Positions 1 through 64,000 of a DNA stretch of 64,000 nt are shown here, piece by piece; the stretch's first letter is position 1, and the number at the start of each line of letters is the position of its first letter. Made by a program: the position numbers and the translations under genes. This stretch comes from Eledone cirrhosa. Taxonomy: Eukaryota. The DNA lies in contig OZ024743.1 in assembly GCA_964016885.1 (NCBI GenBank), positions 232,872,001 through 232,936,000 on the forward strand, read 5' to 3'. The notes beneath the pieces were generated by a model. The model made no database searches, was not told the DNA's origin, and was given only the letters and a program-made list of their open reading frames with translations.

Positions 1-119
1 AATAATCGATCGACAGAATCCGAACACCAGCCCATGCCCGTCATGACTGTTTGTGACGACTGACACAGTAAAGCGATTAGCAACTGGCACCCTATAAGAT
101 TCTAACTCTCAACTAGCCA

Positions 120-380
120 CCGATTTACAAATTTTACGTGGCGGCGGGAAGCTAAAAGAATCAATCTTTTCGTTCCCGTCAAAAGCATCGAGCCAACGTG
201 TCTCACACACAAATTATTAAGCGGTAAAATAAAATAAAACAAGGATGATCGTTTACTCCTTCATTACGTTTATTGGTTGCTGACGCGCGTTTCGCCACTG
301 ATCAGCTCAAGGTTCGATCTGTGTCGATCTAGCCCGACTCTGTAACCCGCGACTCGTCAGACCCCTTACCATGGTAATGG
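120..380. promoter_or_regulatory. Possible CpG-rich promoter / first-exon region
   Basis: Non-repetitive and CpG-rich compared with the rest of the window. Contains E2F-like GGCGGGAA (143-150), inverted CCAAT (ATTGG 272-276), TGACGCGCG (281-289) and ACCATG followed by GTAATG (368-379). Motif-level evidence only. Confidence 0.3.
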
Positions 381-399
381 AAGAATGATTATACATTTT

Positions 400-428
400 A
401 CTATATATACATTTTACATTATACATTT

Positions 429-469
<41 letters not shown>

Positions 470-540
470 GTATCTATTCAACTATTAGTTATAGCTGTCA
501 ACTATTATTAATAATTATCTGCATTATGGCGACTATACTG

Positions 541-580
<40 letters not shown>

Positions 581-790
581 ACATAGATATATATAGATAT
601 ATACTGTATATATGTGTGTGTATGCATATATGTATGTATGATATATATTTATATATATATATATATATACATATATATAAAAATACATAAACATATATAT
701 ATGTATATATATATATGTGTGTATGTATGTATGTATGTATGTATGTATGTATGTATGTATGTATGTATGTATGTATATGTATGTATAATA
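400..790. repeat. (TA)n, (CA)n and (TATG)n microsatellites
   Basis: Directly visible. Confidence 0.95.
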
Positions 791-1039
791 TGCACATACA
801 TCCATACAACTTGTTTACACCCCAAGCAACATATCTAATAATAAAGAGCAACGGTTTTCATATCTTCAGTTTTTTCCTTTACATTTCTATAAATGTATTT
901 TCTAAGTAAACCACATACATAGCCGCATGTGGCGTTGGATTTCGTTTTGATATTTACTATTACTTCTATATTTACTTGAACATAGCTCTAAAGAATATAT
1001 TACACACTAATACTGCACAAGATCATTCAGTGTATAGAC

Positions 1040-2120
1040 CTGTTGGTGTCGTGGTCTGTATTGGTACAGATGGTGATGGCTATCGGTGGTGGCGATGGTG
1101 GTGGTGGTGGTAGTGGTGATGATGGTAGTGGTGGTGTTGGTGATGGTTGTGGTGGTGGTAGTGGTGGTGGTGATGGCTATGTCGGCGGTGATGATGTTGG
1201 TTGTGGTAGTGGTATTGCTAGTGGTGGTGTCGGTAGTGGTGGTGGTGGTGGTGGTGGTGGTGGTGATGGCCACGTCAGCGGCGATGGTGGTAATGGTAGT
1301 GGTAGTGGTGGTGGTGGTAGTGGTGGTGGTGGTAGTGGTGGTGGTAATGGTGGTGTTGTGGTGTTGATGGTGGTGGTGTTGTGGTGTTGATGGTGGTGGT
1401 GGTGGTGGTGGTGGTGGTGGTGGTGGTGGTGGTGATGGCCACGTCGGCGGTGATGGTGGTTGTGGTAGTGGTAGTGGTAGTGGTCGTTGTGGTGGTGGTG
1501 GCGGTTGTGGTGGTGGTTGTAGTGGTGGTTGTGGTGGTGGTGGTGGTGGTTGTGGTGGTGATGACCACGTCGGCGGCGATGGCAGTAGTGGTTTTGGTGG
1601 TTGTGCTTGTGGTGGTAGTTGCGGTGCTGCTGGTAGGGGTGGTGGTGGATGTGGTGTTGTGGTAGAGGTGGGTTTGGTGGTGATAGTGCTGGTATTGGTT
1701 GTGGTGGTTGTGGTGGTTGTGGTTGTTGTGGTGGTAGTGGTGCTGGTGGTGGTTGTGGTGGTGGTCACGTCGGCGTCGATAGTGGTAGCGGCCACCTCGG
1801 CGGGGGCGGTGGTGGTGATGGCGGCCACTTCAGCGGTGGTGGTGGTGGTGGTGGTGGTGGAGGTGGTTGTGTTGTAGACGGCGGCGCCCGTGGAGGTGGT
1901 GGTGGTGGCAGCGGTGGTGGTTGTGATGGTGTTTGTGGCATTGTTGGTTGTGATGATATCAATGATGATGGTGATGCTGATGATGATATTGGTTATGATA
2001 CTGGCATTAGTGATGATACTGTTAACAATAATTATGATCATGATCGTGATTAGTATGATGACATTGGTGAAAAGAATGCTGATTAGGGTAATGTTGATAA
2101 TGATAATAATGATAATGACG
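1040..2120. repeat. Degenerate (GGT)n/(GAT)n tract with recurring GATGGCCACGTCGGCGG unit
   Basis: Triplet repeat with a ~20-bp unit recurring near 1172, 1265, 1434, 1560, 1763, 1790 and 1820. Confidence 0.9.
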
Positions 2121-2150
2121 ACAATAAGATTTATTAGAAGTATTATAATA

Positions 2151-2360
2151 TACTAGCAGAAAAACCACACTTTCGGTGGTTTTCTGCTATCATGTGTAGT
2201 GTGCATATTGATATTATATGCAAATATACATGCATGTAGATATGATATGTCAAATAAAATCGTAATTGACAATATGCACAGAAATTGAAGAGAGACTGTG
2301 TTATACTCTCTTCTGTAATCAGTGAATGATACATTTAAAAAAGACGATATTTCTATATAT
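2151..2360 (+). mobile_element. Dispersed repeat with terminal hairpin (possible non-autonomous Helitron/Helentron-type end), copy 1
   Basis: TAGCAGAAAAACCAC-actttcg-GTGGTTTTCTGCTA hairpin at 2154-2189. About 200 bp aligns to the reverse complement of 22910-23100. The class assignment is inference. Confidence 0.45.
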
Positions 2361-2487
2361 ATAAAACGGAAGATGTCTGTCTGTGTGTGTGTATGATACC
2401 CAACAGCGACAAAACTTCGTTCAGGAACGCGACATAAACTTTGAAAACTAAGCAACACATCTTTTTATACAACAAACATAGTCATAA

Positions 2488-2792
2488 CGCTCTCTCTGTC
2501 GCCCTTCCCTCTCTCTATAATAGATCATTCCCCCTCTCTATAATTTAACTGCTTTACTCTCTTCATGCTTTGAGGTTTAACACACCTCTCTATAGTTTCT
2601 TAGCTTTAGTCTTTCTGTTGCTCTTCCCTCTCTCTAAAATAGATTATTCCCCCTCTCTATAATTTAACTGCTTTACTCTCTCTGTCGCTCTTCACTCTCT
2701 ATATGACAACACTGTTTTACACACCTCACTATAGTTTCTTAGCTTTACTCTCTCCTTCGCTTTTCCCTCTCTCTATAATAGATTATTCCCCG
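2488..2792. repeat. Imperfect CT-rich tandem repeat (~120-140 bp units)
   Basis: CTCTCTATAATAGATyATTCCCC and ACACCTCwCTATAGTTTCTTAGCTTTA blocks recur 2-3 times. Confidence 0.7.
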
Positions 2793-2795
2793 TCA

Positions 2796-4337
2796 AAGCA
2801 TGGCGTCTGACCCTCTACCGATACTTGCTATTCTGAGTTCAAATCCCGCCGAGGTTAACTTTGCCTTTCATCCTTACGGGGTCGATAAAATAAAGTACCA
2901 GTAATACACTGGGTAATTGCTGGCCTTGTGCCAAAAGTAGAAACAATTATTTATTCAAAGTAATGTAACTTATTTTACTAATGGGATAAAAAATTATATT
3001 CGGACACAATCCCACACTCCTTTCTTTGTTATAGTTATGATTTCAAGGCGGTGGATTGGCAGTATCGATAGAGGACACCATGCTTTGCAGCAAAAAGTTA
3101 CGCCCCTTTATGGTCTGAGTTCAAATACCGTCGATGTTAATTTTGCCTTTCATCCTTACGGAGTGGATAAAATAAAGTACCAGTAATGCACTGGGATAAT
3201 TGCTAGCCTTATGCCAAAAGTAGAAACAATTATAATGTATGTCAAGAATCAACAACACTATCATATAACAACATACATTATAATTGTTTCTTCTTTTGGG
3301 ACAAGGCCAGCAATTACTCCAGTGTATTACTGGTACGATAAAATAAACTACCAGTAATACACTGGGGTAATTGCTGGCCTTGAGCCAAAAAAAGAAACAA
3401 TTACAATGTATGTTGTTGTGTGATAGTGTTGTTAATTGTTGAAATATATTAATAATCACGATGATAATAATCACGTTAGTTGGTGATATTTGTTTTGAAT
3501 TTTAAACTCACCTCGAGAGAGTTGCTGTTTTCTTATTGAAAGGACAATAGCGGTTAATCAACGTTTTTTCAACGCACAATTTTACATATGTTAAATATTA
3601 CCGTATTTGTATATTGTATTCAAGCAAACTTTGTGAATGGATATCAGTTGCCATTACCCTGCCATTATTGTTGGTGGATTGCGGTGGATTGGCAGTATCG
3701 CTAGAGGGTCGGACGCCATGATTTCCAGCATAGTTACATCCCTTTACGGTCTGAGTTCAAATCCCGCCGAGGTTAACTTTGCCTTTCATCCTTACGGGGT
3801 CGATAAAATAAAGCACCAGTAATGCACTGGGATAATTGCTAGCCTTATGCCAAAAGTAGAAACAATTATTGTTGGTCTATTGGCAGAAACGGTTGAGCGT
3901 CAGACACTGTGCTTTGAAGCATAGAGTTATGGCCCTTTACATTCTGAGTTCAAATCCCACCGAGATTAGCTTTGCCTTTCATCCTTACGGGTCGATAAAA
4001 TTATGCACCAGTAATGCACTGGGGTCGATTTAATAGACTTTCCCCTCCCCTTCAAATCGCTGGCCTTGTGCCTAAAGTAGAGACAATTATCCTTGGTGGT
4101 GTAAAGGCTTTGGATTGGCAAAGTCATTAGAGTTGCGTGTAGAAAGCTATAGAGCATTCATTCCTGTACTGTACGGTCCTAGTTCAAATTCCATCATGGT
4201 CAACTTTACATTTCATGTTTCCGGGGTCGATAGAATAATGTGCCTGTCAAGTACTGGGGTCGATATAAACGTGTTTTTCACCACCATCGCCCGCACCCTC
4301 AAAATTTCTGGCCTTGTGCCTAAATTAGAAACCATTA
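2796..4337 (+). mobile_element. Cluster of tRNA-derived SINE copies (~2832-2950, 3047-3233, 3681-3869, 3875-4090, 4110-4337)
   Basis: Shared head GGCGGTGGATTGGCAGTATCG (A-box-like), B box GAGTTCAAATCCC, conserved core GCCTTTCATCCTTACGGGGTCGATAAAATAAAGTACCAG (resembles the Meta/MESC SINE domain) and tail GGCCTTGTGCCAAAAGTAGAAACAAT. Confidence 0.85.
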
Positions 4338-4386
4338 ATATTGCGGGCATACAATAGAGTGTTTGTAGCTTCTAAAGGTGTTAATG

Positions 4387-4753
4387 GTTTATTATATAGG
4401 CACAAAGCCACCAATTTTGGGGGAGGGGGAAGTCGATTAAATCGACCCCAGTGCGTGACTGGTACTTTAATTTATCGACCCCCGTAAGGATGAAAGGCAA
4501 AGTTAACATCGGCGGGATTTGAACTCAGATCATAAAGGGCGGTAACTCTATGCTGCAAAGCATAGCGTCCGACCTTCTACCGATACTGCTAATCCACCGC
4601 TCCAGTGCGTGACTGGTACTTTATTTTATCGACCCTGTAAGGATGAAAGGCAAAGTTAAGCTCGGCGGTATTTGGACTCAGATCGTAAAGGGCCGTAAAT
4701 GTATACTGCAAAGCATGGCGTCGACCCTCTACCGATACTGCCAATCCACCGCT
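4387..4753 (-). mobile_element. Dimeric SINE of the same family with 18-bp target-site duplication
   Basis: Two tandem head/core units (4387-4600, 4601-4753) flanked by CTTCTAAAGGTGTTAATG (4369-4386) and CTTCTAAAGGTATTAATG (4754-4771). Confidence 0.85.
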
Positions 4754-5524
4754 CTTCTAAAGGTATTAATGCTATGGGTATATATGTACTTATGTAATTT
4801 TCTCGTAGTCTAGATCGTATGCATGTGGGGTTTTTTATGATGCTGTTGTAATAGCTCTAACGTAAAACATACGTGTTTATATTTTTCTTATAGTGGCAGT
4901 GAAGTTGAGACTAGATTCAACTGAGAAACAAATCGTACCCTAATATATCAAGGTGTTGTTTTCTTTTTAGTATTTTTTTTTGTTGTGTATACCTGGTCAT
5001 TGGCCGTGGCCTGGGTACAACCATCGTTCTTTCTAGTATATTGTAATTTCTTGGCCTGGCTGGGAGCCTGAATGAATTCTACAGGTGAAATGTGTGTTAT
5101 GGTGTTGGTGTTTGAGATTTTCTAACGTCTTAATGATTTAGATTCTTTTAGACAACTGTTTTGCTTTCCTTCTTCTGATCGAAAGACGTCAAAGTCATGG
5201 TGTCTGTAGAAAGTGATCATATTCTTCTTTCTGCAGGGTGCGTGTGTCTGTCTGTGTGTGTGTGTTTGGGTGTGGGAGGGCTGATTTTTTCGAAAAATGG
5301 GATATAGAGGCGTTTGTAAGAGCTGCAAGCTGGGTATAATCGTTGCAGTCATCATTGTGACGTATGGTGTGGCCGTTATTACTACTGGGTGTTTCTGTTA
5401 TGCTAAATTATTATATACATGCATATTGTGTTTTACAGTATATTTAGTGGTTTATGTTCGTCACAAATATTTCTCAATATGTATTGTGTATGTATGTATC
5501 TTTGTATATCAGGTCGCCCTCGAG

Positions 5525-5860
5525 TGGTACTGGTAACATGTAACCCAGTACAACTTGTCTCATGGTCGGGTCGTCAACGACTAAACCGGCAACCCCACCA
5601 AGCTTAATTGGTGAGGAGTGTGATATTTGGACACACTGCAGGATGAAGTACAAGACTCAGCAAAGGGTGGAGGAACTCAGCAAAGTCAACGGCCATCCAA
5701 ATAGTACTTTTTTCTTTTTCTTTTTTCACCTGGAAGTGAAAGGCCCCCAGTTGTTGTTACAACACCTTTCTAGGAGAGGGAAACTCTGAAAAAAAAACCT
5801 GCAACTTCGGAAGCATCCGATGAGGTTGACCAGTTTTCCTTTTCGGGTAGTGTTTTCGAT
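5525..5860 (+). mobile_element. Dispersed repeat, probable 5' region of an RTE-type LINE (copy 1)
   Basis: TACTGGTAACATGTAACCCAGTACAAC...GGCAACCCCACC...GGCCATCCAAA aligns to the reverse complement of 17280-17462. AGGAGAGGGAAACTCTGAA resembles RTE 5' UTRs (inference). Confidence 0.5.
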
Positions 5861-6415
5861 GCTCAGAGAGTGGGATTGGTCGAGTTCAAGACCTTTCCCC
5901 ACTTAGAAAACATTCAAAGCACAGGCATTGCTTGTTCAGGATATGTTACAGGTTTGTGTGACTGGCCGTAGCCTAAAAGTGCACCAAACTCTATAATCCT
6001 CCAAGCAATTGCAGTACTCTTAGCAGAGTTTGCAGCCATCATCCTTGTATGTATGGATGGATGGATGATTTTATATGCGCATATACTTATATATAGAGAG
6101 AGGGAAATAGACAGATAGATAAATAGACAGACAAACAGACAAACAGACAAACAGACAGATAGATATATAGAAAACTTTCTATTTATTTGCCACCAGGGCA
6201 TCAACGATTGGGACAAATACAAAAGGGGGAGTTTACATACATTTCAAGGGACGTGTAAAAACATATAACAAATCAAATTCAACAATCGAAGTCCTCCATA
6301 GGGAGGGGGCGTTGACGTGGGCCGCAGACACCCCCGAAAAAAACGTGCAACCCTCCTCCTCAGGATCACAAAGAGCGGGTGCTCCCTTCCTCACCTCCTT
6401 CCTCTCCTCTCTCAT

Positions 6416-9400
6416 CTACAGGCTGATATAGAGAGAAGGCCCATTCACTCGGGCCATTCTCGCCACTTTCACCCACCTTTCATAAAACTTGCTGGGGTAG
6501 AGCACCTCTCTCTCCATTCTGATCTTTCTTCTAAAATGGTACTTGAAAAAAAGGACCAGTTGTTGGCCGGAGAGAAAAGTGTCTGACCTCAGCCCTTTCA
6601 GCCTCGACCACCATACAATCTCTTTCGCCATAGCTATCACACAGAGGAAAACCGCCTCTCCTTCGTTTTTGAAGTGGGGAGGGGGTTTGATCGTGACAAT
6701 GTACTCGGTGGTCAACTGGATTGGTCCCACCCGCGACAGTAGTCGTTCCACATAGCCCCACAGGTCAGCAACGCCCGGGCAGTGTACGAATGCGTGCGCG
6801 ATGGTTTCCTCGTCACGCACGCATCTCGGACAGATCTTCTTCGAGGGGTCCCTACCCAGGCGCCCGTGTCTGTAGAGCTTGTCCCGAGCGGGTAGAGTTC
6901 CTCGGTAGCACTGCCAAGCCAGAGACTTTTGGAAGTTGTCCATCGGTCCCGGGCCAAACGTCCTACCGAACAGACTGGCTAGCTCGTCTTCCTCCATGCC
7001 CAGAGTCTCTCCGAGAGCGTCGTCGCACATTCAATGTGCCAGTCGCCCACTTTTCTCGGTCTTTGCTTGACCCAGGACTGCAGCTCGGTCAGTGAGACGA
7101 GTCTCGGAAAGGCTCGCCTCACAAAAGGCGCCCACACCGGCTGACTGGTGAGGAATACCTGGAGGTGCTGTAGCCTGAGCGCGTGTCTACGCATCGTCAG
7201 CCACGGCATCCCCAGCCCTCCGTTCGAAGGGTGTTGACAGCAGATGGATCTTCTCACCAAAGGGGCCCGCTTCTTCCAAAGGAATCGGAAGAGCGCGCGC
7301 TCCATTTTGGCGAGCGTTTTCGCTGGGCAAGGCACGACGGTCAAGCGGTAGTAGATGACGGACGCTATATAAGTGTTCGCCACCTCCGCTCGACCTTTAA
7401 GAGATAGTTTGCACTCGGCCCACTTCTGGGCGAGTGCAAACACCCTGCTCATTACCTCCTGTAAACTTTTCGTATTCCTCCAGTAAGGTGCCGATCTGCC
7501 CGATTTCCGAGGCGCACGACACCATTACTTTCACGTCATCGGCGTAGGCCGACACCGCTTTCCGCAATCCCGGTTCCAAGGGTATTCCCTGCAACACCCC
7601 TAACTTCCACAGTAGTGGCTCGAGAGCCAGTACATAAAGAAGGGAGGAGAGAGGGCATCCCTGTCGGATGGATCGCGCGATTTGGAACGGCTCCGAGAGG
7701 TAGCCGTTCACCTTGACCCTCGAGCAGGTGTTGCTGCTGTGCATTGCAGCAATCCAGCCCCTGAAAACAGGTCCGAAGCCTGTCGCTGCGAGCACCGCAT
7801 CCAGGTACCGATGGCCGACCCTATCGAACGCCTTAGATTGATCCAAGTTGAACAGGGCCCCGCCAAAGCCGGGTTCGTTCCCTACTCTCTCTACGATGTA
7901 TCGAATGAGGTGGAGGTTGTCATGTATGGACCTGGACGGCATTGCGCATGTCTGCGCTTCTCCCACGACGACAAGCGCCAACCTCTTCGCTAGCACCTTG
8001 GCCAAAATCTTTAACTCTGTGTTTAGCAGAGTTATGGGCCTGAAGTTATCTATGTCATCCCCCTTGTTCTCGTCCTTCCTCACCAGCGTAACAACGCCCT
8101 TGGTCACAGAACTGGGAATTCTCCCGTTCTGTTGCCAGTTGCAGTAGACTGCCTCGAGGAAATCGGAGAACAAGTCCGGCATCGCTACATAAATTTCGTA
8201 TGGTAGACCATCGAGACCGGGAGATTTGCGTTTGCCGCATAGGCTCAGGACTTCCCCTATTTCAGCGGCTGAAATTGGCCTTTCGCAGGACTTCGCCTCC
8301 CCGTCCGAGATCCGCGGCAGACCGTCGAGGTATGGACCGAAATCCATGGCCTCACCCGGCGCGCCGCCCCTCAACAGTCGTGCAAAGCGCCGTTGAAAGG
8401 CCGCGCACATCCGCTCAGGTTCAAGGATCACGCTCCATCCTGGTCCTTCAAAGACCGAATCCTGGACTTGTTTCCACTTTTTGCCTCTGTCACTAGGGCC
8501 CAGCTAACAGTTTTGGCTCCCTCGTTACCCAGAGCACGTATTTTACTCCTGACAACACAACCCTCGCGCTTCGTGTCAAAGAACTGGTCTAGGGCCGTTC
8601 TTGACGCCAGCACGCCGGCCACGTTGCCCCTCCTAATCGCCTCTTCTACTCTATCTATCAATTCCCTTTCAGTTCTATTCCTATCTGATGCTAATTCCTG
8701 ACTAAAACCTATCGATTCTATTCTAATTTCTCTCTTGAGAGAGCCCCATAACCTGTTGTTGACAATTGTCACCGTCAACCGTTGCTTAACTAGAGTGCTA
8801 ATCCGCTTACTGTAAGCTTTGTTTGTCGGTAAGAAAAAGTTTAGCTTCCAGTAACCGGGTCTTTGTCTATGGGTTCTATCAAGGTTGACCACTCCGGTCA
8901 CCAACTTGTGATCCGAATAGTCAATCATGAACATTCGTGGACAGCTTAATATGTCCCTATCCTTATTTTTAACTAGCAACCTATCTAGGTACGATCTAGA
9001 TGTTCCGCTAAGATTAGTCCACGTCCACAGTGGCACAGTCGGAAAATCTAGTCGATATCTATCGGCCAGTACAAATCGGCCGATTAACCGTTTGAGGCTG
9101 TTACACCCCCCTCTATCGGGGCATGCCCCTATATAGTCCCAACGTGCATCCAGGATACCATTCCAGTCCCCCACTAAAAGCAAGGAGCGAGACGTTCCCT
9201 GAAAAGTCTCTAGGCGTTGGAAGAAGTCCGGTCGCGGTGTCCCAGATGGGGCATACGCTGCCACCAGCCTGCAGGCTCCACTTTCACTACTGCCTACGTC
9301 TAGAACCACCAGTCGACCCTCCGGGTCCAGGTGTACCTTCCGTATTGCGAGGCCCAGGTGTTTTCGCAGCAAAACGACCATCCCGCCCCCACCCCCCGGC

Positions 9401-9588
9401 TGACAGAGAGATGCATAGATCTCAAAGTCGTCGAAGATGGGGGCCAGTTGGTGCTCGCTGCTGATCCTGGACTCGCAAATAGCTATCACATCCATTCTGT
9501 GCAACCTGAGGTCATTTAAGAGTTTGCCCTGCTTTCAGGACATCCCCAGGCCGTGCACGTTTAAATATCCAACTCTTATAACAGCCAT
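6416..9588 (-). pseudogene. LINE ORF2: APE endonuclease - reverse transcriptase - zf-RVT, at least 4 frameshifts
   Basis: Starts MAVIRVGYLNVHGL at 9588. Endonuclease motifs: ICES, YAP, VGDWN, LDR, SDH (8428-9504). RT motifs: SPGLDG, RPITLLN, LDQSKAFDRV, QGCPLS, YADD (7397-8431). C-terminal region: GGLGMP (6979-7452) and CPRC..ETIAHAFVHC (6416-7030). Confidence 0.93.
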
Positions 9589-9589
9589 G

Positions 9590-11454
9590 TTGGTGGTGAA
9601 GAATTTAGAGTGGAGAAAAAGGAAAAGACACCTACCTGTCCCTCTCCTGGGGACCAGGCTGCACAATTTCCATGGAGTGTCGGCGGGGTTGTTTGGTGGA
9701 GTGGTGGGGACATCAGTGCGGGGTGGGGTGTTTGGTGGGGGAGGAGTGTATGGGATGGTGGTGTGGAAACGTTTCAAGAGGACGCGGTTGCTAGGTCTAG
9801 TACAGGGGTTCCCCATGATCTCGGGAAAGTTCTGTTTGAGCATTGCGTAGGTGTCCCTTGGGACCCTAATCATTTTTAAATGCGGCTTAGTCGCCGCGTT
9901 GCTGAACATTTTCCCTTCGGTTTCCACCGAAGGGTCTTTGTCTATTGTTTGCACAAGTGTTTTGTTGTTTGTGTTGATGTATGCATGCTGTTTTTGTTGT
10001 GTTGTGTTTGTTTTTGTTTGTTGTTCTTGTGTGTGTTTGCGTTTTGTAGTATGTGTTATGTTTTCGGGAGGGGTGGGTTTTTTTGTTTGTGATGTTTGTT
10101 CTGTTTGTGCTGGTGGTTGTGTGTTTGTTGCATTTTTGTTAATGTGGTGCCTTCTTTTCTTTCTTTTTACAGGTTGAAAGGGTTCTCCCTCGTCGTCACT
10201 GTGTGACGTTGATAAGGGGTCCTCGTCCGTGTTGTTGGGGATGGGTATACTTTGGGGTTTTGTTGTGGTTGTTTTTGTATTTGTTTTAGGTGGGGAGGGG
10301 TTGGGTGGGACAGTGTATTGTGTTGTTATTTTTTCGTGTTGTTGTTGTGGTGGTGGTGGTGGTGGTGGTGGTGGTTGCGTTGTTGTGTGTGGTGTGGGCA
10401 GAAACGTCTTTTTTTGGGGGGGTGGCATTTAAAAGGGGACAGGAAGCCCTCAGGTGACCACTTCTTGAACAGTGGTAGCATGAAGGCCGCCTGCCCTCAA
10501 CATAAATGTTTATGAAGGCGACTCCATCCTGCGACACACGCTGCGGTATTCTTGCTATCCGTTCTGGTCTCATTTGGACCAGAACTTCAAGGCTATTGCC
10601 GCCGAATACGCCCCCGGTGGATTCGCCTATCGAAAGGATTGTGTCCTCATCTTCTAAGAATCCTGTTACCACCCACAAAATGCCCGCATTTGGCCTGATG
10701 CCCGAGATTCTTATCTTTTGAGTTCTTTTCCCCAAATATGTGGGGGAAAAGGTGTATGCTTTGGATACAATTGGCGACACAGAATATTTCCGTGCCGCCA
10801 ATTCATCTTGCATTAAAACAGATATGCTTCCATACAGTTTCCCTTTCTGTATGAAAGCGATATCCTTCCAGGCACTACTTAGGACCAGCTCAATTTCGCT
10901 TTGGGACAATTAAGCCGGTTTCCTAGTCGCGTTCGAAACTGTCCTAAAGATTAGAGTCCTGAGGACTGTGTCCCTTCTAATTTCTTCGGGGGAGGTAATT
11001 GTGAATTCCCCACCTTCCCCGAAATTTACACAATTCTTTGCTTCTTTCAGCAATTTCTTGGCATTCGAGATGTCCAGTGCCTTGTATGTCTGCGTTTCTC
11101 GGACCGCCTGTGCGAAGGGGACTGCAGTTGTGGGTCCGTTTTCTTTCGTGTTGTTATCTTGTTGTTATTCGTGCTGGCTTGCTTTTTTCCTTTGTTGGTG
11201 TTGTCATTATCACTGTTGTTGGTTGTGTTGTTATTGTCATTGTTGCTGTTGTTGGTTGTGTTGTTATTGTCATTGTTGTTCTTGTTTGTGTAATTGTAAC
11301 TTTTGGGGTTTTCACCCGTTTCCACAATTTTTTCTTTTGATTCCGTGGTGGCTTTTGCGGGAGTGATGAGGGAAGGCGTACAGCGTTGTGCTGCTACCTT
11401 CTCTTTATCAATTTCCTTAGGGGGCGTGGCATGCGTCGTATTAATGGCGTCCAT
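9590..11454 (-). pseudogene. LINE ORF1 (gag-like, CCHC zinc knuckle), split by frameshifts
   Basis: Segments 11047-11460, 10286-10909 (CYHCSRSGHLRASC = CX2CX4HX4C) and 9535-10428 (Pro/Thr-rich, VKRKKRRH basic patch). ATG at 11454. Confidence 0.8.
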
Positions 11455-11655
11455 TGTCACTAAACGACTTTTTATCGAGAACTTATAACTATTAAATTTC
11501 GCCCCAAAAAGGGGCGGAATTTATTTTACCCAACGTCTGCAGGCCCAGGCGAGGGGTTAAACACAACAAATATATTACTTAAACACACCTATCGCTTCTC
11601 GTAATAAATTCCGACAAAATGCAGGAGCGAAACAAAAACACGTCTATCTTCTCCG

Positions 11656-11810
<155 letters not shown>

Positions 11811-11949
11811 TATCTGCCTGAAGAATGGCAGTCTAGAAGAGGCACAAATCGATAAATGTGCAAATAGGTAGACTGCTTGTTTGATCAATTGATATATGTA
11901 TATGGAATACGTATGTATATGTGTGTGTGAGAGTTCGTACCGCCACCCT

Positions 11950-11953
11950 ACAT

Positions 11954-12026
<73 letters not shown>

Positions 12027-12128
12027 TGTGTGTGTGTGTGTATATATGTATTCTCAGGAGAAATAGTTTAGGTATATGAATACATACGCATACATCTGTT
12101 TATAAATATACATTTGTGTATATATATA

Positions 12129-12227
<99 letters not shown>

Positions 12228-12297
12228 CACATATATATCTACACACACACACACATATATATATATATACATATACATACATACAAATATATAACAA

Positions 12298-12378
<81 letters not shown>
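11950..12378. repeat. (TA)n/(TG)n/(CA)n microsatellite block
   Basis: Directly visible. Confidence 0.95.
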
Positions 12379-12382
<4 letters not shown>

Positions 12383-12502
12383 ATGCTTATTTGCCAATAA
12401 GAAAGACACGTACCAGTTGCTTTCACTCCAATTTATTATAAATTTAAGAATTTATAAAATTCCGGTTGGTTGGTTCCACAACCAGACGGTTGTTCATATA
12501 TT

Positions 12503-12545
12503 GTCAAAGTTCTTTCGTCACACATTCGATGACCTCTTCAGTGAC
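12503..12545 (-). ncRNA. Degenerate minimal type I hammerhead ribozyme motif
   Basis: Minus strand: GUCA-CUGAAGA-g-GUCA(ucgaaugug)UGAC-GAAA-GAAC-UU-UGAC. Stems I and II pair; stem III is reduced. Confidence 0.55.
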
Positions 12546-12764
12546 TGGGGATTCTTTTCTTTGTTTTGTGCTTCTCCTTTGTTCTGTCCTACGCCATCTT
12601 GTTTTTGTGTGTGTTGTGTGCTTAGTTTGCGCATGTTACATCTGGGTGTCTGTGTGTGTTTATATTTGTTTATTTATTTGTTTATTTACATGTTACTGGT
12701 TGGTTGTTTGTTCTATGTGTGTGTGTGTTTTCATTTTGTCCTTAATTGTAATTGTGATGTTGCT

Positions 12765-13083
12765 ATTCCATCATGTTTTCTATTTAATTTTGGTTGGAGT
12801 TCATTTATGTTTATTGCCTCTGTGATTTGTCTAAACATTGCGTCTTTTCTGTGTGTATATTCTATTTTTATTTCTATGTTCTCTAATTAACCCTTATGTT
12901 CTATTTTAGCATGTTGGTGGAGTACAGATGATTCTTTTCTATCTTGAAGCTTTCGCCAGTGTTCATTTATCCGCTCTCCTATACTACGAGCTGTCTCACC
13001 TATGTACACTATATTCTTATCTCTACATTGTCCTTCAGTACATCTTATGCTATATACTACATTTCTAGTTTTGCAGTTAATAT
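12765..13083 (-). pseudogene. GIY-YIG endonuclease domain of a Penelope-like element (one in-frame stop)
   Basis: Manual translation: [106 protein letters not shown]. It has the VVY...YIGET.R...R..EH and EA..I...LN motifs. Not in the ORF track. Confidence 0.88.
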
Positions 13084-13089
13084 GGGGGG

Positions 13090-14485
13090 TGTCATTGTTG
13101 TTGTAGTGGTAGTGGTGGTGGTGATGGTGGTGGTGGTGGTGATGATGCTGGTGGTGGTGGTAGAGGTGGTGGTTTGTCGTGGTGGTTGTAGTGGTGGTGG
13201 TGGTGGTGGTGATGCTGGTGGCGGTAGTAGTGGTGGTGGTGGCTGTCGTTGTTGTTGTTGTGGTAGTGGTGGTGGTGGTGGTGGTGGTGGTGGTAATTGT
13301 GGCGGTGGTGGTGGCGGTGGTGGCGGTAAATCTAATGTTGGTGGTTGTTGTTGTTGTGGTGGTGGTGGTGAATGTAGTGCTAGTGGTTGTTGTTGTGGTG
13401 GTGGTGGTGGTGGTGCTGGTTGTGATGGTGGTGGTGGTGGTGGTGGTGGTGGTGATTGTAGTGCTGGTGGTGGTGGTGGTGATTGTAGTGCTGGTGGTTG
13501 TTGTTGTTGTGGTGGTGTTGGTGGTGGTGATGGTGGTAGTGGTGGTGGTGATTGTGGTGCTGGTGGATGTTGTTGTTGTGGTGGTGGTGGATATTGGTGG
13601 TTGTGATTCTAGTGCTGGTGGTTGTTGTGGTAGTGGTGGTGGTGATTGTAGTGCTGGTGGTTGTTGTTGTTGTGGTGCTTGTGGATATTGGTGGTGGTGA
13701 TTCTAGTGCTGGTGGTTGTTGTTGTGGTGGTGGTGGTGGTAGTGGTGGTGGTGATTGTAGTGCTGGTGGTTGTTGTTGTGGTGGTGATTGTGGTGCTGGT
13801 GGATGTTGTTGTTGTGGTGGTGGTGGTAGTGGTCGTGGTGATTGTAGTGCTGGTTGTTGTTGTTGTGGTGGTGGTGGTGGTGGTGGTGGTGGTGATTGTA
13901 GTGCTGGTGGTTGTTGTGTTGGTGCTGTTACAGCTGTTTTTTTTATTATTCTTTTTGTTTTATTTTGTTTTTTGTTTTTTTATTTCTGCTATTTATCACC
14001 GCTTGTAAATGTCAGTACTCTACTAACAACAACAACAACAACAATGTCGAGGATAACATTCGCAACGACATTGTTGTTGTTGTTGTTGTTGTTATTGTTG
14101 TTGTTGTTATTTAGCCGTTGTTGTTGCTGCTGTTTTTGTATTTGTTGTTATTTTAGTCGTCGTTGTCATTGTCGTTGAGCCGTTGTTGTTTTAGTTGTTG
14201 TTTCTGTTCTTGTAGTTGGCGTTGTTATTGTTGTTGCTTATCCCTTGTCGTTGTTATTGTTGTTGAAGTTGTTATTTGAATTGTCGTTGTTGTTGTAGTT
14301 GTTGTTGTCGATGTTGTTGCTGATGTTTTTGTATTTGTTGTTATTTTAGTCGTCGTTGTTGTTGTAGTTATTGTTCCTGTTGTTGTCGTTGTTTTTGTTG
14401 TTGTTTAGCCGTTGTTGTTGTAGTTATTGTTCCTGTTGTTGTTGTTGTTGTCGTTTGTGTTATTGTAGTTGTAGTTGTTGTTGCG
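13090..14485. repeat. Degenerate (GGT)n then (GTT)n tracts with recurring GGTGATTGTAGTGCTGGTGGTTGTTGT unit
   Basis: Directly visible. Confidence 0.9.
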
Positions 14486-14713
14486 TGTATTAACAGACAT
14501 TGGTGTCCGATTGACACAGTTATGTGAGGCAGCCAGCGACGATTGTCTGCTTCTCTCTGTTTGATGTATAGCGATATGAATTAATTGACAATTCAATAGT
14601 AATGCAATTTTCCCCCAGTTTTCCCAAACGTCTTCTTTACAGTTTAGCGACTCTAACACACGTACATATATGACATTTTGTACAACTGTTTTGTTAGACT
14701 GGAAGTAACCAAC

Positions 14714-14715
14714 AG

Positions 14716-14761
<46 letters not shown>

Positions 14762-14840
14762 TGTGTGTGTGTGTGCGTGTGTGTATGTTTGTATGTGTGT
14801 GTATGCGTATGTTTGTATGTGTGTGCGTGTGTGTGTGTGC

Positions 14841-14880
<40 letters not shown>
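14714..14880. repeat. (TG)n/(TA)n microsatellite
   Basis: Directly visible. Confidence 0.95.
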
Positions 14881-14881
<1 letters not shown>

Positions 14882-15012
14882 GATAAATCTACCAAGAGTT
14901 TACGGTAGTGTCCAATCCGTATGAAGAACTCAATGTATTCCGGATATCATGGAAAGAAGAAATGTAATGAAAAATCACTTTCGGTGAAAGATAAACGGTA
15001 TACAGAGTCAAG

Positions 15013-15417
15013 ATAAAATATTAAACAAATAATGAATAAACAATTTCTTATATTAAACAAAAAAAGTTCATTATTTAACGATCGTTTCTAGGATATATAT
15101 GTGTTAGAGTTGGCATGCATATTCAACAGATCTATGTACAAAATTATACAAAATTATACAAACTATCAAGATTAAATATACATACCAACACATATATACG
15201 CCGTCTTCAGAAATAATGAAGATTATTTCTGAAGACGGCGTATATATGTGTTGGTATGTATATTTAATCTTGATAGTTTGTATAATTTTGTATAATTTTG
15301 TACATAGATCTGTTGAATATGCATGCCAACTCTAACACATATATATCCTAGAAACGATCGTTAAATAATGAACTTTTTTTGTTTAATATAAGAAATTGTT
15401 TATTCATTATTTGTTTA

Positions 15418-15426
<9 letters not shown>
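15013..15426. repeat. Perfect foldback inverted repeat (205-bp arms, 4-nt loop GAAG), probable inverted Penelope pseudo-LTR
   Basis: 15013-15217 is the reverse complement of 15222-15426, with no mismatch found by eye. Confidence 0.92.
15222..15369 (+). ncRNA. Hammerhead-like motif with greatly extended stem II (mirror copy 15070-15217 on minus)
   Basis: AUUAUUU-CUGAAGA-[~115 nt, internally self-complementary]-GAAAC-GAUC-GUU-AAAUAAU: 7-bp stem I and palindromic stem III (ACGAUCGU). The base of stem II pairs poorly. Confidence 0.6.
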
Positions 15427-15461
<35 letters not shown>

Positions 15462-15624
15462 CACACACACATATATGTGTGTATATATATATATACACAG
15501 ACATATATATACATACATATACATGCACACACACACACATATACAAACACACACACACATATATATATATATACATACATATCTATATACATATATATAT
15601 ATATACATGTATATATATGCATAC

Positions 15625-15700
<76 letters not shown>
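15427..15700. repeat. (TA)n/(CA)n microsatellite between the two foldbacks
   Basis: Directly visible. Confidence 0.95.
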
Positions 15701-15705
<5 letters not shown>

Positions 15706-16024
15706 AACAAAAGATGGTTAAAGGAGTTCCATGTATTTTATTATGCGCATTTCAAAAACAAATATCATCATGCAATAATATTTGTGTTTTCATCAGATAA
15801 AACAGGGGGACATGATATGAAGGCTAAAAAACACTTGTGGATAGTTCAGTTTTAAATATGTTGATTTAAAACTGAACTATCCACAAGTGTTTTTTAGCCT
15901 TCATATCATGTCCTCCTCTTTTATCTGATGAAAACACAAATATTATTGCATGATGATATTTGTTTTTGAAATGCGCATAATAAAATACATGGAACTCCTT
16001 TAACCATCTTTTGTTCTTATATAT
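15697..16024. repeat. Foldback inverted repeat (~160-bp arms, 6-nt loop, 2 mismatches), probable inverted Penelope pseudo-LTR
   Basis: 15697-15857 versus 15864-16024. The ORF track shows the near-identical peptide on both strands (DKTGG vs DKRGG). Confidence 0.92.
15919..15985 (+). ncRNA. Minimal type I hammerhead ribozyme (mirror copy 15736-15802 on minus)
   Basis: UUUUAU-CUGAUGA-AAACACAAAUAUU(auugcaugau)GAUAUUUGUUUUU-GAAAU-GCGC-AUA-AUAAAA. Intact core, 6-bp stem I, palindromic stem III (AUGCGCAU), AUA cleavage triplet. Confidence 0.8.
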
Positions 16025-16102
16025 TATGTATACTCCAGTCCTACAAACTGTAGAGTGCTTCTTATCCGATATCTGCATTGTACTACAATAAAACTCACCT
16101 CC

Positions 16103-16161
<59 letters not shown>

Positions 16162-16328
16162 ATTAGAATTGGTGCTCTGAAATAGCGATATATATATATG
16201 AATGTATATATACTGTATTTTGCAATACACTGTATGCTTAATTAAAAGCATTTCGAAGATCTTACGCTATTGTTTTAGAGTAGTGACAATCTCATTTACT
16301 TTAAATTTTCAGCAAACAGGGGAGATAA

Positions 16329-16373
16329 AGCTGACAGAGCTCTGTTTCGTACTGATTGGTACTTATCAAAGCC
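16329..16373 (-). ncRNA. Hammerhead ribozyme, U3-A8 core variant, enclosed by a ~20-bp stem I extension
   Basis: Minus strand: GGCU-UUGAUAA-GUAC(caauca)GUAC-GAAAC-AGAGCUCU-GUC-AGCU. Flanking inverted repeat ATTTTCAGCAAACAGG (16305-16320) / CCTGTTTGCTGAAAAT (16384-16399). Confidence 0.7.
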
Positions 16374-16591
16374 AAGTACTCCACCTGTTTGCTGAAAATC
16401 ATGAATGTTTGATTCTTATAGAATTCTAGTAATAATCAGGAACTGATTATACAGAGAGGTTGCCGGTCAAGCAGAAATTGAAAATTAGAATTGGTGCTCT
16501 GAAATAGCGATATATATATGGATGTATATATAGTGTTCTATAAGAATCTATAAGAATTCTATAAGAATCAAACATTCATGATTTTCAGCAA

Positions 16592-16848
16592 ACAGTAAAA
16601 ATATTTAAAATATTACAAAAATTCTGCATCTAATAACTGCATATACACATGTACAGATACAAAGCATATGTACATACAACTCAAAACATGTACATCCACA
16701 CATACAATAACATCCATACCTGCACCACATGCATACATATCTACTTAGTTGATGTTGTGTAAATTCCAATGAGAGAGTCTTGTAACTATGCTAGAAAACG
16801 ACTCTCTTTCTATTGGCAAACATTTGTGAAATTATAAAACCAGAAGTA
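16592..16848 (+). mobile_element. 3' fragment of R4/Dong-type LINE (copy 2)
   Basis: Aligns to 18178-18445 (TGCATCTAATAACTGCATATACACATG...TGTGAAATTATAAAACCAGAAG) and is followed by degenerate TACA repeats. Confidence 0.85.
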
Positions 16849-17269
16849 TATACAAACGTACGTACATACATGGTGACTGCCAACTCGTTTTCGAGTACGG
16901 CCACTACTTTATATCCATGTAGGAGAACCCCTACCGATGCGCTGAACGAGTGTGACTTTTTAGTCCAGCCAGCGACTTGAAAACTCTGGTACAAACACTA
17001 TACTTGTGACAATTATTGACACATAGTGCTGGGCCCATGGTACCATGTGACGGCAAGTGCAGAGAGATCTCCAAATATAAAGCAATGCCTGCGTCGTGAA
17101 GCTTTTATAGTGAGAAAAGGCACTGCACAAAGCCAGTCCCACTCTCTTAACCAAGATGATATTTACCAAAAGGAAGAACAAGTCAACATCATTGGATACC
17201 ATCAGGGCTGCAGGTGTTATATCAGAGTTTTCCTTCTCCTAGAATTCTGCCTTGACAAAGGCTAAGGGG

Positions 17270-17462
17270 TCATCTCTCCCGGTGATTTTGGATGGCCATT
17301 GACTCTTAAGAGCTCCTTTGCTCTTTAACAGGTTTTGTTTTAAGTCCTGCAGGATGTCCAAAGTCACCCTCCTCACCAAGAAACTTTGGTGGGGTTGCCA
17401 GTTTAGTCGCCAACGATCCGACCATGAGGCAGGTTGTACTGGGATACATGTTACCAGTAGCA
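17270..17462 (-). mobile_element. Dispersed repeat (copy 2 of the 5525-5860 family)
   Basis: Reverse-complement similarity to 5525-5705. Confidence 0.55.
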
Positions 17463-17563
17463 ACATACATACACACATACATACATACATACATACATAC
17501 ATACATACATACATACATACATACATACATACATACATACATACATACATACATACATACATA

Positions 17564-18446
17564 GAGATTAGCACGAAATACCTGATTCACAAAAGAGATA
17601 GGGATGCAGGCAAAACACCTAGATGAGATAACAAGTGCAGACTCTGCAGAACTAACATCGAGGATATCACCCATGTCATCAGCAGCTGCCCAAAGATGTC
17701 ATCGCGGTACTATCTACCTATGAGGCATGATGTTGTGGCCAAAACACAGTAAAATGCAGTTCGTAAAAAAGATAGCCTCGATAATAAACACATTAAAGGC
17801 TACAACAATGTGGAAGACATCCATGTACATAATATGAAAGAGTACTGGTGGAATGTTCCAGTAAAAACCCCAATAAAATGCAGGCATAACAGACCAGATA
17901 TTATGATATGGGACAAGGAGAAGAAAACATGCACAGTAGTGGAAATTAGCTGCCCAGCAGATGCCAATATAATATCAAAGATTAGTGAAAAGGAGAATAT
18001 TTATGCAGAACTGATGAGAAATCTGCAGATACTCCACCCTGATTACACCTTCAGTGATTATTGGGGTACTGGGATATGTTAGTAACTGCCTCAATACAAA
18101 TCTTGAGAAGCTAGGCTTCACAGGAACAGAAAGAACACAACTAGTTAGGAAATTACAAGTACAATCCATTAATGGAACAGTAAAAATATGTGAAAGATTC
18201 CAAAAATGTTGCATCTAATAACTGCATATACACATGTACAGATACAAAGCATATACACATGCACACATACAACTCAAAACATACACATCCACACATACAA
18301 TAACATCCATATCTACACATGCATGCATACATACATATCTACCTAGTTGATGTTGTGTAAATTCCAATGAGAGAGTCTTGTGTCTATGTTAGAAACCGAC
18401 TCTCTCTCTATTGGTAAAACTTTGTGAAATTATAAAACCAGAAGAA
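17564..18446 (+). mobile_element. 5'-truncated R4/Dong-clade non-LTR retrotransposon (CCHC + restriction-like endonuclease) inside (CATA)n
   Basis: Translation: KCRLCRTNIEDITHVISSC (CCHC), MRHDVVAK, RPDIMIWD..VVEISCP..KISEKENIY (PD-D/ExK nuclease), with stops and a frameshift. 3' UTR hairpin CCAATGAGAGAGTC...GACTCTCTC..ATTGG. (CATA)n at 17464-17563 and 18446-18524. Confidence 0.9.
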
Positions 18447-18524
18447 CATACATACATACATACATACATACATACATACATACATACATACATACATACA
18501 TACATACATACATACATACATACA

Positions 18525-19075
18525 TGAGGATTGCAATGTCTTCACAGACGATTGTCGTCTCTTATTGATTCTTCATCGTCATCCCATCTACGTCCATGAC
18601 TTAGTAGATGACTTTGTAGACCAGCTGAAGATCTGCATGGTTTACGACACAAGTGACAGAAGAGAGTTGCGCTTTCACACAGGACCGGTTGGGGTCACCT
18701 GTGGGACACGATCTTTATGTAGCACCATGTGTTGTTTTTTTGTGTTTTTTTGTGTTTTTTAGGGGAGGGTACCAGAATAGTTCTACACACTTTGTTGCAT
18801 ATCACGCACGTTGTTTCGCCAGGTTTTTGTTGAGTGGTGTTGCGGGTAGTTATCCTATCATGTGACTTCGAGTGATTAACATAACCAACCTTTGAGACGA
18901 GTACACGATGACAGAAATTGCATGTCCAACTATTGATGACTTCATCAAGACTGTGAGCGCAGCCCTTCCTGGGCGTACGCTTCAGTTGTTTATGATCTAG
19001 ACGACATTCCTTAAAGGTTTTGAAACTGCCCTTTATACGCTTTCTCCACTCATTCCTATTTGGAGCTATCTCCTC
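18525..19075 (-). mobile_element. 3' fragment of an RTE-clade LINE with C-terminal C2H2-like fingers
   Basis: ORF 18695-19189: EEIAPNRNEWRKRI...WTCNFCHRVLVSKVGYVNHSKSH...CVICNKVC, resembling RTE ORF2 C-termini. Confidence 0.65.
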
Positions 19076-19098
19076 TACATACATACTTACATACATTT

Positions 19099-19140
<42 letters not shown>

Positions 19141-19199
19141 TGTGTGTGTGGGAGGGGGGTGTTTGGGGGGGGGATGCAGGACAAAACACAAATAGACTT

Positions 19200-19811
19200 T
19201 TCCGCTCATCAGTTACTCCTACCGGGGCACCATGGCTTTTAAGTGATAAGGGTAGGAAACTTTAACCCAAAATTCCACCACACCAACAGGCCCATAATAG
19301 ACTAGTTACTGTAAGAAAATAGTTTAACAGAACAAGGATCAGGCGAGCAAATATACGACACCGCAAAACAAAAAATACGAGTGAGAACGAAAAATTATTT
19401 AAATACCATCGCGAAAAAAGGTTTAATCAATACATATAATATATACATATATATATATACATATCAAAAGAATGAAATGCTCCAATTATATATACATATT
19501 ATAATAATTATATTTATATATAAGAATATAAATAAGATAAGGGTAATATTATATGTTACCCGATTACCACTAAGAAGAGTAGCTCAATGTAAAATATTAA
19601 GTATATACAGTGCAGAAATACAATATAAATAACAACCAAATTGTGTTTAAAACATTTAATAGCTTACGATCGTTTCATCCAGATATAGGTCTGGATTCAT
19701 CGGAGCATATAAAGGTTAAAACAAATATATTCCTAATCACTTGAACATTTAGCAGGATACCTTATAGGTGTGAAGACTAAGTATAAGTGTTAACATCAAT
19801 ATATTAAAGAG

Positions 19812-19812
<1 letters not shown>
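19200..19812 (-). mobile_element. Probable Penelope-like pseudo-LTR/UTR remnant
   Basis: Contains a hammerhead motif that shares GAAACGATCGT with the 15.2-kb foldback; abuts (TA)n. Boundaries uncertain. Confidence 0.5.
19662..19706 (-). ncRNA. Minimal hammerhead ribozyme motif (U4C core variant)
   Basis: Minus strand: GCU-CCGAUGA-AUCCAGA(ccuaua)UCUGGAU-GAAAC-GAUC-GUA-AGC. Perfect 7-bp stem II and palindromic stem III. Confidence 0.65.
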
Positions 19813-19857
<45 letters not shown>

Positions 19858-19899
19858 ATTATGTTTCTCAATAAGAAAGCTCCATTATACAAGAAAGCT

Positions 19900-20275
19900 C
19901 AATTATACAAGTTTAAACGATACATATATATCGAGGCTATCAATGGAGAAACGACATCTATACAGAACAATTAATATGTTAGTAGATATACCTAATTGAA
20001 GATGGTAACACTGCCTATAGTACCTTAAAGAGATCTGTTTCTTGAAATCGAAGAAAAGACGGAAATTATTGATCTTGGTAATTACTATCAATCATTGATT
20101 TTGGTGATAAGCATCTCAAGACACAGATTTCCTTCATCAATAAAGGTAGGCCTTCTATATATATTCAGTATAGTCTGTAAAACGGTTGGTGTTAAGGACA
20201 TTCCGCTACAAAAATCATTTCGTGGCTGTGATAATGTCCCGTCAATTGGACAAAAAGGAGTTTCATAAAATAAGT
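19900..20275 (-). pseudogene. Possible highly decayed Penelope RT relic
   Basis: Minus-strand fragments ETPFCPI and IDVVS resemble the PLE RT motifs PLRPI and FDVVSL in the expected order. Weak evidence. Confidence 0.3.
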
Positions 20276-20344
20276 ATCAGACTTGAAAAATATGTAGCTT
20301 GGTCGATTTGATCGACTAAATCAAGCCTCTAGTTTAATAAAGAA

Positions 20345-20672
20345 TATACATATTTATTATATATGTATATATGTGTATATGTATGTACATGTGTGTATGT
20401 ATGTATCTCTGTATGTATGTATGTATGAAAGCATGTATGAAAGCATATATGTACGCATGTATTTATGCATATATGTACGCATATATGTATATGTGTATGT
20501 ATATGTTTTTGTATGTATGTATGTATGTATGTATGTATGTATGTATGTACGATATATTTATGTATGAGTGTATATATATATGTGTGTATGTACCTATGTA
20601 TGTATATATGTATGTGTATGTCTATATATATGTATGATATATTTATGTATGAGTGTATGCATGTATGTATAA
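20345..20672. repeat. Degenerate (TATG)n
   Basis: Directly visible. Confidence 0.9.
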
Positions 20673-20949
20673 GTCTCCTACACTTCGGTGTTCATTTGGT
20701 TTTAATATTAAGTAACATTAACTGCGATGTCATCCTCATATAAAATCGATAGGGTGGCTGTGAGGTTAAATGATATTTCAATACGAGATATCAGTGTCAG
20801 CCACATCGACAATGCATATCTATGATGTAGAAGAGAGTGAATTAACAACGTGTCAACACAGTCTAATTGACAAGTCTACCAGGTTAAAGGACATCTGAAT
20901 GAAATAGCCAGCACTATGTATGCCTCTATAGTTGATAAACTTTTTATAA

Positions 20950-21405
20950 CTTCATCATGTGGCTGCCGGATCTCCATCGGTTCTGACGACCAATGTTCTA
21001 GTTATTTGATCAACAGAACAGTCTGCGACTGGAATTAACAGAAAATAGCTGAGCATTCCTAAGACTTCATCATGTGTGTGTTGGATGTCCGTCGGTTCCG
21101 ACGTTGAACGCTCCAATTATGTAATCAACAGAACAGTCTGCTACTGGAATTAACGTAGAAATAGCTGAGCATTGCTGAAATACGTTTATCTTTAACATAG
21201 TTCTCAGGAACATTCAACGTGACACAGTGTAAGAAAAGGTTGTCCCTTTGAGTTGCATATATAACTAAGTTTCCAGCTTAGCTGAGTGAACCAGGGGAAT
21301 ATGAAATAAAGTGTCTTGCTCCCTAACATATCAGGCCTCCACGAATCATACTCAGGGTATTACGATCATGAACCGAACACCCTCACCACTAAGCCTTGTG
21401 CCGTC
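20950..21405 (-). mobile_element. Decayed tRNA-derived SINE (second family) with duplicated 3' end
   Basis: tRNA-like head on the minus strand (GGCTTAGTGGTGAGGGTGTTCGG), GTGTCTTGCTC core, and a ~110-bp tandem duplication at 20950-21060/21065-21175. Confidence 0.6.
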
Positions 21406-22410
21406 ACACGATTTTGTAATATACCACTTGAACTGGAAGCTGATGAATCAGAAGCGAGTAATTCTCTTCAATAAAATTGCTGAAAGGTTCGTAATAATGT
21501 TATTTAGCCATGAATCAACACTAATCAATATGAGGGTTCAATTAATGATCGTAAAATTGTGAGTTCGATTACCAGTGACGCATTGTACCCCGCTGGCTGA
21601 GTACCCTGGAACTAAATGTAATATCCCTTTCAGAACACACCACTATACTCCTTGATACAATATTGGTAGATGGAGTGACGTACAGTCTTGATACAAGAAT
21701 ATAACACCTTTGGCAAGCTCATTAACTGCTTAATGAACACAACCACAAGGATATGGTCCGAACGTGGAAGAGCCGAACTCCCACTGTCATCGCCTCCATC
21801 TCTCTCACCCTCCCCATCTCTCTGTATGGTAAGCAAATGGGGTCCGACGTGCTGGCCTCCCCAGAGCCCCGGGGCGGACAGAACGGAGAAGGCATTTCCC
21901 CAGAAGGATGGTAAGTGAGATGCGCTACAAGAGCCATTCCAGCTCGGGAAGCTCACATCTGCGGCTGGCCGGCTCAGCGCCTATGGTGGTGAGTAGGGGG
22001 TAGCACTATGGCCAAGGACACCAGAAGTCCCCACTGCCAAGAGCACGACCGCAAACTTGTCGCAGAGCGACCGGTGTCCATTCTTTAGAATTCTGTCAGC
22101 CACCTTGTTTGCACACCTTGACGTTCTGTTTTAGTGAGATACACACATCCACCCCAACACCCAGTCCTCTTTGGCCTTCGGTAGGCTAATAGCAACTAAT
22201 TTGCTCTCAAGTCACACCCTATCGTTCTAATTCAAAGGAAGGAACTATTAGATAATATAGCCGGAGCAGTCTTTACTATATCTATAATAAGAGTAAGTAT
22301 GAGGTAATCACACCTTTTTATTATAGGTCTGCTCAATCGGGGTTGGCATTGGTTTAAACAACCACACATCAAACGTGTGTCCATCCACTCCACAAATACA
22401 TACATACTTA

Positions 22411-22631
22411 ATAATGGTTTCTTATATAAGCACAAGGCTAGCAATTTTCTGGGGGGGGGGGGGTCGATTAAATCGACCTCAGTGTGTGACTGGTACTTTA
22501 TTTTATCGACCCTGTAAGGATGAAAGGCAAAGTTAAACTCGGCGGGATTTGAACTCAGATCATAAAAGGCCGTAACTCTATGCTGCAAAGCATGGCCTCT
22601 GCCCCTCTACCGATACTGCCAATCCACCGCC
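22411..22631 (-). mobile_element. Full-length SINE, same family as 2.8-4.75 kb
   Basis: Near-identical to 4387-4600. Confidence 0.88.
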
Positions 22632-22909
22632 CTATACATCTAAACTATAATAAAGTAAGGAGCGCGGGACTGCGTACGGTTTATAATTTTTTTATACCAT
22701 TAGTAAAATAAGTTGGATTACTTTGAATAAATAATGAATGAATATTACATAATTTATCTTCAAAATTTCGTGGCTGTTGATTAAATATATTTTGTTTATT
22801 TAAAGATTCACTTCTTTAAAATTTCTGAAATGTCAATATTTCCGGTTGGCCATCGCTTAAATAAACATACTAATTTTCTGTCACTAATTTTCTCCTAATG
22901 CAGTTTATA

Positions 22910-23100
22910 TATAATATTGTCTTTTTTTAATGTATCATGGATTACGTTACTGATTACATAAGGCAGTGTAACATAGTCTTCGTTCAATTTCTGTGTATAT
23001 TGTCAATTACGATTTTATTTGATCATATCTACATGCATATATACTCGCGTATAATATCAATATACACACTACACATGCTAGCAGAAAACCACTGCTAGTA
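22910..23100 (-). mobile_element. Dispersed repeat, copy 2 of the 2151-2360 family
   Basis: Reverse complement begins TACTAGCAGTGGTTTTCTGCTAGCATGTGTAGTGTG and follows 2151-2360. Confidence 0.6.
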
Positions 23101-23157
23101 CTTAATAATGGAAACACACAACAGAAAAACAAACAGAAACTATATAGACAGGGACGT

Positions 23158-23400
23158 GGCAGACACAAACACATGCATAGTAAGTTCAGTGTCTTTATTC
23201 ACCTCTTTATACCTATCTCTACCACTCTACAGACACAAACACTATGCAGGCACAAACACGTGCATAGTAAGTTCAGTGTCCTTATTCATCTCTTTATGCC
23301 TACCTCTACCACTCTACAGACACAAACACTATGCAGGCACAAACACGTGCATAGTAAGTTCAGTGTCCTTATTCATCTCTTTATGCCTACCTCTACCACT
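23158..23400. repeat. 87-bp minisatellite, ~2.8 copies
   Basis: Unit GCAGGCACAAACACGTGCATAGTAAGTTCAGTGTCC...; 29-aa periodicity in ORF 23108-23428. Confidence 0.9.
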
Positions 23401-24033
23401 TCCCCTTCGTCAAACGACGAAAACGTAATATGATCATCGCAAAAGGTCGTACAGAAATGAAAAAAAAACGAAAAACGATAGTCACGCAATGCTGAAGGCG
23501 GGAAGGCTTGACGAGACATGAAAGAAGCCGCTGACAAACCCCAACCCACCCAGTAAAATCAGCAAGAACTAAACCACAAAAACAACCACAACTACCACAG
23601 CAAAAATTCATTACAAAAAATGTTTTGAAATCCTAACCAACATCACCACTATAAACAACAGAAATACCAATAGCAGTACCAAAAACATGGCCAGAGATAG
23701 TTGGTACTAAAGTTGTCTCTTCGGCTCGTCTCCTTTACAACCTCGCACAGGCAAATGATGAGCGCTGAGGTGACACATAAAAGCATGTAAACGTATGGTG
23801 CCTATATGGAGCTCAAGATCCTGATAAGCCCCTAAAACTATAATACGACTGCTGGTATATGACAGAAGGCTCAGTTGTTACACGTGTCGGTAAAAGTCAT
23901 TTGAGAACAATCTGGTGGTGGTGGTGGTGGTGCTGGTGGTTCAGCTGCTGCTGCTGCTGCTACTCCTGAGAGAGAGCTGGATTTTAACAGAATAAGACTA
24001 TTTCATTCGAATTTGTGTGCGTATGTATGTATG

Positions 24034-24059
24034 TTCTTCTGGTTTTATAATTTCACAAA
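24034..24059 (-). mobile_element. 26-bp 3' tip of the R4/Dong-type LINE within (TATG)n
   Basis: TTCTTCTGGTTTTATAATTTCACAAA is the reverse complement of the element terminus at 18421-18446. TATG repeats lie on both sides. Confidence 0.8.
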
Positions 24060-24485
24060 TTGTATGTATGTATCTATGTATGTATGTATGTACGTATGCT
24101 TGTGTGTATATCTGTGTGTATGTATGTACATCATCACATGCTATGTAACCCTATTTTTGTGCGAGTGCAATTGTCACCAATAAATAAAGGATTATTATAC
24201 TTATTCTTAAGATGTTTTATGCCAAAAACTACAGTGGCGAACGGAATTAATTGGTACATTGAGTAACGTTCCTTTACTCTCTAGCTTTGAAGGTAGATAT
24301 ATCAGAATGGTTACGAAGTATGCTTCGCAATCATAAGTTCTCGGATTCGATCCAACTGAGTGTCGTCTGATGCAAGTGTATGTTCCCGTAAGTTTAGCCG
24401 ACTCAAGATGAGATTCCAAGTTCCTGCCCTGTCATATATGGTGTTATACTGATTCAGTCAGAAAATTACTTTAATGATTCACGTA

Positions 24486-25031
24486 TTCTCAGGTCTTGAA
24501 TAATCAACACCACCCTCCAATCCACCCCCGCTTAATAATTTTTCAGAATTTTCTAAACCCCACTCCCCCACCCACCCCCACCCGCTTATTATTGTTTCCG
24601 GCCCCCACCCCCACCCCGCTATAATTCCAACCCCAAATCCCACCCCACCCCGCTTATTATATTTTGCTAATCTATCTCCGGCGAAATGTTATTGTAAGTG
24701 ATTCATATTGATACAGCAGCTGAAGAATCTAAAAAAAAAATTATTTTACATTAAAAAATACATTATATATGACAAGTGGAGAGATACTGTGCTGAATAGG
24801 ACCTGTCCCACCCTTGCACGCAAGGAAAAGCGGACGTAAAATGATGATGATGATGATGATGACAAAAAAGAACATTACAAAAAAAATCCCATATTTACGA
24901 ACGTACACTATACCTTTACCGATTCCCCCCCCCCCCCCTCTTATAAGAATTTAAGCAAATGTCTATCCAACCCCCAACCCCACCCCTGCTTATTCTAACC
25001 TCCCCCTCCCCCCATTCTATAGACCCGAGAG
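24486..25031. mobile_element. MITE (Tc1/mariner-type, TA target duplication), copy 1
   Basis: TA|TTCTCAGGTCTTGAATAAT ... TAGACCCGAGAG|TA imperfect terminal inverted repeats. The body is the reverse complement of 25894-26263. Confidence 0.75.
24776..24865 (+). mobile_element. Retroposon 3' tail ending in (ATG)n, nested in the MITE
   Basis: ...GGAAAAGCGGACGTAAAATGATGATG; absent from MITE copy 2; ATGACAA duplicated at 24769-24775 and 24859-24865. Confidence 0.75.
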
Positions 25032-25603
25032 TACGTGTCTATAGAATACGTAACCTCTTACACGTTAATTTCACGCGTAATTAGAAAATCTGAATGCTCA
25101 TCGTCGAAATCAACGGAGAATCCATCATCACCATTACCGTCTACTTTCAATTCCCTTCGGCGTTTGCGATTGATTTTTCTTTTCATTATCCAACCTCAAA
25201 CAAGAAACTAAATGCCGATAATATAACCGATTAAACTCAACCGACTACATATTACCCTTTAACGTAAACGTAGTTTTTTTAACTTTAACTTCTATCATTT
25301 CTTTACTTGTATATTTTTTCATCTTTTGTTTAATGACTTTTCCTTTAGGATGAAACAGATTTCACAAATTTTCCTCTTTATTCTTTTATGCTTATTTTTT
25401 CTTCTTTATTTCAGTCATTGGACTAAGGCCATGCTGGGGTACCATCTTATTGGTATTTTTGTTGGTTTCGTTTTGTTATTGATATTGCTGTTGCTATTTA
25501 GATCTAGGTGTGCCTTTATCGAGCAAAGCTATGGTCAAAGGCATTCTAACTGTGACCATCCCGTCTGCTTTTTGTTTGTTCTTTTTAGTTATAGACTACC
25601 TAA

Positions 25604-25866
25604 AAAAAAGGTCTAAAGTCTGTCTTAAGCCAGAAGACTCATTTGGCTGGTGCTTATCCCGGTTTCGTGGGAGTCTTGTACTCTCAGCGACTGAGAGTAC
25701 AAGACTCCCTCCTGGACAGTTGAGTATACTCATTTTCAGTTGAGTATACTGGAGCAACGTGAAATGAAGTGTTTTGCTCAAGAACGCAACACACAACCCG
25801 GGAATCGAACCAACGAAATTATGATCGTAAGTCCAACACCCTTTCCACTAGGCCACGTGCCGCCAC
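25604..25866 (-). mobile_element. tRNA-derived SINE with 13-bp target-site duplication
   Basis: Minus-strand A box TGGCCTAGTGG, B box GGTTCGATTCC and core TTCTTGAGCAAAACACTT. Flanked by ATAGACTACCTAA (25591-25603) and ATAGTCTACCTAA (25867-25879). Confidence 0.85.
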
Positions 25867-25893
25867 ATAGTCTACCTAAGACTACATTATCTA

Positions 25894-26263
25894 CTCTCGG
25901 GTCCCTAATAATTGGGGGAGTGAAATCAACGGTGGGGTTAGGAAATCGGTAATTGCATAGTGTACGCTCGTAAATATGGGATTTCTTGTAATGCTTTTTT
26001 GTTGTCATATAGAATGTTTTTTAATGTAAAATAAAATTATTAGATTCTCCAACTGTTGTATCAATATGAATCACTTACAATAAAATTTCGCCGGAGATCG
26101 ATTAGCAAAATGTAATAAGCGGAGGGGGTGAAAGGAGGGGGTGAAATGGGGTGCGTGGTGTGTGTGGGGGTGGGGCTGAAAAAATTAATAAGCGAGTGTG
26201 TGGGGGGGGGGAGTGCTGAAAAATTAATAAACATGGGGGGGGGCATTATTCAAGACCTGAGAA
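25894..26263. mobile_element. MITE copy 2 (inverted relative to copy 1)
   Basis: TA|CTCTCGGGTCCCTAATAAT ... ATTATTCAAGACCTGAGAA|TA. Confidence 0.78.
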
Positions 26264-26597
26264 TAAATATGTTTTCCCTTTTTTCCAAAAGATACGATAT
26301 GAGAAAGAATTGGTTACTATTTCTTTGCCAGATGGATTACCATGAAAAGTCCATCTCATTGTTTGAGGGGGGGGGGGGGGCTGGAATAGATATTTCAGGT
26401 GTTCCATGTTGAACAGAAAAGTTCACGTGAATGTGTGTATTCAGTCAGGTAACATTAATATGGCACACAGACAGACAAAGAAATGGCACTCAAAGATTTT
26501 TTTTCTTTGAATTGTATCAGTAAAAGATTGAGATTAGAATCGTTTACAACTTTCGGTTTTCTTTCTATTGAGGTTTATTTTTTTACATATTTTTTTT

Positions 26598-26607
26598 ATG
26601 TTGATGT

Positions 26608-26641
<34 letters not shown>

Positions 26642-28315
26642 GGTTTTGATGATGATGGTGGTGGTGATGTTGATGGTGGTGACGTTGATGTTGATGGTGG
26701 TGATGTTGATGGTAGTGATGTTGATAGTGGTCATGTTGATGGTAGTGATGTTGATGGTGGTGAGTTTGATGGTGGTGGTGGTGGTGATGTTGATGGTGGT
26801 GATGTTGATGGTGGTGATGGTGGTGATGTTGATGGTGGTGGTGTTGATGGTGGTGATGTTGATGGTGGTGATGTTGATGGTGGTGATGTTGATGGTAGTG
26901 ATGTTGATGGTAGTGATGTTGATGGTGTTGATGTTGATGGTGGTGATGGTAGTGATGTTGATGGTGGTGATGTTGATGGTGGTGATGTTGATGGTGATGG
27001 TGGTGATGTTGATGGTGGTGATGTTGATGGTGGTGATGGTAGTGATGTTGATGGTGGTGGTGTTGATGGTGATGGTGGGGATGGTGGTGTTGATGGTGGT
27101 GTTGATGTTGTTGGTGGTGGTGGTGGTGGTGATGTTGATGGTCGTCATGTTGATGGTGGTGATGTTGATGGTGGTGATGGTAGTGATGTTGATGGTGGTG
27201 ATGTTGATGGTGGTGGTGGTGATGTTGATGGTGGTGATGTTGATGGCGGTGATGTTGATGGTGGTGACGGTGGTGATGTTGGTGATGGTGGTGGTGATGT
27301 TGATGGTGGTGATGTTGATGGCGGTGATGTTGATGGTGGTGACGGTGGTGATGTTGGTGATGGTGGTGGTGATGTTGATGGTGATGTTGGTGGTGTTGAC
27401 GGTGGTGATGTTGATGTTGATGGCGATGGTGGTGATGTTGATGGTGGTGTAGAGGATGATACTAGTGGTGATGCTGATGGTAATGTTAGTGTTGGTTGAG
27501 GATGATGTTAATTATAATAGAGATGATGATGGTGGTGGTGGTGGTGGTGGTGGTGGTGGTGGTGGTGGTGGTGGTGGTGGTGGTGGTGGTGGTAGTGTTG
27601 GCGGTGGTGGTGGTGGTGGTGGAGATGTTGAAGTGATGTTCGTAGTGATGTAAATGGGAATGTTCGGGCTGATGTTAGTGTTGATAGTGCTGTTAGTACT
27701 ATTGTTGATACTGATGGAGATTGCGATTGTGATGACTAAAGTAATGGTGGTGGTGATAGTGATATATAATGTTGATGAAGGTGTTAATGATTATGTTTAT
27801 GTTGATCGTTATTATGACTGTGATGATGATGATGATGATGATGATGATGACGATGATGATAATGATGGTAAAGATGGTAGTGATGGGATGGTGAAGGTAG
27901 TAGTGATTTAATGCAGAATGAAATGTTAATGAGGATGTTGATGGTGATGGTGATTTTGATGTTGGTGGAGACCTTCTTATTTTTCGCACACTTATTCCTG
28001 GGTGAGTCGTGAGTGCAGTGTCCTCAAACACTCCTTCCGGTGGGCCCTGTCAGAAGCAACCGTTTCCAACTTATCCGACAGAATCCCCAAGAAAGACCAA
28101 CCAAGCTCATAAATGTTGGTGAAAATATAATCGTTAATTAGTTAATTATGATGTTTACTATGATTGTCGTAATGATGTTGCTGTTGATATTGATAGTGAT
28201 TTTGATTATGATAGTAATGGTGGTGGCGATGGTGAAAATGATGGTAATATTTAAAGCTGATGATGGTGTTAATGGGGATGATGGTGTTGTTGATGATGAT
28301 GGTGGTGGTTGCGAT
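26598..28315. repeat. (GATGTTGATGGTGGT)n-type and (GGT)n/(GAT)n low-complexity tract
   Basis: 15-bp higher-order unit of triplets, directly visible. Confidence 0.9.
27965..28115 (-). mobile_element. Short RTE-like ORF2 C-terminal relic
   Basis: Minus translation GILSDKLETVASDRAHRK resembles the RTE motif WE.LA.DR..WR. Confidence 0.4.
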
Positions 28316-28329
28316 ATTTATGGTACCGT

Positions 28330-29170
28330 CCTACAACATACAAAGCCTTAACTTTAATAATATCGCAGAGATTTTAATAGCTGAGAAAACCAAACATCTC
28401 TTGCATATGGACGATCTCAAGCTGTAGGCTTCAGTCGATAACCAACTGGAAACGCTACTACAGACAATACATGGATTTACAAAACAAATACACTTGATAT
28501 ATGGGCAAGAGAATTACCCCAGGAAATATAGTTAAAATCACTAATGCCATGCTATATAAAGAAACTGACATAAGAGAATGAAATCAACCACAAACATACA
28601 AATACTTAGGAATCAATCAACTCGACAGTGTACAACACATACAAATGAAAGAAAATATTAGAAAGTAATAATATAGATGCATTAGATTACTAATTAAGAT
28701 AGAATTTAGTGCAAAAGGTATAAAAACGCCTGTTGTCCAAGGGACAAGCTACTGTTTTAATATTCTTATCTGAAGACGAAAGGAACTAACAGGACTGACA
28801 GAATAGAAAAACAAACAAAATATTGGTTTCTGATTTAAGCACAAGACCAACAAATGTTGGGGAGGGAAAAATTGATTAAATCGATCCCAGTGCGTGACTG
28901 GTACTATATTTTATCGGCCCCATAAATATGAAAGGCAAAGCTCACCACGGCAGGATTTGAACTTAAAATGCAAAGGGCCGTAACGTTATGCCACGAACCA
29001 TGGTATCTGACGCTCCACCGCCCTTAACAACAAGGAAAATAATTATTGTATTTCGAATACACCAACCCAAATCAGGTATAGAAATATATTTACCATAAGT
29101 AGGGTTTAATTCAATCAACTGTAACCTGCCCTAAACTAATGGGGTAGAGGTAGTAAAAACTAACATTAAA
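28330..29170 (+). pseudogene. Decayed R4/Dong-type RT relic interrupted by a SINE
   Basis: KHLLHMDDLKL*ASVDNQLETLLQTIHGF (cf. HLLYMDDLKL) near 28395, YKYLGI near 28597, and an HQPKS-like motif near 29058. Confidence 0.7.
28824..29022 (-). mobile_element. Diverged SINE, same family as 2.8-4.75 kb
   Basis: CCCAGTGCGTGACTGGTAC...ATGAAAGGCAAAG...GGATTTGAACT. Confidence 0.8.
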
Positions 29171-29334
29171 AGCAACAAGGGACAAGGTCCACATAAATTA
29201 AACAATGAATAAACTGTGATGATGAAAAGGTGACTTAAAGTAGAGATATTCACATGCGGAGGAGGGGGGGGGGTGATTGAGAGAGATGAAATAGTTACTA
29301 GTAATAAGCAACAGTATCAGAAAGTGGGGAAAAA

Positions 29335-29400
29335 TGTAGAGAGAAAGAGATTGAGAGTGGAAAGAAGAGAGAAAAGGAGAGAGAGAGACACAGAGAGAGT

Positions 29401-29435
<35 letters not shown>

Positions 29436-29498
29436 AGAGTGGAAAGAAGACGAGAGAAAAGGAGAGAGAGAGACACACAGAGACAGAGACACACACAC

Positions 29499-29571
<73 letters not shown>

Positions 29572-29720
29572 AAGAGAGTTTGGAGAGAATAAATAGAGAG
29601 AGGAATAGTGAAAGACAGAGTGATAATGGAAAAGAAATTATAGAGAGAGTAAGAGAGGTGAGGATGGGGATAGTATATGGCGTGAATAAGAGTTGATAGG
29701 AGAGATGAAAGGATAAGTGA
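29335..29720. repeat. (GA)n purine tract
   Basis: Directly visible. Confidence 0.95.
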
Positions 29721-30109
29721 GGAGGAAATCACCTTTTTCTCTGTTTCACAGTACAGAAGGTATTTTATTTGTATTTGTTGTAAGAATCGAGTAATTTTTT
29801 TTTTTTTTTTTTTTTTTTTGTAGGAATCAGTTTAAACCTCACAAATCTAAAGTTAGATTTCATTAGATTTCGTTTCTATGGCATAAAAACATTTTTTTTT
29901 AAATTAACTTTTATGGTTTTTTTTTCTTTTTTCAAAACAGTTCAATATTTCTTCCATTTTTGTTTAGTTTTGTTTTTGTTTCGTTTTTTAATATGATTTC
30001 TGTTACTGTTGACGTTGTTTTAAACTGTTTTGTTGTCCTTGCAGTTTGTCTTCTTGTTGTTCTGGTTGTTGTAGTTGTTGTTGTCATTCTTCATGTCATA
30101 CTTCTATCT

Positions 30110-30177
30110 CTTTTCATTCTTTTTCCTCTTCTTTTTTTACTTCTTCTCCTTCTTCTTTTTTTACTTCTTCTCCTTCC

Positions 30178-30208
<31 letters not shown>

Positions 30209-30369
30209 CTTCTTCTTCTTCTTCTTCTTCTTCTTCTTCTTCTTTACTTCTTCTTCTACTACTACTAGTACTACTACTACTACTACTAATAATAATAATC
30301 CTTCTACTTCTTCCTCTTCTTCTTCTTCTACTACTACTACTACTACTAATTATTCTACTTCTTCCTCTT

Positions 30370-30404
<35 letters not shown>

Positions 30405-30750
30405 TCTTCCTCTCCTTCTTCTTCTACTACTACTACTACTACTTCTTCTACTACTACTTCTTCTTCTTCTTCTTCATTCTTCTATTACTACTACTACTAC
30501 TACTACTACTTCTTCTTCCTCTCCTTCTTCTTCTACTACTACTTCTTCTACTACTACTTCTTCTTCTTCTTCTTCTTCATTCTTCTATTACTACTACTAC
30601 TACTTCTTCTTCCTCTCCTTCTACTTCTACTACTACTTCTTCTTCTTCTTCTATTACTACTACTACTACTACTACTACTTCTTTTTCTTCTTTTTCTTCT
30701 CTGTCGCCTCCTTCTCATCCTCCTCCTCCTCCTCCTCCTCCTCCTCCCTT
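30110..30750. repeat. (TTC)n/(TAC)n/(TCC)n compound microsatellite
   Basis: Directly visible. Confidence 0.95.
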
Positions 30751-30854
30751 TTGGCTGTTTATTTGTCCGGTAAAAACTTCTTCCACTTCAATAACTATCT
30801 TTAAAATAAATTCTTACTATAATTTCTATCCTACCTCTCTCACCCCACAACCTT

Positions 30855-30995
30855 CCATCTCTCATTGTGTTCTTACTCTCTCTTTCTCCCTCTCTTTCTC
30901 CATCTCTCTCCCTCTCTCAGTATATATCCTTCTCTCTCTCTCTCTTTCTTCCTGATCTCTCCCCCGCTCTCGCCATCGCTCTTTCTCTCTTTCTA

Positions 30996-31065
<70 letters not shown>

Positions 31066-31184
31066 TCTCTCCATCTCTCTCTCTTTCTCCCTCTTTCCAT
31101 ATCTCCCTTTCTCTTTCTCCCTCTCTCCATCTCTCTCTCTTTCTCCATCTTTCCATATCTCTCCTTCTCTTTCTCCCTCTCACC

Positions 31185-31218
<34 letters not shown>

Positions 31219-31460
31219 ATATATCCTTCTCTCTCTTTCTTACTGATCTCTCCGCCGCTCGCACCATCTCTCTTTCTCTCTTACTCTCTCTCCCTCTCTC
31301 TCTCTCTCTCGCTCTCTCACTCGCTCTCTTTCTCCCTCTCTCCATCTATCTGTCTTTCTCCCTCTCTCCCTCTCTCTTTTTCTCTCTCTCAGTCCTTCTC
31401 TCTCTCTCTCCATCTTTTCCTCTCTCTCTCTTTCTCCCTCTCTCTCCATCTCTTTATCTA
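30855..31460. repeat. (TC)n pyrimidine tract with internal duplication
   Basis: Directly visible; ATATATCCTTCTCTCT...TGATCTCTCC.CCGCTC recurs at ~30922 and ~31219. Confidence 0.95.
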
Positions 31461-31486
31461 ACTAGCTAACTCTCCTCCCCTCGTTC

Positions 31487-32180
31487 TGTGGTGGTGGTGG
31501 TGGTGGTGGTGGTGGTTTGTGGTGGTTGGTGGTGGTGGTTGTAGTGGTGATGGTGGTGGTGGTTGTTGTAGTGGTGGTGGTGGTGGTTGTAGTGGTGATG
31601 GTGGTGGTGGTTGTTGAAGTGGTGGTTGTAGTAGTGGTGGTGGTGGTTGTAGTGGTGGTGGTGGTGGTGGTGGTGTTGGTGGTGGTGTTGGTGGTGGTCG
31701 TCGTCGTCGTCATTGCAGTGGTATTAGTGATGAAACAGTTTTCATAGTTATTGTTGTTACGTTTGTTGTTGTGATTGTTGCTGCTATGATATTTCTCATT
31801 CTGGTTGCTATTTTCGTTGTAATTACTGTTACTAATTATTGTTGTCGTTCAAGTTCTTGATTTTTTTTTTAGTTTTTTTTGTTATTAATGTTGTTATGGC
31901 TGTTGTTGTTTATATTGTTTTTGTTATTTCTGTTCTTTTCGTTGTTGTTGTTGTAATTGTTATTGTTGTTTTTGTTGTTGTTGTTGATGATGTTCTTGTT
32001 GTTTATATTGTTGTTGTTATTTCTGTTGTTGTGGTTGTTGTTATTGTTTTTGTTGTTGTTGCTGTTGTCGAATGTTTTTTGCTTTCGTTGTTATGGATGT
32101 AGTTAATACTGATTTGTGATTGTTGTTGTTGTTGTTGTTGTTGTTTATATTCTCGTTATTGTTATTGTAGTTGTTGTTGT
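31487..32180. repeat. (GGT)n and (GTT)n tracts
   Basis: Directly visible. Confidence 0.93.
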
Positions 32181-32279
32181 CTCTTTAAAGCTAATTTTAA
32201 AGAGATTTTTTTTGGCTCAAACTATTGAGACGTGAACTGTTCTCCGCCTCATCCTTCACAGATTTAAGAGAGAAAGCGA

Positions 32280-32505
32280 ATTAATTGTTTGTGTTCCAAC
32301 CGGAAAGACCTACAGATTTGGGAAATGGGGGATAGTCAACACCATCAACCCTAGCGGATCACAGATAGATTATTTTATTGACCCCCCTAGACAAATAAAT
32401 GCCAAGAGGTCCTTAACGAAATTTGGAATTTGAAATAAGGATATAAAGTTATGTATAAAATCGTTACATATTTTTTTGTCCAGCGTTCTGTCGATGTCGC
32501 CTATT
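32280..32505 (-). mobile_element. Highly decayed SINE next to the satellite boundary
   Basis: Minus strand TTCAAATTCC...GGGGGTCAATAAAATAA...AAACAATTAAT mirrors the SINE B box, core and tail. Confidence 0.5.
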
Positions 32506-32613
32506 CTCTTTTCTTTTGGCAATCCACCATTCTCTACAGTCAAAATACAGTACCAGTGGGCAATCCACCACCCATTGGACCAGTCAATCACCAATCTACC
32601 AAATCAGGGACTA

Positions 32614-35600
32614 ATTAAACAATACCAAAAGTGTTCACCACACCCTCGTTTATCACCAAACATTGAACAACACCAAAAGTGTTCACCCCACCCTCGTTTA
32701 TTACCAAACATTAAACAACACCAAAAGTGTTCACCACCGTTTATTACCAAACATTAAACAATACCAAAAGTGTTCACCCCACCCTCGTTTATTACCAAAC
32801 ATTAAACAACACCGAAAGTGTTCACAACCTTTTATTACCAAACATTAAACAATACCAAAAGTGATGACCCCGCCCTCGTTTATTACCAAATATTAAACAA
32901 CACCAAAATTGTTCACCACCGTTTATTACCAAACATTAAACAACACTAAAAGTGTTCACCGCCGTTTATTACCGAACATTAAACAACACCAAAAGTGTTC
33001 ATGACCTTTTATTACCAAACATTAAACGACACCAAAAGTCTTCAACACCGTTTATTACCAAACATTAAAAAATACCAAAAGTGTTCACCCCACCCTCGTT
33101 TATCACCAAACATTAAACAACACCAAAAGTGTTCACCACCGTGTATTACCAAAGATTAAACAACACCAAAAGTGTTCACCACCGTTTATTACCAATCATT
33201 AAACAATACCAAAAGTGTTCACCACCGTTTATTACCAAACATTAAACAACACCAAAAGTATTCACCCCCGTTTATTACCGAACATTAAACAACACCAAAA
33301 GTCTTCATGACCTTTTATTACCAAACTTTAAACAACACCAAAAGTCTTCAACACCGTTTATTACCAAACATTAAACAATACCAAAAGTGTTCACACCACC
33401 CTCGTTTATCACCAAACATTAAACAACGCCAAAATTTTCACCACCGTGTATTACCAAAGATTAAACAACACCAAAAGTGTTCACCACCGTTTGTTACCAA
33501 TCATTAAACAATACCAAAAGTGTTCACCACCGTTTATTACCAAACATTAAACAACACCAAAAGTGTTCACCACCGTTTATTACCAAACATTAAACAGCAC
33601 CAAAAGTGTTCACCACCGTTTATTACCAAACATTAAACAACACCAAAAGTTTTCACCACCGTTTATTACCAAACATTAAACAGCACCAAAAGTGTTCACC
33701 ACCGTTTATTACCAAACATTAAACAACACCAAAAGTGTTCACCACCGTTTATTACCAAACATTAAACAATACCAAAAATGTTCACCCCACCCTCGTTTAT
33801 TACCAAACATTAAAAAACCAAAAGTGTTCACCACCGTTTATTACCAAACATTAAACAATACCAAAAATGTTCACCCCGCCCTCGTTTATCACGAAACATT
33901 AAACAACACCAAAAGTGTACACCACCGTTTATTACCAAACATTAAAAAACACCAAAAGTGTTCACCACCGTTTATTACCAAACATTAAACAACACCAAAA
34001 GTGTTCACCCCACCCTCGTTTATCACCAAACATTAAACAATACCAAAAGTGTTCACCCCACCCTCGTTTATCACCAAACATTAAACATCACCAAAAGTGT
34101 TCACCACCGTTTATTACCCAACATTAAACAACACCAAAAGTGTTCACCACCGTTTATCACCAAACATTAAACAATACCAAAAGTGTTCACCATCGTTTAT
34201 TACAAGACATGAAACAACACCAAAAGTGTTCACCACCGTTTATTACCAAACATTAAACAATACCAAAAGTGTTCACCATCGTTTATTACAAGATATTAAA
34301 AAACACCAAAAGTGTTCACCACCGTTTATTACCAAACATTAAACAACACCAAAAGTGTTCACCCCACCCTCGTTTATCACCAAACATTAAACAATACCAA
34401 AAGAGTTCACCCCACCCTCGTTTATCACCAAACATTAAACAATATCAAAAGTGTTCACCACCGTTTATTACCAAACATGAAACAACACCAAAAGTGTTCA
34501 CCGCTGTTTATTACCGAACATTAAACAACACCAAAAGTGTTCACGACCGTTTATTACCAAACATTAAACAACACCAAATGTGTTCACCATCGTTTATTAC
34601 CAAACATTAAACAACACCAAAAGTGTTCAACACCGTTTATTACCAAACATTAAACAATGTCAAAAGTATTCACCATCGTTTATTACAAGACATTAAACAA
34701 CACCAATAGTGTTCACCACCGTTTATTACCAAACATTAAACAATACCAAAAGTGTTCACCACCGTTTATTACCAAACATTAAACAACACCAAATGTGTTC
34801 ACCATCGTTTATTACCAAACATTAAACAACACCAAAAGTCTTCACCACCGTTTATTACCAAACATTAAACAATACCAAAAGAGTACACCACCGTTTATTA
34901 CCAAACATTAAACAACACCAAAAGTGTTCACCACCGTTTATTGTCAGAATTTAAACAACACCAAAAGTGTTCACCACCGTTTATTACCAAACATTAAACA
35001 ACACCAACAGTGTTCACCACCGTTTATTACCAAACATTAAACAACACCAAAAGTGTTCAACACCGTTTATTACCAAACATTGAACAACACCAAAAGTGTA
35101 CACCACCGTTTATTGCCAGACATTAAACAACACCAAAAGTGTTCACCACCGTTTATTACCAAACATTAAACAACACCAAAAGTGTTCACCAGCGTTTATT
35201 ACCAAACATTAAACAACACCAAAAGTGTTCACCATCGTTTATTATCAAACATGAAACGATACCAAAAGTGTTCACCACCGTTTATTACCAATCATTAAAC
35301 AATACCAAAAGTGTTCACCACCGTTTATTACCAAACATTAAACAACACCAAAAGTCTTCACTACCGTTTATTACCAAACAGTAAACAACACAAAAAGTGT
35401 TCACCATCGTTTATTACCAAATATTAAACAACACCAAAAGTGTTCACCATCGTTTATTACCAAACATTAAACAACACCAAAAGTGTTCACCACCGTAATT
35501 ACCAAACAGTAAACAACACCAAAAGTGTTCAGCACCGTTTATTACCAAACATTAATCAACACCAAAAGTCTTCACCACCGTTTATTACCAGACATTAAAC

Positions 35601-38600
35601 AACACCGAAAGTGTTCACCACCGTTTATTATCAAACATTAAACAACACCAACAGTGTTCACCACCGTTTACTACCAATCATTAAACAATACCAAAGGTGT
35701 TCAACACCGTTTATTACCAAACATTAAACAACACCAAAAGTGTTAACCACCGTTTATTACCAAACATTAAACAATACCAAACGTGTTCAGCCACCTTGTT
35801 TATCACGAAACATTAAACAATACCAAATGTGTTCACCACCGTTTATTACCAAACATTAAACAACACCAAAAGTCTTCACCACCGTTTATTACCAAACATT
35901 AAACAACACCAAATGTGTTCAGCACCGTTTATTACCAAACATTAAACAACACCAAAAGTGTTCACCCCACCCTCGTTTATCACCAAACATTAAACAATAC
36001 CAAAAGTGTTCACCCCACCCTCGTTTATCACCAAACATTAAACATCACCAAAAGTGTTCACCACCGTTTATTACCTAACATTAAACAACACCAAAAGTGT
36101 TCACCACCGTTTATTACCAAACATTAAACAACACCAAATGTGTTCACCACCGTTTATCACCAAACATTAAACAATACCAAAAGTGTTCACCATCGTTTAT
36201 TACAAGACATGAAACAACACCAAAAGTGTTCACCACCGTTTATTACCAAACATTAAACAATACCAAAAGTGTTCACCATCGTTTATTACAAGATATTAAA
36301 AAACACCAAAAGTGTTCACCACCGTTTATTACCAAACATTAAACAACACCAAAAGTGTTCACCCCACCCTCGTTTATCACCAAACATTAAACAATACCAA
36401 AAGAGTTCACCCCACCCTCGTTTATCACCAAACATTAAACAATATCAAAAGTATTCACCACCGTTTATTACCAGACATGAAACAACACCAAAAGTGTTCA
36501 CCGCTGTTTATTACCGAACATTAAACAACACCAAAAGTGTTCACGACCGTTTATTACCAAACATTAAACAACACCAAATGTGTTCACCATCGTTTATTAC
36601 CAAACATTAAACAACACCAAAAGTGTTCAACACCGTTTATTACCAAACATTAAACAATGTCAAAAGTATTCACCATCGTTTATTACAAGACATTAAACAA
36701 CACCAATAGTGTTCACCACCGTTTATTACCAAACATTAAACAATACCAAAAGTGTTCACCACCGTTTATTACCAAACATTAAACAACACCAAATGTGTTC
36801 ACCATCGTTTATTACCAAACATTAAACAATACCAAAAGAGTACACCACCGTTTATTACCAAACATTAAACAACACCAAAAGTGTTCACCACCGTTTATTG
36901 TCAGAATTTAAACAACACCAAAAGTGTTCACCACCGTTTATTATCAAACATTAAACAACACCAACAGTGTTCACCACCGTTTATTACCAAACATTAAACA
37001 ACACCAAAAGTGTTCAACACCGTTTATTACCAAACATTGAACAACACCAAAAGTGTACACCACCGTTTATTGCCAGACATTAAACAACACCAAAAGTGTT
37101 CACCACCGTTTATTACCAAACATTAAACAACACCAAAAGTGTTCACCACCGTAATTACCAAACAGTAAACAACACCAAAAGTGTTCAGCACCGTTTATTA
37201 CCAATCATTAAACAATACCAAAAGTGTTCACCACCGTTTATTACCAAACATTAAACAACACCAAAAGTCTTCACTACCGTTTATTACCAAACAGTAAACA
37301 ACACCAAAAGTGTTCACCATCGTTTATTACCAAATATTAAACAACACCAAAAGTGTTCACCACCGTTTATTACCAAACATTAAACAACACCAAAAGTGTT
37401 CACCACCGTAATTACCAAACAGTAAACAACACCAAAAGTGTTCAGCACCGTTTATTACCAAACATTAATCAACACCAAAAGTCTTCACCACCGTTTATTA
37501 CCAGACATTAAACAACACCAAAAGTGTTCACCACCGTTTACTACCAATCATTAAACAATACCAAAGGCGTTCAACACCGTTTATTACCAAACATTAAACA
37601 ACACCAAAAGTGTTAACCACCGTTTATTACCAAACATTAAACAATACCAAACGTGTTCACCCACCTTGTTTATCACGAAACATTAAACAATACCAAATGT
37701 GTTCACCACCGTTTATTACCAAACATTAAACAACACCAAAAGTCTTCACCACCGTTTATTACCAAACATTAAACAACACCAAATGTGTTCAGCACCGTTT
37801 CTTACCAAACATTAAACAACACCAAAAGTGTTCACCACCGTTTATTACCAAACATTAAACAATACCAAAAATGTTCACCCCACACTCGTTTATTACCAAA
37901 CATTAAAAAATCAAAAGTGTTCACCACCGTTTATTACCAAACATTAAACAATACCAAAAATGTTCACCCCGCCCTCGTTTATCACGAAACATTAAACAAC
38001 ACCAACAGTGTACACCACCGTTTATTACCAAACATTAAAAAACACCAAAAGTGTTCACCACCGTTTATTACCAAACATTAAACACCACCAAAAGTGTTCA
38101 CCCCACCCTCGTTTATCACCAAACATTAAACAATACCAAAAGTGTTCACCCCACCCTCGTTTATCACCAAACATTAAACATCACCAAAAGTGTTCACCAC
38201 CGTTTATTACCCAACATTAAACAACACCAAAAGTGTTCACCACCGTTTATTACCAAACATTAAACAACACCAAATGTGTTCACCACCGTTTATCACCAAA
38301 CATTAAACAATACCAAAAGTGTTCACCATCGTTTATTACAAGACATTAAACAACACCAAAAGTGTTCACCACCGTTTATTACCAAACATTAAACAATACC
38401 AAAAGTGTTCACCATCGTTTATTACAAGATATTAAAAAACACCAAAAGTGTTCACCACCGTTTATTACCAAACATTAAACAACACCAAAAGTGTTCACCC
38501 CACCCTCGTTTATCACCAAACATTAAACAATACCAAAAGTGTTCACCACCGTTTATTACCAAACATTAAACAACACCAAAAGTCTTCACTACCGTTTATT

Positions 38601-41600
38601 ACCAAACAGTAAACAACACAAAAAGTGTTCACCATCGTTTATTACCAAATATTAAACAACACCAAAAGTGTTCACCATCGTTTATTACCAAACATTAAAC
38701 AACACCAAAAGTGTTCACCACCGTAATTACCAAACAGTAAACAACACCAAAAGTGTTCAGCACCGTTTATTACCAAACATTAATCAACACCAAAAGTCTT
38801 CACCACCGTTTATTACCAGACATTAAACAACACCGAAAGTGTTCACCACCGTTTATTATCAAACATTAAACAACACCAACAGTGTTCACCACCGTTTACT
38901 ACCAATCATTAAACAATACCAAAGGTGTTCAACACCGTTTATTACCAAACATTAAACAACACCAAAAGTGTTAACCACCGTTTATTACCAAACATTAAAC
39001 AATACCAAACGTGTTCAGCCACCTTGTTTATCACGAAACATTAAACAATACCAAATGTGTTCACCACCGTTTATTACCAAACATTAAACAACACCAAAAG
39101 TCTTCACCACCGTTTATTACCAAACATTAAACAACACCAAATGTGTTCAGCACCGTTTATTACCAAACATTAAACAACACCAAAAGTGTTCACCCCACCC
39201 TCGTTTATCACCAAACATTAAACAATACCAAAAGTGTTCACCCCACCCTCGTTTATCACCAAACATTAAACATCACCAAAAGTGTTCACCACCGTTTATT
39301 ACCTAACATTAAACAACACCAAAAGTGTTCACCACCGTTTATTACCAAACATTAAACAACACCAAATGTGTTCACCACCGTTTATCACCAAACATTAAAC
39401 AATACCAAAAGTGTTCACCATCGTTTATTACAAGACATGAAACAACACCAAAAGTGTTCACCACCGTTTATTACCAAACATTAAACAATACCAAAAGTGT
39501 TCACCATCGTTTATTACAAGATATTAAAAAACACCAAAAGTGTTCACCACCGTTTATTACCAAACATTAAACAACACCAAAAGTGTTCACCCCACCCTCG
39601 TTTATCACCAAACATTAAACAATACCAAAAGAGTTCACCCCACCCTCGTTTATCACCAAACATTAAACAATATCAAAAGTATTCACCACCGTTTATTACC
39701 AGACATGAAACAACACCAAAAGTCTTCACACCGTTTATCACCAAACATTAAACAACACCGAAAGTGTTCACAACCTTTTATTACCAAACATTAAACAATA
39801 CCAAAAGTGATGACCCCGCCCTCGTTTATTACCAAATATTAAACAACACCAAAATTGTTCACCACCGTTTATTACCAAACATTAAACAACACTAAAAGTG
39901 TTCACCGCCGTTTATTACCGAACATTAAACAACACCAAAAGTGTTCATGACCTTTTATTACCAAACATTAAACGACACCAAAAGTCTTCAACACCGTTTA
40001 TTACCAAACATTAAAAAATACCAAAAGTGTTCACCCCACCCTCGTTTATCACCAAACATTAAACAACACCAAAAGTGTTCACCACCGTGTATTACCAAAG
40101 ATTAAACAACACCAAAAGTGTTCACCACCGTTTATTACCAATCATTAAACAATACCAAAAGTGTTCACCACCGTTTATTACCAAACATTAAACAACACCA
40201 AAAGTATTCACCCCCGTTTATTACCGAACATTAAACAACACCAAAAGTCTTCATGACCTTTTATTACCAAACTTTAAACAACACCAAAAGTCTTCAACAC
40301 CGTTTATTACCAAACATTAAACAATACCAAAAGTGTTCACACCACCCTCGTTTATCACCAAACATTAAACAACGCCAAAATTTTCACCACCGTGTATTAC
40401 CAAAGATTAAACAACACCAAAAGTGTTCACCACCGTTTGTTACCAATCATTAAACAATACCAAAAGTGTTCACCACCGTTTATTACCAAACATTAAACAA
40501 CACCAAAAGTGTTCACCACCGTTTATTACCAAACATTAAACAGCACCAAAAGTGTTCACCACCGTTTATTACCAAACATTAAACAACACCAAAAGTTTTC
40601 ACCACCGTTTATTACCAAACATTAAACAGCACCAAAAGTGTTCACCACCGTTTATTACCAAACATTAAACAACACCAAAAGTGTTCACCACCGTTTATTA
40701 CCAAACATTAAACAATACCAAAAATGTTCACCCCACCCTCGTTTATTACCAAACATTAAAAAACCAAAAGTGTTCACCACCGTTTATTACCAAACATTAA
40801 ACAATACCAAAAATGTTCACCCCGCCCTCGTTTATCACGAAACATTAAACAACACCAAAAGTGTACACCACCGTTTATTACCAAACATTAAAAAACACCA
40901 AAAGTGTTCACCACCGTTTATTACCAAACATTAAACAACACCAAAAGTGTTCACCCCACCCTCGTTTATCACCAAACATTAAACAATACCAAAAGTGTTC
41001 ACCCCACCCTCGTTTATCACCAAACATTAAACATCACCAAAAGTGTTCACCACCGTTTATTACCCAACATTAAACAACACCAAAAGTGTTCACCACCGTT
41101 TATCACCAAACATTAAACAATACCAAAAGTGTTCACCATCGTTTATTACAAGACATGAAACAACACCAAAAGTGTTCACCACCGTTTATTACCAAACATT
41201 AAACAATACCAAAAGTGTTCACCATCGTTTATTACAAGATATTAAAAAACACCAAAAGTGTTCACCACCGTTTATTACCAAACATTAAACAACACCAAAA
41301 GTGTTCACCCCACCCTCGTTTATCACCAAACATTAAACAATACCAAAAGAGTTCACCCCACCCTCGTTTATCACCAAACATTAAACAATATCAAAAGTGT
41401 TCACCACCGTTTATTACCAAACATGAAACAACACCAAAAGTGTTCACCGCTGTTTATTACCGAACATTAAACAACACCAAAAGTGTTCACGACCGTTTAT
41501 TACCAAACATTAAACAACACCAAATGTGTTCACCATCGTTTATTACCAAACATTAAACAACACCAAAAGTGTTCAACACCGTTTATTACCAAACATTAAA

Positions 41601-44600
41601 CAATGTCAAAAGTATTCACCATCGTTTATTACAAGACATTAAACAACACCAATAGTGTTCACCACCGTTTATTACCAAACATTAAACAATACCAAAAGTG
41701 TTCACCACCGTTTATTACCAAACATTAAACAACACCAAATGTGTTCACCATCGTTTATTACCAAACATTAAACAACACCAAAAGTCTTCACCACCGTTTA
41801 TTACCAAACATTAAACAATACCAAAAGAGTACACCACCGTTTATTACCAAACATTAAACAACACCAAAAGTGTTCACCACCGTTTATTGTCAGAATTTAA
41901 ACAACACCAAAAGTGTTCACCACCGTTTATTACCAAACATTAAACAACACCAACAGTGTTCACCACCGTTTATTACCAAACATTAAACAACACCAAAAGT
42001 GTTCAACACCGTTTATTACCAAACATTGAACAACACCAAAAGTGTACACCACCGTTTATTGCCAGACATTAAACAACACCAAAAGTGTTCACCACCGTTT
42101 ATTACCAAACATTAAACAACACCAAAAGTGTTCACCAGCGTTTATTACCAAACATTAAACAACACCAAAAGTGTTCACCATCGTTTATTATCAAACATGA
42201 AACGATACCAAAAGTGTTCACCACCGTTTATTACCAATCATTAAACAATACCAAAAGTGTTCACCACCGTTTATTACCAAACATTAAACAACACCAAAAG
42301 TCTTCACTACCGTTTATTACCAAACAGTAAACAACACAAAAAGTGTTCACCATCGTTTATTACCAAATATTAAACAACACCAAAAGTGTTCACCATCGTT
42401 TATTACCAAACATTAAACAACACCAAAAGTGTTCACCACCGGAATTACCAAACAGTAAACAACACCAAAAGTGTTCAGCACCGTTTATTACCAAACATTA
42501 ATCAACACCAAAAGTCTTCACCACCGTTTATTACCAGACATTAAACAACACCGAAAGTGTTCACCACCGTTTATTATCAAACATTAAACAACACCAACAG
42601 TGTTCACCACCGTTTACTACCAATCATTAAACAATACCAAAGGTGTTCAACACCGTTTATTACCAAACATTAAACAACACCAAAAGTGTTAACCACCGTT
42701 TATTACCAAACATTAAACAATACCAAACGTGTTCAGCCACCTTGTTTATCACGAAACATTAAACAATACCAAATGTGTTCACCACCGTTTATTACCAAAC
42801 ATTAAACAACACCAAAAGTCTTCACCACCGTTTATTACCAAACATTAAACAACACCAAATGTGTTCAGCACCGTTTATTACCAAACATTAAACAACACCA
42901 AAAGTGTTCACCCCACCCTCGTTTATCACCAAACATTAAACAATACCAAAAGTGTTCACCCCACCCTCGTTTATCACCAAACATTAAACATCACCAAAAG
43001 TGTTCACCACCGTTTATTACCTAACATTAAACAACACCAAAAGTGTTCACCACCGTTTATTACCAAACATTAAACAACACCAAATGTGTTCACCACCGTT
43101 TATCACCAAACATTAAACAATACCAAAAGTGTTCACCATCGTTTATTACAAGACATGAAACAACACCAAAAGTGTTCACCACCGTTTATTACCAAACATT
43201 AAACAATACCAAAAGTGTTCACCATCGTTTATTACAAGATATTAAAAAACACCAAAAGTGTTCACCACCGTTTATTACCAAACATTAAACAACACCAAAA
43301 GTGTTCACCCCACCCTCGTTTATCACCAAACATTAAACAATACCAAAAGAGTTCACCCCACCCTCGTTTATCACCAAACATTAAACAATATCAAAAGTAT
43401 TCACCACCGTTTATTACCAGACATGAAACAACACCAAAAGTGTTCACCGCTGTTTATTACCGAACATTAAACAACACCAAAAGTGTTCACGACCGTTTAT
43501 TACCAAACATTAAACAACACCAAATGTGTTCACCATCGTTTATTACCAAACATTAAACAACACCAAAAGTGTTCAACACCGTTTATTACCAAACATTAAA
43601 CAATGTCAAAAGTATTCACCATCGTTTATTACAAGACATTAAACAACACCAATAGTGTTCACCACCGTTTATTACCAAACATTAAACAATACCAAAAGTG
43701 TTCACCACCGTTTATTACCAAACATTAAACAACACCAAATGTGTTCACCATCGTTTATTACCAAACATTAAACAATACCAAAAGAGTACACCACCGTTTA
43801 TTACCAAACATTAAACAACACCAAAAGTGTTCACCACCGTTTATTGTCAGAATTTAAACAACACCAAAAGTGTTCACCACCGTTTATTATCAAACATTAA
43901 ACAACACCAACAGTGTTCACCACCGTTTATTACCAAACATTAAACAACACCAAAAGTGTTCAACACCGTTTATTACCAAACATTGAACAACACCAAAAGT
44001 GTACACCACCGTTTATTGCCAGACATTAAACAACACCAAAAGTGTTCACCACCGTTTATTACCAAACATTAAACAACACCAAAAGTGTTCACCACCGTAA
44101 TTACCAAACAGTAAACAACACCAAAAGTGTTCAGCACCGTTTATTACCAATCATTAAACAATACCAAAAGTGTTCACCACCGTTTATTACCAAACATTAA
44201 ACAACACCAAAAGTCTTCACTACCGTTTATTACCAAACAGTAAACAACACCAAAAGTGTTCACCATCGTTTATTACCAAATATTAAACAACACCAAAAGT
44301 GTTCACCACCGTTTATTACCAAACATTAAACAACACCAAAAGTGTTCACCACCGTAATTACCAAACAGTAAACAACACCAAAAGTGTTCAGCACCGTTTA
44401 TTACCAAACATTAATCAACACCAAAAGTCTTCACCACCGTTTATTACCAGACATTAAACAACACCAAAAGTGTTCACCACCGTTTACTACCAATCATTAA
44501 ACAATACCAAAGGCGTTCAACACCGTTTATTACCAAACATTAAACAACACCAAAAGTGTTAACCACCGTTTATTACCAAACATTAAACAATACCAAACGT

Positions 44601-47600
44601 GTTCACCCACCTTGTTTATCACGAAACATTAAACAATACCAAATGTGTTCACCACCGTTTATTACCAAACATTAAACAACACCAAAAGTCTTCACCACCG
44701 TTTATTACCAAACATTAAACAACACCAAATGTGTTCAGCACCGTTTCTTACCAAACATTAAACAACACCAAAAGTGTTCACCACCGTTTATTACCAAACA
44801 TTAAACAATACCAAAAATGTTCACCCCACACTCGTTTATTACCAAACATTAAAAAATCAAAAGTGTTCACCACCGTTTATTACCAAACATTAAACAATAC
44901 CAAAAATGTTCACCCCGCCCTCGTTTATCACGAAACATTAAACAACACCAACAGTGTACACCACCGTTTATTACCAAACATTAAAAAACACCAAAAGTGT
45001 TCACCACCGTTTATTACCAAACATTAAACACCACCAAAAGTGTTCACCCCACCCTCGTTTATCACCAAACATTAAACAATACCAAAAGTGTTCACCCCAC
45101 CCTCGTTTATCACCAAACATTAAACATCACCAAAAGTGTTCACCACCGTTTATTACCCAACATTAAACAACACCAAAAGTGTTCACCACCGTTTATTACC
45201 AAACATTAAACAACACCAAATGTGTTCACCACCGTTTATCACCAAACATTAAACAATACCAAAAGTGTTCACCATCGTTTATTACAAGACATTAAACAAC
45301 ACCAAAAGTGTTCACCACCGTTTATTACCAAACATTAAACAATACCAAAAGTGTTCACCATCGTTTATTACAAGATATTAAAAAACACCAAAAGTGTTCA
45401 CCACCGTTTATTACCAAACATTAAACAACACCAAAAGTGTTCACCCCACCCTCGTTTATCACCAAACATTAAACAATACCAAAAGTGTTCACCACCGTTT
45501 ATTACCAAACATTAAACAACACCAAAAGTCTTCACTACCGTTTATTACCAAACAGTAAACAACACAAAAAGTGTTCACCATCGTTTATTACCAAATATTA
45601 AACAACACCAAAAGTGTTCACCATCGTTTATTACCAAACATTAAACAACACCAAAAGTGTTCACCACCGTAATTACCAAACAGTAAACAACACCAAAAGT
45701 GTTCAGCACCGTTTATTACCAAACATTAATCAACACCAAAAGTCTTCACCACCGTTTATTACCAGACATTAAACAACACCGAAAGTGTTCACCACCGTTT
45801 ATTATCAAACATTAAACAACACCAACAGTGTTCACCACCGTTTACTACCAATCATTAAACAATACCAAAGGTGTTCAACACCGTTTATTACCAAACATTA
45901 AACAACACCAAAAGTGTTAACCACCGTTTATTACCAAACATTAAACAATACCAAACGTGTTCAGCCACCTTGTTTATCACGAAACATTAAACAATACCAA
46001 ATGTGTTCACCACCGTTTATTACCAAACATTAAACAACACCAAAAGTCTTCACCACCGTTTATTACCAAACATTAAACAACACCAAATGTGTTCAGCACC
46101 GTTTATTACCAAACATTAAACAACACCAAAAGTGTTCACCCCACCCTCGTTTATCACCAAACATTAAACAATACCAAAAGTGTTCACCCCACCCTCGTTT
46201 ATCACCAAACATTAAACATCACCAAAAGTGTTCACCACCGTTTATTACCTAACATTAAACAACACCAAAAGTGTTCACCACCGTTTATTACCAAACATTA
46301 AACAACACCAAATGTGTTCACCACCGTTTATCACCAAACATTAAACAATACCAAAAGTGTTCACCATCGTTTATTACAAGACATGAAACAACACCAAAAG
46401 TGTTCACCACCGTTTATTACCAAACATTAAACAATACCAAAAGTGTTCACCATCGTTTATTACAAGATATTAAAAAACACCAAAAGTGTTCACCACCGTT
46501 TATTACCAAACATTAAACAACACCAAAAGTGTTCACCCCACCCTCGTTTATCACCAAACATTAAACAATACCAAAAGAGTTCACCCCACCCTCGTTTATC
46601 ACCAAACATTAAACAATATCAAAAGTATTCACCACCGTTTATTACCAGACATGAAACAACACCAAAAGTGTTCACCGCTGTTTATTACCGAACATTAAAC
46701 AACACCAAAAGTGTTCACGACCGTTTATTACCAAACATTAAACAACACCAAATGTGTTCACCATCGTTTATTACCAAACATTAAACAACACCAAAAGTGT
46801 TCAACACCGTTTATTACCAAACATTAAACAATGTCAAAAGTATTCACCATCGTTTATTACAAGACATTAAACAACACCAATAGTGTTCACCACCGTTTAT
46901 TACCAAACATTAAACAATACCAAAAGTGTTCACCACCGTTTATTACCAAACATTAAACAACACCAAATGTGTTCACCATCGTTTATTACCAAACATTAAA
47001 CAATACCAAAAGAGTACACCACCGTTTATTACCAAACATTAAACAACACCAAAAGTGTTCACCACCGTTTATTGTCAGAATTTAAACAACACCAAAAGTG
47101 TTCACCACCGTTTATTATCAAACATTAAACAACACCAACAGTGTTCACCACCGTTTATTACCAAACATTAAACAATACCAAAAGTGTTCAACACCGTTTA
47201 TTACCAAACATTGAACAACACCAAAAGTGTACACCACCGTTTATTGCCAGACATTAAACAACACCAAAAGTGTTCACCACCGTTTATTACCAAACATTAA
47301 ACAACACCAAAAGTGTTCACCACCGTAATTACCAAACAGTAAACAACACCAAAAGTGTTCAGCACCGTTTATTACCAATCATTAAACAATACCAAAAGTG
47401 TTCACCACCGTTTATTACCAAACATTAAACAACACCAAAAGTCTTCACTACCGTTTATTACCAAACAGTAAACAACACCAAAAGTGTTCACCACCGTTTA
47501 TTACCAAACATTAAACAACACCAAATGTGTTCACCACCGTTTATCACCAAACATTAAACAATACCAAAAGTGTTCACCATCGTTTATTACAAGACATGAA

Positions 47601-50600
47601 ACAACACCAAAAGTGTTCACCACCGTTTATTACCAAACATTAAACAATACCAAAAGTGTTCACCATCGTTTATTACAAGATATTAAAAAACACCAAAAGT
47701 GTTCACCACCGTTTATTACCAAACATTAAACAACACCAAAAGTGTTCACCCCACCCTCGTTTATCACCAAACATTAAACAATACCAAAAGAGTTCACCCC
47801 ACCCTCGTTTATCACCAAACATTAAACAATATCAAAAGTATTCACCACCGTTTATTACCAGACATGAAACAACACCAAAAGTGTTCACCGCTGTTTATTA
47901 CCGAACATTAAACAACACCAAAAGTGTTCACGACCGTTTATTACCAAACATTAAACAACACCAAATGTGTTCACCATCGTTTATTACCAAACATTAAACA
48001 ACACCAAAAGTGTTCAACACCGTTTATTACCAAACATTAAACAATGTCAAAATTATTCACCATCGTTTATTACAAGACATTAAACAACACCAATAGTGTT
48101 CACCACCGTTTATTACCAAACATTAAACAATACCAAAAGTGTTCACCACCGTTTATTACCAAACATTAAACAACACCAAATGTGTTCACCATCGTTTATT
48201 ACCAAACATTAAACAATACCAAAAGAGTACACCACCGTTTATTACCAAACATTAAACAACACCAAAAGTGTTCACCACCGTTTATTGTCAGAATTTAAAC
48301 AACACCAAAAGTGTTCACCACCGTTTATTATCAAACATTAAACAACACCAACAGTGTTCACCACCGTTTATTACCAAACATTAAACAATACCAAAAGTGT
48401 TCAACACCGTTTATTACCAAACATTGAACAACACCAAAAGTGTACACCACCGTTTATTGCCAGACATTAAACAACACCAAAAGTGTTCACCACCGTTTAT
48501 TACCAAACATTAAACAACACCAAAAGTGTTCACCACCGTAATTACCAAACAGTAAACAACACCAAAAGTGTTCAGCACCGTTTATTACCAATCATTAAAC
48601 AATACCAAAAGTGTTCACCACCGTTTATTACCAAACATTAAACAACACCAAAAGTCTTCACTACCGTTTATTACCAAACAGTAAACAACACCAAAAGTGT
48701 TCACCATCGTTTATTACCAAATATTAAACAACACCAAAAGTGTTCACCACCGTTTATTACCAAACATTAAACAACACCAAAAGTGTTCACCACCGTAATT
48801 ACCAAACAGTAAACAACACCAAAAGTGTTCAGCACCGTTTATTACCAAACATTAATCAACACCAAAAGTCTTCACCACCGTTTATTACCAGACATTAAAC
48901 AACACCAAAAGTGTTCACCACCGTTTACTACCAATCATTAAACAATACCAAAGGCGTTCAACACCGTTTATTACCAAACATTAAACAACACCAAAAGTGT
49001 TAACCACCGTTTATTACCAAACATTAAACAATACCAAACGTGTTCACCCACCTTGTTTATCACGAAACATTAAACAATACCAAATGTGTTCACCACCGTT
49101 TATTACCAAACATTAAACAACACCAAAAGTCTTCACCACCGTTTATTACCAAACATTAAACAACACCAAATGTGTTCAGCACCGTTTCTTACCAAACATT
49201 AAACAACACCAAAAGTGTTCACCACCGTTTATTACCAAACATTAAACAATACCAAAAATGTTCACCCCACACTCGTTTATTACCAAACATTAAAAAATCA
49301 AAAGTGTTCACCACCGTTTATTACCAAACATTAAACAATACCAAAAATGTTCACCCCGCCCTCGTTTATCACGAAACATTAAACAACACCAACAGTGTAC
49401 ACCACCGTTTATTACCAAACATTAAAAAACACCAAAAGTGTTCACCACCGTTTATTACCAAACATTAAACACCACCAAAAGTGTTCACCCCACCCTCGTT
49501 TATCACCAAACATTAAACAATACCAAAAGTGTTCACCCCACCCTCGTTTATCACCAAACATTAAACATCACCAAAAGTGTTCACCACCGTTTATTACCCA
49601 ACATTAAACAACACCAAAAGTGTTCACCACCGTTTATTACCAAACATTAAACAACACCAAATGTGTTCACCACCGTTTATCACCAAACATTAAACAATAC
49701 CAAAAGTGTTCACCATCGTTTATTACAAGACATTAAACAACACCAAAAGTGTTCACCACCGTTTATTACCAAACATTAAACAATACCAAAAGTGTTCACC
49801 ATCGTTTATTACAAGATATTAAAAAACACCAAAAGTGTTCACCACCGTTTATTACCAAACATTAAACAACACCAAAAGTGTTCACCCCACCCTCGTTTAT
49901 CACCAAACATTAAACAATACCAAAAGTGTTCACCCCACCCTCGTTTATCACCAAACATTAAACAATATCAAAAGTGTTCACCACCGTTTATTACCAAACA
50001 TGAAACAACACCAAAAGTGTTCACCGCTGTTTATTACCGAACATTAAACAACACCAAAAGTGTTCACGACCGTTTATTACCAAACATTAAACAACACCAA
50101 ATGTGTTCACCATCGTTTATTGCCAAACATTAAACAACACCAAAAGTGTTCAACACCGTTTATTACCAAACATTAAACAATATCAAAAGTGTTCACCATC
50201 GTTTATTACAAGACATTAAACAACACCAATAGTGTTCACCACAGTTTATTACCAAACATTAAACAATACCAAAAGTGTTCACCACCGTTTATTACCAAAC
50301 ATTAAACAACACCAAATGTGTTCACCATCGTTTATTACCAAACATTAAACAACACCAAAAGTCTTCACCACCGTTTATTACCAAACATTAAACAATACCA
50401 AAAGAGTACACCACCGTTTATTACCAAACATTAAACAACACCAAAAGTGTTCACCACCGTTTATTGTCAGACTTTAAACAACACCAAAAGTGTTCACCAC
50501 CGCTTATTATCAAACATTAAACAACACCAACAGTGTTCACCACCGTTTATTACCAAACATTAAACAACACCAAAAGTGTTCAACACCGTTTATTACCAAA

Positions 50601-53600
50601 CTTTGAACAACACCAAAAGTGTACACCACCGTTTATTGCCAGACATTAAACAGCACCAAAAGTGTTCACCACCGTTTATTACCAAACATTAAACAACACC
50701 AAAAGTGTTCACCACCGTTTATTACCAAACATTAAACAACACCAAAAGTGTTCACCATCGTTTATTATCAAACATGAAACGATACCAAAAGTGTTCACCA
50801 CCGTTTATTACCAATCATTAAACAATACCAAAAGTGTTCACCACCGTTTATTACCAAACATTAAACAACACCAAAAGTCTTCACTACCGTTTATTACCAA
50901 ACAGTAAGCAACACCAAAAGTGTTCACCATCGTTTATTACCAAATATTACACAACACCAAAAGTGTTCACCACCGTTTATTACCAATCATTAAACAATAC
51001 CAAAAGTGTTCACCACCGTTTATTACCAAACATTAAACAACACCAAAAGTGTTCACCACCGTAATTACCAAACAGTAAACAACACCAAAAGTATTCAGCA
51101 CCGTTTATTACCAAACATTAATCAACACCAAAAGTCTTCACCACCGTTTATTACCAGACATTAAACAACACCGAAAGTGTTCACCACCGTTTATTATCAA
51201 ACATTAAACAACACCAACAGTGTTCGCCACCGTTTACTACCAATCATTAAACAATACCAAAGGTGTTAAACACCGTTTATTACCAAACATTAAACAACAC
51301 CAAAAGTGTTAACCACCGTTTATTACCAAACATTAAACAATACCAAACGTGTTCACCCACCTTGTTTATCACGAAACATTAAACAATACCAAATGTGTTC
51401 ACCACCGTTTATTACCAAACATTAAACAACACCAAAAGTCTTCACCACCGTTTATTACCAAACATTAAACAACACCAAATGTGTTCAGCACCGTTTATTA
51501 CCAAACATTAAACAATACCAAATGTGTTCACCACCGTTTACTACCAATCATTAAACAATACCAAAGGTGTTCAACACCGTTTATTACCAAACATTAAACA
51601 ACACCAAAAGTGTTCACCCACCTTGTTTATCACGAAACATTAAACAATACCAAATGTGTTCACCACCGTTTATTACCAAACATTAAACAACACCAAAAGC
51701 GTTCACCACCGTTTATTACCAAACATTAAACAATACCAAAAGTGTTCCCTCCACCCTCGTTTATTACCAAACATTAAACAATACCAAAAGTGTTCACCAC
51801 CGTTTATTACCAAACATTAAACAACACCAAAGTGTTCACCACCGTTTATTACCAAACGTTAAACAACACCAAAAGTGTTCACCACTGTTTATTACCAAAC
51901 ATTAAACAATACCAAAAATGTTCACCCCACCCCGTTTATTACCAAACATTAAAAAGCCAAAAGTGTTCACCACCGTTTATTACCAATCATTAAACAATAC
52001 CAAAGGTGTTCAACACCGTTTATTACCGAACATTAAACAACACCAAAAGTGTTCACCCACCTTGTTTATCACGAAACATTAAACAATACCAAATGTGTTG
52101 ACCACCGTTTATTACCAAACATTAAACAACACCAAAAGTCTTCACCACCGTTTATTACCAAACATAAAACAACACCAAATGTGTTCACCACCGTTTATTA
52201 CCAAAAATTAAACGACACCAAATGTTTTCACCACCGTTTATTACCAAACATTATACAATACCAAAGTGTTTAACCCCCACACCCCCTCGTTTATCACCAA
52301 ACATTAAACAATACCAAAAGTGTTCACCACCGTTTATGACCAAACATTAAACAACACGAAAGTCTTCACCACCGTTTATCACCTAACATTAAACAATACC
52401 AAAAGTGTTCACCACCGTTTATTACCAAACATTAAACAACACCAAAAGTGTTCAGCCCACCCTCGTTTATTACCAAACATTAAACAATACCAAAAGTGTT
52501 CACCCCAACCTTGTTTATCACCAAACATTAAACAATACCAAAGGTATTCACCACTGTTTATTACCAAGCATTAAACAATACCAAAAGTGTTCACCACCGT
52601 TTATTACCAAATATTAAACAATACCAAAATTGTTCACCACCGTTTATTACCAAACATTAACAATACCAAAAGTGTTGACCACCGTTTATTACCAAACATT
52701 AAACAATACCGAAAGTGTTCACCCCAGCCTCGTTTATCACCAAACATTAAACAATACCAAAATTGTCCACCACCGTTTCTTACCAAACATTAAACAATAC
52801 CAAAAGTGTTCACCACCGTTTATTACCAAACATTAAACAATACCAAAAGTATTCACACCAACCTCGTTTATCACCAACCATTAAACAACACCAAAAGTGT
52901 TCACCACTGTTTATTACCAGACAGTAAACAATACCTAAAGTATTCAACACCGTTTATTACCAAACATTGAACAACACCAAAAGTGTTCACCACCGTTTAT
53001 TACCAAACATTAAACAATACCAAAAGTGTTCCCCCCACCCTCGTTTATTACCAAACATTAAACAATACCAAAAGTGTTCACCACCGTTTATTACCAAACA
53101 TTAAACAATACCAAAGGTCTTCACCACCGTTTATTACCAAACATTAAACAACACCAAAAGTGTTCACCAACGTTTATTACCAAACATTAAACAATACCAA
53201 AAGTGTTCACCACTGTTTATCACCAAACATTAAACAACACCAAAAGTGTTCACCACCGTTTATTACCAAACATTAAACAACACCAAAAGTGTTCAGCCCA
53301 CCCTCGTTTATTACCAAACATTAAACAATACCAAAGGTATTCACCACGGTTTATTACCAAGCATTAAACAATACCAAAAGTGTTCACCACCGTTTATTAC
53401 CAAACATTAAACAATACCGAAAGTGTTCACCACCGTTTATTACCAAACATTAAACAATACCGAAAGTGTTCACCCCACCCTCGTTTATCACCAAACATTA
53501 AACAACACCAAAAGTGTTCACCACCGTTTATTACCAAACATTAAACAACACCAAAAGTGTTCACCACCGTATATTACCAAACATCAACCAATACCAAAAG

Positions 53601-56600
53601 TGTTCACCCCACCCGCGTTTATCACCAAACATTAAACAACACCAAAAGTGTTCACCACCGTTTATTACCAAACATTAAACAATACCAAAAGTTTTCACCA
53701 CCGTTTATTACCAAACATTAAACAACACCAAAAATGGTCAGCCCACCCTCGTTTATTACCAAACATTAAACAATACCAAAAGTGGTCACCCCACCCTTGT
53801 TTATCACCAAACATTAAACAATACCAAAGGTATTCACCACCGTTTATTACCAAACATTAAACAACACCAAAAGTGTTCACCACCGTTTATTACCAAACAT
53901 AAAACAACACCAAATGTTTTCACCACCGTTTATTACCAAACATTAAACAACACGAAAGTCTTCACCACCGTTTATCACCTAACATTAAACAATACCAAAA
54001 GTGTTCACCACCGTTTATGACCAAACATTAAACAACACGAAAGTCTTCACCACCGTTTATCACCTAACATTAAACAATACCAAAAGTGTTCACCACCGTT
54101 TATGACCAAACATTAAACAACACGAAAGTCTTCACCACCGTTTATCACCTAACATTAAACAATACCAAAAGTGTTCACCACCGTTTATGACCAAACATAA
54201 AACAACACGAAAGTCTTCACCACCGTTTATCACCTAACATTAAACAATACCAAAAGTGTTCACCACCGTTTATTACCAAACATTAAACAACACCAAAAGT
54301 GTTCAGCCCACCCTCGTTTATTACAAAACATTAAACAATACCAAAGTGTTTAACCCCCCCCCCCCTCGTTTATCACCAAACATTAAACAATACCAAAAGT
54401 GTTCGCCACCGTTTATGACCAAACATTAAACAACACGAAAGTCTTCACCACCGTTTATCACCTAACATTAAACAATACCAAAAGTATTCACCCCAACCTC
54501 GTTTATCACCAACCATTAAACAACACCAAAAGTGTTCACCACTGTTTATTACCAGACAGTAAACAATACCAAAAGTATTCAAAACCGTTTATTACCAAAC
54601 ATTAAACAACACCAAAAGTGTTCACCACCGTTTATTACCAAACATTAAACAATACCAAAAGTGTTCACCACCGTTTATTACCAAACATTAAACAATACCA
54701 AAAGTGTTCACCACTGTTTATCACCAAACATTAAACAACACCAAAAGTGTTCACCACCGTTTATTACCAAACATTAAACAACACCAAAAGTGTTCAGCCC
54801 ACGCTCGTTTATTACCAAACGTTAAACAATACCAAATGTGTTCACCCCACCCTTGTTTATCACCAAACATTAAACAATACCAAAGGTATTCACCACCGTT
54901 TATTACCAAGCATTAAACAATACCAAAAGGGTTCACCACCGTTTATTACCAAACATTAAACAATACCGAAAGTGTTCACCACCGTTTATTACCAAACATT
55001 AAACAATACCGAAAGTGTTCACCCCACCCTCGTTTACCACCAAACATTAAACAACACCAAAAGTGTTCACCACCGTTTATTACCAAACATTAAACAACAC
55101 CAACAGTGTTCACCACCGTTTATTACCAAACATTAAACAACACCAAAAGTGTTCACCACCGTTTATTACCAAACATTAACCAATACCAAAAGTGTTCACC
55201 CCAGCCGCGTTTATCACCAAACATTAAACAACACCAAAAGTGTTCATCACCGTTTATTACCAAACATTAAACAATACCAAAAGTCTTCACCACCGTTTAT
55301 TACCAAACATTAAACAATACCAAAAGTGTTCACCACCGTTTATGACCAAACATTAAACAACACGAAAGTCTTCACCACCGTTTATCACCTAACATTAAAC
55401 AATACCAAAATGGATCACCACCGTTTATTACCAAACATTAAAATATACCAAAAGTGTTAACCCCACCCTCGTTTATCACCAAACATTAAACAATACCAAA
55501 AGTGTTGACCACCGTTTATTACCAAACATTAAACAACACCAAATGTCATCACCACCGTATATTACCAAACATTAAACAACACCAAAAATGTTCAGCCCAC
55601 CCTCGTTTATTACCAAACATTAAACAATACCAAAAGTGTTCACCCCACCCTTATTTATCACCAAACATTAAACAATACCAAAGGTATTCACCACCGTTTA
55701 TTACCAAACATTAAACAATACCAAAAGTGTTCACCACCGTTTATTACGAAACATTAAACAATACCAAAATTGTTCACCACCGTTTATTACCAAACATTAA
55801 ACAATACCGAAAGTGTTCACCCCAGCCTCGTTTATCACCAAACATTAAACAATACCAAAGGTATTCACCACCGTTTATTACCAAGCACTAAACAATACCA
55901 AAAGTGTTCACCACCGTTTATTACCAAGCATTAAACAATACCAAAACTGTTCACCAACGTTGATCACCAAACATCAAACAATACCAAAAGTGTTCACCCC
56001 ACCCTCGTTTATCACCAAACATTAAACAACACCAAAAGTGTTCACCACCGTTTATTACCAAACATTAAACAACACCAACAGTGTTCACCACTGTTTATTA
56101 CCAAACATTAAACAACACCAAAAGTGTTCACCACCGTTTATTACCAAACATTAAACAACACCAAAAGTATTCACCACCGTTTATTACCAAACATTAAACA
56201 ACACCAACAGTGTTCACTACCGTTTATTACCAAACATAAAACAACACCAAAAGTGTTCACCACCGTTTATTACCAAACATTAACCAATACCAAAAGTGTT
56301 CACCCCACCCGCGTTTATCACCAAACATTAAACAATACCAAAATAGTTCACCACCGTTTCTTACCAAACATTAAACAATACCAAAAGTGTTCACCACCGT
56401 TTATTATCAAACATTAAACAATACCGAAAGTGTTCACCCCAGCCTCTTTTATCACCAAACATTGAACAACACCAAAAGTGTTCACCCTACCCTCGTTTAT
56501 CACCAAACATTAAACAATACCATAAGTGTTCACCACCGTTTATTACCAAACATTAAACAATACTGAAAGTGTTCACCCCACCCTTGTTTAGCACCTAACA

Positions 56601-59600
56601 TTAAACAAAACCAAAAGTGTTCACCACCGTTTATTACCAAACATAAAACAACACCAAAAGTGTTCACCACCGTTTATTACCAAACATTAACCAATACCAA
56701 AAGTGTTCACCCCACCCGCGTTTATCACCAAACATTAAACAATACCAAAAGTGTTAACCACCGTTTATTACCAAACATTAAACAATACCAAAAGTTTTCA
56801 CCACCGTTTATTAGCAAACATTAAACAATACCAAAAGTATTCAACCCAACCTCGTTTATCACCAACCATTAAACAACACCAAAAGTGTTCACCACTGTTT
56901 ATTACCAGACAGTAAACAATGCCAAAAGTATTCAACACCGTTTATTACCAAATATTAAACAACACTAAAAGTGTTCACCACCGTTTATTACCAAACATTA
57001 AACAACACCAACAGTGTTCACCACCGTTTATTACCAAACATTAAACAACACCAAAAGTGTTCACCACCGTTTATTACCAAACATTAACCAATACCAAAAG
57101 TGTTCACCCCAGCCGCGTTTATCACCAAACATTAAACAACACCAAAAGTGTTCATCACCGTTTATTACCAAACATTAAACAATACCAAAAGTCTTCACCA
57201 CCGTTTATTACCAAACATTAAACAATACCAAAAGTGTTCACCACCGTTTATGACCAAACATTAAACAACACGAAAGTCTTCACCACCGTTTATCACCTAA
57301 CATTAAACAATACCAAAATGGATCACCACCGTTTATTACCAAACATTAAAATATACCAAAAGTGTTAACCCCACCCTCGTTTATCACCAAACATTAAACA
57401 ATACCAAAAGTGTTGACCACCGTTTATTACCAAACATTAAACAACACCAAATGTCATCACCACCGTATATTACCAAACATTAAACAACACCAAAAATGTT
57501 CAGCCCACCCTCGTTTATTACCAAACATTAAACAATACCAAAAGTGTTCACCCCACCCTTATTTATCACCAAACATTAAACAATACCAAAGGTATTCACC
57601 ACCGTTTATTACCAAACATTAAACAATACCAAAAGTGTTCACCACCGTTTATTACGAAACATTAAACAATACCAAAATTGTTCACCACCGTTTATTACCA
57701 AACATTAAACAATACCGAAAGTGTTCACCCCAGCCTCGTTTATCACCAAACATTAAACAATACCAAAGGTATTCACCACCGTTTATTACCAAGCACTAAA
57801 CAATACCAAAAGTGTTCACCACCGTTTATTACCAAGCATTAAACAATACCAAAACTGTTCACCAACGTTGATCACCAAACATCAAACAATACCAAAAGTG
57901 TTCACCCCACCCTCGTTTATCACCAAACATTAAACAACACCAAAAGTGTTCACCACCGTTTATTACCAAACATTAAACAACACCAACAGTGTTCACCACT
58001 GTTTATTACCAAACATTAAACAACACCAAAAGTGTTCACCACCGTTTATTACCAAACATTAAACAACACCAAAAGTATTCACCACCGTTTATTACCAAAC
58101 ATTAAACAACACCAACAGTGTTCACTACCGTTTATTACCAAACATAAAACAACACCAAAAGTGTTCACCACCGTTTATTACCAAACATTAACCAATACCA
58201 AAAGTGTTCACCCCACCCGCGTTTATCACCAAACATTAAACAATACCAAAATAGTTCACCACCGTTTCTTACCAAACATTAAACAATACCAAAAGTGTTC
58301 ACCACCGTTTATTATCAAACATTAAACAATACCGAAAGTGTTCACCCCAGCCTCTTTTATCACCAAACATTGAACAACACCAAAAGTGTTCACCCTACCC
58401 TCGTTTATCACCAAACATTAAACAATACCATAAGTGTTCACCACCGTTTATTACCAAACATTAAACAATACTGAAAGTGTTCACCCCACCCTTGTTTAGC
58501 ACCTAACATTAAACAAAACCAAAAGTGTTCACCACCGTTTATTACCAAACATAAAACAACACCAAAAGTGTTCACCACCGTTTATTACCAAACATTAACC
58601 AATACCAAAAGTGTTCACCCCACCCGCGTTTATCACCAAACATTAAACAATACCAAAAGTGTTAACCACCGTTTATTACCAAACATTAAACAATACCAAA
58701 AGTTTTCACCACCGTTTATTAGCAAACATTAAACAATACCAAAAGTATTCAACCCAACCTCGTTTATCACCAACCATTAAACAACACCAAAAGTGTTCAC
58801 CACTGTTTATTACCAGACAGTAAACAATGCCAAAAGTATTCAACACCGTTTATTACCAAATATTAAACAACACTAAAAGTGTTCACCACCGTTTATTACC
58901 AAACATTAAACAACACCAACAGTGTTCACCACCGTTTATTACCAAACATTAAACAACACCAAAAGTGTTCACCACCGTTTATTACCAAACATTAACCAAT
59001 ACCAAAAGTGTTCACCCCAGCCGCGTTTATCACCAAACATTAAACAACACCAAAAGTGTTCATCACCGTTTATTACCAAACATTAAACAATACCAAAAGT
59101 CTTCACCACCGTTTATTACCAAACATTAAACAATACCAAAAGTGTTCACCACCGTTTATGACCAAACATTAAACAACACGAAAGTCTTCACCACCGTTTA
59201 TCACCTAACATTAAACAATACCAAAATGGATCACCACCGTTTATTACCAAACATTAAAATATACCAAAAGTGTTAACCCCACCCTCGTTTATCACCAAAC
59301 ATTAAACAATACCAAAAGTGTTGACCACCGTTTATTACCAAACATTAAACAACACCAAATGTCATCACCACCGTATATTACCAAACATTAAACAACACCA
59401 AAAATGTTCAGCCCACCCTCGTTTATTACCAAACATTAAACAATACCAAAAGTGTTCACCCCACCCTTATTTATCACCAAACATTAAACAATACCAAAGG
59501 TATTCACCACCGTTTATTACCAAACATTAAACAATACCAAAAGTGTTCACCACCGTTTATTACGAAACATTAAACAATACCAAAATTGTTCACCACCGTT

Positions 59601-62600
59601 TATTACCAAACATTAAACAATACCGAAAGTGTTCACCCCAGCCTCGTTTATCACCAAACATTAAACAATACCAAAGGTATTCACCACCGTTTATTACCAA
59701 GCACTAAACAATACCAAAAGTGTTCACCACCGTTTATTACCAAGCATTAAACAATACCAAAACTGTTCACCAACGTTGATCACCAAACATCAAACAATAC
59801 CAAAAGTGTTCACCCCACCCTCGTTTATCACCAAACATTAAACAACACCAAAAGTGTTCACCACCGTTTATTACCAAACATTAAACAGCACCAACAGTGT
59901 TCACCACTGTTTATTACCAAACATTAAACAACACCAAAAGTGTTCACCACCGTTTATTACCAAACATTAAACAACACCAAAAGTATTCACCACCGTTTAT
60001 TACCAAACATTAAACAACACCAACAGTGTTCACTACCGTTTATTACCAAACATAAAACAACACCAAAAGTGTTCACCACCGTTTATTACCAAACATTAAC
60101 CAATACCAAAAGTGTTCACCCCACCCGCGTTTATCACCAAACATTAAACAATACCAAAATAGTTCACCACCGTTTCTTACCAAACATTAAACAATACCAA
60201 AAGTGTTCACCACCGTTTATTATCAAACATTAAACAATACCGAAAGTGTTCACCCCAGCCTCTTTTATCACCAAACATTGAACAACACCAAAAGTGTTCA
60301 CCCTACCCTCGTTTATCACCAAACATTAAACAATACCAAAAGTGTTCACCACCGTTTATTACCAAACATTAAACAATACTGAAAGTGTTCACCCCACCCT
60401 TGTTTAGCACCTAACATTAAACAAAACCAAAAGTGTTCACCACCGTTTATTACCAAACATAAAACAACACCAAAAGTGTTCACCACCGTTTATTACCAAA
60501 CATTAACCAATACCAAAAGTGTTCACCCCACCCGCGTTTATCACCAAACATTAAACAATACCAAAAGTGTTAACCACCGTTTATTACCAAACATTAAACA
60601 ATACCAAAAGTTTTCACCACCGTTTATTAGCAAACATTAAACAATACCAAAAGTATTCAACCCAACCTCGTTTATCACCAACCATTAAACAACACCAAAA
60701 GTGTTCACCACTGTTTATTACCAGACAGTAAACAATGCCAAAAGTATTCAACACCGTTTATTACCAAATATTAAACAACACTAAAAGTGTTCACCACCGT
60801 TTATTACCAAACATTAAACAATACCAAAAATGTTCACCACGCCAGCGTTTATCACCAAACATTAAACAATACCAAAAGTGTTCACCACTGTTTATTACCA
60901 AACATTAAAAAACACCTACAGTGTTCACCACCATTTATTACCAAACATTAAACAACACCAAAAGTTTTCACCCCACCCTCGTTTATTACCAAACATAAAA
61001 CAACACCAAAAGTGTTCACCACCGTTTATTACCAAACATTAAACAATACCAAAAGTGTTCACCATCGTTTATTACCAAACATTAAACAACACCAAATGTG
61101 TTCACCATCGTTTATTACCAAACATTAAACAACACCAAAAGTCTTCACCACCGTTTATTACCAAACATTAAACAATACCAAAAGAGTACACCACCGTTTA
61201 TTACCAAACATTAAACAACACCAAAAGTGTTCACCACCGTTTATTGTCAGACTTTAAACAACACCAAAAGTGTTCACCACCGTTTATTATCAAACATTAA
61301 ACAACACCAACAGTGTTCACCACCGTTTATTACCAAACATTAAACAACACCAAAAGTGTTCAACACCGTTTATTACCAAACATTAAACAACACCAAAAGT
61401 GTTCACCACCGTTTATTGCCAGACATTAAACAACACCAAAAGTGTTCACCACCGTTTATTACCAAACATTAAACAACACCAAAAGTGTTCACCACCGTTT
61501 ATTATCAAACATTAAACAACACCATCAGTGTTCACCATCGTTTATTATCAAACATGAAACGATACCAAAAGTGTTCACCACCGTTCATTACCAAACATTA
61601 AACAACACGAAAGTCTTCACCACCGTTTATCACCTAACATTAAACAATACCAAAAGTGTTCACCACCGTTTATTACCAAACATTAAAATATACCAAAAGT
61701 GTTAACCCCACCCTCGTTTATTACCAAACATTAAACAATACCAAGAGTGTTCACCACCGTTTATTACCAAACATTAAACAACACCAAAAGTGTTCACCCT
61801 CGTTTATTACCAAACATTAAACAACACCAAAAGTGTTCACCACCGTTTATCACCAAACATTAAACAATACCAAAGGTCTTCTCCACCGTTTATTACCAAA
61901 TATTAAACAACACCAAAAGTGTTCACCAACGTTTATTACGAAACATTAAACAATACCAAAAGTGTTCACCACTGTTTATCACCAAACATTAAACAACACC
62001 AAAAGTGTTCACCACCGTTTATTACCAAACATTAAACAACATCAAAAGTGTTCACCATCGTTTATTACCAAACATTAAACAACACCAAAATTGTTCACCA
62101 CCGTTTATTACCAATCATTAAACAATACCAAAAGTGTTCACCACCGTTTATTACCAAACATTAACCAATACCAAAAGTGTTCACCCCAGCCGCGTTTATC
62201 ACCAAACATTAAACAACACCAAAAGTCTTCACCACCGTTTATTACCAAACATTAAACAATACCAAAAGTGTTCACCACCGTTTATTACCAAACATTAAAC
62301 AACATCAAAAGTGTTCACCATCGTTTATTACCAAACATTAAACAACACCAAAAGTCTTCACCACCGTTTATTACCAAACATTAAACAATACCAAAAGTGT
62401 TCACCACCGTTTATGACCAAACACTAGACAACACGAAAGTCTTCACCACCGTTTATCACCTAACATTAAACAATACCAAAATGGATCACCACCGTTTATT
62501 ACCAAACATTAAAATATACCAAAAGTGTTAACCCCACCCTCGTTTATCACCAAACATTAAACAATACCAAAAGTGTTGACCACCGTTTATTACCAAACAT

Positions 62601-64000
62601 TAAACAACACCAAATGTCATCACCACCGTATATTACCAAACATTAAACAACACCAAAAATGTTCAGCCCACCCTCGTTTATTACCAAACATTAAACAATA
62701 CCAAAAGTGTTCACCCCACCCTTGTTTATCACCAAACATTAAACAATACCAAAGGTATTCACCACCGTTTATTACCAAACATTAAACAATACCAAAAGTG
62801 TTCACCACCGTTTATTACCAAACATTAAACAATACCAAAATTGTTCACCACCGTTTATTACCAAACATTAAACAATACCGAAAGTGTTCACCCCATCCTC
62901 GTTTATCACCAAACATTAAACAATACCAAAGGTATTCACCACCGTTTATTACCAAGCATTAAACAATACCAAAAGTGTTCACCACCGTTTATTACCAAGC
63001 ATTAAACAATACCAAAACTGTTCACCACCGTTGATCACCAAACATCAAACAATACCAAAAGTGTTTACCCCACCCTCGTTTATCACCAAACATTAAACAA
63101 TAACAAAAGTGTTCACCACCGTTTCTTACCAAACATTAAACAATACCAAAACTGTTCACCACCGTTTATTATCAAACATTAAACAATACCGAAAGTGTTC
63201 ACCCCTGCCTCGTTTATCACCAAACATTGAACAACACCAAAAGTGTTCACCCTACCCTCGTTTATTACCAAACATTAAACAATACCAAAAGTGTTCACCA
63301 CCGTTTATTACCAAACATTAAACAATACCGAAAGTGTTCACCCCACCCTCGTTTATCACCTAACATTAAACAACACCAAAAGTGTTCACCACCGTTTATT
63401 ACCAAACATTAAACAACACCAACAGTGTTCACTACCGTTTATTACCAAACATAAAACAACACCAAAAGTGTTCACCACCGTTTATTACCAAACATTAACC
63501 AATACCAAAAGTGTTCACCCCACCCGCGTTTATCACCAAACATTAAACAATACCAAAATAGTTCACCACCGTTTCTTACCAAACATTAAACAATACCAAA
63601 AGTGTTCACCACCGTTTATTATCAAACATTAAACAATACCAAAAGTATTCAACCCAACCTCGTTTATCACCAACCATTAAACAACACCAAAAGTGTTCAC
63701 CACTGTTTATTACCAGACAGTAAACAATGCCAAAAGTATTCAACACCGTTTATCACCTAACATTAAACAATACCAAAAGTGTTCACCATAGTTTATTACC
63801 AAACATTAAACAACACGAAAGTCTTCACCACCGTTTATCACCTAACATTAAACAATACCAAAATGGATCACCACCGTTTATTACCAAACATTAAAATATA
63901 CCAAAAGTGTTAACCCCACCCACGTTTATCATCAAACATTAAACAATACCAAAAGTGTTGACCACCGTTTATTACCAAACATTAAACAACACCAAATGTC
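32614..64000. repeat. Satellite DNA array, 43-bp monomer with interspersed 48-bp variant, >31 kb, runs off the window
   Basis: Consensus CACCAAAAGTGTTCACCACCGTTTATTACCAAACATTAAACAA (43 bp). The variant has CACCCCACCCTC in place of CACCACC (48 bp). Single orientation; the + strand is strongly A/C-rich. Confidence 0.98.

What the first reader, a model, noticed from the sequence alone, without database searches (positions are those of the whole stretch)
15697..16024. Second, unrelated foldback carrying an intact minimal hammerhead in each arm
Seen: ~160-bp arms, 6-nt loop and two arm mismatches (which argues against a read artefact), with a canonical CUGAUGA...GAAA core, GCGC loop 3 and AUA site. 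It shares no obvious sequence with the first foldback yet has the same architecture and abuts the same TA/CA microsatellite from the other side. Inference: two independent families produce the same outward-facing ribozyme palindrome, pointing to a general integration mechanism or a class of 'foldback retrozymes'.
Basis: partly seen in the sequence, partly recalled or inferred. Interest (0 to 1): 0.72.

Follow-up and report, generated by a model that had tools for sequence, protein, structure and literature searches.

The report
Head-to-head Hydra Penelope retroelement ends
This hairpin is one of thousands of head-to-head pairs of the ribozyme-bearing end of a Penelope-type jumping gene in TA repeats, a published layout, and its lopsided ends and fixed turning point suggest it likely forms when two separate DNA copies of the element's RNA are made and then joined.

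Summary
The palindrome and both minimal hammerhead motifs are real, but this is not a new class of element. The arm is the terminal repeat (pLTR) of a Hydra-clade Penelope-like element (PLE); its ribozyme 34-mer has 8,168 exact matches in this genome. A near full-length copy carries the RT and GIY-YIG reading frame. The neighbouring foldback belongs to a sister Hydra family (proteins 36% identical), so the two are not independent inventions. Inverted 5'-truncated pLTRs, one-sided tails, (TA)n targets and opposite-strand hammerhead pairs are all in print. A read-through RNA would bury the ribozyme in a long hairpin, which argues against a 'foldback retrozyme'. What remains of interest: 49 of 51 paired insertions have one tailed and one tail-less end, and 34 of 90 arms stop within 5 nt of one C|A site, as does this copy. 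That fits two cDNAs, primed on either side of the break, running off the RNA's 5' end and being joined. No RNA data test this. The scan reached the same reading before on other families in this genome.

The parts
15697..15857 (-). Left arm: inverted, 5'-truncated pLTR of the family-2 Hydra PLE, tail-less, outer end merging into (TA)n; stops 61 nt upstream of the hammerhead core
15736..15802 (-). Minimal type I hammerhead motif of the left arm (core starts 15796; predicted cut after 15742)
   Evidence: mirror coordinates of the right-arm motif
15856..15863 (+). Junction: right arm begins at the family's preferred 5' stop (ATATGTTG, -69 from the core); AT at 15856-15857 is a 2-nt microhomology with the left arm
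15864..16024 (+). Right arm: direct pLTR copy
15919..15985 (+). Minimal type I hammerhead motif: stem I 15919-15924/15980-15985, CUGAUGA 15925-15931, stem II 15932-15967, GAAA 15968-15971, self-complementary AUGCGCAU 15971-15978, predicted cut after 15979
   Evidence: activity untested
16025..16107 (+).
15424..15703 (.). Degenerate (TA)n/(CA)n tract, left flank, shared with the neighbouring foldback
16106..16157 (.). (AT)n tract, right flank
14876..15426 (.). Neighbouring foldback: head-to-head pLTRs of a sister Hydra PLE (family 1), arms 15013-15217 and 15222-15426, tail about 14876-15012 on the left arm only

Best explanation
The foldback is a short insertion of a Hydra-clade Penelope-like retrotransposon in a TA microsatellite, made of two head-to-head copies of the element's hammerhead-bearing end, and it likely arose when the element's enzyme primed two separate cDNAs on the two sides of its cut and the cDNA ends were then joined. 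Shown: parent element, copy number, TA flanks, one-sided tail, preferred 5' stop. Inferred: the endonuclease cuts both strands; one end primes at the pLTR end, the other about 90 nt further 3' at the tail end; each cDNA runs until it is truncated or runs off the RNA's 5' end, predicted at the C|A of window 15856; the cDNA ends anneal through 2-6 nt of microhomology or a filler. The hammerhead is a passenger of the pLTR. In the parent RNA it would act as a dimer through AUGCGCAU or with protein help, and it plays no part in making the palindrome.
For: Identity: L062 holds inverted tail + pLTR + tail + ORF (one frameshift) + 3' UTR + pLTR, 95-98% identical to the window arm and tail, with RT motifs and Hydra motifs. 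Abundance: 8,168 exact 34-mers, 0 for the reversed control. Layout: of 34 neighbouring pairs within 10 kb among the first 100 matches, 31 face outward, 0 inward; 51 of 67 loci hold an outward pair, 49 of 51 with one tailed and one tail-less end (p 1e-12 against one half), 116 of 120 ends abut TA repeats. Two cDNAs: 6 of 51 pairs join a tail-only arm to a tail-less arm, so neither arm is a copy of the other; L015, L117 and L209 have both arms near -69 with foreign filler between. Fixed stop: 34 of 90 arms reaching -67 stop at -67 to -71, against 8 of 56 over the next 128 nt; other ATAT sites at -22, -99 and -111 collect 1, 0 and 0 stops within 2 nt; family 1 has a like stop at TC|ATTAT, 8 of 26 arms at -5 to -7. 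Arms share subfamily letters: 6 of 195 discordant, 79 on shuffling. In vitro a PLE protein cuts and extends both strands and starts at two sites that bracket the tail (PMC11167929).
Against: No RNA evidence for a start at 15856: the two RNA runs found are contigs and do not cover the pLTR. I saw no TATA box about 30 nt upstream in either family (by eye). The window's own junction fits snap-back from a cDNA end at -69 with a 2-bp stem as well as it fits end joining. ATAT at the stop is self-complementary and matches the target, so microhomology may inflate it. An extra G before the stop, expected from copying a cap, is only a weak hint: 7 of 15 arms counted by eye, 2 of 17 left out as ambiguous, p 0.01 against an assumed 0.18. 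The in vitro data come from a Poseidon element, another clade. No tree was built. Pfam and PDB gave no match for the ORFs.
Confidence: 0.72

Rival explanations
1. Same element, but the palindrome forms by self-priming: one cDNA folds back at its 3' end, copies itself, and second-strand synthesis jumps to the other TA end at the TA-rich pLTR/tail border, which leaves the tail on one side.
For: Self-priming is the published reading of PLE head-to-head junctions (PMC3846280, passages). The window junction and perfect CATATG-centred junctions (L149, L197) fit it. Arms share subfamily letters.
Against: Tail-only arms joined to tail-less arms (6 of 51) and foreign fillers between two arms (L015, L117, L209) cannot come from copying one cDNA. 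It may still make a part of the junctions.
Confidence: 0.17
2. Two cDNAs, but the fixed stop is not the RNA's 5' end: it is a pause site, an endonuclease cut within the pLTR, or a microhomology trap.
For: ATAT matches the target and itself; the Poseidon enzyme nicks AT-rich DNA in its own pLTR (PMC11167929); no TATA box seen; no RNA data.
Against: Three other ATAT sites are not used; many stops at -69 have fillers instead of overlaps; both families stop at TC|A.
Confidence: 0.08
3. A 'foldback retrozyme': the ribozyme palindrome is itself a mobile unit that is transcribed, self-cleaved and reinserted.
For: Short foldbacks of near-equal size recur (16 of 31 pairs have spacings of 76-251 nt), and some family-1 junctions are identical at several loci. 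Retrozymes derived from PLE pLTRs exist (bioRxiv 10.64898/2026.07.22.740005, first fifth read).
Against: Spacing is continuous up to 6 kb and includes ORF-bearing arms; junction letters differ; the tail switches sides; the motifs are on opposite strands and the hairpin outcompetes the ribozyme fold by about 95 kcal/mol. Recurring sizes follow from the fixed stop.
Confidence: 0.02
4. Assembly or read fold-back artefact.
For: Perfect palindromes can be artefacts (recalled).
Against: Two arm mismatches, each a rare letter in the family (0 and 2 of 110 arms); one-sided tail; thousands of like loci; contigs of another run show loose ends at the same two element ends followed by TA.
Confidence: 0.01

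Closest known systems
Hydra clade of C-terminal EN+ Penelope-like elements (Craig et al. 2021, PMC8557442; passages and supplementary metadata rows seen), including Hydra-1_Obim
   Same: RW motif, DKT, CxCX5C linker, CxxC and CxH around E and N, C-terminal GIY-YIG, hammerhead in the pLTR, (TA)n target.
   Different: RWT/RWR rather than RWK; units of about 3.9 kb and 6.9 kb against 'generally <3 kb' (2,507 bp for Hydra-1_Obim). I did not compare sequence with the published consensus.
Canonical PLE insertion unit: inverted 5'-truncated pLTR plus optional one-sided tail (PMC8557442, PMC3846280, passages)
   Same: Head-to-head inversion, tail at one end, microhomology at the 5' junction, no discernible target duplication in microsatellites.
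   Different: Tail is about 90 nt rather than 30-40; here most insertions are short and many stop at one fixed site, which those passages do not describe.
Minimal hammerheads of metazoan PLEs (Cervera and De la Pena 2014, PMC4209133; first half read)
   Same: Type I, long stem II, short stem I, palindromic 15.2-16.2 and loop 3; the paper already notes dual motifs 100-700 bp apart on opposite strands in Schistosoma.
   Different: A-U instead of G10.1-C11.1, no clear bulge at the 5' end of stem II, AUA site; activity untested.
Metazoan non-LTR retrozymes (PMC7229834, search listing only; bioRxiv 10.64898/2026.07.22.740005, first fifth)
   Same: Non-coding, type I hammerhead, related to PLE pLTRs.
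   Different: Retrozymes are same-strand tandem repeats; this is an opposite-strand pair that continues into a coding element at other loci.
L1 twin priming (recalled, from no call)
   Same: Two priming events at one cut give an inversion joined by microhomology.
   Different: L1's two cDNAs cover different RNA segments; here they mostly cover the same segment and start at two fixed internal sites.

Membership tests
EN+ Penelope-like elements | Single ORF with RT and C-terminal GIY-YIG endonuclease | tested here: met
   QFD, MG, YRDD and Y..YFG motifs in L062 (split by one frameshift) and L064; by motif only, Pfam gave no family
EN+ Penelope-like elements | pLTR from partial tandem, with hammerhead | tested here: met
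   L062 has the arm before and after the ORF
EN+ Penelope-like elements | Adjacent inverted 5'-truncated copy and one-sided tail | tested here: met
   51 of 67 loci paired, 49 of 51 asymmetric
Hydra clade | RWK and DKT motifs | tested here: met
   RLRWT and SDKTN (family 2), RVRWR and SDKTG (family 1); the K of RWK differs
Hydra clade | CxCX5C linker, not CX2-5CxxC; CxxC and CxH around E and N | tested here: met
   CNCPIKNKC, CNLCLNE, N..CLH, no CX2-5CxxC in L062. Family 1: linker intact in L098 and L099, first C missing in L097
Hydra clade | Insertion into (TA)n | tested here: met
   116 of 120 ends
Hydra clade | Placement in the RT phylogeny | not tested
   No reference sequences in hand, no tree built
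Neptune/Nematis PLEs | CX2-5CxxC linker | tested here: not met
   Absent in both ORFs
Minimal type I hammerhead | Conserved core, stems I and II, palindromic stem/loop 3 | tested here: met
Minimal type I hammerhead | G10.1-C11.1 pair | tested here: not met
   A-U in this family
Minimal type I hammerhead | Self-cleavage | not testable with these tools
   Needs a bench assay
Non-LTR retrozymes | Same-strand tandem units, each with a hammerhead, no coding parent sequence | tested here: not met
   3 of 34 close pairs are same-strand, at 3.3-7.4 kb; the arm continues into an ORF

The most novel reading that the evidence does not exclude
PLE inverted repeats are made by two-ended priming, not self-priming: the protein primes two cDNAs at two fixed RNA sites on the two sides of a double-strand cut, and when it does so on the RNA's first pLTR both cDNAs run off the capped start. 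The turning points of thousands of genomic foldbacks would then map the transcription start of each family, and would explain why short pLTR stubs far outnumber coding copies.
Probability: 0.55. Interest if true: 0.55.

Novelty: new member of a known kind. Interest (0 to 1): 0.28.

Why it matters
As a single locus it is ordinary. As a family it gives a large natural record of how Penelope-like elements integrate, which the papers read call unresolved (PMC8557442, PMC11167929). The near-strict one-tail rule, tail-only arms and fixed 5' stop make two-ended priming and run-off directly testable by 5' RACE and a marked-template assay. It also warns that hammerhead palindromes in such genomes are PLE stubs, not a new RNA class.

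Tried and rejected
Rfam scan: no hammerhead family at E up to 1, only miRNA-like hits below their gathering scores. Pfam and PDB sequence search did not recognise the ORFs. I first called the element Neptune; the motifs and 58 corrected this to Hydra. I suspected that the arms come from different parent copies because C/G at 15918 differed between arms at about ten loci; this was selection by my query: C is at 0 of 110 unselected arms and arms agree at subfamily sites. The boundary column was wrong (a foldback had entered the references) and was redone; there, three pairs (L167, L172, L181) still have one arm misplaced by overlap. The pattern left out every match with A 14 nt upstream, including perfect palindromes, so I do not use it for counts. 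Core conservation is biased by the search pattern and is no evidence of selection. The energy of a hand-written dimer fold failed; only the cofold (-32.1 against 2 x -9.9) shows the intermolecular AUGCGCAU duplex. RNA runs X1 and X2 hold a small share and do not cover the pLTR. Two loose contig ends at -69 in run X7 (another organism label, small share) are too few to count. No empty-site comparison could be made. Paper searches for two-ended priming or run-off in PLEs listed nothing on it; only listings were seen for most, and supplements of PMC11167929, PMC3846280 and PMC4209133 were not read.

Full report
Observation. The inverted repeat is as described: arms 15697-15857 and 15864-16024, 161 nt, 6 nt apart, with two mismatches. 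Each arm holds a minimal type I hammerhead motif facing outward: CUGAUGA at 15925, a long stem II, GAAA at 15968, the self-complementary AUGCGCAU, and a predicted cut after 15979. My descriptor found these 2 hits in the non-satellite half of the window and none in 100 shuffles. Rfam did not report them. The first pair of stem II is A-U, where PLE minimal hammerheads usually have G-C (PMC4209133, first half read).

What the arm is. A search of the own genome returned 53 matches at up to 100% identity from 40 of 89 candidates scored. An exact 34-mer of the ribozyme occurs 8,168 times, the reversed control 0 times. Several copies run upstream into an endonuclease-like frame. L062 holds a near full unit: partial inverted tail, pLTR, tail, ORF with one frameshift, 3' UTR, pLTR. 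The window matches it at 95-98% from 15856 to 16107, so the insertion includes a tail, 16025-16107, on the right arm only. The ORF has RT motifs and the marks listed for the Hydra clade: RW, DKT, CxCX5C, CxxC and CxH around E and N, no CX2-5CxxC (PMC8557442 passages). This rests on motifs: Pfam and PDB found nothing and no tree was built. The paper's metadata list a Hydra family from an octopus with (TA)n preference.

The neighbouring foldback. Its arm occurs in tandem units of about 6.9 kb with an 827-residue frame, and its 26-mer has 2,276 exact matches. That protein is 36% identical to the family-2 protein over 694 columns, E 2e-108. It too has a tail on one arm, about 14876-15012. The two foldbacks are therefore sister families with one target; L080 and L088 show the same two families sharing a TA tract.

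Architecture across copies. I took the first 100 exact matches on contig C1 as a sample not chosen for layout. Of 34 neighbouring pairs within 10 kb, 31 face outward, 3 are same-strand, none face inward; spacings run from 76 to 6,045 nt. In the 67 loci that cover these matches, 51 hold an outward pair of element ends; 49 of 51 pair a tail-less end with a tailed end, 1 has two tails, 1 none; 6 of 51 have an arm that is tail only; 116 of 120 ends abut TA repeats. Contigs of another run show loose ends at the same two positions followed by TA. The layout is published: an inverted 5'-truncated copy next to the pLTR and a tail at one end (PMC8557442; PMC3846280), and dual minimal hammerheads 100-700 bp apart on opposite strands (PMC4209133).

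A fixed 5' stop. Of 109 arms mapped, 90 reach -67 from the hammerhead core; 34 of them stop at -67 to -71, against 8 of 56 over the next 128 nt, about 70 times the rate per base. A few boundaries are uncertain through overlap or decay. The window's right arm starts there (15856). Other ATAT sites at -22, -99 and -111 collect 1, 0 and 0 stops. In family 1, 8 of 26 arms stop at -5 to -7 and 2 of the other 18 within the next 190 nt; arms shorter than -4 could not be sampled. Both stops follow TC and begin with A, like a Pol II initiator (recalled). The Drosophila Penelope promoter and start lie in the pLTR (PMC2377424, passages). An extra G before the stop appears in 7 of 15 arms, 2 ambiguous ones left out, a weak hint of cap copying. 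I saw no TATA box, and no RNA run covers the pLTR.

Mechanism. A purified Poseidon PLE protein cuts and extends both target strands, starts at two internal RNA sites that bracket the tail, and does not need hammerhead cleavage (PMC11167929, first half read). The simplest reading of the copy statistics is two primings per insertion, one at each site, on the two sides of the cut, with the cDNA ends joined by microhomology or filler. Tail-only arms beside tail-less arms and foreign fillers between two arms (L015, L117; L209) need two cDNAs. The arms share subfamily letters (6 of 195 discordant, 79 on shuffling), so both come from one RNA or one source; this does not separate the models. The window's own junction also fits snap-back, the published proposal, which may account for part of the junctions. 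These steps are inferred.

Against a foldback retrozyme. The motifs are on opposite strands. A read-through RNA is predicted at -255.8 kcal/mol as a hairpin and -160.2 with the ribozyme kept. Junctions and spacings vary, and some arms carry the ORF. Recurrent sizes follow from the fixed stop.

Novelty. The element is a new member of a known clade in a known layout. Two-ended priming with run-off was not found in my paper searches, which cover open papers only. Earlier notes of this scan reached the same reading for other families in this genome; I had stated it before reading them, and they are not independent support. Interest 0.28.

Noticed in passing
window 16329-16373, minus strand: A third hammerhead-like motif, read by eye: U3-A8 core variant, 4-bp stem II, palindromic stem III, GUC site, inside a short inverted repeat (about 16306-16399). 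My descriptor required CUGA and missed it.
   Followed up: no
window 32614-63996: 43-bp satellite, about 715 copies, 87% matches, filling half of the window.
   Followed up: no
L209:480-640: A 127-nt decayed piece that looks like the family-1 pLTR lies as filler between two family-2 arms, as if one family's junction captured the other's RNA or cDNA.
   Followed up: no
window 16025-16107 and L031: The window's tail lacks 8 nt found in most copies; one other locus (G000:C5) matches the 126 nt at 100%, so the variant may be inherited or duplicated.
   Followed up: partly
L064 (G000:C4:256600000-256608000): A 4-kb outward pair containing a 597-residue frame, with a second short foldback of the same family beside it.
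   Followed up: partly
L061:4796-7144, L063:6547-7947, L065:1975-2748: Frames of another RT plus GIY-YIG element with a different cysteine linker lie next to family-2 copies at three loci.
   Followed up: no
window 16158-16600: A 40-nt stretch is repeated at about 16158 and 16481, and a short segment is inverted near 16400 and 16570, around the third motif; perhaps another small rearranged insertion (by eye).
   Followed up: no
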